NCBI GenBank assembly: GCA_002336805.1
Contig: DDEZ01000012.1
Span: forward strand, 111,054 to 175,053
Direction: 5' to 3'
Source of the DNA: Bacteroidetes bacterium UBA1941
GTDB lineage: Bacteria > Bacteroidota > Bacteroidia > Chitinophagales > LD1
DNA length: 64,000 nt
A model generated the notes under the pieces. The model was not told where the DNA came from, made no database searches, and worked only from the letters and a program-made list of their open reading frames with translations. Below are positions 1 through 64,000 of the stretch, one piece after another; the first letter of the stretch is position 1, and every line of letters begins with the position of its first letter. Both the position numbers and the translations under genes were made by a program.

Positions 1-438
1 GGGAGTGGTCTTGCGGGTATCGAGTATTCGGGTGCCAGTACCCTCTACTGCTGAGACATAGCGGGCAGTATTGGTAGCTATGCCTGACATGCGCTGCATG
101 AAATTCAGGATCAGGCGCTCTGCCTGCAGGATAGACTTCTCCTCTCCGTACAGGTGAAATGCGATATCCCCTTTGCTGATCCGGGCTCCGTCATAGAGAA
201 ACACCTCGAAGCGCAGCGAGGGGTCTATTTTGTGCGCGACCCACTGGGCCAGCTCTACGCCAGCCAGTATACCCTCTGCCTTGCAGATGAGCTTTGCCTT
301 TGTCTGTTTACCTTTAGGAAAACAGGCTAAGGCTGAATGATCGCCTTTGGGAATGATATTGAGAGGATCCCTGACATCCTCGGTGATGGCAAGGTCTATG
401 ATCTGGTCTATCTGAGAGCGGTAATGTGATACATTCAT
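1..438 (-). CDS. nadC: Nicotinate-nucleotide diphosphorylase (quinolinate phosphoribosyltransferase), N-terminal part; the gene runs off the window's left edge
   Basis: Own translation of the minus strand from ATG (rc of cat 436-438): MNVSHYRSQIDQIIDLAITEDVRDP...AEGILAGVELAQWV...ERLILNFMQRMSGIATNTARYV...ILDTRKTTP. These are typical NadC motifs. The ORF is open to position 1. Confidence 0.8.
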   Translation of the reverse strand, partial: MNVSHYRSQIDQIIDLAITEDVRDPLNIIPKGDHSALACFPKGKQTKAKLICKAEGILAGVELAQWVAHKIDPSLRFEVFLYDGARISKGDIAFHLYGEEKSILQAERLILNFMQRMSGIATNTARYVSAVEGTGTRILDTRKTTP

Positions 439-541
439 AGTGTAAAGGAAAGAGAAAATGCCAAAAGCAAAAATACGTCCCGGTCCACTGTGCAGGGCAA
501 CTGTTTCTCACTGTGACCCGTTTACCTACAAACACTCAGAC

Positions 542-868
542 ATGCATATCACTAAGACCACCACTACCCTGCTTATTGCATTTTTCACCGCCTTCCTGGC
601 TATATCCGCCTGCAAAAAAAGTACAACCTCCTGCAACAATCCTACTGCGGCTATCATACTAAACCGTGGACCTGTATCGGGCGATGGATGTGGCTGGGTG
701 GTACGTATAGATACGGTGGACTATCATCCCGTGAGCCTGGCCTCCGGCTATCAGACCGATAGCCTGAGAGTAAACGTAAGCTATACTTTGGACACATCCC
801 ACTTCTACTGTGGGCTCCTGCCTACAGCTATGCCGGTGATCTCAGTGAGCTGTATAGAGCGCAGATAG
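542..868 (+). CDS. Small hypothetical lipoprotein
   Basis: The internal ATG at 542 gives MHITKTTTTLLIAFFTAFLAISAC|KK, a lipobox-like signal. The ORF-track start at 458 adds a non-signal leader that overlaps the nadC start. Confidence 0.55.
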   Translation: MHITKTTTTLLIAFFTAFLAISACKKSTTSCNNPTAAIILNRGPVSGDGCGWVVRIDTVDYHPVSLASGYQTDSLRVNVSYTLDTSHFYCGLLPTAMPVISVSCIERR

Positions 869-870
869 TC

Positions 871-1467
871 TCAGTTGATATTGGTCAGGTCGAGATGGAT
901 CTTAGTGACTTGTGGCACCAGCTCCATGATGGTATCATTGTAGATGATATAGTCAGCGTATTTGACCTTCTGCTCCTCGGGCATCTGGGCCTTGATACGG
1001 GCCAGCACCTGCTCTCTTGTAGCCTGGTCGCGCTCCATCACGCGCTTGATACGATCCTCTTCGGGAGCAGATACTACGATCAGTTTATCCAGTGTGAGAT
1101 ACGAGCCAGTCTCTACCAGGAGGGCTGCTTCCTTTAGCGTGTATGGATAGCCTTTCCTGGCCAGTACTTCATTCCAGGACTGGTTGTCTTTGAACACGGC
1201 GGGATGCACCAGGCTATTGAGTTTGACCAAAAGCTCTTCATTATTGAATACAATCTCCGCCAGCCTTTTGCGCTGCAGGCGGCCTTCGGCGTCATAGACC
1301 TCATCGCCAAACTCGCGGCGGATATCTGCCACCAGCTGTTTATCATCTTCCATGAGCTCCTTGGCGCGCTGATCGGCATAATAGATGGGCACTCCGAGCC
1401 GCTCAAATATTTGGCAGACCGTAGTCTTGCCGCTGCCTATACCTCCTGTGATACCTACTTTCAGCAT
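871..1467 (-). CDS. coaE: Dephospho-CoA kinase
   Basis: 198 aa. N-terminal P-loop MLKVGITGGIGSGKTTV and CoaE-like length and layout. Confidence 0.9.
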   Translation of the reverse strand: MLKVGITGGIGSGKTTVCQIFERLGVPIYYADQRAKELMEDDKQLVADIRREFGDEVYDAEGRLQRKRLAEIVFNNEELLVKLNSLVHPAVFKDNQSWNEVLARKGYPYTLKEAALLVETGSYLTLDKLIVVSAPEEDRIKRVMERDQATREQVLARIKAQMPEEQKVKYADYIIYNDTIMELVPQVTKIHLDLTNIN

Positions 1468-1493
1468 GATGATCTATATGCCAGCAAATCTAT

Positions 1494-1532
1494 ACGAAAA
1501 AACAAAACCCTCAGCGCCGTGCCGAGGGTTTT
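1494..1532 (-). terminator. Rho-independent terminator candidate downstream of the htrA-like gene
   Basis: Hairpin AAAACCCTC(1504-1512)/GAGGGTTTT(1524-1532). On the minus strand it is followed by TTTGTTTTTT. Confidence 0.5.
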
Positions 1533-1557
1533 GATCTATAAACAGAAAATCTTGCGG

Positions 1558-3060
1558 TCACATCCGGAAGGCATACAGGTAGCTCTCCTGCTTATTGGGA
1601 TATACTCCCTCTATCAGCACCTTACCTGATTTTTCTTTCATGATGTTTACAAAGTCCTGCACAGTATTCACCGGCTGGTCATCTATCTGCGTGATCACAA
1701 AACCCTTGTGCATGTTAGTCAGCTCAGATAGCTTGCCATCCTTGAGGTCTGTGATGCGTACACCACCAGGCACACGGAGCTGTGCTTTCTCCTGATTAGA
1801 GAGGTCGCCTACTGCCACACCCAGCTGCTCCAGAATGTCATTGGCATTATCTACAGTAGCTACCGTATTGTATTTATTCTTGAGCTGCACGGAGGTGGTC
1901 TGCAGCTTGCCGTCGCGGAGATATTCTACAGTGATCTTATCGCCGGGGCGGTACTTGGCTACCTGCTCCTGCAGCTCAGGAGAGCTGGCCACAGGGAAGC
2001 CGTTGATCTTTAGGATCACGTCTTTATTCTTCAGGCCACCGGCCTCACCGGCAGAGCCTTTATTTACACCATCCACATACACGCCCTGAGGCTCATTCAT
2101 ACCGAGGTTTTTGGCTGTCTCATCATCCAGCGTGCGGATAGTGACACCCAGGAAGCCGCGCTGAGCTGTACCAAATTTCTCGAGGTCATAGATCACTTTG
2201 TGTACGATATTGGCCGGCACGGCAAAGGAATAACCTGCGTAGCTACCGGTAGGTGACGCGATAGCAGTATTGATACCTACCAGCTGGCCATTGGCATTGA
2301 CCAGTGCGCCACCGCTATTGCCCGGATTGACCGCAGCATCGGTTTGTATAAAGGACTCTATGGCCGTATTGGCATGCGCCTCACCTCCATCACCCATCAT
2401 ATTCAGGTTGCGCCCCTTGGCACTCACGATACCGGCTGTGACGGTAGACGCGAGGTTAAACGGATTACCTACTGCAAGCACCCACTCACCCACCAGCACA
2501 GAGTCAGAGTTGGCAAACTGAATGGCAGGGAAATTATCTCCCTCTATTTTCAGCAGGGCTATGTCTGTGTCAGGGTCGCGGCCTACGATCTTCGCTTTGT
2601 ACGAGCGGTTATTGTGCAGTACTACCTGTACGTTGGTGGCGTTTTCTACCACGTGGTTATTGGTCACGATATAGCCGTCTGGAGAGACGATCACACCTGA
2701 GCCGGTAGCCATCTGCTCACGCGGCGCACGCTGGTACGGGTTTGGCCCCTGGAAGAACTGGAAGAAATCATCTCCAAAGAGATCCTGCTGCCTGCCGCCG
2801 CGCATCGCTACGGGTTCAGCCTTGAAGGTGGACTTGACGTGTACGACAGCGGGTGTAGAGGCAGATGCCGCGTAGCGGAAATCTATAGGTTGCGATGAAG
2901 CAGTATTCATGGCTGCCGCCATGGCTGTGCGGTGGATAGGAAGATTGTTGTCTATGTAAGTAATGCGTTCTGGCGCCAGGTAATGCTGGTAAGCCATCAC
3001 TGAGCCCAGAGCACATACCACTGAGGCTACTACTGTGAAAAATGATCTTTTGAAATTCAT
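1558..3060 (-). CDS. htrA: Do/DegP/HtrA-family periplasmic serine endoprotease with two PDZ domains
   Basis: Catalytic triad context TNNHVV, DIALLKI and GNSGGALVN. The N-terminal TM/signal is MNFKRSFFTVVASVVCALGSV. I chose the start at ATG 3060 because a -7 box lies inside the longer ORF. Confidence 0.9.
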   Translation of the reverse strand: MNFKRSFFTVVASVVCALGSVMAYQHYLAPERITYIDNNLPIHRTAMAAAMNTASSQPIDFRYAASASTPAVVHVKSTFKAEPVAMRGGRQQDLFGDDFFQFFQGPNPYQRAPREQMATGSGVIVSPDGYIVTNNHVVENATNVQVVLHNNRSYKAKIVGRDPDTDIALLKIEGDNFPAIQFANSDSVLVGEWVLAVGNPFNLASTVTAGIVSAKGRNLNMMGDGGEAHANTAIESFIQTDAAVNPGNSGGALVNANGQLVGINTAIASPTGSYAGYSFAVPANIVHKVIYDLEKFGTAQRGFLGVTIRTLDDETAKNLGMNEPQGVYVDGVNKGSAGEAGGLKNKDVILKINGFPVASSPELQEQVAKYRPGDKITVEYLRDGKLQTTSVQLKNKYNTVATVDNANDILEQLGVAVGDLSNQEKAQLRVPGGVRITDLKDGKLSELTNMHKGFVITQIDDQPVNTVQDFVNIMKEKSGKVLIEGVYPNKQESYLYAFRM

Positions 3061-3101
3061 GGCTATTCCGTTTTGTTTTCTTGTTTGAACGAATACGAAC
3101 A

Positions 3102-3109
3102 CAAAATTA
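3102..3109 (-). promoter_or_regulatory. Bacteroidota-type -7 box (TAATTTTG) upstream of htrA
   Basis: The minus strand reads ...cTTGgtttcatgcacctgctgaaaTAATTTTGtg. It matches TAnnTTTG, with a TTG about 20 nt upstream, and lies about 40 nt before ATG 3060. Confidence 0.35.
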
Positions 3110-3255
3110 TTTCAGCAGGTGCATGAAACCAAGTCCCACGCACCTGTCCTTAACTCTGTTTAACAGCACCTTTTTAATGAACGTTAAAAGCGCTTTTATC
3201 GTGTAAGAGTAGAACGCAGAACCTGCAGGAAGTAACAACGCAGATGCCCAAAGGT

Positions 3256-5205
3256 TTACTTGCGCTTGTACACCACTATGCCGGTGGCCTTGGCAAATTC
3301 CTTTTTCTGCTCAGTGAGTACCTTGTAGAGCTGGATCAGCTCATCTATCTGCTCCGGTGTCTCTGCAGTACGCATGCGCTCCTCCACTTCATAGAGAGTG
3401 GCAAAGTTTTTCATCTGCTTCATCCGCATGGTAGAGGAGACGATGTCCTGTATATAGATGGTCTTCTTGTCAGGTACGATCACCTCATATTTCTCCCACC
3501 AGCCCGGGCTGAGCTGATCCTGCGCAGAGGCCGTGACGAGGTCTATGGCCAGCCGGCTGATCTCAGGATCTGTATGCTGCGTGTAGAAAGTCTCCGGATG
3601 GATACGCCCCGCGTCATACTCTGAGCGGATGTAGTCGTAGGCATACTTGTACTTAGACTCAAAGAGTATGCCCTCCAGTGTGTCAAAGATAAACTGTGTA
3701 GCCGTCTCAGGCTCCCCGCCGTCTACCGGCACCTCCCAGGTGCCATACTCCATCAGTGCGCGCACGATGTCACGCTCTATCGGCTCCGGATTGTGCGTAG
3801 AGGCGAGCATCTGCTCCTGGTGCACCTGCGCATTGGCAGCTATGTCCTGTATCTCTATGTGCGGGGCTACATCTTCTTTGGTCTTGTCCTTGGCGCGGGA
3901 GTTGCGCATCTTATTGACCTCGGCTATCAGTATCTGCTCCGACATCTGCATGCTGTGGGCACACTGCTGTATGTACACAGAGCGCTGTATCATATCCGGT
4001 ATGCGCGAGATAGACTGCACGATGTCACGGATCATGTCAGCCTTCTTGACAGGGTCGTTTTTGGCCTCGGCAGCATACAGGTCCGTCTTGAAAATGATGA
4101 GGTCCTTCTTATTCTCCCTGATAAAATCAGTAAAGGCGGTAGCACCTACTCTGCGCACATAGCTATCCGGGTCCTCCTGGTCCGGCAGGATCACGATCCG
4201 CACATTCATACCCTCCTCCAGTACCATATCGGTACCGCGCAGGGCCGCCTTGATACCCGCTGCGTCTCCATCATAGAGGATGGTCACATTGTGGGTGAAA
4301 CGCTTGATGAGCCGTATCTGGTCTGTAGTGAGGGCCGTGCCGCTGGAGGCTACTACATTATCTATCCCTGCCTGTACGAGTGATATGACATCGGTATAGC
4401 CCTCTACCAGCAGGCACTCGTCCTGCTTGCGTATGTCCCCTTTGGCCTGGTAGATGCCATAGAGGATCTTGCTTTTGACATAGACCTCGCTCTCACCCGT
4501 ATTGACATACTTTGGAGACTTCTCATCCTTCACCATGATACGCCCGCCAAAGGCGATCACCTTGCCCACCAGATTGTGCACCGGGAACATCACCCGATTG
4601 CGGAAGAAGTCGTATTTCGATCCTTCCTTGGGCGAGGTGAGTCCGGCTTTCTTCAGGATATCGAGCTGATAGCCCGCCTTCAGCGCGGTCTCAGTAAAAT
4701 CGGTACCATTCTCTGGGGCAAAACCCAGTTGAAATTTCTCTATGGTCTGCGTGCTAAAGCCACGCTCTTTGAAATAGGCGAGGCCTACAGCCCCTTTCTC
4801 ATTGTGCAGCAGATAGTCGGTGAAAAAGCGCTGCCCAAAGGCATTGGCGATCAGCACACTCTCAGTCAGTGATTGCTTCTCATCTTCCTCCTTCTTCTGC
4901 TCCTCACTGCGGTACTCCTCTACTACCTCTATGTTATACTTTTTGGCCAGGTACTTTAGCGCCTCTACGTAGGTCATCTGCTGGCTCTCCATGAGGAATG
5001 TCACCGAGTTGCCCGCCTTGCCACAGCCAAAGCACTTGTAGATGCCCCTGGATACAGAGACATTGAAGGACGGCGTTTTTTCATTGTGGAAAGGGCAATT
5101 GCCGATCAGGCTGGAGCCGCGCTTCTTGAGGGTCACAAACTCCCCTACGACCTCGTCTATACGGGCCTCCTCCATGATGCGCGCTATGGTAAACTTTGGG
5201 ATCAC
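3256..5205 (-). CDS. dnaG: DNA primase
   Basis: Zinc finger CPFHNEKTPSFNVSVSRGIYKCFGCGKAGN and TOPRIM motifs EGYTDV...DGDAAG. The start is uncertain. GTG at 5205 gives VIPKFTIARIMEEARIDEVV, and the longest ORF reaches 5268. Confidence 0.9.
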   Translation of the reverse strand: MIPKFTIARIMEEARIDEVVGEFVTLKKRGSSLIGNCPFHNEKTPSFNVSVSRGIYKCFGCGKAGNSVTFLMESQQMTYVEALKYLAKKYNIEVVEEYRSEEQKKEEDEKQSLTESVLIANAFGQRFFTDYLLHNEKGAVGLAYFKERGFSTQTIEKFQLGFAPENGTDFTETALKAGYQLDILKKAGLTSPKEGSKYDFFRNRVMFPVHNLVGKVIAFGGRIMVKDEKSPKYVNTGESEVYVKSKILYGIYQAKGDIRKQDECLLVEGYTDVISLVQAGIDNVVASSGTALTTDQIRLIKRFTHNVTILYDGDAAGIKAALRGTDMVLEEGMNVRIVILPDQEDPDSYVRRVGATAFTDFIRENKKDLIIFKTDLYAAEAKNDPVKKADMIRDIVQSISRIPDMIQRSVYIQQCAHSMQMSEQILIAEVNKMRNSRAKDKTKEDVAPHIEIQDIAANAQVHQEQMLASTHNPEPIERDIVRALMEYGTWEVPVDGGEPETATQFIFDTLEGILFESKYKYAYDYIRSEYDAGRIHPETFYTQHTDPEISRLAIDLVTASAQDQLSPGWWEKYEVIVPDKKTIYIQDIVSSTMRMKQMKNFATLYEVEERMRTAETPEQIDELIQLYKVLTEQKKEFAKATGIVVYKRK

Positions 5206-5454
5206 CTCTGACCGGATTTGGGATGCCGAAGGTAATGAAAATCTGCTACCTGTGCCGTGGAGGCACATAGGCGGGGGATGGCATATTAGCCAACGAAGTT
5301 TTTTAAGTGTTTTAACAGTAAAGAAATGCGTATGGAGTCGTCCTATACGTTAGAGATATACGAAAGATTAACTGCATGAGCGTTTCGTAGTTTTGTTTAT
5401 TAGGTTTGGGTTTGGGCCCTCCTGCCGTAACGGGAGGGCCTTTCTTTTGCCCAT

Positions 5455-5485
5455 AAAAAAGCCGGCTCGGATCGCTCCTGCCGGC
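5455..5485 (-). terminator. Rho-independent terminator after the 83-aa gene
   Basis: GCCGGC(5461-5466)...GCCGGC(5480-5485) hairpin. On the minus strand it is followed by TTTTTT (A-run 5455-5460 on plus). Confidence 0.55.
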
Positions 5486-5506
5486 TAGTTTGCAATTTAT
5501 ACCGAT

Positions 5507-5758
5507 TCACAATTTTTCGTCTTGTACTTTCTCCCTCAGGTCAGGGGTAGCATGATCATGATCTGAGGCATAGCGCTTCATGATGGCCAGCAGATTGTCA
5601 TAGTAGTCCGCCAGAATTTTGGCGTTGATCTCCGGGTGTTCCTCGTCAGGATTTGTCACAGGCATCTCGCCTATGTATTTACTCATCTCCGGATATTTCT
5701 CCCTGATCTCTAGGGTGAGGCGCGAGATAGCTTCTGTCATTTCTTTTTCTGTGAGCAT
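5507..5758 (-). CDS. Hypothetical small cytosolic protein (83 aa)
   Basis: Clean ORF with its own terminator. The product is acidic and helical (MLTEKEMTEAISRLTLEIREKYPEMSKYIGEMP...). I recognise no family. Confidence 0.6.
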   Translation of the reverse strand: MLTEKEMTEAISRLTLEIREKYPEMSKYIGEMPVTNPDEEHPEINAKILADYYDNLLAIMKRYASDHDHATPDLREKVQDEKL

Positions 5759-5783
5759 GGCTTATTTTTTTGATGGTGATAAA

Positions 5784-7169
5784 TTACCTCGGTCCACGGC
5801 CCGGTCCGCCGCCTCCATGATTCATAGGTGGTGCCTGCTGCATAGGCTCCTGCCTCATGGGTTGTGGTGGAGCCTGGTGCATTGGCTCCTGTCTCATAGG
5901 CTGCTGCTGCGGCATCTGGCGCGGCTGCTCCATGCGAGGTTGCTCCATACGGGGCTGAGGGGCTTGTCTTGGTTGTTCCATTCTGGGCTGTGGCGTAGGT
6001 GCCTGGCGCATCGGCTCCTGCTGTCGTGGCATCGGTGCCTGACGCATCGGCTCTGACTGGCGCGGCATAGGTGCCTGCCTGATCGGCTCATTACGCTGCT
6101 GCGGCGCAGGACGCTGAGCAGGTTCCTGCCTCATAGGCTGCTGCGGGCGCTTCTGTGGTGCAGTCCTTTGAGCAGGTTCGCTCCTCTGTGACGGCATCGT
6201 CCGCTGCTGCGGTGCATCGCGTTTCACAGGCGCATTGTTACCTTTATTCATATCAGGCCTCGCAGGGGCAGCCTTACCATTGGCAGGATTGGCCTGCCGG
6301 ACAGGTGCTACACCCTTATTATTTTCGGGCCTGGCTGCCGGCTGTCCTGCACTGCGCTGCTGCACAGGTTTCACGTCTTTCATGTCTGCTACTTTGGTAG
6401 GTGCGGGCTTTTGCCCGTTGGCTGCTGCGGTGTGCTCTACGCGGGGGCGGTATACTTCTACGGCATTGCCGCTGGCAGCAGTTCTACCCGGTTTGGGTGC
6501 ATCATGTACCGCTACGGTATTCACCGTTCTGCCCGTGGCGCGCTGTACATCTGTCGGTGGCGGGCCTGTTGCATAGCGCTGATTAGTGGAGTGATTGACC
6601 ACTGTGTTATTGACTATGGTCGTATGGTTGATGATCGTATTATTCTCAGTGCGGCTGACTACATGGTTCACTATATTGGGCTGACCAAAGTCGCGCTCAT
6701 GTACAAAGCACCAGTGATCTGCCGGTATGCTATAGCCCCCGCTCAGGTAGACATCTACACCTATACCAGGTGCCATAGGTGCCCAGCCCCAGTAGCCGTC
6801 CGCATGCCTCCAGGTGACCCAGGCCGGTCCCCACTCTGTGCCCGGCACCCACATAGCACCGTAGACAGGATCCATATACCAGCGGCCATAGTGGAATGGT
6901 GCCCAGCCCCAGTCATAGTCTGACACCCAGGTCCAGCCATATTCCGTATAGACCCAGTGGCCGCCGCTCTCATATGGTACGAAGCCCGGTCCCGCATTGG
7001 GTAGCCAGACGTAGCCATATGTGGGATTATTTACCCAAGTGCCGTATGGACTGAGGTCATCATAGAAAACCTGAAAACTAACAGAGACTTGCGCCCGCCC
7101 CTGCTCAGGCCAAAGAAAAGTGGTGCCTGCCAGTAGCAGTACCATGAGGATTTTGGTGATCCGTGTCAT
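5784..7169 (-). CDS. Secreted protein with a W/Y/G-rich N-terminal domain and a long P/Q/M/R-rich repeat tail
   Basis: Signal peptide MTRITKILMVLLLAGTTFLWPEQGRAQ. The N-domain is rich in YGxVWxP / WGWAP motifs (resembles DUF6600-type proteins; tentative). The C-terminal ~180 aa are degenerate EPMRQAPMPRQ repeats. Confidence 0.75.
   Translation of the reverse strand: MTRITKILMVLLLAGTTFLWPEQGRAQVSVSFQVFYDDLSPYGTWVNNPTYGYVWLPNAGPGFVPYESGGHWVYTEYGWTWVSDYDWGWAPFHYGRWYMDPVYGAMWVPGTEWGPAWVTWRHADGYWGWAPMAPGIGVDVYLSGGYSIPADHWCFVHERDFGQPNIVNHVVSRTENNTIINHTTIVNNTVVNHSTNQRYATGPPPTDVQRATGRTVNTVAVHDAPKPGRTAASGNAVEVYRPRVEHTAAANGQKPAPTKVADMKDVKPVQQRSAGQPAARPENNKGVAPVRQANPANGKAAPARPDMNKGNNAPVKRDAPQQRTMPSQRSEPAQRTAPQKRPQQPMRQEPAQRPAPQQRNEPIRQAPMPRQSEPMRQAPMPRQQEPMRQAPTPQPRMEQPRQAPQPRMEQPRMEQPRQMPQQQPMRQEPMHQAPPQPMRQEPMQQAPPMNHGGGGPGRGPR
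5998..6105. repeat. Three imperfect 36-bp tandem repeats inside the CDS
   Basis: Three units start at 5998, 6034 and 6070: ggtgcctggcgcatcggctcctgctgtcgtggcatc / ggtgcctgacgcatcggctctgactggcgcggcata / ggtgcctgcctgatcggctcattacgctgctgcggc. More degenerate copies span about 5800-6150. Confidence 0.7.
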
Positions 7170-7189
7170 GAGATGGATTTTTAGTGTTT

Positions 7190-7366
7190 TTAATTCTGGC
7201 GAGTGCCTATATGTGTGGTGGTATCGCCATCCTTAGGTGGCGTAGGATAGTGCCTTTTATTAGGTTTGGAAAGGTCTGATACCACTACGTGGCGATTGCA
7301 GCCGGCTGCCATCACCGCTACCATGATGGCGCTGAGCAGTAGGGTCTTATATGCTTGCTTTTTCAT
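7190..7366 (-). CDS. Small lipoprotein (58 aa), not in the ORF track (<60 aa)
   Basis: Own translation: MKKQAYKTLLLSAIMVAVMAAGC|NRHVVVSDLSKPNKRHYPTPPKDGDTTTHIGTRQN*. It has a classic lipobox. The stop lies 20 nt upstream of the 5784-7169 gene start, on the same strand. Confidence 0.45.
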   Translation of the reverse strand: MKKQAYKTLLLSAIMVAVMAAGCNRHVVVSDLSKPNKRHYPTPPKDGDTTTHIGTRQN

Positions 7367-7451
7367 TGTCGTAGTTTTTACGCTTTATAGTTTTCCAAAG
7401 CCGTGCCAACCTTTCACATTTTTTCGCAGCAGGGGTTTAAACACTTTGGTC

Positions 7452-7459
7452 TATCTTTG
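7452..7459 (+). promoter_or_regulatory. -7 box TATCTTTG upstream of the DUF4476-like gene
   Basis: Exact TAnnTTTG match 24 nt before ATG 7483. Confidence 0.35.
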
Positions 7460-7482
7460 GTCATACCCGCAATACGATCGAT

Positions 7483-8214
7483 ATGAGATACCTAGTCCTC
7501 ACTCTGGCCATCACTGCTGCGCTCCGCGCTACCGCAGGCTGCGAAAACTCCACTATGGAGGTGCACACGGCCCTGCGCCGCCCTATCAAGGTATATGTAG
7601 ATGGCCGTACGGGTAGCAATCCTCCTACTGTAGGCGTGGTAGTGAATAACATACCGCCCGGCATGCATAAAATACAGGTAGTGGAGGTACGGACCAACCG
7701 GTATGGGGAAGAAACGCACACCACAGTCTACAATGGCAACATAGATGTGCGCCCCTCAGTCTATATGGATGCCCGCGTGGATGAATACCGCGGTATATCT
7801 ATCCATGATACGCATGTACCATGTGACCAGACTGGCAATACGCCGCCTCCTGCAGGTGGTAGTGGCTACAGCACTACACCGTCTGATGCGTTCGTGCAGG
7901 CTCCTCCCCCTGCGCCCGCTGTACCTGAGCACATGAGTGATGCAGACTTCAAAAAGCTGGTGAATACGATCACGGCGTCTAAGTACGAGACCAAGAAACT
8001 GGATACGCTGAATGCGAGCATCACAGGTGCGGCCTTTGCTACGGACCAAGTACGGCAGGTCATGAACCTCTTCTCCTTTGAGAGCAATAAGCTGGCGGTG
8101 GCCAAGCTGCTGTATGACCATACGGTAGATCAGCAGAATTATAGTAAGTTGGCATCAGGATTCAACTTCCAGGCAAATAAAGATGCCTTTGAGAAGTTTC
8201 TGTCAGGCAAATGA
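7483..8214 (+). CDS. DUF4476-like domain protein with signal/lipoprotein N-terminus
   Basis: N-terminus MRYLVLTLAITAALRATAGC. The C-terminal segment DADFKKLVNTITASKYETKKLDTLNASITGAAFATDQVRQVMNLFSFESNKLAVAKLLYDHTVDQQNY matches the DUF4476 pattern as I recall it. Confidence 0.75.
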   Translation: MRYLVLTLAITAALRATAGCENSTMEVHTALRRPIKVYVDGRTGSNPPTVGVVVNNIPPGMHKIQVVEVRTNRYGEETHTTVYNGNIDVRPSVYMDARVDEYRGISIHDTHVPCDQTGNTPPPAGGSGYSTTPSDAFVQAPPPAPAVPEHMSDADFKKLVNTITASKYETKKLDTLNASITGAAFATDQVRQVMNLFSFESNKLAVAKLLYDHTVDQQNYSKLASGFNFQANKDAFEKFLSGK

Positions 8215-8696
8215 ATAATACGACCATCCGGCTGGTAAAGCCTGAAGAACACCAGGAGCTAAAAGATATGTGCGCGGAGTACCTGCACCAGATGTATGCC
8301 CCGCGCAAGATAGACGTCACGCCCATGTATGCGCTTATGGACCGCTACTTTACTGAGGCGGACCGGTTTCCGTACTACATTTTTCACAATGATACGCTGT
8401 GCGGCTTTGCGCTGGTCAATTCGCACTGTGTCATCGAATCCCGTACGCCACGCCATGCCTTTGGTGAGTTTTATGTCAGGCAGGAGTTTCGGCTGCACGG
8501 GGTGGGTACGGCTGCGGCCACGCAGCTATTTGATCTGCACCGCGGCTACTGGGAGATCCGCGAGCTGGCAGACAACACCTCGGGCACGGCCTTCTGGCGC
8601 AGACTACTCACTCGCTATGCTCACGGCAACTTCACCGAAATGGAGCTGAATGATGAAAGATGGAAGGGGTGGGTGCAGTTGTTTAGTAATGGGTGA
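8211..8696 (+). CDS. GNAT-family acetyltransferase-like protein
   Basis: 161 aa with a core FGEFYVRQEFRLHGVGTAAATQLF (acetyl-CoA motif A-like). Its ATG overlaps the upstream stop (ATGA at 8211-8214). Confidence 0.7.
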   Translation: MNNTTIRLVKPEEHQELKDMCAEYLHQMYAPRKIDVTPMYALMDRYFTEADRFPYYIFHNDTLCGFALVNSHCVIESRTPRHAFGEFYVRQEFRLHGVGTAAATQLFDLHRGYWEIRELADNTSGTAFWRRLLTRYAHGNFTEMELNDERWKGWVQLFSNG

Positions 8697-8723
8697 AGGC
8701 GACATTACTTCAACTATTTTATC

Positions 8724-9377
8724 CTAGTCCTCTTTAGAATTTTCATTCTTAAGCTTTTGAAACTCCGCATTCGACAAGGTTAAAAATGCGGCATTTTCTT
8801 GTTGCAATCCTTCTAAATTATCTTCCTCCGGTTCTTCGAATTTAGCCTGAGTTCGTTTATGAAACTCTAAAATACCCGCAACAAATGAAACTGACGAGAT
8901 AAATCTTTCTCTTGGAGTATGACTTAAAGGAGTTATTAATTTCAAATTCGAACAGAGCGATTTGATCTTGTCTGTTTCAAAATTTATAATCATGTAAGAA
9001 TGTCCGAACTCATTTCTAATTTTTCGAATAGTCTGAAGGTCCTGCATTTGCAATTTTGTTAGTATACCTAGGGAATAAGCCATTAGAATTCTACTGGAAA
9101 AAGTAGAGACTGGACCGTTTAATTCAAAAAGATTATTTAGATGCTTTTCGGTACCAATAAACTTTATTCTTAAAACATCCTCCAATAAGCAATCTAGAAA
9201 TGAAGCGGCAAGTAACGAGCAGCCCCTATCAGATTCTTTGTTTAGTTCCCTTTTAAAGGATAAGAATTGAAACAATAGTTCCTTGGCCCCTTCGGGGAAA
9301 AGCTCAAATGGTATTAAATTCTCAAGAACTTGCCTCGTTACATCTTCTTTTGTACTAGATGATTCTTCCGGGTTCAT
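8724..9377 (-). CDS. Orphan low-GC gene encoding a helical MtlR-like/DUF4145-like protein (function unknown)
   Basis: 217-aa ORF fills an AT-rich islet. Motifs SDRGCSLLAASFLDCLLEDVL and IRKIRNEFGHS. No signal peptide, and a charged C-terminal tail. Confidence 0.7.
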   Translation of the reverse strand: MNPEESSSTKEDVTRQVLENLIPFELFPEGAKELLFQFLSFKRELNKESDRGCSLLAASFLDCLLEDVLRIKFIGTEKHLNNLFELNGPVSTFSSRILMAYSLGILTKLQMQDLQTIRKIRNEFGHSYMIINFETDKIKSLCSNLKLITPLSHTPRERFISSVSFVAGILEFHKRTQAKFEEPEEDNLEGLQQENAAFLTLSNAEFQKLKNENSKED

Positions 9378-9462
9378 ATAAATTTTTACCTAAAATAAAA
9401 CATTCTAAGCATGTGTGGCTGGCTCTTATCCACACCCCCTTTCCCCCTCCCTTTTAAAACCC

Positions 9463-9470
9463 TATTTTTG
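9463..9470 (+). promoter_or_regulatory. -7 box TATTTTTG upstream of dnaE
   Basis: TAnnTTTG match 44 nt before ATG 9514. Confidence 0.3.
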
Positions 9471-9513
9471 TAGCATTCACTTACATCTGTCATCCACCTG
9501 AATCGCTAGCGCC

Positions 9514-12500
9514 ATGCCTGAATTTGTCCACCTACACTGCCATACCCAATACTCGCTGCTGGACGGAGCGGCAGATATCTCTACCATGATGAAAAAGGCT
9601 GCGGCTGATGGCATGAAAGGGCTCGCCATCACCGACCACGGCAATATGTTTGGCGTGTTCCAGTTTGTGGCAGAGGCGGCGAAGCACAAGCTGCCGGACG
9701 GCACTGCTCTGAAGCCCATCGTAGGCTGCGAATTTTATGTGGTGGACAGGCGCGAGAAAAAGTCTTTCACCGGAGGTGAAAAAGATAAACGCTACCACCA
9801 GCTCATGCTGGCCAAAAACGCGGAGGGCTACAAAAACCTCGTGAAGCTCTGCTCGCTCGGCTACATACAGGGCCTGTATGGCAAGTATCCACGTATCGAC
9901 AAAGAACTGATACTCCAATATCACAAAGGCCTGATCGCAACGACGTGCTGCATCGGTGCCAGTGTGCCGCAGGCTATCCTGAGCAAAGGCGAAGAAGCTG
10001 CGGAGAAAGAATTCAAATGGTGGCTCGACCTCTTTGGCGAGGACTACTATGTAGAGCTGCAGCGCCACGGCATGGAGGAGCAGGAAAAGGTGAACCAGGT
10101 GCTGATCAAATTTGCTCAGAAATACAATGTGAAGATCATCGCCTCCAATGACTCACACTATGTAGACCAGGCAGATAGCAACGCGCACGATATCCTCCTT
10201 TGCATTAATACCGGCGAGAAGCAGAGTACGCCGATCATGAAGGACTTTAGCGATGATGAGGTCTCTACCAAGGGCAAGCGTTTCGCATTCTTCAATGACC
10301 AGTTCTATTTTAAGACGCAGGCCGAGATGGCCAAGGTCTTCCACGACCTGCCACAGGCCATAGACAATACAGGCGAGATCTTCTCAAAGATCGAACCGCT
10401 AAAACTCAAAAAGGACATCGCCCTTCCGCTGTACAAGTTGCCCGATGGCTTCACAGATCAGGACGCCTATCTGCACCACCTCACCATGACCGGTGCCAAG
10501 GCGCGCTACACAGACATCACGCCGGAGATACAGGAGCGCCTCGACTTTGAGCTGGGTGTGATCCGTACCATGGGATTTGCGGGCTACTTCCTCATCGTGC
10601 AGGACTTTATCAATCATGGCAAGGACATCGGTGTACTGATAGGCCCGGGCCGTGGCTCGGCTGCCGGCTCTGCAGTGGCCTACTGCATCGGCATCACCAA
10701 TATTGATCCGATCAAGTATAATCTGCTGTTTGAGAGGTTCCTCAATCCGGACCGTAAGTCGATGCCCGATATCGATACGGACTTTGATGATGAGGGTCGC
10801 CAGCGTGTGATAGACTATGTAGTGCAGAAGTACGGCCAGAACCAGGTGGCGCAGATCATCACCTACGGCACCATGGCCGCCAAGATGAGTATCAAGGACG
10901 TGGCGCGCGTGATGGATCTCCCGCTGGCCGATGCCAATAACCTCGTGAAACTCGTACCGGATAAACCGGGCACCGACCTGAACCGGGTGATGTTCGCGCC
11001 GACAGACGGGCCAAAGTCCCTCAAGGACAAGGAAGGCTACGGCTCTGATGATATGGAGAATATCAAAAAGCTGCGCGAGATATATGCCGGAGATGACCTT
11101 CAGGCCAAGGTGCTCAAAGAAGCCGTAGTGCTGGAGGGCTCTGTGCGCAATACAGGTATCCACGCTGCGGGTATCATCATCGCGCCGCATGACCTCACAG
11201 ATATCCTCCCCGTAGCTACGGCTAAGGATAGCCCGCTGTGGGTGACACAGTTTGAGGGGAATATCATAGAGGATGCGGGTGTGATCAAGATGGACTTCCT
11301 CGGTCTGAAGACGCTGACCATCATCCGCGATGCGCTGGCGCTGATCAAGCAGAACCACGGCGTGGAGATAGACATAGACACGCTCCCGCTGGATGATAAA
11401 GAAACCTATGCCCTGTACCAGCGTGGCGATACCAATGCGACATTCCAGTTTGAGTCACCGGGTATGCAGAAGTACCTGCGCGAGCTGAAGCCCGATAAAT
11501 TTGAAGACCTGATCGCTATGAACGCCCTCTACCGTCCGGGCCCGATGGAGTACATACCAAACTTCATCAAGCGTAAGCATGGCAAGGAGGCGATCACCTA
11601 TGACCTCCCTGATATGGAGGAATACCTGAGTGACACCTATGGTATCACCGTGTATCAGGAGCAGGTGATGCTCCTCTCGCAGAAGCTCGCAGGCTTTACC
11701 AAAGGTGAGGCAGACGTACTGCGTAAGGCGATGGGTAAAAAGCAGATCGAAGTACTGAATAAGATGAAGGGCCAGTTCATCACCGGTGCCTCTGCCAAGG
11801 GCCACGATGAAAAGATCCTCGCCAAGATCTGGACCGACTGGGAGGCATTCGCACAGTATGCCTTCAATAAATCACACTCTACCTGCTATGCGCTCGTAGC
11901 GTATCAGACAGCCTATCTCAAGGCCCATTATCCATCAGAGTTTATGGCAGCTGTACTGTCAAACAACATGGGCAATATCGAGAAGATCACCTTCTTTATG
12001 GAAGAGTCGCGCCGCATAGGCATACCGGTACTCGGCCCGGATGTGAATGAAAGCAATGTGAAGTTCTCTGTGAATGATAAGGGAGAGATCCGCTATGCCC
12101 TCTCTGCTGTAAAGGGTGTAGGTGAAGCCGCCGTAGAGAGCATCCTGGAGGAGCGCAAGAATAATGGCAAATTCTCCTCCATCTTTGATATGACCAAGCG
12201 TGTGAACCTGCGTACGGTCAATAAGAAGTCTATAGAAAACCTCGCGCTCGCAGGTGCCTTTGATAGCTTTGGCAAATACACCCGCTCTCAGTTCTTTACC
12301 GCAGACCAGCGCGATGGCATGACGCTGTCTGACAAGTGTGTGAAGTTTGGCAATAGCGAGCAGAGCAGCAAGAGCATGAACCAGAACTCGCTCTTCGGTG
12401 GTGCAGGTCATACCGAGGCATCAGAGCCGGTGCTCACCCCTATAGAGGAGTGGCCACTGCTGGAGAAGCTCAAAAAAGAAAAAGAGGTAGTAGGTATCTA

Positions 12501-13095
12501 TATCAGCGGCCACCCACTAGATGACTATAAGCTGGAGATAGACACCTTTACCAACTGCAAGCTGAAAGACCTGGAGCAGAATAAAGACAAGGAGCTCAGG
12601 ATAGCCGGCATAGTAGGATCCACGCAGACGAAGGTCTCCAAAACAGGCAACCAGTTTGTGATCTTCACGCTCGAAGATTTTGAAGGCTCGGCGGAGTTTG
12701 CCCTCTTTGGCAAGGACTATATCCAGTTCAAGAACTTTGTAGAGACACAGTCGGCACTGCTCTATGTGACAGGCCGCTACCAGCCGCGCTTCAATCAGCC
12801 AAACAACTACGAGTTTAAGATCACCAAGATAGAGCTGCTGCCAGACATACGCGGCAAGATGACACGCCGCCTCACGCTGAAGATGAATGCTGAAGATATC
12901 ACTGACCGCGTCACAGACGAGATACTGGAGACACTGGGCCGCTATCCGGGCCGGTTCCCTGTCTCTATTAAAATGATCAGCGACAAGGAGCAGATATCCC
13001 TGCTGCTCAACTCCCGCAAGGTGACCGTAGACGTATCAAACGAGCTACTGCGCGAGCTAAACGGGATGGAGATGCTGAGCTATGTGCTGAATTGA
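9514..13095 (+). CDS. dnaE: DNA polymerase III alpha subunit
   Basis: 1193 aa. PHP domain N-terminus FVHLHCHTQYSLLDGA, pol III alpha core (GRGSAAGS, DIDTDF) and a C-terminal OB fold region. Confidence 0.97.
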   Translation: MPEFVHLHCHTQYSLLDGAADISTMMKKAAADGMKGLAITDHGNMFGVFQFVAEAAKHKLPDGTALKPIVGCEFYVVDRREKKSFTGGEKDKRYHQLMLAKNAEGYKNLVKLCSLGYIQGLYGKYPRIDKELILQYHKGLIATTCCIGASVPQAILSKGEEAAEKEFKWWLDLFGEDYYVELQRHGMEEQEKVNQVLIKFAQKYNVKIIASNDSHYVDQADSNAHDILLCINTGEKQSTPIMKDFSDDEVSTKGKRFAFFNDQFYFKTQAEMAKVFHDLPQAIDNTGEIFSKIEPLKLKKDIALPLYKLPDGFTDQDAYLHHLTMTGAKARYTDITPEIQERLDFELGVIRTMGFAGYFLIVQDFINHGKDIGVLIGPGRGSAAGSAVAYCIGITNIDPIKYNLLFERFLNPDRKSMPDIDTDFDDEGRQRVIDYVVQKYGQNQVAQIITYGTMAAKMSIKDVARVMDLPLADANNLVKLVPDKPGTDLNRVMFAPTDGPKSLKDKEGYGSDDMENIKKLREIYAGDDLQAKVLKEAVVLEGSVRNTGIHAAGIIIAPHDLTDILPVATAKDSPLWVTQFEGNIIEDAGVIKMDFLGLKTLTIIRDALALIKQNHGVEIDIDTLPLDDKETYALYQRGDTNATFQFESPGMQKYLRELKPDKFEDLIAMNALYRPGPMEYIPNFIKRKHGKEAITYDLPDMEEYLSDTYGITVYQEQVMLLSQKLAGFTKGEADVLRKAMGKKQIEVLNKMKGQFITGASAKGHDEKILAKIWTDWEAFAQYAFNKSHSTCYALVAYQTAYLKAHYPSEFMAAVLSNNMGNIEKITFFMEESRRIGIPVLGPDVNESNVKFSVNDKGEIRYALSAVKGVGEAAVESILEERKNNGKFSSIFDMTKRVNLRTVNKKSIENLALAGAFDSFGKYTRSQFFTADQRDGMTLSDKCVKFGNSEQSSKSMNQNSLFGGAGHTEASEPVLTPIEEWPLLEKLKKEKEVVGIYISGHPLDDYKLEIDTFTNCKLKDLEQNKDKELRIAGIVGSTQTKVSKTGNQFVIFTLEDFEGSAEFALFGKDYIQFKNFVETQSALLYVTGRYQPRFNQPNNYEFKITKIELLPDIRGKMTRRLTLKMNAEDITDRVTDEILETLGRYPGRFPVSIKMISDKEQISLLLNSRKVTVDVSNELLRELNGMEMLSYVLN

Positions 13096-13181
13096 CAGAA
13101 AGAAGGCGAGGCATAGACTGTGGCTTTAGCTGATACTTGTTATTTTCGCCAGCGCTTCTTACACCGCTAAATCAACATCTC

Positions 13182-14312
13182 TTGAAACCACTCAAAATAG
13201 GCATCCTGGGCGGCGGCCAGCTGGGACGGATGCTACTCCAGTCTGCAGCCAACTATCATGTAGAAACGTACGTGCTGGAGAGCGGACATAATCCGCCGGC
13301 ATCCTCTTTGTGCCATCACTTCATAGAGGGAGATATCAGAGATTTTGATACGGTGTATGCCTTTGGCAAGAAAGTAGACGTAGTGACAATAGAGATAGAA
13401 AATGTGAATGTAGATGCGCTATTCCGGCTGGAGGATGAGGGTGTGCGCGTGGTACCGAGGCCAGCTGTACTACAGACCATCAAAGACAAAGGTTTGCAAA
13501 AGCAATTTTACCGCGACCACCAGATCCCTACTGCTGACTTTATGCTCACAGAAAATGAAGAAGACACCCGACTGCAGGCAGCCTACCTGCCTGCCGCGCA
13601 TAAACTGCGTACCGGCGGCTATGATGGCAAGGGTGTGAGCATACTCCGCTCAGAGGCGGATATGGGCAAAGCCTTTAAAGAGCCATCAGTACTGGAAAAG
13701 CTGGTAGATATAGAAAAAGAGATAGCGGTGATGGTGGCACGCGATCATAAGGGAGGGATAGCTGTCTATCCGCCTGTGGAGATGGTCTTTGACCCAAAGT
13801 ACAATCTGGTGGATATGCTGGTCTCACCGGCCGCTATCACTGCAGACCAGACGGCAGAGGTGCAGCGTGTAGCCACTCAGGTAGTAGATGCACTGGGCTC
13901 CGAGGGCGTGTTTGCGGTAGAGATGTTCATAGACAAGGCCGGGCAAGTGCTGGTAAATGAAACCGCCCCTCGTGCGCACAATAGCGGCCACCAAAGCATA
14001 GAGGGCAACTACAGCTCTCAATATGATATGCAGATGCGTGTACTGCAGCAGCTATCCCTGGGTAGTACCGATACCATCCTCCCCTCACTGATGCTAAACC
14101 TGATAGGTGAAGAGGGCCACTCCGGTCCAGTGCGCTACCAGGGCCTGGATGAAGCGCTGCAAATACAAGGCGTGTATATACACCTCTATGGCAAGCACGA
14201 GACGAAGCCAGGCCGCAAGATGGGCCACGTGACCATACTGGGCGCAAACAAAAATGACCTGCTCGAAAAAGCCAGGTCATTAAAGTCATTGCTCAAAGTG
14301 GTGAGCTATTAA
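13182..14312 (+). CDS. purK: 5-(carboxyamino)imidazole ribonucleotide synthase
   Basis: ATP-grasp enzyme with LKIGILGGGQLGRML at the N-terminus and a PurK-like C-terminus (GRKMGHVT). The start is uncertain: TTG at 13182 or TTG at 13137. Confidence 0.9.
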   Translation: MKPLKIGILGGGQLGRMLLQSAANYHVETYVLESGHNPPASSLCHHFIEGDIRDFDTVYAFGKKVDVVTIEIENVNVDALFRLEDEGVRVVPRPAVLQTIKDKGLQKQFYRDHQIPTADFMLTENEEDTRLQAAYLPAAHKLRTGGYDGKGVSILRSEADMGKAFKEPSVLEKLVDIEKEIAVMVARDHKGGIAVYPPVEMVFDPKYNLVDMLVSPAAITADQTAEVQRVATQVVDALGSEGVFAVEMFIDKAGQVLVNETAPRAHNSGHQSIEGNYSSQYDMQMRVLQQLSLGSTDTILPSLMLNLIGEEGHSGPVRYQGLDEALQIQGVYIHLYGKHETKPGRKMGHVTILGANKNDLLEKARSLKSLLKVVSY

Positions 14313-14322
14313 TTATATCTGA

Positions 14323-15015
14323 TCAGTCGTTTGAAGATGTCTTGCCGGCATCTTTAGTTTCCTCTACTTTTTGCTTAGGTGTCACGAAGGGATTCTCGTC
14401 CTCCATATCGTCTGTTTTATTTCTGTCCGTATCCGCTTTGGCATGCTGCTCTTCTGCTGCTGCGCTTGGCCTGGGATCTGATGGCGTGATGAATGGATTT
14501 TCTTCTCCATTGAAATTGCCCGAAGAGGCGGGTGCTATGGCCGGCCTATGAGCAGCGGAGCCTGGCTCATCTGCAGGTTTTGCCGGTTCTGCTTTGGCAC
14601 CATTTGCCGGCTTTTCTTCGCGGATATCAGTTTTTGGTGCAGGCTGCTGTACCGGCATGGATATCTGGCGCGGGCGCTCTGCCGGTGCTGATTTTGCGGT
14701 AGTGACGGTGATCTTTGCAGCTACCTGTTCTACCGGCGCTTCGTTGTAGTGATTTTCATTGAGGAAAGACGCTACAAACTCGGGGTCGCGCATTTTAGTG
14801 TTTTTAGGCACTTTGATCACAGCTCCATCCCTGATATGCTTCGCATCTACCCCAGGGTTGGCCTTCTGTATATCACCTACTGTACTATTGTACATCAGTG
14901 ATATGCGGAATAGCGTCTCATGCTGCTGTATCTTGTGGCTTACCACTCCGGCGTCTTTGGCTGCGAAAACACCCATCGTGCCGAGTAATGATGCAAGGAG
15001 TAAGATCTGCTTCAT
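14323..15015 (-). CDS. Secreted LysM-domain protein with low-complexity P/A/E tail
   Basis: Signal MKQILLLASLLGTMGVFA. The LysM segment is HKIQQHETLFRISLMYNSTVGDIQKANPGV...GAVIKVP. Confidence 0.8.
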   Translation of the reverse strand: MKQILLLASLLGTMGVFAAKDAGVVSHKIQQHETLFRISLMYNSTVGDIQKANPGVDAKHIRDGAVIKVPKNTKMRDPEFVASFLNENHYNEAPVEQVAAKITVTTAKSAPAERPRQISMPVQQPAPKTDIREEKPANGAKAEPAKPADEPGSAAHRPAIAPASSGNFNGEENPFITPSDPRPSAAAEEQHAKADTDRNKTDDMEDENPFVTPKQKVEETKDAGKTSSND

Positions 15016-15105
15016 CTTTTATGGATTATACCGCGTAGTACGGGCATTGTTGCGCCATTGTTTCAATTCTTGCTACATTTATCACGAAAAACAGGACTAC
15101 CACAC

Positions 15106-15624
15106 ATGGCATCACCACAGATAGGTATCATCATGGGCAGCGAGAGCGACCTGAAGGTGATGAACGAGGCTGCAGAAGTACTGCGCGAGCTCGGCGCAAC
15201 ATTTGAGCTGACAGTAGTGAGTGCACACCGCACTCCGGACCGCATGCGGGACTACGCTACTACGGCCTCAGATCGTGGCATCAAAGTGATCATAGCCGGG
15301 GCAGGCGGGGCAGCACACCTGCCGGGTATGGTGGCGTCATTTACTACGCTACCGGTGATAGGGGTGCCTATCAAGTCCAGCAACTCTATAGATGGCTGGG
15401 ACTCGGTGCTGTCTATCCTGCAGATGCCATCTGGCGTACCTGTGGCCACCGTAGCGCTGAACGGGGCTAAAAACGCAGGCATACTGGCGGCACAGATACT
15501 CGGCACCTCCGATAAGGCTGTAGCGGCCAGGCTGGTGACTTTCAAAAACCAACTACGCGAGAAAGTAGAAAACTCTATCCGCGAGATCAGGATAGCGGGA
15601 TATGAGAATGGCTTTGACCTGTAG
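15106..15624 (+). CDS. purE: 5-(carboxyamino)imidazole ribonucleotide mutase
   Basis: MASPQIGIIMGSESD...AGGAAHLPGMVA...IGVP, all classic PurE motifs. I chose the ATG at 15106. Confidence 0.93.
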   Translation: MASPQIGIIMGSESDLKVMNEAAEVLRELGATFELTVVSAHRTPDRMRDYATTASDRGIKVIIAGAGGAAHLPGMVASFTTLPVIGVPIKSSNSIDGWDSVLSILQMPSGVPVATVALNGAKNAGILAAQILGTSDKAVAARLVTFKNQLREKVENSIREIRIAGYENGFDL

Positions 15625-15738
15625 CCAAAGTTCCCTCCTACATATTGTTAAAACTGATAGCAATCAGATTGCGTACATATCCTTGTGACGGGATAATATT
15701 ACCTTAGAGGTAGCGTTTTGCTATTCAACTACTCTATT

Positions 15739-16683
15739 ATGAAACAATCAAAATATCTATTTGCAGCACTGATGCTCTGTGTTTTTTCATTCTTCACGGC
15801 ATCCGCACAGGATGACAGAGAGGATGTGGTCTACCTCAAGAATGGCAACATCTATCGCGGTGTGATCATAGAGCAGGTACCCGGCCAGACCCTAAAAGTG
15901 GAGACGCTGGGGGGCAACGTATTCACCGTACAGATCAGTGATATCACCAAGATCACCAAGGAGAGGAAAGTAATGCCGGACAATGTGATGGCGCCACAGG
16001 GCCAGAGACAAGACCTGCCCCCTATGCATGGACCTGATGACCGCAGGCCTGATATGGGCGGCCGCGGCAGAGGTCCGCATAACTTTCACAGCTACCGCTA
16101 TTACCGGTATGACTCTACCGGTGGCAAAAGAGTACGTGAATTTCATTATCGCAAGAAGGGGTATTTCTTTGAGGCACAGCTGGTGGGCGAGGCTAACCAG
16201 GGAGGTATCAGGATCATAAACGGCTATAAGTTCAGCCAGTTTGGCTACCTGGGTATCGGTGTAGGTATAGATGTGCTGGGATCTATGCACATGGGATGGA
16301 CAGACAACTCAAGTGCTAGTGACTATCCATACGCAGGTGTATATATGCCGCTGTTCCTTCACTATTCAGGAGATATCCTCCGCAAAAGAGTTACTCCATT
16401 CTACAGCCTGGATATGGGCTATGCTATGCGCAGCAATGGAGGGAGCCCGTTTATGGGACGCAATAGTGGTGACCGCCAGGGGGGTGCTATGGGTGGCGTA
16501 GGGTTTGGTGTGAAATTCTGGTCCAAGCGTAGGGTAAACGTCAGTTTGTCGGTAAATGCTGACTTCCAGAATGTGCGCTACGTACCGGGCTACAATTCCT
16601 TTGGCAATCCTGATATGACATGGCAGTATGGCCGCACACTGACCATCATGACTCCGGGCCTCAAGTTTGGGATAGGCTTTTAA
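15739..16683 (+). CDS. Hypothetical outer-membrane beta-barrel-like protein
   Basis: Signal MKQSKYLFAALMLCVFSFFTASAQ. The C-terminal half alternates G and aromatic residues and ends ...LKFGIGF (terminal Phe). Confidence 0.65.
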   Translation: MKQSKYLFAALMLCVFSFFTASAQDDREDVVYLKNGNIYRGVIIEQVPGQTLKVETLGGNVFTVQISDITKITKERKVMPDNVMAPQGQRQDLPPMHGPDDRRPDMGGRGRGPHNFHSYRYYRYDSTGGKRVREFHYRKKGYFFEAQLVGEANQGGIRIINGYKFSQFGYLGIGVGIDVLGSMHMGWTDNSSASDYPYAGVYMPLFLHYSGDILRKRVTPFYSLDMGYAMRSNGGSPFMGRNSGDRQGGAMGGVGFGVKFWSKRRVNVSLSVNADFQNVRYVPGYNSFGNPDMTWQYGRTLTIMTPGLKFGIGF

Positions 16684-18056
16684 GACAGCGAGGTGAGGTG
16701 CATCACCTTATGCGGATTTTCCAGGACAAACCTTGACAGCATACCGCGTATGTTGAAGTTTTCCCGATAGGGAGACAGCTCGCGGAAATGCTCTATGGTG
16801 GCTTTCTCGCGGGGAAGCTCAACTGTAGGCTTATAGCCCATGCCTGCGAAGTGACCTTTCTCTACAACTATAAATGCGGACTCCTCCGATGTCCTCCCCT
16901 CGTCTATGATCACAAACGACTCCTGCTCTGCCATAGCGGTGAGGGCAAAAGCAGTGCGCTTATTGTAAGATAAGATGTGACGCTTGTCACCAGAGCGGCA
17001 GGGGCACTTATCGTTCTCACAGGTTTCTTCATGAGTGGCTATGCTCATGAGCCGCGGGCACAGCTCATACTCCTCTGCCAGCGCCTTAAGGTAGCTGAGG
17101 CACTCGGTTATGTTATTGAAAAACGCCAATGCTGTAGCACCCTTTTTGAGTTTCTCTATACCCATGCGGGTCACGCCACGCTGATCCTGATAGGCCAGGA
17201 TGCCAAAGCGAGGTTCATAGACCTTTTGAGAGCGATTGAACTTAGGCCAAAGCCGCTTGATCTCATGAGACTCCAGGAGGAGCGCCATCAGTTCATTGCC
17301 ACAAAGCTCATAGGTGATAGAGAAAATAGAGCGCATGAAGTCCTGCTTCTGCCGGGAGGTGGAGTTATTGGAAAAATGGCTACTGACACGCTTGCGTATA
17401 CGTTTGGCCTTGCCCACATATACTACCTTACCTTTCTGATCGTGGAAGTAATAAATGCCGGGCAAGTCGGGCAATTTCTCAAAATGCTCGCGTGGCACAT
17501 TGGGAGGTAGCGCCTGCTCTTTTGAGTTGCGCTTTAGCGCCTTTGTGATCAGCTCTTCTTTATCATTTGCCAGCAGTAGCTCAAAGAGTTTGACCGTGGC
17601 AGCTGCATCGCCGTCTGCGCGGTGGCGGTTCTCTATTTTGATATCCAGGTAGCCGCATATTTTGCCCAGGCCGTAGGAGTCGAGGCCCGGGAATATCTTG
17701 CGCGCCAGGCGGACGGTACATAGCTTATTGCTGGTAAGGTCGTAACCACAGTTGGCCAGTTCGCTTTTCAGAAAAGAATAATCAAAATTGACATTATGTG
17801 CTATGAATACCTTGCCATACAGCATATCATAGATCCGGTCCGCCACCTCCCAAAACTCCGGGGCATCTTTTACCATCGCATTGCCGATGCCGGTGAGGCC
17901 GGTGATGTAGTACGGGATATCCTGGCCGGGATTGATGAGTGTCTGATAACTATCAGTGACCCGCTGCCCGTCATGGACATATATAGCCACCTCTGTGATA
18001 CCATTGGCAGAGGCGTGGCCTCCCGTGGTCTCTATATCTACTATGGCATACAGCAT
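16680..18056 (-). CDS. DnaQ-like 3'-5' exonuclease fused to a GIY-YIG nuclease domain
   Basis: N-terminal DEDDh motifs (YAIVDIETTG, FIAHNVNFDYSF, HRADGDA). The central GIY-YIG motif is GIYYFHDQKGKVVYVGKAKRIRKRVSSHF. The stop overlaps the convergent gene by 4 nt. Confidence 0.85.
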   Translation of the reverse strand: MLYAIVDIETTGGHASANGITEVAIYVHDGQRVTDSYQTLINPGQDIPYYITGLTGIGNAMVKDAPEFWEVADRIYDMLYGKVFIAHNVNFDYSFLKSELANCGYDLTSNKLCTVRLARKIFPGLDSYGLGKICGYLDIKIENRHRADGDAAATVKLFELLLANDKEELITKALKRNSKEQALPPNVPREHFEKLPDLPGIYYFHDQKGKVVYVGKAKRIRKRVSSHFSNNSTSRQKQDFMRSIFSITYELCGNELMALLLESHEIKRLWPKFNRSQKVYEPRFGILAYQDQRGVTRMGIEKLKKGATALAFFNNITECLSYLKALAEEYELCPRLMSIATHEETCENDKCPCRSGDKRHILSYNKRTAFALTAMAEQESFVIIDEGRTSEESAFIVVEKGHFAGMGYKPTVELPREKATIEHFRELSPYRENFNIRGMLSRFVLENPHKVMHLTSLS

Positions 18057-18123
18057 TGCGGCCTACTAAAATAACGATTTAGCAGGCGCGATGGCATGAA
18101 AAAAATACTCACAAAAATTTAGC

Positions 18124-19041
18124 TCAATCTGCTATCTGTAGATCGCTGTCCTCCACATCCAGGCTACCGGAGCGGTAGTAGAGATAGATAAAAAAGATGC
18201 TCACAGCAGTAAGGATATGCCAGAGGGCGTGCCCCTGCAGAAAGCTGTCAGGCTGACATACCATGCGCTGGCGATCCAGTACCCATACACTGCCTGCGGC
18301 AAACATGATGAGAAAAGCAGCATACATATACTTTGTAAAAAAGCCCGTACGATTGACGGCCAGGGTATAGTACATGCCGGTGATGATGATCATGAGCAAT
18401 AGGCCGGGTACCAGTGCATTGATATTGATGCGCCAGAGCCAGTTGAAGAAAGCGATATTGAGCAGGATCACGAGTACCTTGGCCCACTTGTGAGAGTCAC
18501 GCGCAGTGCCTCGGTGATTGAAGTACGGGAAGATCTTGTATAGGTTTAAAACCAATATCATAGCTATCACAGAGTAGAGGCCCGTCTGGTCCAGCTTTTG
18601 AAAAAAGGCTGTGAGCGAAGCATGATAAAAGAAACTGCCTATAAACAGATAGAAGCACGACACACCATACATGATCGAGAACATAGGATAGCGTACGAGG
18701 AAATTTTCCGAATCGCGGCGGTTGCTATTCTTATAGTCATGCACTCCTAATGTGAGAGCGAAGAGACCAACTGCGAGGTAGGCCAGATTGGACCATGTAT
18801 TTGCAGGCTGGCGTATGGCCTCGTCCATGTGGTTGGCCTCGCAAAAGTGAAAAGCATTGCCCCCGGCCACAGGCATGTGGCTCCAGACGTCAGTATGCCT
18901 ATAGGCATGATATGCCAGCATCAGGACCAGTGTGGTAAAAAGAAATACCATAGCAGGCAGGCGAAACGCCCTGCTGCGGAGCGACTCTATATAGAGGCGA
19001 TCACGCAATACTTCTACCCTGGCGGCGCTATACAGTCTCAT
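18124..19041 (-). CDS. Polytopic membrane protein, alkaline-ceramidase-like family
   Basis: About 7 hydrophobic segments. ANTWSNLAYLAVGLF and GHALWHILTA resemble the ceramidase/aPHC family signatures. Assignment is by motif memory only. Confidence 0.6.
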   Translation of the reverse strand: MRLYSAARVEVLRDRLYIESLRSRAFRLPAMVFLFTTLVLMLAYHAYRHTDVWSHMPVAGGNAFHFCEANHMDEAIRQPANTWSNLAYLAVGLFALTLGVHDYKNSNRRDSENFLVRYPMFSIMYGVSCFYLFIGSFFYHASLTAFFQKLDQTGLYSVIAMILVLNLYKIFPYFNHRGTARDSHKWAKVLVILLNIAFFNWLWRININALVPGLLLMIIITGMYYTLAVNRTGFFTKYMYAAFLIMFAAGSVWVLDRQRMVCQPDSFLQGHALWHILTAVSIFFIYLYYRSGSLDVEDSDLQIAD

Positions 19042-19087
19042 AATATCACTCTTTGTTTGAGTGTACGAATATAGCGCAGAATGGTTT

Positions 19088-19633
19088 TCAGTAGGTGATG
19101 ATAGATACGATATCCGGTGTGTACGCTGAAATTTTGCTCAGGCCGTCCAGAAAACCGAGCTCCACAATAAAGGCAAACCCGGCCACAGTGCCTCCCTCTG
19201 CCCTGACGAGCTCTGCCGCAGCTATAGCCGTGCCTCCAGTAGCCAGCACATCATCATGTACCAGTACATTCCAGCCGGGCTGTATCACTCCCTCATGTAT
19301 CTCCAGAGTAGCAGTGCCATACTCCAGTGTGTAGGTATAAGATTTTGTTTTGGCAGGCAGCTTTCCCTTCTTGCGCACGGGCACCAGAGGTATCTGCAGC
19401 TTATTGGCCAGGAGCATACCGATAAAGAATCCGCGGCTCTCTACCACACAGACGGCATCCGGTTTAGTCTTGAGCTGACGGATGATGTCAGTAGCTATAT
19501 CATCACATAGCTGCCAATCAAGGAATACGGGTGTAATATCCTTAAACAAAATGCCGGGCTTGGGGAAATCAGGCACATCACGTATAGCGGCATCCAGGCG
19601 AGCTGCCACGGGAGAAATCTCAGCTTGTATCAT
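19088..19633 (-). CDS. apt: Adenine phosphoribosyltransferase
   Basis: DFPKPGILFKDITP and the PRPP loop VLVHDDVLATGGT. I chose the ATG at 19633 (MIQAEIS...). Confidence 0.9.
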   Translation of the reverse strand: MIQAEISPVAARLDAAIRDVPDFPKPGILFKDITPVFLDWQLCDDIATDIIRQLKTKPDAVCVVESRGFFIGMLLANKLQIPLVPVRKKGKLPAKTKSYTYTLEYGTATLEIHEGVIQPGWNVLVHDDVLATGGTAIAAAELVRAEGGTVAGFAFIVELGFLDGLSKISAYTPDIVSIITY

Positions 19634-19738
19634 TTCCTCAAAATAAGGGTATAATACTGAAAGAGGGAAATGGCTTTTGCCCACATCATGTCTAAGCGAC
19701 AAGTGAATAAGTAGCTGAGTCGGGCCGAGTGTAAAACA

Positions 19739-19746
19739 TATATTTG
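19739..19746 (+). promoter_or_regulatory. -7 box TATATTTG immediately upstream of rnhA
   Basis: Exact TAnnTTTG that ends 6 nt before ATG 19753. Confidence 0.3.
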
Positions 19747-19752
19747 CCTGCG

Positions 19753-20208
19753 ATGACAGTAGAGATCTATACGGATGGCTCAGCCCGTGGCAATCCCGGC
19801 CCCGGCGGCTATGGCGCTATCCTGAAATACGGGCAGCATGAGCGCGAGCTATCTCAGGGCTACCACCTGACTACCAATAACCGTATGGAGCTACTAGCCA
19901 CTATAGTAGCGCTGGAGACGCTGACCAGAGATGGCCTGAATGTGATGATCTACAGCGACTCTAAATATGTAGTAGAAGCAGTAGAAAAAAAATGGGTCTT
20001 CGGCTGGGAGCAGAAAAACTATAAAGACAAGAAAAACCCTGATCTCTGGCAGCGGTTCCTGCGGGCATACCGGAGGCACCATGTGCGATTCACATGGATA
20101 AAGGGGCACAATAATCACCACTATAATGAGCGCTGTGACGTGCTGGCTACACGCGCCGCTGACTTTGGCCCCTGGCTGGAAGATACAGGGTTTAAAAGCT
20201 CTACCTGA
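19753..20208 (+). CDS. rnhA: Ribonuclease HI
   Basis: MTVEIYTDGSARGNPGPGGYG...NNRMEL...YSDSKYV...WIKGHNNHHYNERCDVLA. Confidence 0.93.
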   Translation: MTVEIYTDGSARGNPGPGGYGAILKYGQHERELSQGYHLTTNNRMELLATIVALETLTRDGLNVMIYSDSKYVVEAVEKKWVFGWEQKNYKDKKNPDLWQRFLRAYRRHHVRFTWIKGHNNHHYNERCDVLATRAADFGPWLEDTGFKSST

Positions 20209-20214
20209 TCCACC

Positions 20215-22371
20215 TTATTCAAAAAACCTCCATGCGCCTCCAAATTTGAAGGTGGCATCTGCCGCCGGATAGAGCGGCGAGGTGTAGTATCCCTTCTGCT
20301 TGCCAAAGAGGCTGGAAAGATTAGTTCCCATCAGGTAGACGCGTACGGTCTTTATCTTGACATTCAGGAAGACATCCATGATAGGATAAAACTTCAGCTC
20401 CAGGTCATTCTGCAGATAAAACTGCCCCGTGAGCGGATTGTATGCATTGCCTTTGAATGGCGTATAGTAGCGCAGGTCCACACCGAAGGCAAAAAGGAGC
20501 GCCTTCTTGAAAATATAGCGCTCATAGTACACACTCGTCTTGGTAGACACCAGTGGCAGCCGGATGACATCAGTGCCGGCCACCTTCTGAAACCAGACAT
20601 CATTGTCAAAGTGGAATCCTTTGATCCCAAACCTGTTTGAAAAAGACAGCACCAGCATATTGGCGGCGCGACTCTCATAGGTGGGAGTGACAGGATCAGA
20701 GAAGTAGAAGTAATTTTTCAGCACATAGTTATATGCCGAAACGCGTATGCCTATCTTGTCTACCACATACTCACCACCAAAGCGGAAAGTGCTTATACGC
20801 GGCAGCTCGTAGTAATAGCGGTAGTTCATGTTATCCAGATTGGCATCGAGGCGCAGGCCATTGCTCTGGGTAGTATGTATGCCGGTGATCGTATCTACCC
20901 TAAAACTATGATAGATCCAATCGGCATGCCGCAGCTGATAGCCAACTCCTGCTGTGATCCGGCCAAACTTCCTGAAATCTACTCCTACCTCTCCATTGGC
21001 TGTGAGGTCATTCTGATTGTACCCGGCCATGTAGTAGGTCACATTGGCTTTGTATAGCAAGCGGGAGTTGACGGCGGGATTACTTTTGAGATAGCCATCT
21101 ACATAGAGATTGGTAAACTTTGGCTTCTGGCCAAACTCATGCATGATGAAAACATCAAGATTGGCAGAAGCACCGATGATCAGGTTCAGCTCCTTGTACG
21201 TAGAGTCAGAGGTCAGCTTCTTGGCGGTATAGTCCAGGCCAAAACGGTTTCCGGCCTTGAGATAGCCGCTGGTATAGCGCATAGTATCTCCCATACGTAG
21301 ATATGGGTAATAGGCTGAGTCGCCTTTGAGGTCAAAATACTGGTAACGGTTGTAGTCCAGATTAAACTGATAGGAGACCTTGAATACAGGCAGCACCACC
21401 CGCTCTACTGTCGTATCATTGATCCGCTCATTATATTTTTTGCCTATACCATAGGTACCCTTGAGGTACCAGCTGATCTCCCGGTACTGCAGCCCTGCAT
21501 ATTGCAGATTGATAGGTGCCAGGCTTTTCTGGAAGAGGGCTGAGTCCTTAAAGAAAATATCACGCGCCAAGCCTCCGTTTTCCTGCACGAGGTAGGCATT
21601 GTATATCAGATCGCTCTCCAAGCCCCACTGATGGTTCTTTGAGTTGTAGATCCCGTAAAGTGTAAAACCATTATCTATTGCACGCTGCCTATTGTACTGG
21701 CCGGGTGAATTGATCCGCCTAAACTCGACTCCGTACATCAATCCATTCTTGTGGCTATTGGCAAAGCGCCCTTTGAAGAGTTGATCCTTATTGATGCCCA
21801 GAGAATAGAATATCTCCGCATACGGGCGGATCACCTGGTAGTAGCGGATGGAGTCGCGCTGATAGCGATAGGCGTCAAACTGGTGAAAGCCCATATTAAA
21901 TCCTACAGAAGGAGCCGGACTGAATACCAGCGGATAGGCTTCGGTACCCATATTACCCAGATGGAAATACTCAGGTCCATCGCCACGCACTACATCGAAG
22001 CGATGCATCTGGAAAATGGATGAATCTATGAGGAAGCGGCGGTTGGGCTCAGAGGCGTAGTACCAGGTATCGTTTAGCGTGGAGCGCTTCTTCTGGCCCG
22101 GGACTACCGCGGCAGCGGCCCTGCCACTATCCGGCGCTACCACTACTGTGTCGAGCCTGGAGCGGCTGCGCCTGACCCTGCTGCTATCTATATGAGAGAC
22201 AGTAGTATCCTGATGATACGGCGTATATGCGGGCACTACCGGCGCACGCTGGGGCAGGGTATCTATCACAGGCCTCGTGCTATCTGCCATACCCTGTGCA
22301 TGCGCACTGCCAGCCCACAGAGCGGCTATGAGGCACAGTATAAATGCGATATGGGAGAAGCGTGGATTCAA
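20215..22371 (-). CDS. Large outer-membrane beta-barrel protein (putative-porin family; tentative)
   Basis: Signal MNPRFSHIAFILCLIAALWAGSAHAQ. 718 aa, Y/F/G-rich with alternating beta-strand pattern, ending ...GGAWRFFE. Confidence 0.6.
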   Translation of the reverse strand: MNPRFSHIAFILCLIAALWAGSAHAQGMADSTRPVIDTLPQRAPVVPAYTPYHQDTTVSHIDSSRVRRSRSRLDTVVVAPDSGRAAAAVVPGQKKRSTLNDTWYYASEPNRRFLIDSSIFQMHRFDVVRGDGPEYFHLGNMGTEAYPLVFSPAPSVGFNMGFHQFDAYRYQRDSIRYYQVIRPYAEIFYSLGINKDQLFKGRFANSHKNGLMYGVEFRRINSPGQYNRQRAIDNGFTLYGIYNSKNHQWGLESDLIYNAYLVQENGGLARDIFFKDSALFQKSLAPINLQYAGLQYREISWYLKGTYGIGKKYNERINDTTVERVVLPVFKVSYQFNLDYNRYQYFDLKGDSAYYPYLRMGDTMRYTSGYLKAGNRFGLDYTAKKLTSDSTYKELNLIIGASANLDVFIMHEFGQKPKFTNLYVDGYLKSNPAVNSRLLYKANVTYYMAGYNQNDLTANGEVGVDFRKFGRITAGVGYQLRHADWIYHSFRVDTITGIHTTQSNGLRLDANLDNMNYRYYYELPRISTFRFGGEYVVDKIGIRVSAYNYVLKNYFYFSDPVTPTYESRAANMLVLSFSNRFGIKGFHFDNDVWFQKVAGTDVIRLPLVSTKTSVYYERYIFKKALLFAFGVDLRYYTPFKGNAYNPLTGQFYLQNDLELKFYPIMDVFLNVKIKTVRVYLMGTNLSSLFGKQKGYYTSPLYPAADATFKFGGAWRFFE

Positions 22372-22415
22372 AAAGCAGTCACCATTTGGCTGGGTACGAA
22401 TGTAGCAAATGTCAT

Positions 22416-22799
22416 CTATAGGCTGAGTATGGCTGTGACCTCTATCTCTATGAGCAGGCGAGGGTCTATGAAGCCTTTGACCTCTATCATAGAGGCCGCC
22501 GGCCTGACCGCTGCAAAAAACTCTGCATGAGCCCTCCCTACCAGATCAGACTGAGAGATGTCTGTGACGTACATCTGCGTGCGCACCACATCTGCCATAC
22601 TACCTCCGGCCTCCGTGAGCGCCAGCTCTATCTTGCGGAGTATAAACATCGTTTGCTCGTAAATATTGCCCTCTCCTACCACCTGGTCTCCATCTACCGC
22701 TGTGGTGCCTGCCACCTCTATTATATTGCCCACCCTGACGGCACGGGAGTAGCCAAAGCGGTCTTCCCATACAGTACCGGAGGAGATATTGCGGCGCAT
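22416..22799 (-). CDS. RidA/YjgF-family protein
   Basis: 127 aa. ...FGYSRAVRVGNIIEVAGTTAVD...VVRTQMYVTD...IEIEVTA, typical of the RidA fold family. Confidence 0.85.
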   Translation of the reverse strand: MRRNISSGTVWEDRFGYSRAVRVGNIIEVAGTTAVDGDQVVGEGNIYEQTMFILRKIELALTEAGGSMADVVRTQMYVTDISQSDLVGRAHAEFFAAVRPAASMIEVKGFIDPRLLIEIEVTAILSL

Positions 22800-22802
22800 A
22801 TT

Positions 22803-23627
22803 TTAGATTTTTTTGAGAAGCTCGACGATCACTTTGGTCATCTTGGGCTCAGCGGCAGAGGCCTTCTCCAGTACAAAGGCGTGTGATACATGGTCAGCCT
22901 TGTCAAAAGGATAGCCAATATCACTGATCACTGAGATGGCAAAACACCTCATATCCATATGACGCGCTACCACTACCTCCGGCGTAGTACTCATGCCTAC
23001 TGCATCACCACCTATCAGTGCAAAGTATTTGTACTCTGACGGCGTCTCAAAGGTAGGCCCCTGCACTCCTACATATACGCCGGTGTGACAGGCTATGTCA
23101 TTCTCCTGTGCGATGGCCATACCCATCTGCACCAGTGCCGGATCATAGGCATCATTCATATTAGGGAAGCGTGGGCCGAGTTGCTCGTTATTGCGGCCGC
23201 GCAGCGGGTGCTCGGGCTGCAGGTAGATGTGATCGCGCAGTATCATCAGGTCTCCTACTTCAAAATTGCCATTGACACCACCGGATGCATTAGATATCAG
23301 GAGCGTGTGTACGCCTATAAATTTCATGACGCGGATCGGGAAAGTCACCTCTTGCATAGAGTATCCCTCATAGTAGTGGAAGCGGCCGCTCATGCAGACC
23401 ACATTTTTGCCGCCCAGGGAGCCGAATATAAGGCTACCCTTGTGCCCCTCTACTGTAGATACCGGAAAGCCCGGTATATCACTATACGATATCTGATGGT
23501 GTACCTCCATCTGGGCGGTGAGATTGCCCAGGCCGCTGCCCAGTATCACTCCGTAGCCGTATTCTCCTGTCACTTTTGATTTCAGATAGTCTGCACTTGC
23601 AGTAATCTTGCCGATCAGATCGCTCAT
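22803..23627 (-). CDS. Purine nucleoside phosphorylase (trimeric PNP family)
   Basis: ILGSGLG...GRFHYYEGY...SNASGG...GPTFETPSE...GMSTTPEV. Confidence 0.9.
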   Translation of the reverse strand: MSDLIGKITASADYLKSKVTGEYGYGVILGSGLGNLTAQMEVHHQISYSDIPGFPVSTVEGHKGSLIFGSLGGKNVVCMSGRFHYYEGYSMQEVTFPIRVMKFIGVHTLLISNASGGVNGNFEVGDLMILRDHIYLQPEHPLRGRNNEQLGPRFPNMNDAYDPALVQMGMAIAQENDIACHTGVYVGVQGPTFETPSEYKYFALIGGDAVGMSTTPEVVVARHMDMRCFAISVISDIGYPFDKADHVSHAFVLEKASAAEPKMTKVIVELLKKI

Positions 23628-24737
23628 CTATGCTATTGTATGGTTTATTTGTTGATCAATGTTCTTGCCACGGGTGATCTCTATGTACCTGATGATGTCG
23701 GCGTCAAAGCTCGCTGCATCATCACCCGCAAAGGCGACCCGTATAGGCTGCACAAATATTGGGATATTATTTTCCAAAAACCAAGAGCGGAATGGCCACA
23801 GCCTTACTGCATCCTTTTCGGTTGTAATGATGACTTTGCGGTCCGACTGGATATTGCGATACGTATCACGTATGCGCTCGAGGTCATACACGTCATATGT
23901 ATGGTGATCCTTGAAGGTACTGAGGTATACCTTGCCGGCAATCTGCTCCAGGTGATGGGCTAGTTTCTCATGGCTGGCTATGCCCGTGACGAGGACTACG
24001 TCCTGCTGGCGTAGATCCACCGGCACCTGCATCTGCTCCGTGCGGAATAAGGGATAGAGAGGCCCATACTCTATATAGGAGAAATAGACATGCTGATATG
24101 CAAAAGGACTGATCTCTGAAATGATACGCTGGCGGTCTGCTGCGGTGATGGAGGGCGGACACTTGGTCACTATGATGATATCTGCCCTATGATAGTGCGA
24201 CCTCCCCTCACGTAGCCAGCCCTGCGGCAGCGGATGGTCACGCCAGAAGGGGGCATCATACTCAGTGAGCAATACTGATAGTCCCGGCCTGATGCGCCTG
24301 TGCTGATAGGCATCATCCAGTAGGATCACATCCAGTGCCGGGTGTGCTGCCACCATACGGGGTATGCCTATGACACGCTCCTCTGCCACGGTCACCAGCA
24401 CATCGGGATGCTTGACATGAAAAAGCATAGGCTCATCTCCCACTGCTGCTGCTGTAGCCGCTTGATCCGCTATGAGAAAACCGTGCGACTTGCGTCCATA
24501 GCCTCTGCTCAGGGTACCTATCTGGTAGCGATACTTCAGCAGTTGGATCAGGTACTCTATATGTGGGGATTTGCCTGTGCCACCTACTGACATATTGCCT
24601 ACTGCTATGACCGGCAGCTCAAAGGAGGCTGCCTTGAGTATCTTGCTATCAAAAAGATAGTTTCTGAGATCAGTGATGAGCTGATACAGGCGCGCCAGGG
24701 GCCAGAGGAGGATATGAGATAGACGGCTGATAGGTAT
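23628..24737 (-). CDS. lpxK: Tetraacyldisaccharide 4'-kinase
   Basis: P-loop VGNMSVGGTGKSP. A conserved N-terminal helix (SRLSHILLWPLARLYQLITDLRNYLFDSKILKAASFELPVIAVGN) is encoded upstream of the only canonical start (ATG 24593). The frame is closed by TAA at 24741-24743, and no ATG, GTG or TTG lies in frame between (see findings). Confidence 0.85.
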   Translation of the reverse strand: MPISRLSHILLWPLARLYQLITDLRNYLFDSKILKAASFELPVIAVGNMSVGGTGKSPHIEYLIQLLKYRYQIGTLSRGYGRKSHGFLIADQAATAAAVGDEPMLFHVKHPDVLVTVAEERVIGIPRMVAAHPALDVILLDDAYQHRRIRPGLSVLLTEYDAPFWRDHPLPQGWLREGRSHYHRADIIIVTKCPPSITAADRQRIISEISPFAYQHVYFSYIEYGPLYPLFRTEQMQVPVDLRQQDVVLVTGIASHEKLAHHLEQIAGKVYLSTFKDHHTYDVYDLERIRDTYRNIQSDRKVIITTEKDAVRLWPFRSWFLENNIPIFVQPIRVAFAGDDAASFDADIIRYIEITRGKNIDQQINHTIA

Positions 24738-24808
24738 GTCTTAGCTGGTCAAATCTATAATAAACTGCGCCAAAGTACCTCGCTGCCGACTTTTACAGAG
24801 ATGTGCAT

Positions 24809-24816
24809 TATTTTTG
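24809..24816 (+). promoter_or_regulatory. -7 box TATTTTTG upstream of thyA
   Basis: TAnnTTTG match 49 nt before GTG 24865. Confidence 0.3.
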
Positions 24817-24864
24817 GACGGTCATAGGACCTGATTTGGGTACTTTGGTCAAAAATAATCACTC

Positions 24865-25773
24865 GTGCAGCAGTATCTCGATCTCCTCCGCCGTATCATG
24901 GACAAGGGCGTCTATAAATCTGACCGTACCGGCACAGGTACGTACAGCTGTTTTGGCGATCAGATACGGTTTGACCTGTCGGAGGGCTTCCCCCTGGTCA
25001 CTACCAAGAAGATCTATACCAAGGCTGTGATACATGAGCTGCTGTGGTTTCTGAAGGGCGAGTCAAACATTCGCTACCTGTGCCAGCATGGCGTCAGGAT
25101 CTGGGATGACTGGCCATACGCCAAATACAAAGCCAGCAGTGAATTCGGCGGAGAGAATATCAAGGAATTTGCAGCCAAAGTAGCTGCTGACGAAAGCTTT
25201 GCTGCAAGGTGGGGTGAGCTGGGCCCGGTATATGGTGTGCAGTGGCGCTCCTGGCCGGCCGGAGATGGCCGTACTATAGACCAGATCACTCAGCTGATAG
25301 AGCAGATCAAAAAAAATCCGGACTCACGCCGGCTCATCATCAGTGCATGGAATGTGCCCTATATAGACCAGATGGCACTTCCACCATGCCATACTATGTT
25401 TCAGTTTTACGTAGCGCCGCCGGACGCTGCAAAAGGTGAAACAAAAGGCAAACTAAGCTGCCAGCTGTATCAGCGCAGCGCAGACGTATTCCTGGGTGTA
25501 CCCTTTAATATAGCCTCCTATGCTCTGCTCACCATGATGATAGCGCAGGTATGTGACCTGGGCGTGGGCGATTTCGTTCACACCTTTGGAGATGTGCACC
25601 TGTATAGCAATCATGTGGAGCAGGCCAAGCTGCAGCTCTCACGCAGTACCCGTCCCCTGCCTCAGATGAAACTCAATACTGCAGTCAGCAATATCTTCGA
25701 TTTCAAATACGATGACTTTGAGCTGGTGAACTATGACCCGCACCCTACCATAGCAGCAGAGGTGGCGGTATAA
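24865..25773 (+). CDS. thyA: Thymidylate synthase (ThyA type, long form with an insert)
   Basis: GTG start giving [15 protein letters not shown]. Motifs [20 protein letters not shown] (catalytic Cys), [21 protein letters not shown]. Confidence 0.95.
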
Positions 25774-25797
25774 CATCCCAATGGCGACCCACCTCTC

Positions 25798-27297
25798 CTA
25801 TCGGGAGATGGATATGTGTGTCGTATAGATCTTGCCTTTTGATTCGGCCTTCAGTATATAAATCCCTTCTGCCAGACGGGATACATTGATGCTTCCCTCT
25901 TCCACGGCATAGCGCTCTATTACGCGGCCGCTCAGGTCAGAGACAGTGACGACTGCATCGCTCAAAGACTGGCCACCAGCAGCTATATGAAGCACCGATG
26001 ATGCGGGTACGGGATATAACTGCAGTTCGTCCACTGCTATATCACTGATACCTACCGCGTAGGTTACCCTCACTGAGTCCGAGATCGTGCAGCCATTGGC
26101 ATCTGTCACTACTACTGTGTAGCTATCAGCTGTGAGGCCGGTGGCTATGGCTGTAGTCTGCCCCGATGGCGTCCATAGATAGGTGAAAGGGCTAGTGCCG
26201 CCATTGACTATAGCCGTGGCTGTACCTGTATTGACGATGGTGGTAGTAGATGACAAAGACAATACTAGTGCAGGTGGCTGGCTGACCTGCGTAGTGGCAG
26301 ATATGGTGCAGCCATTGGCGTCTGTCACTGTGACCGAGTAGGTGCCTGCGGGGAGCGCAGATGCGAGCTGAGTATGCTGTACCGGCGTGGTGCTCCATGC
26401 ATAGACATATGCCGGTGTGCCTCCGCGCGGATAGATGGCAGCATGGCCAGATGGACTACCAAAACAAGAAGCATTGGCATGCGTGAGAGAGTCCAGCAGC
26501 AGCTGAAACTGCGGCGCCAGAACGGTATCTGTGAGTGTGGCGGTAGCGCCCAGCGAATCTGTGACAGTGACAGTATATATGCCGGGTGCCAGATGTGATA
26601 TAGACAGCGTGCTATCTCCTGTACTCCACGCATAGCTGTATGGCGGCGTAGCGCCGCTGGCAGAGACTGCGATAGCACCTGTGCTATCGCCGCGGCAGCT
26701 ATCATTGACCACTACGGAATGTAATACAGGAGGGGTGAGGAAGGTATCCCTCACTGCAAAGGAGTCCATCTGCAGCAGCCAGCTATTGCCGGTCGTATTA
26801 TAGGTCACGATCCGAAATTTGCCCGGTATACCATTGGCAAATGCCGGTGCAGGCACCACCACCTTGATATAGTTGCTATCTGCATTCTGATGAGAGCTAT
26901 TGATAGTATATTGTAGAAAGGGAAACAAAAATCCGGTATCAGCCACATATATCTCCGCCCGGTCACTGCTGGTCAGGATATATCTCGTAGCGACTCCACC
27001 CACGTATTTGATCACACGAAAGTAAAAGCTGGCAGCAGTGTGAAGGGTCAATGGGCCTATGGCCGGACTGGTAATAGTGTCATTGCCTGCTGCGTTCATT
27101 TGAACTTCGGCACAGTTGCCCGCCATGCCATGTGGCGTGACCAGCACGTGCGAGGTGGCCCTGAGGCCTCCGTTGCCATTGAGCGGCTGGCCGGCAGTAT
27201 ATGTATCAAAAGCATCATAATAAGGGAATACCTGCGCCGTAGCCGTAGCAGACCAGCATATAAGGGCAACAAATAGCGGAATAAATATCTTTCTCAT
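25798..27297 (-). CDS. T9SS-sorted secreted protein with three SprB-type repeats
   Basis: Signal MRKIFIPLFVALICWSATATAQ. There are three repeats of about 75 aa (C.G...G.....GGT.PY.Y.W...........L..G.Y.V.VTD..GC). The C-terminal sorting domain is LQLYPVPASSVLHI...EGIYILKAES. Confidence 0.8.
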   Translation of the reverse strand: MRKIFIPLFVALICWSATATAQVFPYYDAFDTYTAGQPLNGNGGLRATSHVLVTPHGMAGNCAEVQMNAAGNDTITSPAIGPLTLHTAASFYFRVIKYVGGVATRYILTSSDRAEIYVADTGFLFPFLQYTINSSHQNADSNYIKVVVPAPAFANGIPGKFRIVTYNTTGNSWLLQMDSFAVRDTFLTPPVLHSVVVNDSCRGDSTGAIAVSASGATPPYSYAWSTGDSTLSISHLAPGIYTVTVTDSLGATATLTDTVLAPQFQLLLDSLTHANASCFGSPSGHAAIYPRGGTPAYVYAWSTTPVQHTQLASALPAGTYSVTVTDANGCTISATTQVSQPPALVLSLSSTTTIVNTGTATAIVNGGTSPFTYLWTPSGQTTAIATGLTADSYTVVVTDANGCTISDSVRVTYAVGISDIAVDELQLYPVPASSVLHIAAGGQSLSDAVVTVSDLSGRVIERYAVEEGSINVSRLAEGIYILKAESKGKIYTTHISISR

Positions 27298-27331
27298 AAT
27301 GGGGGTTTGTATGATAGATAGACAGGTCAGT

Positions 27332-27916
27332 TTACCTGATCTCAAAATGGGAATAAACTTTTTTGACATAATCGGTCAGGGCCGAAGAGCGCTCTACATC
27401 ATAGCCGGGATCCTTGTACTGGAATGTAACTGCCAGGATATAGGTCTCGTCCGTCTTGTCCGAATACACGATCAGAAAGTACCTGCTGTAATTGCTCACT
27501 TTGCTACGGCGGTAGTAGCGCGTGTGTAGCAGGGTGCCTATCAGGCCACCCTGTATAGCAGCAGAGCTTGTGTCAAAATTGTATCCCGGCTCAGTGACCC
27601 TGTCATAAAAGCTGGAAAACTCAAGGGTACTCTGCTCGAGTGCCTGTGCCTCCTTGTGCCCACTGAGATGAGAGATGGTATAGAAGCCGTACATAGGAGC
27701 ACCATTCACTGTAGCGGGCAGGCCTACACCTGTGAAATCAAACTTGTAATCTGTGCCTGAGCCCTCAGGTATTGATACACGCTTGTAGGCATCAGGTATG
27801 TTGATGATATACTTATTGGCTTCTACCTTCTGTATGGCACTCCATATATCCTGGGCCAGGCAGCCTGCCACGGCACCGATAGTGAGGAATGTAGTCAGAA
27901 GTACATTTCTTTTCAT
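27332..27916 (-). CDS. Hypothetical secreted protein (194 aa)
   Basis: Signal MKRNVLLTTFLTIGAVAGCLAQ. I recognise no family. Confidence 0.6.
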   Translation of the reverse strand: MKRNVLLTTFLTIGAVAGCLAQDIWSAIQKVEANKYIINIPDAYKRVSIPEGSGTDYKFDFTGVGLPATVNGAPMYGFYTISHLSGHKEAQALEQSTLEFSSFYDRVTEPGYNFDTSSAAIQGGLIGTLLHTRYYRRSKVSNYSRYFLIVYSDKTDETYILAVTFQYKDPGYDVERSSALTDYVKKVYSHFEIR

Positions 27917-28008
27917 TTGCTTGCTGTTTCACTTTACACCTAAACAATGATGCCAATACCAGGCATCCGGCCATAATATATGTTAAGCCGCCTGCTTAAA
28001 GATAGTGA

Positions 28009-29211
28009 TTAGTTTCTCCTCTGCAGCCTGCAAATGTAAAACCCGTCAAAGCCGGTTTGCGAAGGTGATATGCTCTGCTCGCCTATGATAGTAAAAGATG
28101 GATGATCCGCCACAAAGGCCTGTATCTGCTTTTCATTCTCAGACGGGAATATAGAGCAGGTGGCGTAAACCATCACACCTCCCGGACGTAACATAGCACT
28201 GTAGCGGCGGAGTATATCCTGCTGAGCTATGATGTACTGCTCCAGCAGGTCTGATGTGAGCTTCCACTTGGTATCAGGGTTGCGGCGTATCACGCCCATA
28301 CCTGAGCAGGGTACATCCAGCAGTAGCCGGTCTGCAGACTCACGCAGGGTGCTCTCCAGTCCATCCGTATAGGCAGTGGTGCGTATTATCTTTGCGTCGT
28401 TCCTTCTGGCCCGCGCCTCCAGCTCTTTGAGCTTATCCGGATAGATATCAATAGCGGTGATACGGCCTTTATTTTGCATCAGTGAGGCCAGATGAAGCGT
28501 TTTGCCACCGGCCCCGGCGCAGGCATCTATGACCATCATACCCGGCTGCACATCCAGCGCAGGTGCCACCAGCTGAGAGGATATGTCCTGTATCTCAAAC
28601 CAGCCACTCTTGTAGGCATAGGTAGTGCGCAGATTTTTGCGGCCGCTGATGATGATCGCATCCGGAGCCGCATCACTCAGCGTAAACGGTATCTGCTCCG
28701 ACTGCAAGAAGTCTATGACCGTCTGCCTGGTAGCGCGTAGGTGATTTACCCGGATACATAGAGGTGCCTGATCATTCAGCGCATGTATCTCAGAGGCCCA
28801 GTGGCTGCCCAGCTCCTGCCCTCCTTTGGCGTCTAGCCAGTCGGGTAGTGACTCTGCGAGTGCGCGGTGCGAGTGCGCGGCCGCGAGGCGGGAGTGTACC
28901 GTAGCAGCATCCAGGCCGGCCCACTCGGGCCAGTCCGGCAGCTCATGCCCGGTGGTTATAAGGTATGCGCCCAATGCCATCCATATAGATGGAGCTGTAT
29001 CCATATAGTCACCGCCGGCAGCATATCCATAGAGCCGCTGATAGCGTATGAGCGTGTAGATGTGATCTGCTATGAAATTGCGGTCACGGGCGCCCCATTT
29101 TTTATTGGACTGCAGGAGGGTGTCTATGGCGTATCCTGCATGTGCGCCCTGTATGAGTATCTGCTCCAGCCCTATCACTATGGCCTCACAGAGATTGCGA
29201 TGTAGTCTCAA
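28009..29211 (-). CDS. RsmB/NOP2-family SAM-dependent RNA m5C methyltransferase
   Basis: DACAGAGGKT (SAM motif), LLDVPCSGMGVIRRNPD and YATCS catalytic cysteines. TTG start. Confidence 0.85.
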   Translation of the reverse strand: MRLHRNLCEAIVIGLEQILIQGAHAGYAIDTLLQSNKKWGARDRNFIADHIYTLIRYQRLYGYAAGGDYMDTAPSIWMALGAYLITTGHELPDWPEWAGLDAATVHSRLAAAHSHRALAESLPDWLDAKGGQELGSHWASEIHALNDQAPLCIRVNHLRATRQTVIDFLQSEQIPFTLSDAAPDAIIISGRKNLRTTYAYKSGWFEIQDISSQLVAPALDVQPGMMVIDACAGAGGKTLHLASLMQNKGRITAIDIYPDKLKELEARARRNDAKIIRTTAYTDGLESTLRESADRLLLDVPCSGMGVIRRNPDTKWKLTSDLLEQYIIAQQDILRRYSAMLRPGGVMVYATCSIFPSENEKQIQAFVADHPSFTIIGEQSISPSQTGFDGFYICRLQRRN

Positions 29212-29218
29212 TGATGAT

Positions 29219-31471
29219 TTACTTTATGATGATCACTTTCTGGTCGTATGTCCTGCCATGCGTATCTGCTGCATGGAGCACATAGGCGCCTGCCGGAAGG
29301 GCTGCGACGGATATCGTAGCCTCCTGATCGGCACCAGCCGCAATATCGGCATTTATCCTGTGACCGAGTACATCATAGAGCTGCACATACTCCAGGCGTG
29401 CATCACCATCTGCCAGGCGGCATATCACCCTATCACGGGCAGGATTGGGATATACCTGCAGGGTAGCCGTAGTCTGTACGGGCAGCTCCGCTATGGACGC
29501 AGTAGCACCATTGCCCCAGTATCCGTCTGAGAAGAGCATCATGCCGCCACGTATATTGCCGGTCAGGTAATCCCTGTAGCCATCATGATTGATATCTGCT
29601 ATGCTGATGGTGGAGCGCAGGCCGGCATTGACACCGACCACATCCGAGTCGAGCAGGCGGAAAGTGCCGCGGCGCAGGCTATCCTGGTTTATAAGAAATT
29701 TGAAGGTGCGGCCGAGCTGCGAACCTGAATATAGCATCAGCTGGCCACCCTCCTGGCGCAGGGCCGGCGCAGCGAAACCAGGCAACAGCCCGATGTGGTA
29801 ATCATATACACGCACACCACCAAAGAAATTATTGACCGAGTCACGGGAGAAGAGAGGATTGGTACGCGTGCCAAAATTCCAGTAGTACTGAATATTGTTG
29901 CTACGTGAGCCTATGACCAGATCCGGCAGGCTGTCACCATTCACATCATAGATAAATGGAGCTGCATTTTGATTCACATTGATGTTAAACCAGTTTTGCT
30001 GCGTGAGAGATGGGAATCTGGCAGTGTCTGAGTTGGAGGTGTTTTTGAAAAAGTGTATCCTGCCGGTGTAGTCGCCTATCACCATATCTGTCTTGCCATC
30101 GCCATTCATATCGCCAAAAGCGGGAAAAAGGCCGGTCACATTATAGGCACTCAAGCCATACCAGTCTGTGCTGACCTCATCGAAAACGGGCATCGTATCA
30201 GTACCGATATTGTGATATAGCGCGAGCGACGATTTAGAGGCGCCCGATGTCTGAAACCTGCCATAATTTCCCATGACGATATCCATGAGGCCATCTCCAT
30301 CGTAGTCAAAGAATACAGGATGTGACTCTGTGCCCACGTCTACTATCTCGCGGGTAAAAGTTGTATCACCCATGTAGTGGTATTTTTCCAGCGAGTCATC
30401 AGCTATATTGTGATAATACTGTACCACCTTGACATCCTCAGACTGGCCAGGCTGGTAGGCATTGGAGGCAAAGGGGGATATGAACAGATCTTCAAAGCCG
30501 TCATTGTCGGCATCCAGGCCAAACGGGGCGGGGAAGAGAGGCAGATTGACTGACCTGTCGTACACAGGGAAAATAGAATCAGCGTAGGTAATGACCGCCG
30601 ATGTGGTATCTCCGCGATTTTCCAGAAACTTCAGAGTATTGCAAAATATATCTGCCAGCAGCAGGCTAAGTACCGGAGAGTTTCTCCGATAGTGTACGCC
30701 ATATAGAGCCCCTCCCTGATGCCGGGCTACCTGCGCATCCGAGTGCAGGACAAGCCCCCCCGATAAACACTGAGCGAGAGACACGCCACAGTCATTGGAG
30801 TTTTCTATGAAATAGCCCCAGCAGTTTGTGACCAGGTCAAAAACGAGCGAATCGCGATCCATCCCGCTCTCTACTGCCCTGTTCTTGTAAAAATTGAGTG
30901 TAGTACCACCTGCTATATCAGAGGCAAGGACGTCCAGGTCGCCATCATGGTCCACATCCTGCATGATGGGTATATTGTCCATAAATGTCCAGATATGATC
31001 CGGCAGCGGACCACCATAGGAATAATTCAAACGATCATAAAGCTTGGTAAATCCGATGCCGGAGCCGGTGCGATAACCCTTGAAGACCATGATGTCACTG
31101 GTGGGACTGAGTGCAAAGATATCTCCTACTCCATCCCGGTTGTGGTCGCGTATCACTGCCCAGTCACGCAGCTCCCTTGGGAACATATTGTCATACTTTG
31201 GCGCATAGATGTATGAAAGGTGGCCGGCACTACCCGTATTGATGAAAGCCTGGGCTTTCCAGCCTGCCTTGTCATAGACGAAGAGATCCATGAGGCCATC
31301 CTGATTGAGATCGATAGGGGAGAAAAGTGGATTATTCAATCCGCCTACCCATGGGTTCTGCAGGGAGCGGCCGCCACGAAGTACTTTCACCCCCTCTATA
31401 TGGTACTTCTGACCAGTAACAAGAAGTGGAAAAAGAAGGATCAAGAGTGCAATTCTACGCATGGTTTTCAT
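29219..31471 (-). CDS. FG-GAP/VCBS-repeat protein with T9SS C-terminal sorting domain
   Basis: Signal MKTMRRIALLILLFPLLVTGQ. It has many D.N.DG..D(L/I) calcium-loop repeats. The C-terminus is LQVYPNPARDRV...GAYVLHAADTHGRTYDQKVIIIK. Confidence 0.8.
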   Translation of the reverse strand: MKTMRRIALLILLFPLLVTGQKYHIEGVKVLRGGRSLQNPWVGGLNNPLFSPIDLNQDGLMDLFVYDKAGWKAQAFINTGSAGHLSYIYAPKYDNMFPRELRDWAVIRDHNRDGVGDIFALSPTSDIMVFKGYRTGSGIGFTKLYDRLNYSYGGPLPDHIWTFMDNIPIMQDVDHDGDLDVLASDIAGGTTLNFYKNRAVESGMDRDSLVFDLVTNCWGYFIENSNDCGVSLAQCLSGGLVLHSDAQVARHQGGALYGVHYRRNSPVLSLLLADIFCNTLKFLENRGDTTSAVITYADSIFPVYDRSVNLPLFPAPFGLDADNDGFEDLFISPFASNAYQPGQSEDVKVVQYYHNIADDSLEKYHYMGDTTFTREIVDVGTESHPVFFDYDGDGLMDIVMGNYGRFQTSGASKSSLALYHNIGTDTMPVFDEVSTDWYGLSAYNVTGLFPAFGDMNGDGKTDMVIGDYTGRIHFFKNTSNSDTARFPSLTQQNWFNINVNQNAAPFIYDVNGDSLPDLVIGSRSNNIQYYWNFGTRTNPLFSRDSVNNFFGGVRVYDYHIGLLPGFAAPALRQEGGQLMLYSGSQLGRTFKFLINQDSLRRGTFRLLDSDVVGVNAGLRSTISIADINHDGYRDYLTGNIRGGMMLFSDGYWGNGATASIAELPVQTTATLQVYPNPARDRVICRLADGDARLEYVQLYDVLGHRINADIAAGADQEATISVAALPAGAYVLHAADTHGRTYDQKVIIIK

Positions 31472-31570
31472 TTTACTATAAGACTAGTGAATTTACGAAA
31501 AGTTGCGCGGAGCATGGTAGTTCTCGGTAAATAGGATGATCTAGACTCCTTGACGAGTAAATATTGTTCC

Positions 31571-31606
31571 TAAAACAGAAAAGGCTGTGGGCTAATACCC
31601 ACAGCC
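31571..31606 (-). terminator. Rho-independent terminator downstream of tRNA-Arg
   Basis: GGCTGTGGG(31583-31591)/CCCACAGCC(31598-31606) hairpin with a 6-nt loop. On the minus strand it is followed by TTTTCTGTTTTA. Confidence 0.6.
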
Positions 31607-31619
31607 TTAATCTAATATG

Positions 31620-31692
31620 TGATCCCGGTAGGAATCGAACCTACGGCCGATTGATTAGAAATCAATTGCTCTATCCGCTGAGCTACGGGACC
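31620..31692 (-). tRNA. tRNA-Arg (anticodon TCT)
   Basis: The reverse complement is GGTCCCGTAGCTCAGCGGATAGAGCAATTGATTTCTAATCAATCGGCCGTAGGTTCGATTCCTACCGGGATCA. I folded it by hand into a 7-bp acceptor, GCTC/GAGC D stem, ATTGA/TCAAT anticodon stem with loop TTTCTAA, and GTAGG/CCTAC T stem with loop TTCGATT. No encoded CCA. Confidence 0.95.
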
Positions 31693-31711
31693 AGCTATTT
31701 CTCAAGCGCGG

Positions 31712-31719
31712 CAAATATA
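31712..31719 (-). promoter_or_regulatory. -7 box TATATTTG upstream of tRNA-Arg
   Basis: The minus strand reads ...ggTATATTTGccgcgcttgagaaatagct|GGTCCC. The box ends 19 nt before the mature 5' end. Confidence 0.4.
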
Positions 31720-31829
31720 CCCATTTCCCCTCTATCGTGCTAGGGCTTATTTAACAAGGAGATAGGACAGCAAATGGAGCCATGTGGAAATTTGAGTGGA
31801 AAATAACGGTCGTTTATTTGAAAATGCCT

Positions 31830-31837
31830 TATTTTTG
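31830..31837 (+). promoter_or_regulatory. -7 box TATTTTTG upstream of the T9SS cargo gene
   Basis: TAnnTTTG match 30 nt before ATG 31867. Confidence 0.35.
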
Positions 31838-31866
31838 TCATTACATCAAATCAGTAAACAACGATC

Positions 31867-32685
31867 ATGAAAAAACTATTTACCCTATTATCATTCTCTC
31901 TTCTCTTTGGCGCGAGCTATGCACAATATTGTGGCAGCTCTCAGGTATCTGCCATCAATCCGGGCAGCAACTACGGTTTCCCTAAGCTGGATAGCATCCC
32001 ATGCATCGTACAGGGTGCCAATACTACACTGGATATTCCTTTCAAGACGTATACTACTTTTACCGCACAGGGCAATACAGTAAACATCTACAAACTGAAA
32101 ATAGATGTGATGAATAACCTGCCATGCGGCCTTTGCTGGTCCAGCACAAGTGCTACTAATGAATTTAACCCTAATGACCTGGGTACATTCCGCATACAAG
32201 GAACGACTAATGATGCTGTAGGTGAATATAAAATACACCTGCTGCTCTCGGTAAATACACAAAACCAAGGCAACTACGATATCGATAGCATAGATGCAGA
32301 TGCAGGTGGCGTATATCTCTATGTACGTGTGAAGGCTAACGGTGGCAACTGCGCACCGGTAGATACTAACTCTATCGGCCTGACCGCCAGTACTCAGTGC
32401 CCTACAGGTATCAATGATGTAAAGGCTAATGTATCTGCACTCAGTGTACAGCCTAACCCAATGACCAGCGAGGCTAATGTGACATTCACATCTGAGGTAG
32501 CCGGCACCAGCAACATCACCATCACAAACATAGTAGGCAGCGTAGTATACCGCACTGCTATCGCTACCAAGATAGGTGAGAACAATACAACTATCAACAA
32601 GGGCAACCTGCCGGCCGGTATCTACATCCTGACAGTAGGCAACAATAAGGCTGCTGCTTCACGCAAGTTTGTGATCGCAGAGTAA
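31867..32685 (+). CDS. T9SS-sorted secreted protein (272 aa), function unknown
   Basis: Signal MKKLFTLLSFSLLFGASYAQ. The C-terminal sorting domain is LSVQPNPMTSEANVTF...LPAGIYILTVGNNKAAASRKFVIAE. Confidence 0.75.
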   Translation: MKKLFTLLSFSLLFGASYAQYCGSSQVSAINPGSNYGFPKLDSIPCIVQGANTTLDIPFKTYTTFTAQGNTVNIYKLKIDVMNNLPCGLCWSSTSATNEFNPNDLGTFRIQGTTNDAVGEYKIHLLLSVNTQNQGNYDIDSIDADAGGVYLYVRVKANGGNCAPVDTNSIGLTASTQCPTGINDVKANVSALSVQPNPMTSEANVTFTSEVAGTSNITITNIVGSVVYRTAIATKIGENNTTINKGNLPAGIYILTVGNNKAAASRKFVIAE

Positions 32686-32704
32686 TTAAGATTTTTTTAG
32701 ATAG

Positions 32705-32740
32705 AAAAGTCCCGTCGTTTGGCGGGACTTTTTTGTTTTT
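32705..32740 (+). terminator. Rho-independent terminator
   Basis: AGTCCCG(32708-32714)/CGGGACT(32723-32729) hairpin followed by TTTTTTGTTTTT. Confidence 0.7.
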
Positions 32741-32828
32741 ATGCATTGTGGGTTAGTTTTGTGGCCGTTGGCATTTCGTTTGCTATATGCCTGGTCTCTA
32801 CATCATCTTACTAAAAACCAAACATCGA

Positions 32829-33704
32829 ATGAAAAGGAATACGCTCTTGTCTATCGCGCTGCTGGCAGTGATCTGCCTGACCATGACCTCTGCTGCACCA
32901 CCAGCCAGCCAGACCCGGCAGATAGTAGATAATATGCTGAGTACGATAGCACACCACACAGGCGCTACCTTTAACATGAGCGCGGCTGAGCGTATAGTGG
33001 GCAAAGGCAATGAGTTTAATAAGATGTCGATGTTCACTAAGGTGAATGTAAGCCCGCTGAAGATATACTCTAAGGTGCTGAGCGACCCTAACAAAGGCAC
33101 AGAGCTACTCTACGTGACCGGCCAGCGCGAAAATAAGATCCGCGTAAACCCTGGTAAATTCCTACCATCCCTCACACTGGCGCCTACCAGCAATCTACTG
33201 AGCAAGAATCAGCATCATACATTGCTTACTTCCGGCTTTAGCGTGGTACGTGATATCGTATCTGCAGGTGTGAAGCGCGCAGATGCGCAGGGTGGTTTTG
33301 ACAAGGTATTTACCCTGCTGGGTGAGGTAAACTATGGTGGCCGCAAGTGCTATAAGATCCAGATAGAAGACCCGACCTATACCTATACGACAGCTGTAGG
33401 GCAAAACGGCGAGAATGTCAATACAATGGCCAAGCGCCTGCTAGTATCTGAGTACCACATCATGGAGCTGAACCCAGCCTTCCGCTCCCTGGATGAGAGT
33501 GTAGCTGGTAAGACCCTGAAAGTGCCTAGCTCCTACGCCAAGAAGAGCGTGATGTATGTAGATGCCGCTACTAATGTGCCGCTCTATCAGGAGATGAGTG
33601 ATGAGAAGGGCCTCTTTGAGAAATATGAGTATTCCAATGTAGTGCTCAACCCGGCCTTCAAGGCGGATGAGTTCTCTGAGAAGTTTTCAGAGTATAGTTT
33701 CTAA
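32829..33704 (+). CDS. Secreted hypothetical protein (DUF1571-like; tentative) with a LysM-like C-terminal segment
   Basis: Signal MKRNTLLSIALLAVICLTMTSAA. The LysM-like segment is GENVNTMAKRLLVSEYHIMELNPAFRSLDESVAGKTLKVP. The family assignment is from memory only. Confidence 0.6.
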   Translation: MKRNTLLSIALLAVICLTMTSAAPPASQTRQIVDNMLSTIAHHTGATFNMSAAERIVGKGNEFNKMSMFTKVNVSPLKIYSKVLSDPNKGTELLYVTGQRENKIRVNPGKFLPSLTLAPTSNLLSKNQHHTLLTSGFSVVRDIVSAGVKRADAQGGFDKVFTLLGEVNYGGRKCYKIQIEDPTYTYTTAVGQNGENVNTMAKRLLVSEYHIMELNPAFRSLDESVAGKTLKVPSSYAKKSVMYVDAATNVPLYQEMSDEKGLFEKYEYSNVVLNPAFKADEFSEKFSEYSF

Positions 33705-33711
33705 ATCATAT

Positions 33712-33736
33712 AGCCCGGTCACGCCGGGCTTTTTTC
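33712..33736 (+). terminator. Rho-independent terminator
   Basis: AGCCCGG(33712-33718)/CCGGGCT(33724-33730) hairpin followed by TTTTT. Confidence 0.7.
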
Positions 33737-33754
33737 ATCCATATACCCACACAG

Positions 33755-34738
33755 ATGCGTTTGCTCACTTTACTATTGTGCCTGGTCACTATCCACGCTA
33801 TGGCACAGCTTCCCGCTCATTTTGACAGCAAAGACCAGCCTGCTGCACCTGACTATACGCAGGAGCAGAACTGGAGTGCGCTACCCTACCGCACAGATGC
33901 GGCAGATGTGATACCACCTGATGAAAAGTGGATCAGTGACTCGCTGAAGGGAGTAGATGTATTTTATGTCTATCCCACTATCTATCAGAAAGGCAAAACA
34001 TGGAATGCAGACCTGGCCAATAAGAAACTGAATAAGCGTATAGACAACCTGCCGGTGCGTTTCCAGGCGGGAGTATTCAACGCAAGCTGCCGGGTGTATG
34101 CGCCTCGCTACCGTCAGGGCAATATCCAGTGCTACTATGATAGCATCAACGGGCCTATGGGGCTTGACTTTGCCTATCAGGATGTAGCGCGGGCATTTCA
34201 ATACTACCTGGACCACTACAATCATGGGCGGCCCATCATCATCGCATCCCACAGCCAGGGTAGCAATCACTCGTGGAGGCTGCTCAGGGAGTTTTTTGAT
34301 GGCAAGCCACTGGCCAAACAATTAGTATGCGCCTATACAGTGGGTATGGGTGTAGACACGACCTGGTACAAGGTGCTACGTCCATGTGGCAATGCGACTG
34401 AAACGGGCTGCTATGTGACCTGGTCGTCATTTCGCACGGGCTATGATCCGGGCAAGGATGTACTCCGCAACCCGATGTGTGTAAACCCTATCACCTGGCA
34501 GCGGGATACTACGCTGGTACCGGCATCAGCTTCTCTGGGAGGTATATTCCTAAAGATACGCCGGCACCGCTGGCAGCATGCCGCATCAGCGCAGGTACAC
34601 AATGACTATCTATGGGTAAAGACGCGCCTTCCCTTTGTAAGTGGGTGGAAAGTGCTACACCTCGTAGACTACAATCTATACTGGTATGATATCCGCAAAA
34701 ATGTGGCTGACAGGATCAGGGCCTACCAGAAAAAGTAA
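33755..34738 (+). CDS. DUF3089-like alpha/beta-hydrolase-fold protein (putative lipase/esterase)
   Basis: Signal MRLLTLLLCLVTIHAMAQ. Motifs VDVFYVYPT, YAPRYRQ and SHSQGS (nucleophile elbow) match the DUF3089 pattern as I recall it. Confidence 0.75.
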   Translation: MRLLTLLLCLVTIHAMAQLPAHFDSKDQPAAPDYTQEQNWSALPYRTDAADVIPPDEKWISDSLKGVDVFYVYPTIYQKGKTWNADLANKKLNKRIDNLPVRFQAGVFNASCRVYAPRYRQGNIQCYYDSINGPMGLDFAYQDVARAFQYYLDHYNHGRPIIIASHSQGSNHSWRLLREFFDGKPLAKQLVCAYTVGMGVDTTWYKVLRPCGNATETGCYVTWSSFRTGYDPGKDVLRNPMCVNPITWQRDTTLVPASASLGGIFLKIRRHRWQHAASAQVHNDYLWVKTRLPFVSGWKVLHLVDYNLYWYDIRKNVADRIRAYQKK

Positions 34739-35617
34739 TTACGCCTTGGCCGTAGTGACAGTACTGTCGATCTTGCCCACGAGTCCCTGCAGTACATTGC
34801 CGGGGCCGACTTCTATGAAGTTTGTGGCGCCATCAGCTATCATATGGCGCACGCTCTGTGTCCAGAGTACTGGCGCCGTGAGCTGCGCTATGAGGTTTGA
34901 CTTGATGGCAGCGGGATCGGTCTCCGCTTTAGCGGTATAGTTCTGATAGATGGGGCAGACAGGCGTGGCAAATACCGCTTTCTCTATACCAGCCGCCAGC
35001 TCCTCACGGGCCGGCTCCATCAGAGGGGAGTGGAATGCGCCACCTACCTGCAGTTTCAGCACGCGACGTACGCCTGCAACAGTCAGTTTCTCCATAGCAA
35101 TATCGATGCCTTTGACCGATCCTGATATGACGAGCTGGCCGGGGCAGTTATAGTTGGCAGGTACTACGACCTCCTCAGTGATAGACCTGCAAATATTCTC
35201 TACCTGCTCTTCGCTCTCATACCTGAGTACAGCAGCCATAGTAGACGGTACAGCTTCGCATGCTTTCTGCATGGCCAGTGCGCGGATGCTGACGAGGCGC
35301 AGCGCCTCATCAAAGCTCATGGCCTTATTAGCTACCAGTGCGGAGAACTCTCCGAGTGAGTGACCCGCTACCATATCCGGCTTGAAACCATCTATCAGCA
35401 GGGCAGATATCACAGAGTGGATGAATACAGCAGGCTGTGTCACGCTGGTCTGCTTCAGGTCCTCGTCAGACCCTTCGAACATGATAGAAGATATACTGAA
35501 TCCGAGTATCTCATCGGCCTTTTTGAAATAGTCTTTGGCGAGGTCGGACTTTTCGTAGAGGTCCTTGCCCATGCTTTTGAATTGGCTGCCTTGTCCCGGA
35601 AAGATGTATGCGTTCAC
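34739..35617 (-). CDS. fabD: Malonyl-CoA:ACP transacylase
   Basis: FPGQGSQ, GHSLGEFSA (active-site Ser) and GGAFHSPLM. Confidence 0.93.
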   Translation of the reverse strand: MNAYIFPGQGSQFKSMGKDLYEKSDLAKDYFKKADEILGFSISSIMFEGSDEDLKQTSVTQPAVFIHSVISALLIDGFKPDMVAGHSLGEFSALVANKAMSFDEALRLVSIRALAMQKACEAVPSTMAAVLRYESEEQVENICRSITEEVVVPANYNCPGQLVISGSVKGIDIAMEKLTVAGVRRVLKLQVGGAFHSPLMEPAREELAAGIEKAVFATPVCPIYQNYTAKAETDPAAIKSNLIAQLTAPVLWTQSVRHMIADGATNFIEVGPGNVLQGLVGKIDSTVTTAKA

Positions 35618-35643
35618 GATCTGTAGATAGATGGATGAATAAA

Positions 35644-36228
35644 TTAGCTCAGCTTCGCTGAGATGAGATTGATAAACTCATTGCGCGTGCTCTGATTCTG
35701 AAACTCACCGGTGAAGGCTGAGGTCGTAGTAGTACTGTTTTGCTTCTGCACGCCGCGCATCATCATGCAGAGGTGCTTGGCCTCTACTACTACTGCTACG
35801 CCCAGCGGGTCCAGCGTCTCCTGTATGCAGTCGCGTATCTGTATGGTGAGGCGCTCCTGCACCTGAAAACGGCGCGAGTACGCATCTACGATACGGGCCA
35901 GCTTACTCAGGCCGACGATCTTGCCGTTAGGTATATAGGCCACATGGGCGCGTCCGTAGAAGGGCAGCAGGTGATGCTCGCAGAGAGAGTATAGTTCTAT
36001 ATCTTTCACGATCACCATCTGATTGTGCTGCTCGTGAAATATGGCACCGCGCATGATAGCGTGTGCATCCATCTTATAGCCCGATGCCAGGAAGTGCATC
36101 GCCTTTGACGCACGTTGCGGGGTCTTGAGCAGGCCCTCGCGGGTGATATCTTCTCCCAGTCCTTTCAGTATCTCCTCATAGTGCAGGCTGAGGCGCGCTA
36201 CGGATGCTTCATCGAAATTCTTTTCCAT
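35644..36228 (-). CDS. folE: GTP cyclohydrolase I (FolE type IA)
   Basis: [10 protein letters not shown]...VAYIP...GLSKLARIV...QVQERLT...HLCMMMRGV. Confidence 0.93.
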
Positions 36229-36239
36229 GCTTCTATATT

Positions 36240-36647
36240 TTACTCGCCGAAGTATTCGACATATATATTTTCCGTTTCCACCAGCTTCACACAGTGGAGC
36301 TTGCAGTCTGTGAGGTGTGGCTCCATCCAGCGCCAGATCTGTATGGCTACATTTTCTGACGTACCCAGCTTGTTTTTAAACTCCGGCACATCCAGGTTAA
36401 AGTTTTTATGATCCAGGCGGTCTACTATCTCACGCTTCATGATCTTGCTGAGATGGTGCGCATTGATCACAAAACCAGTTTCGGCGTGAGGCACAGCCTT
36501 GACAGTGACATAGACATCAAAGTTGTGACCGTGATAGTGCTTATTGGCACATTTGCCAAACACCTCCCTGTTCTTTTCTTCTGACCAGGAGTTGATGTAG
36601 AGCTTGTGCGCGCCGTTGAAGTGTTCTCTGCGAGTGAGGTAGACCAT
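36240..36647 (-). CDS. 6-pyruvoyl-tetrahydropterin synthase family protein (COG0720), PTPS-II-like motif spacing
   Basis: 135 aa and collinear with mammalian PTPS as I recall it: [26 protein letters not shown] (C-x5-HGH), [25 protein letters not shown]. Confidence 0.88.
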
Positions 36648-36651
36648 GATT

Positions 36652-36681
36652 GATTTCGGATTTTGGATTCCGATTTCGGAT
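36652..36681. repeat. Exact 10-bp direct repeat GATTTCGGAT x2 (20-bp period) just upstream of the PTPS start
   Basis: Copies at 36652-36661 and 36672-36681, with the spacer tttggattcc containing a related GGATT core. Confidence 0.6.
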
Positions 36682-36707
36682 GTGAAGGTAATACAACTGC
36701 CGCTAAA

Positions 36708-38195
36708 TCACAGCGTCCGGTTGCGGACCCATTTGCTGCCACCGGTAGAGGTTGCTGCCTTAGCTGCTTTGGCCACCTGAGGCTTGTGCTCAAATACGTG
36801 AGCTGCCACGAGTGCTGCGATCTCCATTTCTGTGCTATCCTCCTTCTTCAGGTACTCTGGTTTGAAGTGCTTTGCTACAAAATGGGTATCAAATTTGCCG
36901 CTCACAAAGTCCGGATGCGTGATCACAAAAGCTCCGAACTGAAGGGTGTTTTTCACCCCCGTGATATGGTACTCATGTATAGCCCGCAGCATGCGGTCTA
37001 TGGCCTCCGTACGGTCCTTGCCGTAGGCTACGAGTTTGGCTATCATCGGATCGTAGTAGATAGGTATATCCATACCGGCCTCAAAGCCGTCATCTACGCG
37101 GATGCCGGGACCCTCGGGTTTCTTATACTCTGTGAGGCGACCTATATCGGGGAGGAAATTATTCATTGGGTCCTCCGCATATACACGTAGCTCCAGCGCA
37201 TGGCCACGGATAGCGAGATCCTCCTGTGTAAAAGATAGCCTCTCTCCTCTCGCCACTTTGATCTGTTCCTTCACCAGATCTATGCCGGTGATCATCTCGC
37301 TGACAGGATGCTCTACCTGCAGGCGGGTATTCATTTCAAGGAAGTAAAAGTTCAACGCTTCATCTACCAGAAACTCAACGGTACCTGCACCGATATAGGC
37401 ACAAGATTTACCCACCATGACCGCAGCCTCCCCTATTGCTTTACGCTTCTCGGGTGTGAGGCATGAGCTAGGTGCCTCCTCTACCACCTTCTGGTGGCGG
37501 CGCTGCACAGAGCACTCACGCTCGAAGAGGTAAACGATATTGCCGTAGTTATCTCCCAGTATCTGCACCTCTATATGCTTTGGCGAGCCGACATATTTCT
37601 CTATGAAAACGCTTCCATCGCCAAAGGCGGATAGCGCCTCTCCCTGCGCACGCTGCATCTGCTCTGCCAGCTGGTCAGGGCTCTCTACTACACGCATCCC
37701 CTTACCGCCGCCGCCGGCAGAGGCCTTGATGAGGACAGGATAGCCTATGCGGTCGCAAAGGTCACGTACCTCATCTGCACTATGTATAGCTCCATCGCTA
37801 CCCGGCACCATAGGAATATTAAATTTCTTGGCAGCTTCTTTTGCTGAGAGTTTATCGCCCATCACCTCGATGGCCTCCGGTGTGGGCCCGATAAAGGTGA
37901 TGCCATTCTCCTCCACCAGTTTGGCAAAGGCGGCATTCTCAGAGAGGAAACCATAGCCGGGGTGTATCCCATCCACTCCCAGGGTCTTGGCCACTTCTAC
38001 TATTTTATCACCACGCAGGTAGGAGTCCTTTGACGCGGGCGGGCCGATACATACGGCCTCATCTGCATAGCGTACGTGCGGCGAATGGCGGTCTGCCTCG
38101 CTGTAGACCGCTACGGTCTTGATGCCCATCTCGCGGGCGGAGCGCATGACACGGAGGGCTATTTCGCCCCTATTGGCTACGAGTATTTTCTTCAT
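36708..38195 (-). CDS. accC: Biotin carboxylase (acetyl/acyl-CoA carboxylase subunit)
   Basis: MKKILVANRGEIALRV, KASAGGGGKGMRVV, EMNTRLQVEHPVSE. 495 aa with a short basic C-terminal tail. Confidence 0.9.
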   Translation of the reverse strand: MKKILVANRGEIALRVMRSAREMGIKTVAVYSEADRHSPHVRYADEAVCIGPPASKDSYLRGDKIVEVAKTLGVDGIHPGYGFLSENAAFAKLVEENGITFIGPTPEAIEVMGDKLSAKEAAKKFNIPMVPGSDGAIHSADEVRDLCDRIGYPVLIKASAGGGGKGMRVVESPDQLAEQMQRAQGEALSAFGDGSVFIEKYVGSPKHIEVQILGDNYGNIVYLFERECSVQRRHQKVVEEAPSSCLTPEKRKAIGEAAVMVGKSCAYIGAGTVEFLVDEALNFYFLEMNTRLQVEHPVSEMITGIDLVKEQIKVARGERLSFTQEDLAIRGHALELRVYAEDPMNNFLPDIGRLTEYKKPEGPGIRVDDGFEAGMDIPIYYDPMIAKLVAYGKDRTEAIDRMLRAIHEYHITGVKNTLQFGAFVITHPDFVSGKFDTHFVAKHFKPEYLKKEDSTEMEIAALVAAHVFEHKPQVAKAAKAATSTGGSKWVRNRTL

Positions 38196-38267
38196 GATCG
38201 TTTATTACTGCCAAGGCGCAAGAGCGCCAAAACTTCTTCTCAAATATAGAAATGAATCGCTCATTAG

Positions 38268-39623
38268 TTACGACTCCGCTTCCACCAGTTCCCCCTCACT
38301 CTTTGCGATGATCACGGTGGCCAGGCAGTTGCCCAAGACATTCACTGATGTCCGTGCCATATCCATGATAGAGTCTACGCCAAATATGACATAGATAGGC
38401 CACTCCGGCAGGTGAAAGGTGGCCACAGTGCCCAGGAGGATCACGAAGGATGCTTTGGCTACACCGGCTACACCCTTGCTGGTGAGCATCAGCGTGAGAA
38501 GGATATAGAGCTGCGTGGAGAGAGGCATATTGATGCCCGCAGCCTGTGAGACAAAGATGGCTGCGAGCGAAAGGTAAAGCGTCGTACCATCCAGATTGAA
38601 TGAATACCCCATGGGCAGGACAAAGGAATAGACCTTTTTGTGTACGCCGAGTTTCTCCATCGCGCTCATGGCCTTCGGCAGGGCTGCATCAGAGCTGGCC
38701 GTGGCAAAGGCGACAGATACGGGCTCCTCTACTGCCTGCAGAAATTTCTTCAGTGGTACTTTGAAGTAAAGAGCAATAGGCAGCAATACCCCAAAGAGAA
38801 AGAACACAAGCGCGCCTGCGAGCGTGAGAAGTAGCAGCCCAAAATTCTTAAAGATGCCTAGTCCCATAGTACCTACTGTATATGCAATAGCGCCACCGAC
38901 TGCTATGGGAGAGAAGAGCATCACCAGATTGGTCAGTTTAAACATGACCTCGGAGAGAATTTCCGCGAAGCGGACGACAGGCTTCTTATACTCCTCCGCA
39001 CACATAGATACTGCTATGGCAAAGAGAATCGAGAAAATGACGACCTGGAGTACGTTATTCTCAGAGATAGCTTTAGCGATATTCTCGGGCACTATCTCGT
39101 AGAGTTGGAAGTGCTTGCCTGCGTCTGGCAGCGCTTCGGGCTTCTCTATGGTAGCTGGTTTGGCTATGCCCGCACCAGCCTGAGTCAGATTGATCGCGGC
39201 GAGGCCGATGAAAAGCGCGAGGGTGGTCACGACCTCAAAGTATATGATAGCCTTGAGCCCCATGCGGCCCACCTGCTTGAGGTCAGAGTGCCCGGCTATG
39301 CCTACCACCAGCGTGGCAAAGAGCAGCGGTGCGATGATCATTTTGACCAGGCGGAGGAATATCTTGCCAAAGACATTCAGCTCTCTGGCCATATCGGGGA
39401 AATCAACACCGATGACTACCCCTGTGATCATAGCAACAAATACCCAGATAGTGAGGGACCGCGCCTGCCAGCCGTACCATATCAGCGGCAGCAGGCCTAT
39501 GAGGCGTACAGCAGTAAAGACCGTAGATGGCAGGTCTATGATACCTCCTACCTGCAGCCAGGTAGCCACTATGATGACCAGGCCTGCGAGCAGGGCCACA
39601 TTGCGCCAGAGATGATGCTTCAT
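38268..39623 (-). CDS. Dicarboxylate/amino acid:cation symporter (DAACS/GltP family)
   Basis: Polytopic protein with ...TASSDAALP... and ...FGVDSIMDMARTSVNVLGN..., characteristic of the family. ATG at 39623 (an alternative GTG is at 39629). Confidence 0.88.
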   Translation of the reverse strand: MKHHLWRNVALLAGLVIIVATWLQVGGIIDLPSTVFTAVRLIGLLPLIWYGWQARSLTIWVFVAMITGVVIGVDFPDMARELNVFGKIFLRLVKMIIAPLLFATLVVGIAGHSDLKQVGRMGLKAIIYFEVVTTLALFIGLAAINLTQAGAGIAKPATIEKPEALPDAGKHFQLYEIVPENIAKAISENNVLQVVIFSILFAIAVSMCAEEYKKPVVRFAEILSEVMFKLTNLVMLFSPIAVGGAIAYTVGTMGLGIFKNFGLLLLTLAGALVFFLFGVLLPIALYFKVPLKKFLQAVEEPVSVAFATASSDAALPKAMSAMEKLGVHKKVYSFVLPMGYSFNLDGTTLYLSLAAIFVSQAAGINMPLSTQLYILLTLMLTSKGVAGVAKASFVILLGTVATFHLPEWPIYVIFGVDSIMDMARTSVNVLGNCLATVIIAKSEGELVEAES

Positions 39624-39709
39624 CCGCACAAAATATAAAAATCTACTATCAGAATGATCCAGCTGGAAAACATACCGGAAAAATACCTGTTATGGTGTAA
39701 CTTCACATC

Positions 39710-40111
39710 ATGATCATACCAGGTACATCATCTTTGACTCCGCAGCGGCAGGCGCTGGCATGCCTGGGCCTCTCACTGCTGGGCATGGTGTTTTGCCATA
39801 TTGCTTTTGCCGGCACGTCTAATGAGTTTCTGGCTGCATTTAGCGGTATCATGTTTTACTCGCTGATGAATCCCGTGCTATCCATCTTCCATGAGTCCTT
39901 TGCCAAATATACCTGGCCGTCCTGGCTGTACTACATCGCCCTGCTCATCGTACTCCTACTGGCAGCGCGGTATATCTCCGGCACCAGTATTTGGGCGCTG
40001 CCAGAGTACCGTATGATGCTGGGCAGTATCGCAGCTTTCTATATCATCACCAGTATCATGGTGCGGGTCATACGTGCCATCTGGGAGTTTGCAGAGAGTG
40101 ACGAGGGGTAG
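39710..40111 (+). CDS. Hypothetical 4-TM membrane protein
   Basis: 133 aa with four hydrophobic segments. I recognise no family. Confidence 0.6.
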   Translation: MIIPGTSSLTPQRQALACLGLSLLGMVFCHIAFAGTSNEFLAAFSGIMFYSLMNPVLSIFHESFAKYTWPSWLYYIALLIVLLLAARYISGTSIWALPEYRMMLGSIAAFYIITSIMVRVIRAIWEFAESDEG

Positions 40112-40135
40112 GCCTCACCCATCTGCCTTCAGCAT

Positions 40136-40160
40136 CTTCCCTCTCCAAAAGAGAGGGAAG
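40136..40160 (+). terminator. Strong hairpin downstream of the membrane-protein gene (terminator-like, weak T-tract)
   Basis: CTTCCCTCTC(40136-40145)/GAGAGGGAAG(40151-40160), a 10-bp perfect stem with loop CAAAA. It is followed by aacctaaaag rather than a U-run. Confidence 0.35.
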
Positions 40161-40278
40161 AACCTAAAAGTTAAAAAGCCTCTTTTCTGATCTGTTTTTT
40201 CAATGGGAGTAAGCTCCAAGAGCTTTTTATAGGCTGTCTGTATTTTTTATTATCCTTACAGTCTATAGTCTATCCGAT

Positions 40279-40938
40279 ATGAGTATCATTGTGGCCCCCT
40301 CTGTTTTGTCAGCTGATTTTGCCCATCTGGGCCGCGATATAGATATGCTGAATAGCAGCGAGGCGGATTGGATACATATAGATGTGATGGATGGCTCCTT
40401 TGTGCCCAATATCTCTTTTGGCTTCCCCATCCTGCAGGCTATCCGCAAAAGGACGCAGAAATTTTGCGATGTGCACCTGATGATCCTGCAGCCGGAGCGC
40501 TATATCAGGCAGTTTAAAGATGCCGGTGCGGACCACCTGACAGTACACTATGAGGGCAACCTGCACCTGGACTCTGTGATACGCGAGATCAAGGCTCAGG
40601 GCCTGTCTGCCGGGGTGGCCATCAATCCTGCCACACCTGTGAGCGAACTCAAAGAAGTGATCGGCCTGCTGGACCTGGTACTGGTGATGAGTGTCAATCC
40701 GGGCTTTGGGGGTCAGAAATTCATCCCCAATGCGCTGAATAAGGTGCGTGAAGCCCGCGAGCTGATCAAACAATCCGGCTCCAGGGCAAAAATAGAAGTG
40801 GACGGCGGTGTGGGCATGGAGAATGCCAAGAGCCTGATAGAAGCTGGTGCAGATGTGCTGGTGGCCGGCAACGCGGTTTTTGGCGCGAGCGATCCGGTCC
40901 AGACTATCTCTGCTATAAAGAATGCCGCCGCGAAATAA
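40279..40938 (+). CDS. rpe: Ribulose-phosphate 3-epimerase
   Basis: APSVLSADFAHLG, HIDVMDGSFVPNISFG, DVHLM, MSVNPGFGGQKF, EVDGGV, all canonical Rpe motifs. Confidence 0.95.
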   Translation: MSIIVAPSVLSADFAHLGRDIDMLNSSEADWIHIDVMDGSFVPNISFGFPILQAIRKRTQKFCDVHLMILQPERYIRQFKDAGADHLTVHYEGNLHLDSVIREIKAQGLSAGVAINPATPVSELKEVIGLLDLVLVMSVNPGFGGQKFIPNALNKVREARELIKQSGSRAKIEVDGGVGMENAKSLIEAGADVLVAGNAVFGASDPVQTISAIKNAAAK

Positions 40939-40968
40939 AATCACCATATAGCCGTTTCAGCCACGAAA

Positions 40969-43521
40969 ATGTCCAGAGTCTACCTACTTATCCTATCCCT
41001 GCTGATCGCTACAGGTGCGTGTGCACAGGACATGGCTACTATCACCGGTGCAGTGGCAGATGAATATGGCAAGCCGCTGGAGCTGGTCAATGTGGTAGTA
41101 AAAGAGAATCAAAAGTATTTCACCTCTACAGACTCTCTGGGACGCTATACACTGCGCGTACCGGCCGGCAAGCGCATCACGATCGTATTCAGCTATCTGA
41201 CCAATGTGATCTACTCTACCCCTGTGCTGCCGCTCAGAAATGATGAAAAGCAGATATCCTTTCAGGTGCAGAGCTCAGTTCAGCAGTTCCGAGAAGTAGA
41301 AATAAAGGACCAAGGCGCTCGCAGGGAGGGTATATCCAATATCAAAGTCCACGAGATCATGATACCAAATCTGGATGGCGGTATCGAGAGCTACCTGGCT
41401 GCACAGTCTCTGGGTGTCAATAAATCTAACGAGCTCAGCTCAAACTACTCCGTGCGTGGCGGTAGCTATGACGAGAACCTGGTCTATGTAAATGACTTTG
41501 AGATATACCGTCCATACCTGATGCGCTCCGGGCAGCAGGAGGGCCTTTCTTTTGCTAATCCTAATCTGGTGAGCAATATCAAGTTCTCATCTGGCGGCTG
41601 GCAGGCACGATATGGGGATAAGATGTCATCGGTAATGGATGTGACCTACAAGCGCCCTACTACCTGGGGTGGCTCGGTCACAGCTAGCCTCATGGGCCTG
41701 GCGGCACACGTAGAAGGCGCATCAAAAGATCCACGCAAATTCTCTTTCCTATTTGGTATCAGGCAGAAAAGCAGCCAGTATATCCTCGGCACGCTGGATA
41801 CCAAGGGGCAGTATTCACCTAATTTTATCGATGCACAGTTCTTTGCTACGAGTATGATCAGCAACCAGGTTTCCCTGGAGATCATCAGCAATGTGGCGCG
41901 AAATCAATTTAAGTTCATACCTGATAACCGTACCACTAAGTTTGGCACCGTAAGCACGGTAAAGCAGCTGGAGATGGCGTTTGAGGGGCAGGAACTGGAC
42001 AATTTCCTCTCTGTGACCAATGGCCTGGCCATAGTCATAAAGCCTAAAGAAAACCTACGTATCAAGTTTCTCGGGTCGGTCTATAACGACTTTGAGCATG
42101 AGAATTTTGACATACTCGCAGACTACCGCATAGGTGATGTGGAGAGCGACCCGAGTAAGAGCAACTATGGCAAAGTGACTAACTACAGCGGTATAGGTGG
42201 CATACAAAACTGGGGACGCAATACGCTCTACACAGATGTGTACACCGCTGCCACCCGCGGCTCGTGGTTTGCCAAGCATCACAATGTACAGTGGGGAGTA
42301 GACTACAAGCACGAAGTGATACAGGACAAGCTCTCGGAGTGGGACCGCCTGGACTCGGCTGGCTATTCTTTGCCTTTCACAGCCAATGGGCAGAAGAACT
42401 TCTACGGTGATAGCGTTCCTTTGAATAACTTCTCTGTGATCGGGATGGACCGCCTGCTGAAGAGCAGCTTTACCCTGAGCAGCAATCGGGTCAGTGCCTT
42501 TATCCAGGATACCTGGAGATTTGGAGATACGTCCAGATTCAGCCTGAACTACGGTGTACGCTTCCAATACTGGGATGCCAATAAGGAACCTATCGTGACC
42601 CCCCGCGCCCAGCTTTCCATCAAGCCATCGGTCAAAAAAGACATCATCCTGACCTTTGCAGGTGGCCTTTATTATCAGCCGCCTTTCTATAGGGAGATGC
42701 GCGACTCCTCCGGCCATGTGAATACCCACCTGCGCGCCCAGAAATCTGCTCATGCGGTGATCGGGTTCAACTATGCATTTAAGGCATGGGGACGGCCATT
42801 CAGCTTTGTGATGGAGGGATACTACAAGTACCTGTGGGATATCGTCTCCTTTGACTATGACAATACGCTGATACGCTACTCCGGACAGAATAATGCCAAG
42901 GGCTATGCTGCTGGTGTAGATATGCGCCTGAATGGCGAGCTGGCAGAGGGTGCCGAATCATGGATCAGCCTCTCGCTCATGAATACGCAGAATATAGTAC
43001 AAGGTGCGACTAAAACAGTATACCTGGACTCTGCAGGCAAGGAAGTGAGCGTAGTGAATAGCGTGACAAAACCAACGATAGCAGATACAGTGACGAGATC
43101 CGTAGGCTGGCAACCGAGGCCGACTAATCAGCTGGTGACTTTCAATCTGTTTTTCTCAGACTACATTCCTAAGTGGCCATTCATACGATTTAACCTGAAC
43201 CTGGCCTTTGGCTCCGGCCTGCCGGTCAAGTCTCCTACGCAGGACTACTACGCTCCCAAGTTTACACTGCCCTTTTACAAGCGTGTAGATATGGGCTTTG
43301 CGGCCCAGCTATGGAATCCCAAATGGGCAAAGAAGCCAAACAAAACCAGCAAAGCTTTCAAATCTGTATGGCTCAGCCTGGATGTGCTAAACATATTTGA
43401 TATACAGAATGTGGTATCCTACCTCTGGGTCAAAGATTTTTACAACAACCAATATGCGGTACCAAACAACCTCACCGGCCGCCGTGTCAACCTGAAGGTA
43501 GTGTTCAACTTTGGCAGCTAG
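40969..43521 (+). CDS. TonB-dependent receptor with carboxypeptidase-regulatory-like N-terminal domain
   Basis: Signal MSRVYLLILSLLIATGACAQ. A CarboxypepD_reg-like segment (ITGAVADEYGKPLELVNVVV), a plug region, and an 850-aa barrel ending VVFNFGS. Confidence 0.85.
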   Translation: MSRVYLLILSLLIATGACAQDMATITGAVADEYGKPLELVNVVVKENQKYFTSTDSLGRYTLRVPAGKRITIVFSYLTNVIYSTPVLPLRNDEKQISFQVQSSVQQFREVEIKDQGARREGISNIKVHEIMIPNLDGGIESYLAAQSLGVNKSNELSSNYSVRGGSYDENLVYVNDFEIYRPYLMRSGQQEGLSFANPNLVSNIKFSSGGWQARYGDKMSSVMDVTYKRPTTWGGSVTASLMGLAAHVEGASKDPRKFSFLFGIRQKSSQYILGTLDTKGQYSPNFIDAQFFATSMISNQVSLEIISNVARNQFKFIPDNRTTKFGTVSTVKQLEMAFEGQELDNFLSVTNGLAIVIKPKENLRIKFLGSVYNDFEHENFDILADYRIGDVESDPSKSNYGKVTNYSGIGGIQNWGRNTLYTDVYTAATRGSWFAKHHNVQWGVDYKHEVIQDKLSEWDRLDSAGYSLPFTANGQKNFYGDSVPLNNFSVIGMDRLLKSSFTLSSNRVSAFIQDTWRFGDTSRFSLNYGVRFQYWDANKEPIVTPRAQLSIKPSVKKDIILTFAGGLYYQPPFYREMRDSSGHVNTHLRAQKSAHAVIGFNYAFKAWGRPFSFVMEGYYKYLWDIVSFDYDNTLIRYSGQNNAKGYAAGVDMRLNGELAEGAESWISLSLMNTQNIVQGATKTVYLDSAGKEVSVVNSVTKPTIADTVTRSVGWQPRPTNQLVTFNLFFSDYIPKWPFIRFNLNLAFGSGLPVKSPTQDYYAPKFTLPFYKRVDMGFAAQLWNPKWAKKPNKTSKAFKSVWLSLDVLNIFDIQNVVSYLWVKDFYNNQYAVPNNLTGRRVNLKVVFNFGS

Positions 43522-43958
43522 AGGATAGCGCCTAGTTTCTTCTGCATGTGATAGTGTGCGATGCCGACCTCTACAAACTCATCTCCGATAGTCTCGTAGC
43601 CCAATGCCGTATAAAAAGGTGCCGCTACTACACGTGCATGGCAGTGTATCAGCGTGTACCCTTCCTTCTTTGCGTATTCCTCCGCATATAGGGCTATGGC
43701 CTTGCCTATCCCCTGCCCTTGCAGAGTATCATCTACGGCTACCTGCCGCATCTGTATAGCGCCCGACCCTGATGCTGTCAGTGTGAGCGTAGCCAGTATC
43801 CGGTCACCGTCAAAGGCGCCGATATGCACGTCAGGTATATCGCGTGCCAGATCAGCGGCGCTAAAGGTGAGTCCCAGGGGTATACGCAATATCCTATACC
43901 TCAGAAGTAGTGATAAAAGGTACTCCGGATCAGACTGCCGGAATGCGTGAATATCCAT
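43518..43958 (-). CDS. GNAT-family N-acetyltransferase
   Basis: RQVAVDDTLQGQGIGKAIALYAEEYA (motif A). 146 aa. The stop overlaps the convergent receptor gene by 4 nt. Confidence 0.8.
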   Translation of the reverse strand: MDIHAFRQSDPEYLLSLLLRYRILRIPLGLTFSAADLARDIPDVHIGAFDGDRILATLTLTASGSGAIQMRQVAVDDTLQGQGIGKAIALYAEEYAKKEGYTLIHCHARVVAAPFYTALGYETIGDEFVEVGIAHYHMQKKLGAIL

Positions 43959-43968
43959 CGGCGATCGC

Positions 43969-44388
43969 TTATCCGTAGTAAGCTACCAGCTGGGCCAGAT
44001 CCTTCACGGTAGTGATACCTACCAGCGTGCCGTTGTCTACTACAGGCAGGCACTGTATCTTATGATCTGCAAATAGCTTAGCTGCTTTTTTGATAGAATC
44101 TGAAGAAGTAATAGAGATAGGATCCTTTGTCATTATATCCGGTATATTTAGCGCCTTGTCTATTTCATCGCTGTTAAATTTCATATCTCTATACTTCGCA
44201 TCGTAGAAAAGCTTCATCAGGTCATTTGAACTAATAATGCCGATGATTCTATTTTGTCCGTCCACTACGGGTAGATGGTGCATATTATGCTTTGAAAATA
44301 GTTCCAGAACTTCCGAAAAATTGTGGAACTGATTAGCCACCACTACAGTGCGGCTCATGATGGTAGATACCGGATCATTGACTTCCAT
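43969..44388 (-). CDS. CBS-pair domain protein
   Basis: 139 aa with two CBS repeats (HHLPVVDGQNRIIGIISSNDL; QCLPVVDNGTLVGITTVKDL). Confidence 0.85.
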   Translation of the reverse strand: MEVNDPVSTIMSRTVVVANQFHNFSEVLELFSKHNMHHLPVVDGQNRIIGIISSNDLMKLFYDAKYRDMKFNSDEIDKALNIPDIMTKDPISITSSDSIKKAAKLFADHKIQCLPVVDNGTLVGITTVKDLAQLVAYYG

Positions 44389-44465
44389 GAGATAGGATTG
44401 AATTGTGATTTAAGTTTACCTGAAAAATAAAAAATTCATAGTAATATAGTGCACTAATTTTCGTC

Positions 44466-45026
44466 ATGCCATTTATTGACACAGACTTTCCGGGGTTAAA
44501 GATCTTTGACCCGACCGTTTTCAGTGATAGCAGAGGCTATTTCGTAGAAACTTTTAATGAAAACACTTTCAAAGCAGCCGGCATAGAAGCACGCTTCGTA
44601 CAGGATAACGAATCAAAATCTCAGTATGGCGTGGTACGCGGCCTGCATTACCAGCTGGACCCTCATGCCCAGGCCAAGCTGGTACGGGTGATATATGGAG
44701 AGGTGCTGGACGTAGTAGTAGATATCCGCAAAGGCTCTCCTACCTACGGTAAAAAATACGAAGTGCTCCTGTCCGGCGAAAACAAACGCCAGCTTTTCAT
44801 TCCAAGGGGTTTTGCGCATGGCTTCTCGGTGCTGAGGGATGATACCGTATTTAGCTACAAGTGTGATAACTTTTACAATAAAGTATCTGAGGGTGGCCTG
44901 CTGCTATCCGATCCAGACCTGGCTATAGACTGGCGCATACCGGCAGACCAGATGATCATATCTGACAAGGATAAGAACAATCCGTCGCTCAGAGATTGCG
45001 TAAACAATTTCGAATACCGCCCATGA
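44466..45026 (+). CDS. rfbC: dTDP-4-dehydrorhamnose 3,5-epimerase
   Basis: FSDSRGYF.E.F, VQDNESKS.YGVVRGLHYQ, KLVRV..GEVLDVVVDIR. Confidence 0.93.
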   Translation: MPFIDTDFPGLKIFDPTVFSDSRGYFVETFNENTFKAAGIEARFVQDNESKSQYGVVRGLHYQLDPHAQAKLVRVIYGEVLDVVVDIRKGSPTYGKKYEVLLSGENKRQLFIPRGFAHGFSVLRDDTVFSYKCDNFYNKVSEGGLLLSDPDLAIDWRIPADQMIISDKDKNNPSLRDCVNNFEYRP

Positions 45027-45895
45027 AAAAGATACTGGTCACTGGCGCATCGGGCCAGCTAGGTAGCGAGATCAAATACCTATCCTCTCAATACAGCCAA
45101 TATTCATTCACATATACAGATGCCTCAGAGCTGGATATCACAGATGCTGCAGCGGTGATGCTAGCAGCAAAAGATAGTGGCTACTACGCCATCATCAATT
45201 GTGCTGCATATACTGCGGTAGATAAAGCCGAAAGTGATAAGGACAGAGCATACCTGATCAACGCTACTGGCGCTGCTAACCTGGCCGCTGCTGCCGCAGC
45301 TACCGGGGCTAAATTTGTCCATGTATCCACTGATTTCATCTTTGACGGCAAGCATAGCGAGCCCATCCTGGAGGATGACAAACCTAATCCCCTCAGTGTG
45401 TATGGTGCATCAAAGCTAGGCGGGGAGACCGAAGTATTAAAAGCTAATCCTCAGACATTGCTGGTACGTACCTCATGGGTATACTCCAGCTACGGGGCCA
45501 ACTTTGTAAAGACCATCCTGCGTCTCTGCCGCGAGCGAGAAAGTTTGAATGTGATTTTTGATCAGATAGGCACACCGACCTATGCACGGGACCTGGCGGC
45601 ATTCATACTATCAGCACTGGACACCGCCGTGGAGCAAAAAATCGGCGGCATATTTCACTATAGCAATGAGGGGGTGGCATCTTGGTATGACTTTGCGGTA
45701 GCCATACGCGATATCGCAGGCCTCAGCACCAAAATATCTCCGATAGAGACAGCGCAATACCCCACGCCTGCTGTACGTCCTAAGTATAGCGTACTAAACA
45801 AGGGAAAAGTGAAGAAGGCATTTGGCATCCAGATCCCATACTGGCGTGAGAGCCTGGTGAGCGCCATGGACATCATACTGAAAGAACAAGCATAA
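45023..45895 (+). CDS. rfbD: dTDP-4-dehydrorhamnose reductase
   Basis: MKKILVTGASGQLGS, AAYTAVDKAE, STDFIFDG, YGASKLGGE. The ATG overlaps the rfbC stop (ATGA). Confidence 0.93.
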   Translation: MKKILVTGASGQLGSEIKYLSSQYSQYSFTYTDASELDITDAAAVMLAAKDSGYYAIINCAAYTAVDKAESDKDRAYLINATGAANLAAAAAATGAKFVHVSTDFIFDGKHSEPILEDDKPNPLSVYGASKLGGETEVLKANPQTLLVRTSWVYSSYGANFVKTILRLCRERESLNVIFDQIGTPTYARDLAAFILSALDTAVEQKIGGIFHYSNEGVASWYDFAVAIRDIAGLSTKISPIETAQYPTPAVRPKYSVLNKGKVKKAFGIQIPYWRESLVSAMDIILKEQA

Positions 45896-45896
45896 A

Positions 45897-46673
45897 ATGA
45901 CCCATCAGGATATTGATATTGACTTTCTGCTCGCTGTGACGCGTCAGGCGGGTGAGGCTATCATGGAGGTCTATAAAAAAGACTTCGCCATAGAGTATAA
46001 AGACGACAAATCTCCCCTCACCGAGGCTGACAAACTGAGCAACGCTGTGATAAACGCAGCGCTGCTGGAGCGCTATCCCAGCTCCAACATTATCTCGGAA
46101 GAAAATAAGCAGCTACCCTATGAGGTGCGCAAAGACTGGCGCAGCTTCTGGCTCATAGACCCGATAGACGGCACTAAAGAATTCATCAAAAAAAATGGTG
46201 AGTTTACAGTCAATATTGCCTTCGTAGAAGCTGGTGTGCCTACTGCCGGCTTCGTATATGCACCGGCACTGGATGTGATGTACTACGCGATCAAGGGTGA
46301 TGGGGCATACAAGATCATGGATAGTCGCAAGGTAAAACTGGAGCCCTGCCCATCCTGGCGAGACAAAGCTGAGGTACGCGTAGTGGCCAGCCGCTCACAC
46401 ATGAGCCCTGAGACGCTGGACTTTGTAAAGGCGATAGAACTATCGGGCAAGCAGATAGAATTCATCTCATCCGGCAGCTCGCTAAAGCTCTGCATGGTGG
46501 CAGATGGCACTGCCGATGTATATCCCCGCTTCGGCCCTACTATGGAGTGGGATACGGGCGCAGCACATGCCATAGCGCTCTATGCAGGCAAAAATGTGAT
46601 CAATGCAGATACCAAGCAGCCGCTGGTTTACAATAAAGAGAATCTGCTCAATCCTAGTTTCATAGTGGAGTAG
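45897..46673 (+). CDS. cysQ: 3'(2'),5'-bisphosphate nucleotidase
   Basis: SPLTEADK, WLIDPIDGTKEF and WDTGAAHAI, the inositol monophosphatase-fold CysQ motifs. Confidence 0.88.
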   Translation: MTHQDIDIDFLLAVTRQAGEAIMEVYKKDFAIEYKDDKSPLTEADKLSNAVINAALLERYPSSNIISEENKQLPYEVRKDWRSFWLIDPIDGTKEFIKKNGEFTVNIAFVEAGVPTAGFVYAPALDVMYYAIKGDGAYKIMDSRKVKLEPCPSWRDKAEVRVVASRSHMSPETLDFVKAIELSGKQIEFISSGSSLKLCMVADGTADVYPRFGPTMEWDTGAAHAIALYAGKNVINADTKQPLVYNKENLLNPSFIVE

Positions 46674-46795
46674 CAGCAAATCATAACATTGTGGTAATAC
46701 TACGCGTTTCGCTCGGGGCTATGTTTGCGCAGGTCATTGAATAGACCAGAACCAAGTGGATCACAAGCATATATTTAACAGCAAAAATACACTAC

Positions 46796-47482
46796 ATGCA
46801 GACTAAGATGGTCGTCTTTGACATGGCAGGCACCACGGTAGAGGACAGTGATAACGTACACCAGTCCTTTATGGATGCCATGAAGGCCAAGGGCTACGAA
46901 GTGACCCGCGATGAGGTCAATAAAGTAATGGGCTATCCAAAACCTTTTGCCATAGAGAGTATGCTGGAGGAGAAGTTTCACCTGCCCGCCGGCGAGGAGC
47001 GTACCAGGCTCACGCACGAGATACATGACATCTTCCTGAATGACATGGTAAACTTCTACAGTACCGATCCGGGTGTGAAGGGCAAGCCTAATGTAGAAGG
47101 CATCTTCACCGAGCTGAGGAACCGCGGCGTGAAGGTAGTGATAGACACCGGCTTCTCCCGCCCGATAGCGGATGCAATATTCAACCGCCTCGGCTGGAAA
47201 GACAAAGGCCTGTACGACTACAGCGTGACCAGCGATGAGGTGGAGCGGGGGCGTCCATACCCCGATATGATACTGAAAGCAATGAGCCACTACGGCCTGA
47301 CCGACTCAAAAGAAGTAGCCAAAATAGGCGATACGCCATCAGATCTGATGGAGGGTATGAGTGCCAATTGTGGCCATGTGATCGGCGTGACCTGGGGTGC
47401 CTACCGCCGCGACCAGCTGGAAAAAGAAAAGTATACCCACCTCATAGACGACCTCTCTGAGATCCTGACCCTACTCAACTAA
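46796..47482 (+). CDS. Phosphonatase-like (PhnX-like) HAD-superfamily hydrolase
   Basis: The N-terminal motif is VVFDMAGTTVED (DxAGT instead of DxDxT). A cap-domain Lys candidate is present, and the C-terminal motif is KIGDTPSDL. Confidence 0.8.
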   Translation: MQTKMVVFDMAGTTVEDSDNVHQSFMDAMKAKGYEVTRDEVNKVMGYPKPFAIESMLEEKFHLPAGEERTRLTHEIHDIFLNDMVNFYSTDPGVKGKPNVEGIFTELRNRGVKVVIDTGFSRPIADAIFNRLGWKDKGLYDYSVTSDEVERGRPYPDMILKAMSHYGLTDSKEVAKIGDTPSDLMEGMSANCGHVIGVTWGAYRRDQLEKEKYTHLIDDLSEILTLLN

Positions 47483-47484
47483 AG

Positions 47485-48810
47485 ATGCAGATCACTCAAC
47501 GCTTCTTTCAAAAGCAACTTCGTGGCAATAAGGTATTGCTCACGATCTATGCTTCTATCGTATGCTTCTGCACATACTCGTGTATGTACGCCTTCCGCAA
47601 GCCTTTCTCGGCGGCGCAATACCAGGTGGGGGATATAGACTTTAAGGTCATACTGGTGATATCTCAGGGTATCGGGTACATGATCAGCAAATTTGCGGGC
47701 ATCAAGATCATCTCTGAGATGCGTGAGCGCGGCAGGGGCAAGGGTATCCTGATGCTCACAGGCATAGCCGCTGTAGCACTGTTCTTCTTTGCGGTGACAC
47801 CATATCCGTACAATGCTGTCTTTATGTTCATCAATGGCCTGCCACTGGGTATGATCTGGGGGCTGGTCTTTGGCTATGTAGAGGGCAGGCGCAGTACAGA
47901 GTTTATCGGGTCTATGATGTGCGTGAGCTTTATATTTTCCTCAGGGTTTGTAAAGCAGGTTGGCTCCTGGCTGATGAAGGACTACCATGTGAGCGAATAC
48001 TGGATGCCCTTTGCCACCGGCATGATCTTTATGCTGCCTATGATCTTCTTCGTATTGCTGCTGGAGCAGATACCACCACCAGATGCTGATGACATAGCCA
48101 ACCGCACAGAGCGCAAACCAATGACTGCAGACGACCGTTCTGCCCTCGTAGCCAAATTCCTGCCCGGGCTCATCGCGTTGGTCATCACCTATGCGCTGCT
48201 CTCTATCGTGCGTGACCTGCGCGATCTCTTCATAGCCAATATCTGGAAGGAAAATCACTATGACAATGTGAAAGACATCTTTACCAGCACGGAGAATACT
48301 ATCTCAGTGATCGTACTCTTTGCCATAGGCCTGATGATAGTGATCAAGGATAACTTTACAGCCTTCCTCGTCAATCATGCGATGGTGGCCGTTGGTTTTG
48401 TTTTTGCCGGCGTATCATCCTACCTCTTTGCCCAGGGCACTATCACTGCGTATAACTGGATGCTCTTTGCAGGATTGGGCCTCTACCTCGCTTATGTACC
48501 TTTCAATGCACTCTTTTTTGAGCGCCTGCTGGCGGCATTCCGCTATACGGCCAATGTCGGCTTCCTGATCTATATCGCCGATTCATTTGGGTATCTGGGC
48601 AGCATTGGCGTCTTGCTTTTCAAGACCTTTGGCCTCAGCCATGATATGCAGTGGACCAGCTTTATGTCTACACTGATCATAGGTACCAGTGTGGTGGGGC
48701 TGTTAGGTATTATGCTCTCTTTCTCCTACTTCAACTGGAAGTACAAGGCTGAAAATGTGGCGGCTAGCGAACCTGCTACCGCAGAAAAGCCGGCATCCAT
48801 CGTTTCTTAG
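47485..48810 (+). CDS. Polytopic (~12 TM) membrane protein, DUF5690-like putative transporter
   Basis: 441 aa and hydrophobic throughout. It starts 3 nt after the PhnX-like stop. The family name is from memory only. Confidence 0.7.
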   Translation: MQITQRFFQKQLRGNKVLLTIYASIVCFCTYSCMYAFRKPFSAAQYQVGDIDFKVILVISQGIGYMISKFAGIKIISEMRERGRGKGILMLTGIAAVALFFFAVTPYPYNAVFMFINGLPLGMIWGLVFGYVEGRRSTEFIGSMMCVSFIFSSGFVKQVGSWLMKDYHVSEYWMPFATGMIFMLPMIFFVLLLEQIPPPDADDIANRTERKPMTADDRSALVAKFLPGLIALVITYALLSIVRDLRDLFIANIWKENHYDNVKDIFTSTENTISVIVLFAIGLMIVIKDNFTAFLVNHAMVAVGFVFAGVSSYLFAQGTITAYNWMLFAGLGLYLAYVPFNALFFERLLAAFRYTANVGFLIYIADSFGYLGSIGVLLFKTFGLSHDMQWTSFMSTLIIGTSVVGLLGIMLSFSYFNWKYKAENVAASEPATAEKPASIVS

Positions 48811-48834
48811 CCCGAAATCCGGTATTTTTGCCGC

Positions 48835-49206
48835 ATGGCAAAGAAGGTCGATCCCAATCTCCTGCGTAGCTACATGATGGGCGCTGCTGATCCTGTGAAA
48901 GGGGTCAAGAGCAATGCCTCCATGTTTGGCGAAGAGGTAGACCTGCACGTAGACAGCAGCCAGTTTAGCGGCGGCAAAAAAGAAGAAAAGTATGCCATAG
49001 AGTACCAGATAGATTCCCTGCACACAGCGCTGGATAATGCCATCATGCGTGGCAAACTGGAACTGCGCGTCATCCATGGCCTGGGCAAAGGCAAGCTAAA
49101 AGACGAAGTACATAAGATACTCCGCTCCCACCCTCACGTAAAGTCCTTTGAAAACACCTACCACGCCCGCTACGGCTGGGGTAGCACCATTGTCCATTTT
49201 AAATGA
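48835..49206 (+). CDS. Smr-domain protein
   Basis: C-terminal LRVIHGLGKGKLKDEVHKILRSHPHVKSFE, matching the Smr (small MutS-related) motif. Confidence 0.8.
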   Translation: MAKKVDPNLLRSYMMGAADPVKGVKSNASMFGEEVDLHVDSSQFSGGKKEEKYAIEYQIDSLHTALDNAIMRGKLELRVIHGLGKGKLKDEVHKILRSHPHVKSFENTYHARYGWGSTIVHFK

Positions 49207-49286
49207 CAGCGCACAAAATCGCTGTTTATAGGCGCTTATCCACAACTTTTCCACAAACTATCTTTGTAGTCTAAATACAAGTGATT

Positions 49287-49676
49287 ATGAAATGGTTTGC
49301 AAAATGTATGATCGCCCTCGCAGTAGTCTGCACCGGTGATAAAGTATCGGCCCAGATGGTAGCCGATGGTGGTATGGAAAACCCTAACGTGCTGGCCGAA
49401 GCAAAGGCACCTAGCACCTCTATCCAGAAAGAACTGAGCGTAGAGCTCAAAAATGATTGCGGCAAGCAGATAGCTATCTATGCCGGTGACAAGAAAGAAG
49501 TCTTTGGCGGCCACGCGCAGACCTTTGGCGGCATGAGCAAAAATACCATCTACGTAAAGGACGGTGATGTGGTATGCATCATGAATGACCCTAAGACCAT
49601 CCAGGCGTGCTCTATAGTAAAAGCCACGACTACAAAGATCGAAGTAAATCCGGGAGGAAACGGCTTCGTGAAATAA
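49287..49676 (+). CDS. Hypothetical secreted protein
   Basis: Signal MKWFAKCMIALAVVCTGDKVSAQ. I recognise no family. Confidence 0.55.
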   Translation: MKWFAKCMIALAVVCTGDKVSAQMVADGGMENPNVLAEAKAPSTSIQKELSVELKNDCGKQIAIYAGDKKEVFGGHAQTFGGMSKNTIYVKDGDVVCIMNDPKTIQACSIVKATTTKIEVNPGGNGFVK

Positions 49677-49703
49677 GACTTAATGTTTTGAAAAAATAGC
49701 GAG

Positions 49704-49736
49704 ATGGCCCATGTGTATGCATGGGCCATTTTATTT
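49704..49736 (+). terminator. Rho-independent terminator (possibly bidirectional)
   Basis: ATGGCCCATG(49704-49713)/CATGGGCCAT(49720-49729) hairpin followed by TTTATTT. It sits between convergent genes. Confidence 0.6.
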
Positions 49737-50058
49737 ACAGAAACTGGCCGATGGAGCGCAGGTAAGCAAAGATCAGATCGCACACTTTATGGATCTTCTC
49801 CTCTGCCAGGAAAAGCATAACGCGTGAGCGGCATTCTTTGAATACATGCTTTTTGACATCCTCTTCATACACCAGTTTGCCAGCTGATTCATCCCATATC
49901 TCTATAAAGAGATTGGTAATGACATACGCTTCATCTTCTGAAATATGAAAGTCGAGATGCTGATAGATATAGCGGATCGTCTGCCAGTAATCAGGCCTGC
50001 CCGGCACATTGAGTGCAGGGTTATAGATCATATTTGAGGTGGCTTGGTTTGTCCTCAT
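49735..50058 (-). CDS. Hypothetical cytosolic protein (107 aa)
   Basis: Clean ORF lying between the menB terminator and a hairpin terminator. I recognise no family. Confidence 0.5.
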   Translation of the reverse strand: MRTNQATSNMIYNPALNVPGRPDYWQTIRYIYQHLDFHISEDEAYVITNLFIEIWDESAGKLVYEEDVKKHVFKECRSRVMLFLAEEKIHKVCDLIFAYLRSIGQFL

Positions 50059-50143
50059 TTTTGGGGAAAAGGACGATAAAGATAAAACATTCCCTCTATT
50101 AATCCAGTAAACCTTCTATTCAATTTCACCTATGTGAGACAGA

Positions 50144-50173
50144 CAAAAAAGGGAGTAGCCTGGTGGCTACTCC
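50144..50173 (-). terminator. Rho-independent terminator after menB
   Basis: GGGAGTAGCC(50150-50159)/GGCTACTCCC(50164-50173), a 10-bp stem. On the minus strand it is followed by TTTTTT. Confidence 0.7.
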
Positions 50174-50204
50174 CTCTGAGTATTGTGTCTTAGTTTGATT
50201 GTAC

Positions 50205-51026
50205 TTATGGGAACTTCGGAAACTTGCTCCAGTCCGGTTTACGCTTTTCTATAAAGGCATTCTTACCTTCCTTAGCTTCATCGCTGAGGTAGTAGAGGAG
50301 TGTGGCGTTGCCTGCCAGCTCTTGTATGCCTGCCTGGCCGTCCAGCTCTGCGTTGAAAGATGACTTCAGCATACGGATGGAGAGTGGAGACTTCTCTTGT
50401 ATTTTCTTGCACCATTGTACCGTGGTATCTTCTAGTACTTCCAGTGGCACTACTTTATTCACCAGGCCCATATCGAGCGCATCCTGTGCATTGTACTGAT
50501 CGCAGAGGAACCATATCTCACGGGCTTTCTTCTGACCCACGCACCGCGCGAGGTATGAAGCACCAAAGCCGCCATCAAAAGAACCTACCTTAGGACCCGT
50601 CTGACCAAAGATCGCATTCTCAGAAGCGATAGAGAGATCACATACGACATGGAGCACGTGGCCTCCTCCGATAGCGAAGCCATTCACCATCGCGATCACT
50701 GCCTTAGGTATTGAGCGGATCTGTTTTTGCAGGTCCAGTACATTGAGGCGTGGTACCTGGTCCTTGCCTATATAACCGCCATTGCCGCGTACATTCTGGT
50801 CACCACCGGAGCAGAAGGCCATATCGCCCTCACCTGTCAGTATCACGATCTCTATCTCCAGGCTATCACGGCAGATATTCATCGCATCTATCATTTCCTT
50901 CACGGTGAGTGGCGTGAAGGCATTGCGGTAGCGCGGGCGGTTGATCGTGATCTTTCCTATTCCCTCGAAGAATTCAAACCTGATCTCTTCGTATTCTTTG
51001 ATGGTTTTCCATTCTCTGTTTGCCAT
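50205..51026 (-). CDS. menB: 1,4-dihydroxy-2-naphthoyl-CoA synthase
   Basis: Crotonase fold. [42 protein letters not shown]-terminus [11 protein letters not shown]. Confidence 0.95.
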
Positions 51027-51072
51027 ATGCTTGGTATTGTGTAGTGAGTATTGAGTAGTGAGATAATGCAGA

Positions 51073-52713
51073 TTATTTATTGTTTGCTAAGAAACTAAAA
51101 TACTCTTTGTACACCTTCTCACTGACTGCGCCGTCTGTTTTGATCTCCAGGATGGCCGGGCGGCCTTTTTGTGGTTTATAAAACTGCCCTAACACAAACT
51201 CCAGATCATCGGCGCGGTCGCAAAAATAATAAGGTATCTGATACATCTGGGCCAAATGTTCGGCACCGATATGATGCTTCGTTTCAAAGAAATCTGAAAA
51301 GCCCTCCACGCGCTGCGGGCCATCTATGAGGCGGAAGATATTGCCACCACCATTATTGATCACGATGATGCGCAGCTGTGGGGAGAGATAGTTATTCCAA
51401 AGGCTATTAGAATCGTAGAGAAAGCTCACATCGCCCAACACACAAATAGTAGGTCCAGTATACTGCAATGCCGCGCCGGCAGCAGTGCTCACAGAGCCAT
51501 CTATTCCACTCGTACCGCGATTGGCATTGACAGTCGTATCCGGACGATGGCGAAAGAATCCCGCATAGCGGATAGGTGAGCTATTGCCATACTGGATATG
51601 CGCGTCTTTGGGATAGGTTCCGGCCAAAGTCTGAAACACCTGCCAATCACTGAGTGGTAAATTGGTTCCGTATCTTTCAGTACTAGCGATAGCCTTGCGA
51701 TGCAGCGACATCCAGCTATTGCGAAAGGCTACATCCGATGATCTCGGTGCAGAAGCAGACAGCGTGGCTACCAGATCACAGATGACATGGTGATATGCCT
51801 TTGCGCCCAGACCATTCCACTCCCCCTTATCATCGGAGAGGTGGTAGTGGTGCGCAGGTTGCACTTTGCGCAGGAACTGACGGATGCGCTTGGAGACCAC
51901 CTGCCTGCCTATAGTGATGATAGTATCTGGCGCCAGCGCCTCCTGATCGCTCTCTATAGCCATCGCCAGCGTGGCATCTATATTGGTGACTGTATTAAGA
52001 CCGTGTAGATTGGCCAGCGGCTCTGTGATGATAGTCAGGCCGGTGGTAGCAGATAGTTTGCGTATCAGTTCATAGAGGCCGGCATCCGGTGCATGCATCC
52101 CGCAGATCAGCAGGGTACGGGATGTGACAGGTACCTGTACCACAGGCAGAGTGGGCAAAGCCGGCGCCGGCGCGGTGACGGTCAGACTTTTGTCTGCCTG
52201 GCCATAGAGTGGCTCGCGCAGCGGGATATTGATATGCACAGGGCCATGACCTCCGCGGGTGGTTTCTGTGATGGCCTTCGCCGCGATGGTCGCAGCCTCT
52301 GCTGGCGCATCAGGCAGGGTATAGCTGGCTTTGATATAGTTGCCATAGATCTCTGTCTGGTTGATGGCCTGATTCTCGCCTATGCCGATATAGTCAGCAG
52401 GGCGGTCAGCGGTGAGGACCAGCAGAGGCATCTGCTGGTAGTATGCTTCGCAGATAGCTGGTGCAAAATTGAGCACTGCCGTACCAGAGGTGCAAACGAT
52501 AGCCACGGGGCTACGCTGCTGCTGCGCTATACCGAGTGCAAAAAAACCAGCCACCCGTTCATCAGGTATCACCATACATTTCACATCCTTCAGCTGCGAA
52601 AACGCCAGGACCAGCGGTGCTGACCGGGAGCCGGGGGCAAACACTACATGCTTGATACCACGTATCCGGCATACTTCTGCGAGGGCTTGTATATTCTGTT
52701 TATCTGTGGTCAA
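51073..52713 (-). CDS. menD: 2-succinyl-5-enolpyruvyl-6-hydroxy-3-cyclohexene-1-carboxylate synthase
   Basis: ThDP enzyme. [21 protein letters not shown] and GTSGIDG....AAG. 546 aa, located between menF and menB. Confidence 0.9.
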
Positions 52714-52756
52714 AATACTATAGTGTCATAAGACGGGGCAAACATAATGAAAAGCA

Positions 52757-53767
52757 TTATAGCAGGCTTTTGAGGACGGCTATCTTGCGCTCACTTTCCT
52801 GCCATTCCATCTCAGGGTCACTATCAGCGGTGATACCACATCCTGCGTAAAATATCAAATGCTTTGCAGTGACCTCCATGCAGCGCAGGTTCACGAAAAG
52901 GTCAGTGCGGCCACCGCGGCCTACCGGCCCCAGATAGCCGGCATAGAATCTCCGGTCAAACCCCTCCTCCGCCTGAATGAACTTCACAGCACGTGACTGC
53001 GGCATACCGGATACAGCAGGCGTAGGATGCAGCCGCCTCACCACCTGCTGCCATAGCTGGTCCTGCCCGGAGACGACAGAGAAAGTAGTCAGCAGGTGCT
53101 TCAGGCTACCAGCCTCGCGTGTCATAGGACCTTTTGTGCTGATCTTCACGCCGGGGATCGCCGCCAGTTTCTTTCTGATAAAATCCGTGACGATGGCTTG
53201 CTCTTCTTTTTCCTTGTCGCCCCATGGCTTGAGATCTGTGATAGCTTTGGTACCGGCCAGTGAGTAGGTGATCAGTTTGCCACCCTTCTGCGCGGCCAGT
53301 ACCTCAGGGCTGGCTCCTATCCACAGGCCCACGCCCGGTATCATAGTGAGTGAGACAAAAGCTTTCGGATAGGCCTTGCAGAGCCTGTCAAAGAAAAGTG
53401 CAGGATGAAAGCCATCCGGCCGTGCCATAGACCATGCGCGGGCGGCTACGATTTTGCCATACTGCCCAGTGCCGATCGCCAGCCTGATCTTTTTGACCAG
53501 CTCGGTGAAGGAGGTACGGCTGGCAGATTTTGGCCTGCTGACAGGAGTAGCGGTAGCCGTAGCCTTTAAGCCATCTACAATGTAATAGGGCTTCTCTGCC
53601 GGGTCAAAAGGCGCGAAAGCAAATCCTTGCATCCCTTCCCTGAGGCTCCTCACTACTCCACCGGATATGTGTTGTACTGCACGCAGGCCTGGCAGGCGAT
53701 ATAGCGCCAGGGCATGCCCCTGTGAGAGGGCCAGATCATAGAGCGTAGCTGTGTCTTTGCGTGGCAA
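52757..53767 (-). CDS. menF: Isochorismate synthase (short MenF type)
   Basis: Chorismate-binding C-terminal motifs LHPTPAVSG.P, GYLGPV, R.....YAGCGI...SDPE.EW.E. TTG start. Confidence 0.8.
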   Translation of the reverse strand: MPRKDTATLYDLALSQGHALALYRLPGLRAVQHISGGVVRSLREGMQGFAFAPFDPAEKPYYIVDGLKATATATPVSRPKSASRTSFTELVKKIRLAIGTGQYGKIVAARAWSMARPDGFHPALFFDRLCKAYPKAFVSLTMIPGVGLWIGASPEVLAAQKGGKLITYSLAGTKAITDLKPWGDKEKEEQAIVTDFIRKKLAAIPGVKISTKGPMTREAGSLKHLLTTFSVVSGQDQLWQQVVRRLHPTPAVSGMPQSRAVKFIQAEEGFDRRFYAGYLGPVGRGGRTDLFVNLRCMEVTAKHLIFYAGCGITADSDPEMEWQESERKIAVLKSLL

Positions 53768-53869
53768 GGCTATTAATGCTTATCTGAAATTGTATCTTCA
53801 CAACGAAAGTATCTAAAAATAAGAATCAGGAAAGCGTCCCCTCCGCACCTGTTTACACCGCCACATTTT

Positions 53870-54490
53870 ATGATCGAAAAGGAACTCTACTTTATCCGCC
53901 ACGGTCAGACCGACCACAATAAGAAAGGCATCGTACAGGGCAAAGGCGTGAACCTGCCCCTGAATGAACTGGGCCAGAGGCAAGCCAGAGGTTTTTTTGA
54001 AATGTACAAAGGGGTACCTTTTGACAAGATCTATACCTCTACCCTACTGCGTGCGCAGGAGACGATCTACCCTTTTCGCGAGCTGGGTTTTGATTTCGAA
54101 CCGAGGCCGGAGCTGGATGAGATCAGCTGGGGCGACATGGAGGGCAATGCCACTGTGATGGAAAACAGCGACGATTTTCGCAACCTCACAGATCAATGGA
54201 AAGCTGGTAACGACCACGCCAAGCCTGAGGGCGGTGAGAGCCCCCATGACCTGCAGACCCGACAGCTCCGCTTCATAGAGCACCTCAGGAGCCAGCCGTA
54301 CAAAACAGTGCTGGTGTCTATGCATGGCCGAGCTATCCGCTGCATGATGTGTACGCTTACGGGTACGCCTCTAAAGAACATGGAGGATTTCCCACACGTG
54401 AACCTGTCACTCTACAAAGTAAACCTGCTGGACGGCGGTAAGTTTGAGATAGAAAAGTTTAACGATACTGCCCACCTGGAGAATATCTGA
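53870..54490 (+). CDS. Histidine phosphatase (phosphoglycerate-mutase-like) family protein
   Basis: The RHG motif LYFIRHGQTDHN and the downstream VSMHGRAIR. Confidence 0.85.
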   Translation: MIEKELYFIRHGQTDHNKKGIVQGKGVNLPLNELGQRQARGFFEMYKGVPFDKIYTSTLLRAQETIYPFRELGFDFEPRPELDEISWGDMEGNATVMENSDDFRNLTDQWKAGNDHAKPEGGESPHDLQTRQLRFIEHLRSQPYKTVLVSMHGRAIRCMMCTLTGTPLKNMEDFPHVNLSLYKVNLLDGGKFEIEKFNDTAHLENI

Positions 54491-54494
54491 TGGC

Positions 54495-54848
54495 CTAGCC
54501 CCTGCTGGTTTCCCAGTCGGCCGTTTTCTTGGCCAGTTGCTCTGCAAACGCCTTCACCTCATCCTTTACATAAGGATTTTTAGTAGCCTTCTGATAGGAG
54601 TCTGCCATAGACAGCAGCGTCTGGAAGAAATGCGAGTGCATCTCATCGGTGGTCATCTCATTTGTCCAGAGGTCTATCTTGAGGGTTTCCTTGCTGGCAG
54701 CATCCCATATAGATACCATGATAGATTTGCAGTCGCGCAGCTCCTGGGTCTTGGTATCAGTAGCCTGCCACTTGATATCCACGGGCACGTTCTGCTCGTT
54801 GAGGCCTATTTTAAATCTTATCTCTGACTGTTTAGCGATCTTAGACAT
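54495..54848 (-). CDS. gldC: Gliding motility-associated protein GldC
   Basis: 117 aa. SEIRFKIGLNEQNVPVDIKWQATD...MVSIWDAASKETLKIDLWTNEMTTDEMHSHFFQTLLSMADSY closely follows GldC sequences as I recall them. Confidence 0.85.
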   Translation of the reverse strand: MSKIAKQSEIRFKIGLNEQNVPVDIKWQATDTKTQELRDCKSIMVSIWDAASKETLKIDLWTNEMTTDEMHSHFFQTLLSMADSYQKATKNPYVKDEVKAFAEQLAKKTADWETSRG

Positions 54849-54861
54849 TTTTAGTTTTTAT

Positions 54862-55470
54862 TCAGCTATTCCATTTCTTGACCAAATCTATAAATTCCTC
54901 CTGTATGCTGCGGGTAGCATCCTGTGCATACCAGGCATGTATCATGCGCACCTTATCTCCAAAGGAAATATCAGTACGGTCTTTATTCTCCAATACTATC
55001 CGCTGTAGTGCCTGCGGGCGCGGCCCCCAGGTGCCGAGCTCCTCTCCGGTGTCTGTACGGAGGCAGATCAGCTTGGGTATAGAGCGGCTGCCGCCAGTGG
55101 TATAGTGATCGAGCACCTCGGGATATGCGTCGCTCTGCAGCACCCTGAAGTCTATCCTCTCGCTACAGGTAGAGAAAGTGTAAAGCGCGCCTATCTCCTG
55201 AGATACATCTCCGCACCACGGCTCTGCCAGTACCACCCAGGTCCAGTGGTCGCGCACGGTACTCAGCTGGTTATACAGCTTAGATTCTATATTGATAGAT
55301 GACAGCACGTGATCCATGCGCTTCAGGTTCTCTCCTGTGTAGCGTAGCATCTTCTCCTGCCGGTATAGCTCGGGGCGGTCCTCACTCTCTACGTAGTGCC
55401 TGACGAGGGCATAGTATTGCTCCCAGCTCAGTGTCTGGCCGAGTATTTCCTGTGTGATGTGACCTGGCAT
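54862..55470 (-). CDS. Thioredoxin-fold family protein
   Basis: WVVLAEPWCGDVSQ (CxxD/S-type thioredoxin-like motif). I chose the ATG at 55470 (MPGHITQ...). Confidence 0.7.
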   Translation of the reverse strand: MPGHITQEILGQTLSWEQYYALVRHYVESEDRPELYRQEKMLRYTGENLKRMDHVLSSINIESKLYNQLSTVRDHWTWVVLAEPWCGDVSQEIGALYTFSTCSERIDFRVLQSDAYPEVLDHYTTGGSRSIPKLICLRTDTGEELGTWGPRPQALQRIVLENKDRTDISFGDKVRMIHAWYAQDATRSIQEEFIDLVKKWNS

Positions 55471-55629
55471 ATGCGGTGCCAAAATACATGATTTTGCGCA
55501 AGCTACATGGCGTATGGCTGCACATCTGGTATACCATCCCACCTGGACCTACTCTTAAAAATTTACAACCGGCCATAGCAAATGACTGCATAGTCGTACC
55601 TTGCAGCCGCTAAAAACCACCTCCGCGCC

Positions 55630-56487
55630 ATGCTAAGAGTAGACTGGACAAAATTTGAGACCTATAGCGAGCCGATAGCCATCATCATCATCTCCTACGT
55701 GATAGCAAAGCTCCTGAGCCTCATCATACGCAGGTATATCCGCAAGTCGGCCAATGTCATGCACTTTGACCCGACCAACTATAACTTTCTGCAGAATGCG
55801 ATGAGTTTCATCGTTTTCATCTGTGCCACGCTCTTTATTTTCTGGCGTATCCCCACGCTACATAGTTTTGGAAAGACACTCTTCGCCGGTGCAGGGATAG
55901 CAGCTGCCATCATCGGTTTTGCATCTCAGGAGGCCTTCTCCAATATCATCAGCGGTGTTTTTATCGTGATATTCAAACCATTCAGCGTGGGGGACTACAT
56001 TAAACTACTAACCAGCAATCAGATAGGGATAGTAGAAGACATCACCATCCGCCATACCATCATCAAAAGCATAGAGAACCGCCGCATAGTGATCCCTAAC
56101 TCCGTGATCAGCCGCGAGGCGATCCTGAATAGTACGATCAAGGACCCGCGGGTCAAATTTAACCTCGAAGTAGTGGTGGTCTATGAAAGTAACATAGACA
56201 GAACCCTGGATATCATGAAGGAAGAAGCGCAAAACCACCCTGATTTCATAGACGGCCGTACGGAGGCGCAAAAGCGCCAAAATGAGCCGATGGTAGTGGC
56301 CAAAGTAGTAGCCCTGGAGGATAATGGTGTCCGCTGCCGGGCGTATGTCTGGGCGCCAAACAACGATGTTGCCTTTGAGATGAAATGCGATCTGCTCAAG
56401 ACCATAAAGGACCGTTACGACCAGGAGGGCATCCAAATATCTCATGCTCAGCGCCTCATGGGTCTTAATACAAAGAAATCAGTGTAA
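55630..56487 (+). CDS. Small-conductance mechanosensitive channel (MscS family)
   Basis: Three N-terminal TM segments, then FKPFSVGDYIKL...GIVEDITIRHT.I......V.IPNS. Confidence 0.88.
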   Translation: MLRVDWTKFETYSEPIAIIIISYVIAKLLSLIIRRYIRKSANVMHFDPTNYNFLQNAMSFIVFICATLFIFWRIPTLHSFGKTLFAGAGIAAAIIGFASQEAFSNIISGVFIVIFKPFSVGDYIKLLTSNQIGIVEDITIRHTIIKSIENRRIVIPNSVISREAILNSTIKDPRVKFNLEVVVVYESNIDRTLDIMKEEAQNHPDFIDGRTEAQKRQNEPMVVAKVVALEDNGVRCRAYVWAPNNDVAFEMKCDLLKTIKDRYDQEGIQISHAQRLMGLNTKKSV

Positions 56488-56586
56488 CATTCCTTACGGA
56501 TAACACGTAAGAAACTGTGGACAACTTCGTCCAAAAGCTGACAACTCCCGCACCCCCTTTTCGTAAACACAACTAAAACGACGGAT

Positions 56587-57000
56587 ATGCGTGCGATCAT
56601 CAGCATCCTTGTGTGGGCTTCTGTATTAGCTATACTGGCCATGGTCAGCAGCTGCTCCAAGACCAATAGCCACACCTTCAAACTTTATTTCTATACTACC
56701 AATACCACCATGCCCAAGGTGTATGTGATACAGAATGGCAAGAATATGGGGCAGGTCCCGCTGCTGCAGTCAGATCCTGCTGCTGTAGACTCTGTACACC
56801 AACTGATGGTCTCCACACACGATGCCTCTGCTGAAATAGACCTGGCAGATGCGCAAGGGCATGTAGTAGAGATGATAACTTATAAGTTTCACGATGACGG
56901 GTCCTTCAAAGAAGGCGGCGGTGGCTACCTGCTGTATGATACCTGGCAGAAAGAGCCATACCATCTGCTGCTCCGCCTGAATGGCCAGTTTAAGCTCTGA
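56587..57000 (+). CDS. Hypothetical lipoprotein
   Basis: MRAIISILVWASVLAILAMVSSC|SK lipobox. Confidence 0.55.
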   Translation: MRAIISILVWASVLAILAMVSSCSKTNSHTFKLYFYTTNTTMPKVYVIQNGKNMGQVPLLQSDPAAVDSVHQLMVSTHDASAEIDLADAQGHVVEMITYKFHDDGSFKEGGGGYLLYDTWQKEPYHLLLRLNGQFKL

Positions 57001-57002
57001 TC

Positions 57003-58169
57003 CTACTCGTATACGAAGCTGCCTTGCGGTGCGGTGAGTACCACTTGGTTTCTGTCTGATGCCTCTACATGGCCTATGACCTGTGCCTCTATACCAAATG
57101 AGCGCGCTGCTTCTATCACCTGTTGCGCATCTTTCTCATCTACATACACCTCGAGGCGTGTGCCACAGTTCAGCACCTTATACATTTCTTTCCAGCCGGT
57201 GCCCGATTCAGACTGCACCAGATCAAAGATCGGAGCTATAGGCAATAAGTTATCTTTTACGATGCGGAGGCCCTCTATGTAGTGCAACACCTTGGTGTGC
57301 GCTCCTCCTGTGCAGTTGATCAGCCCATGTACACGGCCGGGCATCTCATGCAGCAGCCTTTGTATCACCGGGGCGTAGGTACGGGTGGGAGATAGCAGCG
57401 CCTGACCGACGTTGAGCGGTGTCCCCTCCAGTGGGTCTGTGACTTTCTTTGATCCGCTATACACTAGGCTCGCATCTATATTCTGATCGAATGTTTCGGG
57501 ATATTTTTCTGCGTAGTATTTACCCAGCACATCGTGGCGGGCCGAGGTGAGGCCATTGCTGGAGATACCAGAGTTATAAACTTTCTCATAGCTGGCCTGG
57601 CCTGATGATGCCAGTCCTACTATCACATGGCCGGGCTTAATATTTTGAGTCAGTACGAGATCATTGCGCTTCATACGTATGGTCATAGCCGCATCTACGG
57701 TCACTGTTTTCACTATATCGCCGAGGTCGGCAGTCTCTCCACCCATCAGCTGTATCTGCACGCCTGCGTCATTCATAGCGTCTATAAACTCCTGCGTGCC
57801 CGCTATGATCTCCGCTATCACCTCACCGGGTATGTAGTTCTTATTGCGGTTGATCACCGATGTGAGGAGAAATTTATCTGTAGCACCTACGCACAGCAGA
57901 TCATCCAGATTCATCACGATAGCATCCTGCGCTATACCGCGCCATACTGATATATCGCCTGTTTCGCGCCAGTAGAGATAGGCCAGGATAGACTTGGTGC
58001 CTGAGCCATCAGCGCTCATTACATTGCACCACTGCTCATCGCCGCCCATATAGTCAGGGTAGACCTTGCAAAAGGCCTTTGGGTAGAGGCCGTGATAGAG
58101 GTGTTTTACAGCTGCGTGTACATCTTCTTTGCTGGCAGATACGCCCCGCTGCAGGTATTTGTCATCCAT
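57003..58169 (-). CDS. AIR-synthase-related protein (probable phosphoribosylformylglycinamidine cyclo-ligase)
   Basis: 388 aa PurM-fold: SADGSGTKS, DDLLCVGA and GGETADLG. This is the long Bacteroidota-type form. Confidence 0.8.
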   Translation of the reverse strand: MDDKYLQRGVSASKEDVHAAVKHLYHGLYPKAFCKVYPDYMGGDEQWCNVMSADGSGTKSILAYLYWRETGDISVWRGIAQDAIVMNLDDLLCVGATDKFLLTSVINRNKNYIPGEVIAEIIAGTQEFIDAMNDAGVQIQLMGGETADLGDIVKTVTVDAAMTIRMKRNDLVLTQNIKPGHVIVGLASSGQASYEKVYNSGISSNGLTSARHDVLGKYYAEKYPETFDQNIDASLVYSGSKKVTDPLEGTPLNVGQALLSPTRTYAPVIQRLLHEMPGRVHGLINCTGGAHTKVLHYIEGLRIVKDNLLPIAPIFDLVQSESGTGWKEMYKVLNCGTRLEVYVDEKDAQQVIEAARSFGIEAQVIGHVEASDRNQVVLTAPQGSFVYE

Positions 58170-58240
58170 GTGCGCTTATCTATATTTGACAGAGCCAAAG
58201 AAACGGACAAAAAACGATAATCATAAAAGCTTTCATCCAC

Positions 58241-59098
58241 ATGCAGGAGCTTCCTCTTTTTGATAAACTCTGGGATTATGCCGACCCGGCAGCCACAGAG
58301 CAGAAATTTCGCCAGATACTGGATACCGAGCCCACGCTCACGGATCTCTCCTATCATCTCCAGCTGCTCACCCAGCTGGCGCGTACTTACAGCCTGCGCC
58401 GGATGTTTGACGAGTCTCAAAACATACTGGATGAAGTGCGCTCTGCTCTGGGCGATGAGCCGACCCTGGAGCAGCTCCGCTACCACCTGGAGCAGGGCCG
58501 TGTGTATAATTCATCCGGAGATAGAACCAGTGCACGTGAGCAATTTGAGAAGGCCCTCGCCATCTCTGACGCTGTAGGTGCAGATTTTCATACCGTAGAT
58601 ACGCTGCACATGCTGGCTATCGTATCGAAACCGGACGAGGCCATAGAGTGGAATAAAAGAGCCATGCTCAAGGCGGAATCCTCTGCCGATGAGCGGGCGC
58701 AAGGCTGGCTCGGATCGTTATACAATAACCTCGGATGGTCATATTTTGGCAAAAAGGACTTCAATAGTGCCCTTGATATCTTTCGCAAGGGTCTCGACTG
58801 GCAGTTGGCAAAGGACCGCCCAAAGCAGGCTAGCATAGCTAAATGGTCCGTAGCTCGCACCATGCGCGCTATGGGTAAGGTGGAGGATGCGCTGGATCTA
58901 CAGCTGGAGCTCGAGCAAGAGAACAAAGAATCTGACGGCTACAACTATGAAGAAATAGGCGAATGCCTGCTGGAGCTCAATCACAAAGAGGAAGCTAAAC
59001 CATACTTTGCCAAGGCATATGAGGCGCTGAAGGATGATCTGTATCTGAAAAACTCTGAACCGGAAAGACTGAAAAGATTAGAAAAGCTATCCCATTAA
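58241..59098 (+). CDS. Tetratricopeptide-repeat protein
   Basis: 285 aa with repeated A/L/Y-patterned 34-residue helical hairpins (e.g. WLGSLYNNLGWSYFGKKDFNSALDIFRKGL). Confidence 0.7.
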   Translation: MQELPLFDKLWDYADPAATEQKFRQILDTEPTLTDLSYHLQLLTQLARTYSLRRMFDESQNILDEVRSALGDEPTLEQLRYHLEQGRVYNSSGDRTSAREQFEKALAISDAVGADFHTVDTLHMLAIVSKPDEAIEWNKRAMLKAESSADERAQGWLGSLYNNLGWSYFGKKDFNSALDIFRKGLDWQLAKDRPKQASIAKWSVARTMRAMGKVEDALDLQLELEQENKESDGYNYEEIGECLLELNHKEEAKPYFAKAYEALKDDLYLKNSEPERLKRLEKLSH

Positions 59099-59629
59099 TT
59101 AAAGGGATAGTAAGAGTTGCTGATAAATACTGTGATTCTCTGCTTCAAACGACACGAAAATTACTTTAGCTATCGTCTCATTATTATTTAGAAAGTCGGA
59201 TACAGTCCTTAGAGCGATAGCAGCGGCTTTATCCTTTGGGAAATGATAGATACCTGTGCTGATACCGGGGAAAGCGATCGTCCTCACTCCATGAGTCACC
59301 GCCAGGCTCAGGCTATTATGATAAGCGTTCTGCAATAATTGTTCTTCGCCTTTGCTACCGCCATTCCAAACCGGGCCTACGGTATGTATCACATACTTTG
59401 CCGGCAGTTTACCTGCGGTCGTGATCACCGCTTCGCCTACGGCGCAGCCGCCTTGCCGGTTCCTGATCATTATGCAGTCATCGAGTATTTCTTTACCACC
59501 AGCGCGATGGATAGCGCCATCTACACCGCCACCTCCGAGCAGGGAGGTATTGGCTGCATTGACTATTGCGTCCACAGCTATTTTAGTAATGTCGCCTTGA
59601 CGCAGTTCTATTTTCTCCTTGGGACTCAT
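59099..59629 (-). CDS. Macro-domain protein (YmdB-like O-acetyl-ADP-ribose deacetylase)
   Basis: [62 protein letters not shown]. Confidence 0.9.
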
Positions 59630-59631
59630 CT

Positions 59632-60630
59632 TTAAACGATCTTCCTACCCACAGCATTCGCTACAGCATCCATGCTCTTATAGAGCGCGCGGAACTGTTC
59701 AAAATTTAACTGCTGGTCTGCATCTGACTTTGCTACCTTCGGATTAGGGTGCGTCTCTATGAGCAGGCCATCTATACCCATAGCGATGCAGGCGCGGGAG
59801 AGGTCGGCTACACCGTAGGCATATCCTATCGCATGGCTCGGGTCGAGTATGACAGGCAGGTTGGTATACTGCTTCAGCCAGGCCACACCGCATAGATCGA
59901 GGGTAAAGCGCGTCTTTGTTTCAAACGTACGGATGCCGCGCTCGCAGAGCATCACATCAGGATTGCCGCTGCTGAGCACAAACTCCGCTGCCTGTACAAA
60001 CTCCTGCAGCGTAGAGCCAAATCCCCGCTTGATCAGCACGGCTTTATTGCTCTTACCGCATTTGCGCAGGATGCCCTGGTCGTACATAGCCTTGGCGCCT
60101 ATCTGCACGATATCACTGTACTCTATCACCTCATCCACATGTGTACTATCACGCACCTCGGTGATGATCTTGAGGCCGTATTTGCTGCGCATCTTATCCA
60201 GCAGCTTCAGCCCCTCCAATCCTAATCCCTGAAAGGTATATGGCGAAGTGCGCGGCTTGTAGGCGCCGGCGCGGAGTACCTTTACACCCAGCTCTACGCA
60301 GAGCTGTGCTGCCTGCTCGATCTGCTCCTCACTCTCTACAGAGCAGGGACCGGTGATCACGGCTGTATGGTCCGTTTTGCCACCCAGCGCTACTGTACCG
60401 AGGTCTATGGTGCGCACATCGGTCATATATTGCTTGCTGGCCAGCTGTATATCAGAGTCAGTAGCGTATGTAGCCTCAGCTTGTGCCTTCAGCTCCGCGT
60501 CTGCTTCCTTCACTTTAGACGAAGTCACCAGCACATATTGCTTTCCATTATGAAAGACAATCGCCTCATAGCGGCGGCCCAGTTCATCAGCTTTCTGCTG
60601 ATCTATATTACTATGGAGATGTATGATCAT
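59632..60630 (-). CDS. 3-deoxy-7-phosphoheptulonate (DAHP) synthase, type I-beta with N-terminal regulatory domain
   Basis: [49 protein letters not shown]. An N-terminal extension of about 90 aa precedes the barrel. Confidence 0.9.
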
Positions 60631-60654
60631 TTGATTTGTATTTAGAAGCTGTCT

Positions 60655-61653
60655 CTAGCCTCTCGTCAGGTTATTGAGTAGTACTGCGCCCAGCAGCCTG
60701 CCGGTGCTATCTACGACCGGCAAAAATAGTATAATGAAATTGAGTTCATTTATCACAGAGAGCATCTGCCCCAGATCGGCATCTCCACTGATCCGCACGG
60801 GATCAGTATTGATCATCTCCCGCACGTCCACGCTGACCAGGTTGTCCAGCTGGCGTATCAGGCCACGGCGCAGGTCCGCATTGCTGATCACTCCCTTCAG
60901 TTTGCCTTCAGCGTCTTGTATCAGGACGAAGCCTTGCCTGTGGTCCTCTATAGTATGCAGGGCCGTCTCAAAGCGCAGGTCCTTTTCATTCAGCACCGGC
61001 AGGTAGCAGGCAGGCGTCATGAAATCCTTCACCTGATAGCTGCCACCTATAGGATCCTTGTACAGGCTGAGCATGCCTGAGCCGATACTGTAGTGATTCA
61101 TAATAAAGGAGCCGGACACGATAGAGTCTACTCCCAGCAGCCTGAGTATATACGCCACTTCATCATTCACGCCACCGTCTACCTGTATCTTGAGCTTGGG
61201 ATAGCGCTGGCGCACCTCTATGATCCGGCGGAAATTATCCTTGCGGAAACTACCGCCACTCACACCCGGCGTGGTACACATGAGCATCACATAGTCATAG
61301 CCTACGGCCTGGTCCAGTACTTTGATATCTGTTTCTGACTGCAGGGCTATGCCAAACTTAGTACCCGGTATCTTCGGTGCAGTGGGTAGGGTTCCCATAT
61401 CCTCATACTGCAGCGATACATTTTCTACTCTGAGGTCACGTATCAGCGCTTCGTACTTCAGCGGGTCTTTGGCTATGATATGCAGGTCCAGCGGCGTAGT
61501 GGTCAGCGATCTGATCTGTTGGATATCATCAAACACTTCCGGCCTGTCTGCACAGTCTATATGCAGCATATCTACTCCATGACTACTGAGCTGGCTTACG
61601 ATGTCGCTCAGTGGTTTTTCCCGCTGGGAATAAATGGAGGCAGATATTTTCAC
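60655..61653 (-). CDS. Ribulose-phosphate-3-epimerase-like barrel fused to a C-terminal CBS pair
   Basis: The N-terminal ~215 aa are collinear with the window's own Rpe (KISASIYS / HIDCAD / DLHII / LMCTTPGVSGGSF / QVDGGV / SGSFI). The C-terminus has two CBS repeats. I prefer the GTG start at 61653, since the longer ORF to 61773 would overlap the divergent gene. Confidence 0.75.
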   Translation of the reverse strand: MKISASIYSQREKPLSDIVSQLSSHGVDMLHIDCADRPEVFDDIQQIRSLTTTPLDLHIIAKDPLKYEALIRDLRVENVSLQYEDMGTLPTAPKIPGTKFGIALQSETDIKVLDQAVGYDYVMLMCTTPGVSGGSFRKDNFRRIIEVRQRYPKLKIQVDGGVNDEVAYILRLLGVDSIVSGSFIMNHYSIGSGMLSLYKDPIGGSYQVKDFMTPACYLPVLNEKDLRFETALHTIEDHRQGFVLIQDAEGKLKGVISNADLRRGLIRQLDNLVSVDVREMINTDPVRISGDADLGQMLSVINELNFIILFLPVVDSTGRLLGAVLLNNLTRG

Positions 61654-61766
61654 AGATGCAAATTGAAAGTTTTTGGGTGGAAATACAAATGGCTGTGCAG
61701 CTACTGTACCTATACATGAGATAATTGCCCCGCAGATGGCTATTTTCACAACTATTAATACTCCAT

Positions 61767-63761
61767 ATGTCATCTCAGCACCAGCATACCAACGCCCTCA
61801 TACACGAGACCAGTCCCTATTTGCTCCAGCACGCCCACAACCCTGTGCACTGGATGCCCTGGGGCAATACAGCCTGGGATAAAGCCAAGGCGGAAGACAA
61901 ACTGGTGGTGGTCAGTATCGGCTACTCGGCCTGCCACTGGTGCCATGTGATGGAGCATGAGAGCTTCGAGGACAAGGTAGTGGCGGATATCATGAATGAC
62001 CACTTCGTCAGTATCAAGGTAGACCGCGAGGAGCGCCCCGATGTAGACCAGATATACATGGATGCCGTGCAGATCATCACCGGCCATGGCGGCTGGCCGC
62101 TCAATGCGATCTGCCTGCCTGATGGGAGGCCGATCTACGCGGGCACCTACTTTCAGCTCGAGCAGTGGAAGCAGGTGCTGCTCTACCTGACAGATTACTT
62201 TCACAAGGACCGCGATGATGCGATGGAGCGGGCGGCAGAAATCGTACGCGGCATCAAAGTACTGGATACCATCACGCCGGCGGCAGATGCAGCTTTCGAT
62301 CCTGCAGATAGAGCAGCCATGTTTCAGCGCATAAATCAGGCCTGGGACTATGAGCTGGGTGGCCGCCGAGGTGCGCCTAAGTTTCCTATGCCGGTCACGA
62401 TGCAGTACCTGCTGCAAAACTATTTTTACACTAAAAATGAGAAGGCGCTACAAGCCGTGACCGTCACGCTAGACCAAATGCTGGCAGGAGGTATTTATGA
62501 TCAGATTGGTGGTGGCTTTGCGCGCTACTCAGTGGATGACACGTGGACCATCCCGCACTTTGAGAAGATGCTGTACGACAATGGGCAGCTAGTCTCGCTC
62601 TACTCCTCCGCATTTCAGATCACCGAGAATCCATCTTATCGCGCGGTGGTGTATGATACGGTCGCCTTTATCCAGCGTGAGATGACGGCACCCAGCGGCG
62701 GCTTCTATTCTGCACTGGATGCGGACTCAGAGGGCGTAGAAGGTAAGTTTTACGTATGGACCAATGAAGAGCTCAAAACTATATTAGGTCAGGACTTTGA
62801 TGACTTTGCGAAATACTACGACATCACTCCGGGTGGCAATTTCGAGCACGGCTATATCAATCTGCGCCGGCTGTCACTAAGTATACCTGACGAGTCACAA
62901 GAAGCCAAGGTCAGATCGTGGGCTATAAAGCTCATGGCTGTAAGAAATGAGCGCATCAGGCCGGGCCTGGATGATAAAATACTCACCTCGTGGAATGCCC
63001 TGATAATAAAAGGCCTGCTGGACGCTTACAATGCTTTTGGCGATAAAAGTTTTCTGGAGCTGGCTTTGTCCCATGCCGCTTTTATCAAAAAGTACTGTAT
63101 CAAATCGGATCACAGCCTCTACCGCAGTCACAAAGAAGGTCGCTCTACCATCAATGGTTTCCTCGATGATTATTCATTTACCATTGAAGCGTTCATAGCG
63201 CTGTATCAGGCCACTTTTGATGAGCAATGGCTTACCACGGCCAAAGATCTGGCCGATCACGCCATCCAGCATTTTTACTCCTCCGAGAAAGGTATTTTCT
63301 TTTACACCTCTATCACAGACGACCCGCTCATAGCGCGCAAGACCGAGACTACGGACAACGTGATCCCATCGTCAAACTCCAGCATGGCCAAAGCACTCTA
63401 TCTGCTGGGCCATCTGATGGATCAGGATAGCTACCTGCGCATAGCCCGCCAGCAAACGCTGAACCTGAAAGAGAATGCGCTGAAGCATACAGCCTTCTAT
63501 GCCAACTGGGCGATGATGACTGATGCCTTCATCCATGAGCCATATGAAATAGCTATCTGTGGCAGTGATGCACCAGATCTGCGTAAAGAACTCGCGAAGG
63601 AATATCGCCCCGATACGATACTACTGGGCAGTACAGCAGTAAGCTCTCTACCGCTGCTACAAGGCAAAACTCATGCAAACGATACATGGATATATGTATG
63701 CAGAAACAAGACGTGCCAGCTACCTGTCAGGACAGTGCAGGAGGCTAAAAAGCAAATGTAG
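61767..63761 (+). CDS. Thioredoxin-domain protein (DUF255/YyaL-like, with alpha/alpha-toroid C-terminal domain)
   Basis: [61 protein letters not shown]. Confidence 0.88.
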
Positions 63762-63763
63762 TG

Positions 63764-64000
63764 TCAGACTCCGGCCTCCTGCTGTAGGAGCGCCCAGATC
63801 AGTGGATAGTACTTGCCCGCGAGGGAGCGCATTTTAGCTTTATCAGCCCAAAGTACTTGTTCTATATCTTCTTCTGTCTGCGGTACCAGTTTATCCTGAC
63901 CTTCTTTTGCAGTCATGTGGTACCAGTGCGTTTCTTTGATACAGTTCTTTCCTTTCAGAAAGTAGCAATGGTAGGTCACGATGGCAGGCTCTGCCTGTGT
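63764..64000 (-). CDS. C-terminal part of a probable NUDIX-family hydrolase (partial; runs off the right edge)
   Basis: The frame is open to the window end. The tail ...LVPQTEEDIEQVLWADKAKMRSL..YYPLIWALL resembles Bacteroidota NUDIX C-termini. The Nudix box itself is not in the window. Confidence 0.5.
   Translation of the reverse strand, partial: TQAEPAIVTYHCYFLKGKNCIKETHWYHMTAKEGQDKLVPQTEEDIEQVLWADKAKMRSLAGKYYPLIWALLQQEAGV

Follow-up and report, generated by a model that had tools for sequence, protein, structure and literature searches.

Outer-membrane lipopolysaccharide (LPS) contains an essential sugar acid, Kdo, as part of its inner core. In the described route to this compound, a CBS-bearing sugar-phosphate converter (KdsD, KpsF or GutQ) acts ahead of KdsA, a PEP-dependent aldolase of the DAHP synthase (DAHPS)/KdsA family, and the corresponding kdsD and kdsA genes are often non-adjacent. 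A second point of reference is Rpe, a metal-dependent (beta/alpha)8 barrel with a beta2 loop ("loop B") that makes up a wall of the catalytic cleft; the role of this loop and of the associated Met residues has been described (10.1101/2022.09.29.510120).

The window (the whole stretch of 64,000 nt analysed here) contains a gene for an Rpe-like barrel fused to a CBS pair, termed Rpe-CBS, followed on the same strand by genes for a DAHPS/KdsA-family aldolase and a macro-domain protein (Table 1). We propose that Rpe-CBS and the aldolase are probably a non-orthologous replacement of KdsD and KdsA, feeding the ordinary KdsC, KdsB and WaaA steps. The open reading frames, their same-strand order and the gaps of 24 nt and 2 nt (the latter between the aldolase and macro-domain genes) were confirmed from the sequence as the initial annotation had given them. 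The Rpe-CBS frame is open upstream as far as an ATG at 61773; since homologues are 332–337 aa long and begin with MKISASIYS, the GTG at 61653 is the likely start. In relatives, the spacer between the two genes ranges from ~3 to 130 nt, and in one genome (G253) the genes overlap by 4 nt.

Table 1. Features of the locus and the canonical rpe used as a comparator (positions in the window)
Feature	Coordinates	Strand	Extent	Assignment
Rpe-CBS gene	60655..61653	-	332 aa, GTG start	Candidate aldose-phosphate-forming enzyme, putative KdsD analogue
Rpe-like (beta/alpha)8 barrel	61054..61653	-	Residues about 1-200	PF00834
CBS pair of Rpe-CBS, KdsD-type	60658..61035	-	Residues about 207-332	PF00571, two stretches
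Spacer between Rpe-CBS and aldolase genes	60631..60654	-	24 nt	
Aldolase, DAHPS I-beta/KdsA family, "linked" (L) type	59632..60630	-	332 aa	Candidate 3-deoxy-ulosonate-phosphate synthase, putative KdsA analogue
Macro-domain protein	59099..59629	-		YmdB-like O-acetyl-ADP-ribose deacetylase; PF01661, NF001664
Canonical rpe, outside the module	40279..40938	+		TIGR01163, 281 bits (cut-off 212.6 bits)

An Rpe-type barrel joined to a KdsD-type CBS pair

The barrel matched PF00834 over profile positions 1–197 of 198 (E 3e-22; 79.4 bits against a gathering cut-off of 21.1 bits), which bears out its earlier description as a second and divergent Rpe-family protein; it and the canonical rpe are the only two PF00834 genes in the genome. 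The two proteins are collinear in BLASTP (27% identity over 197 residues, E 2e-18), and the matching blocks noted at the outset were recovered. Against the Rpe equivalog TIGR01163, Rpe-CBS scored 73.4 bits, below the cut-off passed by the genome's rpe. The best Foldseek matches of the barrel were Rpe structures (4nu7, 3qc3 and 3ovq), the AF2 model of Rpe-CBS having a pLDDT of 95.3. Moreover, when 18 sequences were aligned, the window's true Rpe among them, the His/Asp/His/Asp tetrad associated with metal binding and acid-base chemistry (H31, D33, H58 and D159) did not vary; of 60 family members, with identities down to about 23%, at least 90% keep it. The phosphate loops PGVSGG, DGG and SGS are likewise kept in this barrel and conserved across the family. 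Judged by these residues, the barrel looks catalytically competent.

Alignment also located the departures from Rpe. The full-length G.FVPN..FG loop is absent, as previously noted: the beta2 loop after the HxD motif is six residues shorter than its Rpe counterpart (MDGxFVPNxxFG). The supposed loss of the Met cushion was only partly borne out—other residues occupy two of the three positions (HIDCA and DLHII), but the third Met, in the LM preceding the PG loop, is still there and hardly varies among family members.

The two C-terminal CBS repeats of the initial annotation were found as two PF00571 stretches (E 3e-10). The best CBS-containing NCBIfam match of the protein was KpsF/GutQ (TIGR00393), aligned over the CBS part only (profile positions 156–267, E 1.3e-7), and no SIS domain was detected in Rpe-CBS with Pfam. 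The best PDB sequence match of the CBS pair was 4o9k, a structure of the CBS domains from an arabinose-5-P isomerase, which aligned over the whole pair (E 3.3e-5); in Foldseek, 4o9k was the best CBS structural match as well, with 3k2v also among the top ones. Both sequence and fold place this CBS pair nearest to the one in KdsD, and it presumably acts as a ligand sensor. The initial annotation had allowed that the fusion might be common and already characterised. It is indeed common (692 matches, with 84 clusters at 50% identity and E<=1e-30), but our literature search found no paper describing or characterising either the fusion or the pair.

The linked aldolase and its gene neighbourhood

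Conservation of the neighbourhood, suggested earlier as a check, was evident for the Rpe-CBS/aldolase pair. Rpe-CBS lies directly upstream of the aldolase, on the same strand, at all 29 relatives' loci, and the adjacency recurs in three out of three genomes of another order (Cyclobacteriaceae), which makes 32/32 relatives' loci in all. The pairing was also found in five of six very distant contexts, often beside genes for a CMP-transferase and a HAD phosphatase. This adjacency supports the functional tie to a downstream DAHPS-family gene that had been proposed. The macro-domain protein is well assigned (PF01661, E 3e-47, 160 bits; NF001664, 230 bits against a cut-off of 200 bits), but the idea that its gene belongs to the operon unit holds for this sequence alone: among 30 loci it follows the aldolase only here and in G006 (1/29 relatives). 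We regard this gene as an incidental insert outside the conserved module.

The aldolase matched PF00793 (E 1.5e-68) and combines an N-terminal ferredoxin-like (FL) domain (residues about 1–75) with a barrel. It scored 368 bits against the DAHPS subfamily model NF006421, above the 335-bit cut-off, and 126 bits against the KdsA model TIGR01362, below the cut-off of 314 bits. The protein carries GPCSVES, DPSH, ETH, SD and KPRTS together with a short beta7-alpha7 loop, and lacks the KANRS motif and long loop of KdsA; its pocket, judged by sequence, looks sized for a tetrose phosphate. However, the canonical DAHPS motifs GARN.QNF, RNTxD and Gx R(D/E), present in the relatives' unlinked DAHPS, were not found in this aldolase. 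In all partnered aldolases, GARN.QNF is replaced by GAKAM(Y/F), RNT by RF(T/S), Gx R(D/E) by G(Y/L)x(Y/F)G and SDG by (S/C)D(A/K). The L-type motifs GAKAMY, TRFTLD, GYAYGV and SDA.QQ occur in every aldolase partnered with Rpe-CBS, but neither in unlinked DAHPS nor in KdsA. Partnered aldolases are 57–99% identical across orders, whereas the unlinked paralogues of the same genomes show 38–46% identity. In the tree, FL-bearing linked aldolases cluster together (SH-aLRT 82) and are separate from the unlinked DAHPS that these genomes encode. By sequence, the partnered aldolases are a motif class of their own.

The initial annotation had linked the locus to the shikimate pathway, with the Rpe-like enzyme tuning the supply of erythrose-4-P or pentose phosphates for a true DAHP synthase and the CBS pair acting as an energy or adenosyl sensor. 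The DAHPS subfamily score and KPRTS agree with this reading, as does the ferredoxin-like domain, a known feature of I-beta DAHPS under feedback regulation. Two genomes of different species (G011 and G016) also lack Rpe-CBS but retain an intact L-type aldolase, in the order dapF-aldolase-valS and alongside KdsA and KdsD; these cases show that the aldolase is of some use without its partner, and it may then serve as a DAHPS. Nevertheless, the shikimate link is probably wrong, and we consider it highly unlikely that Rpe-CBS serves a true DAHP synthase. The partnered aldolases have changes in the active-site motifs GARN and RNT, the source genome encodes a separate DAHPS-chorismate-mutase fusion—the only other PF00793 gene detected in it—and the Cyclobacteriaceae carriers also keep an ordinary, unlinked I-beta DAHPS. 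The neighbours of distant members include a CTP_transf_3 gene (a CMP-transferase), a HAD phosphatase and Wzx/Wzy or an MsbA-like ABC transporter, and no aro genes were found beside the cassettes in the distant contexts examined. The shikimate reading also leaves unexplained the mutual exclusion between the pair and KdsA/KdsD described below. The fallback offered earlier, that the enzyme acts on a different sugar phosphate, was the better half of that proposal.

Distribution of the pair and its candidate function

The source genome (95% complete) encodes KdsB, KdsC and WaaA, and searches of it returned neither a KdsA above the cut-off nor a SIS-type arabinose-5-P isomerase (KdsD). Across this genome and 40 relatives, Rpe-CBS was present in 30 and KdsA in 10, with no overlap; of the 10 KdsA genomes, 8 also had KdsD, versus none of the 30 Rpe-CBS genomes. 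A sample of 151 genomes of the order gave the same pattern, with Rpe-CBS in 55, KdsA in 91, both in none and neither in 5. A KdsD-type isomerase was detected in 79 of these genomes, of which a single one carries the cassette (G526, an 86%-complete MAG in 320 contigs, with the isomerase gene on contig C308). Both states, pair or KdsA, occur inside families f1, f10, f73 and f76 and inside genus g2; the mixed families comprise four of Chitinophagales and one of Cytophagales. In Cyclobacteriaceae, three 100%-complete genomes bear the pair without KdsA or KdsD, and two genomes of this family that lack the pair have both KdsA and KdsD. Taking the two orders together, the pair was found in 71 genomes, KdsA in 93 and both in none (0/164), these genomes being kin rather than independent samples. 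Because a very distant cassette and KdsA occur in one genome (G541), the exclusivity is a property of the Bacteroidota subfamily and not of the whole family. KdsB and WaaA are retained in both states, and KdsB does not split by state—a single alignment column is weakly state-linked—which fits an unchanged product.

We infer the following substrates, product and CBS ligand for the pair. The barrel, with two aspartates facing each other and a metal site that is conserved, would carry out Rpe-type enediolate chemistry on a sugar of the pentose-phosphate pathway; its likeliest product would be D-arabinose-5-P, formed by 2-epimerisation of ribose-5-P or isomerisation of ribulose-5-P. The L-type aldolase would then join PEP to this aldose phosphate in a condensation that yields Kdo-8-P, and the genome's KdsC, KdsB and WaaA would provide dephosphorylation, CMP activation and sugar transfer. 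The KdsD-like CBS pair may throttle the first step on sensing a nucleotide-type ligand, which could be the end product. Support for Rpe-CBS as the supplier of the aldose phosphate comes from the mutual exclusion with KdsD and KdsA and from the strict linkage to an aldolase gene; the HAD phosphatase gene that overlaps the aldolase stop in G253 also agrees with the proposed module. If this is correct, many Bacteroidota use stand-in enzymes for the first two steps of Kdo formation.

Several observations count against Kdo-8-P as the product: KPRTS, the short beta7-alpha7 loop and the DAHPS subfamily score of the aldolase, the orphan L-type aldolases of G011 and G016, and the KdsA beside a distant cassette in G541. 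All but the subfamily score would suit a reading in which Rpe-CBS is an erythrose-4-P 2-epimerase that forms D-threose-4-P, from which the aldolase and PEP would produce 3-deoxy-D-lyxo-heptulosonate-7-P, a compound that KdsC, KdsB and WaaA would accept for the same LPS role. The first of these reactions is the exact analogue of the conversion of ribulose-5-P to xylulose-5-P minus C1, and the aldol product of the second would be a seven-carbon homologue of Kdo-8-P, with Kdo-like stereochemistry. KPRTS and the short loop, as in a tetrose-phosphate-using enzyme, are found in every partnered aldolase, the most distant included, and the orphan aldolases are easily explained if erythrose-4-P is accepted too. 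Additionally, the Rpe-like placement of the phosphate loops and metal ligands favours a reactive carbon two positions from the phosphate, as C2 is in a tetrose-4-P, so that erythrose-4-P would fit better than C1/C2 of a pentose-5-P. Distant cassettes carry their own CMP-transferase in polysaccharide loci, as pathways to distinct sugars do, and DAHP synthases reportedly take D-threose-4-P in vitro, according to work by the Parker laboratory. However, the repeated switches between KdsA/KdsD and the pair within families and a genus, with no state-specific change in KdsB or WaaA, are easier to reconcile with an identical product, and literature searches gave no Bacteroidota LPS containing such a sugar. 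We therefore rate the threose-4-P route as a possible but less likely alternative. The broader view that follows from it, in which the Bacteroidota inner core is built on 3-deoxy-D-lyxo-heptulosonate instead of Kdo, and the pair makes related heptulosonic or heptulosaric sugars in other phyla, is unlikely.

Alternatively, the pair might make a surface-glycan sugar acid separate from any need for Kdo, the absence of KdsA and KdsD having another cause (a third Kdo route or a Kdo-free LPS). Distant members do lie in capsule- or O-antigen-type loci and can coexist with KdsA. Yet this explanation needs a coincidental lack of overlap (0/164) across at least five mixed families; retention of KdsB, KdsC and WaaA indicates that a CMP-Kdo-type donor is still made, and kdsB itself lies in the same gene string in one genome (G037), directly upstream of Rpe-CBS. 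We find it very improbable, and replacement of KdsD and KdsA is the reading that we prefer.

Comparison with described systems

The pair shares with KdsD/KpsF/GutQ and KdsA a two-step logic, a CBS pair of closest kinship, the phyletic slot across the 164 Bacteroidota genomes and the same retained downstream enzymes. The two systems differ in that the catalytic domain of KdsD is of the SIS type, whereas Rpe-CBS has an Rpe-type metal-dependent barrel; KdsA has KANRS and a long beta7-alpha7 loop, in contrast to the KPRTS, short loop and N-terminal ferredoxin-like domain of the linked aldolase; and the Rpe-CBS and aldolase genes are always adjacent, unlike kdsD and kdsA. With Rpe itself (human RPE, 3ovq/3ovr, and the Streptococcus pyogenes enzyme, 2fli), the barrel has in common the fold (Foldseek TM about 0.75 on the target), the tetrad, the phosphate-binding loops and one of three Met residues. 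It differs in its shorter loop B, two lost Met positions, fused CBS pair and aldolase partner, and it coexists with a normal rpe in the genome. Finally, type I-beta DAHPS of the Thermotoga maritima kind (NF006421/TIGR01361) has the same domain layout, Cys/His/Glu/Asp metal-ligand positions and KPRTS as the linked aldolase, which stands apart from it in its replaced motifs, its separate grouping in the tree and a phyletic pattern that tracks LPS rather than aro genes.

Gene arrangement and linkage of the pair

A gene for a protein combining a ribulose-phosphate 3-epimerase-like barrel with a CBS pair (Rpe-CBS) lies in the window head to tail with an aldolase gene of the DAHP synthase (DAHPS) family and a macro-domain gene, all three on the minus strand. 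The initial annotation had recognized an Rpe-like barrel joined to CBS repeats ahead of a DAHPS-family aldolase, which was confirmed by the Pfam domains, by collinearity with the true Rpe of the genome (27% identity) and by the short intergenic gaps. Residues 1–184 matched the ribulose-phosphate 3-epimerase family in Pfam (E 3e-22), and two CBS repeats were detected. Against the NCBI rpe equivalog the protein reached 73 bits—far under the cut-off of 212.6 bits, which the real rpe gene of the genome surpassed. The reading frame is open as far as an ATG at 61773; because the homologues are 332–337 amino acids long and begin with MKISASIYS, translation probably starts at the GTG at 61653.

Features of the window and related genes elsewhere in the genome (positions are those of the window unless prefixed with G000, this genome, and a contig)
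Feature	Position	Strand	Remark
Rpe-like/CBS protein gene	60655-61653	minus	
DAHP-synthase-family aldolase gene	59632-60630	minus	24-nt gap after the Rpe-CBS gene
Macro-domain (YmdB-like) gene	59099-59629	minus	2-nt gap after the aldolase gene
TPR gene	58241-59098	plus	convergent; flanks the macro-domain gene on the side opposite the aldolase
PurM-like AIR-synthase-family gene, 388 aa	57003-58169	minus	score below the purM cut-off
True rpe	40279-40938		
kdsB	G000:C5:57986-58696 (L010:1423-2232, minus)		
KdsC-type phosphatase gene	G000:C2:143985-144443		
Second CTP_transf_3 gene	G000:C2:150324-150935		about 6 kb from the phosphatase gene

Neighbourhoods were drawn from searches of genome contigs; a related-locus search gave near-identical relatives only. 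In all 29 relatives, the aldolase gene was directly preceded by Rpe-CBS in the same orientation, as it was in three genomes of the Cyclobacteriaceae order. The macro-domain gene, initially taken for an operon partner, follows the aldolase only here and in one other genome (G006), so we regard it as an insert outside the unit, and it looks like a recent one. The commonest downstream neighbour of the pair is the PurM-like gene, seen in 17 genomes. In one genome (G037:C175:8748-11585), kdsB lies immediately upstream of Rpe-CBS and the aldolase in a single same-strand string, and in another (G253, the closed genome of a cultured Cyclobacteriaceae carrier) the genes for Rpe-CBS, the aldolase and a HAD phosphatase overlap. 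Linkage extended to six distant family members with identities of only 24–29%: a DAHP_synth_1 gene stands beside Rpe-CBS in five, and the contig of the sixth ends there. Their surroundings include a CTP_transf_3 (KdsB-like) gene in three, a HAD phosphatase in at least two and an RraA-like gene in three (loci L113, L117 and L118), with Wzx/Wzy and glycosyltransferase genes or an MsbA-like transporter among the other neighbours.

Two further observations concern individual loci. L117 also holds a TylF-type methyltransferase, which together with the RraA-like genes suggests that the sugar acid is modified further in the L113, L117 and L118 lineages. In L025 (G014:C146, 3944-4911), the aldolase is apparently split into two overlapping frames; this fragmentary MAG may have a frameshift there, or a sequencing error.

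Sequence features of the two proteins

In an alignment of 18 sequences including the true Rpe, the tetrad responsible for metal binding and acid-base chemistry (H31, D33, H58 and D159) is invariant, as are G130 and G133 of the PGxSGG loop, G160 and G161 (DGG) and G181 (SGS). Across 60 family members, with identities as low as about 23%, H58 and G160 remain invariant, and most other key residues—the rest of the tetrad included—are kept in at least 90%. Since the tetrad and the phosphate loops are conserved throughout this range, a role as a regulator devoid of catalysis was rejected; judged by its residues, Rpe-CBS looks like an enzyme. An AlphaFold model built from the family alignment was confident (pLDDT 95.3), with Rpe structures as the best structural matches of its barrel. 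In Rpe, the substrate cleft is walled on one side by the loop that follows strand 2 (10.1101/2022.09.29.510120); the corresponding loop of Rpe-CBS is six residues shorter. The loss of the 'Met cushion', also proposed initially, holds for two of the three methionines; the third is kept.

By three measures, the CBS pair comes closest to the one in KdsD-type arabinose-5-phosphate isomerases: the NCBIfam profile match (kpsF, E 1.3e-7), the PDB sequence match (4o9k, E 3.3e-5) and the fold matches (4o9k and 3k2v). We take 4o9k to be a complex with CMP-Kdo.

KPRT(S/N) and the metal ligands are retained in all partnered aldolases. Where the unlinked I-beta DAHP synthases from related genomes conserve GARN.QNF, RNT, Gx R(D/E) and SDG, however, the partnered enzymes carry GAKAM(Y/F), RF(T/S), G(Y/L)x(Y/F)G and (S/C)D(A/K), respectively. 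Copies bearing the N-terminal ferredoxin-like domain cluster together in the tree (SH-aLRT 82) and share 57–99% identity with the aldolase of the window across two orders, against 38–46% for unlinked paralogues found in those genomes. By these motifs, the partnered aldolases are a class of their own. This class, and the linkage held over very distant members, led us to reject a plain DAHPS adjoining Rpe-CBS by chance.

Intact orphan aldolases of the linked type, lacking Rpe-CBS, occur in G011 (L043:2808-4600) and G016 (L044:2517-4306), two genomes with both KdsA and KdsD. They sit in a dapF-aldolase-valS string, with no Rpe-CBS remnant upstream in either genome, and nest within the linked clade of the tree. 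A search for neofunctionalisation between linked and orphan aldolases found 129 of the 136 near-invariant sites in common.

Distribution relative to KdsA and KdsD

Rpe-CBS occurs in 30 of the 41 genomes formed by 40 relatives and this one, KdsA in 10, both in none and neither in one; 151 genomes sampled evenly across the order gave 55, 91, 0 and 5, respectively. Over the two orders studied, there are 71 carriers of the pair and 93 KdsA genomes, with no overlap. KdsD was present in 8/10 KdsA genomes and 0/30 carriers among the relatives. Of the genomes in the order sample, 79 have a KdsD-type isomerase, the sole carrier among them being G526 (contig C308), an 86% complete MAG in 320 contigs. 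As genomes are kin, these counts are given without a formal statistic; the telling part of the pattern is the repeated switching within families, with both states found inside f1, f10, f73, f76 and genus g2. Family f27 likewise includes both. In the Cyclobacteriaceae of a different order, three carriers with 100% completeness have neither KdsA nor KdsD, and two non-carriers from the same family have both. A phylum-wide sample (400 genomes, mostly isolates) contained only three carriers and hence served a targeted test, not statistics. Within the order sample, all 11 genomes of family f4 have KdsA, yet no KpsF-family isomerase at E<=1e-40, and family f79 has a SIS-only isomerase without the CBS pair, adjoining kdsA in most members.

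The genome carrying the window (95% complete) has only two DAHPS/KdsA-family members, the window aldolase and a DAHPS-chorismate-mutase fusion of a kind typical of Bacteroidota. Neither a KdsA over the cut-off nor a SIS-type arabinose-5-phosphate isomerase was found in this assembly, which does encode KdsB, the Kdo transferase WaaA and a KdsC-type phosphatase. In its kdsB, the conserved N-terminus KILGVIPARYASTRLPGK lies upstream of the first ATG/GTG/TTG of the frame, reflecting either an unusual start codon or an assembly error at the gene start. The only KdsC-type phosphatase scores nearly equally against the KDN-9-P phosphatase model, and its proximity to a second CTP_transf_3 gene may point to a second ulosonic-acid pathway.

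Role of the pair and identity of the sugar

The pair is likely to be a functional replacement of KdsD and KdsA. It would fill their slot with a sugar-phosphate converter, its CBS pair being of the KdsD type, and next a PEP aldolase whose product would pass to KdsC, KdsB and WaaA—three steps retained in both pair-type and KdsA-type genomes. A link to shikimate supply, as first suggested, accounts for neither the phyletic pattern nor the gene context. That the replacement delivers Kdo-8-P, and hence Kdo itself, is a reasonably probable reading: switches between the two systems are repeated and apparently easy, and KdsB lacks a state-specific change. In the KdsB tree the two states are intermixed, and a single alignment column is weakly state-associated (mostly Glu in carriers, mostly Asp or Ser in KdsA genomes), so that neither tree nor columns gave a signal distinguishing them. 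Beyond a mild lean towards an unchanged sugar, this result leaves Kdo and a 7-carbon homologue unseparated. The homologue, made from erythrose-4-phosphate via threose-4-phosphate, is rather unlikely, even though the tetrose-type KPRTS pocket of the aldolase, phosphate and metal sites placed as in Rpe, the orphan aldolases alongside KdsA/KdsD and the occurrence of a distant cassette together with KdsA in one genome (G541) are in its favour.

Kdo synthesis is an antibiotic target and, to our knowledge, its route via KdsD and KdsA is regarded as near-universal and essential in LPS-making bacteria. No paper describing the pair came up in the literature library searched in full text for the fusion, alternative Kdo routes, threose-4-P or heptulosonate sugars, binding of CMP-Kdo by CBS domains and Rpe active sites. 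More than one third of the sampled large order (55/151) and some Cyclobacteriaceae have the pair instead of KdsA/KdsD, with a KdsD-type isomerase in one carrier (G526). Annotation pipelines label the aldolase a shikimate enzyme and its partner a 'CBS domain protein' or 'Rpe', and metabolic reconstructions of carriers would wrongly yield a broken Kdo pathway plus an extra DAHP synthase. The pair also offers a directly testable way to find out if LPS can be built with a Kdo homologue in place of Kdo. Biochemically, Rpe-CBS would bring a new reaction to the Rpe fold, and the partnered aldolases—none of which has the KANRS motif or the long beta7-alpha7 loop of KdsA—would represent a third specificity class in the DAHPS/KdsA family.
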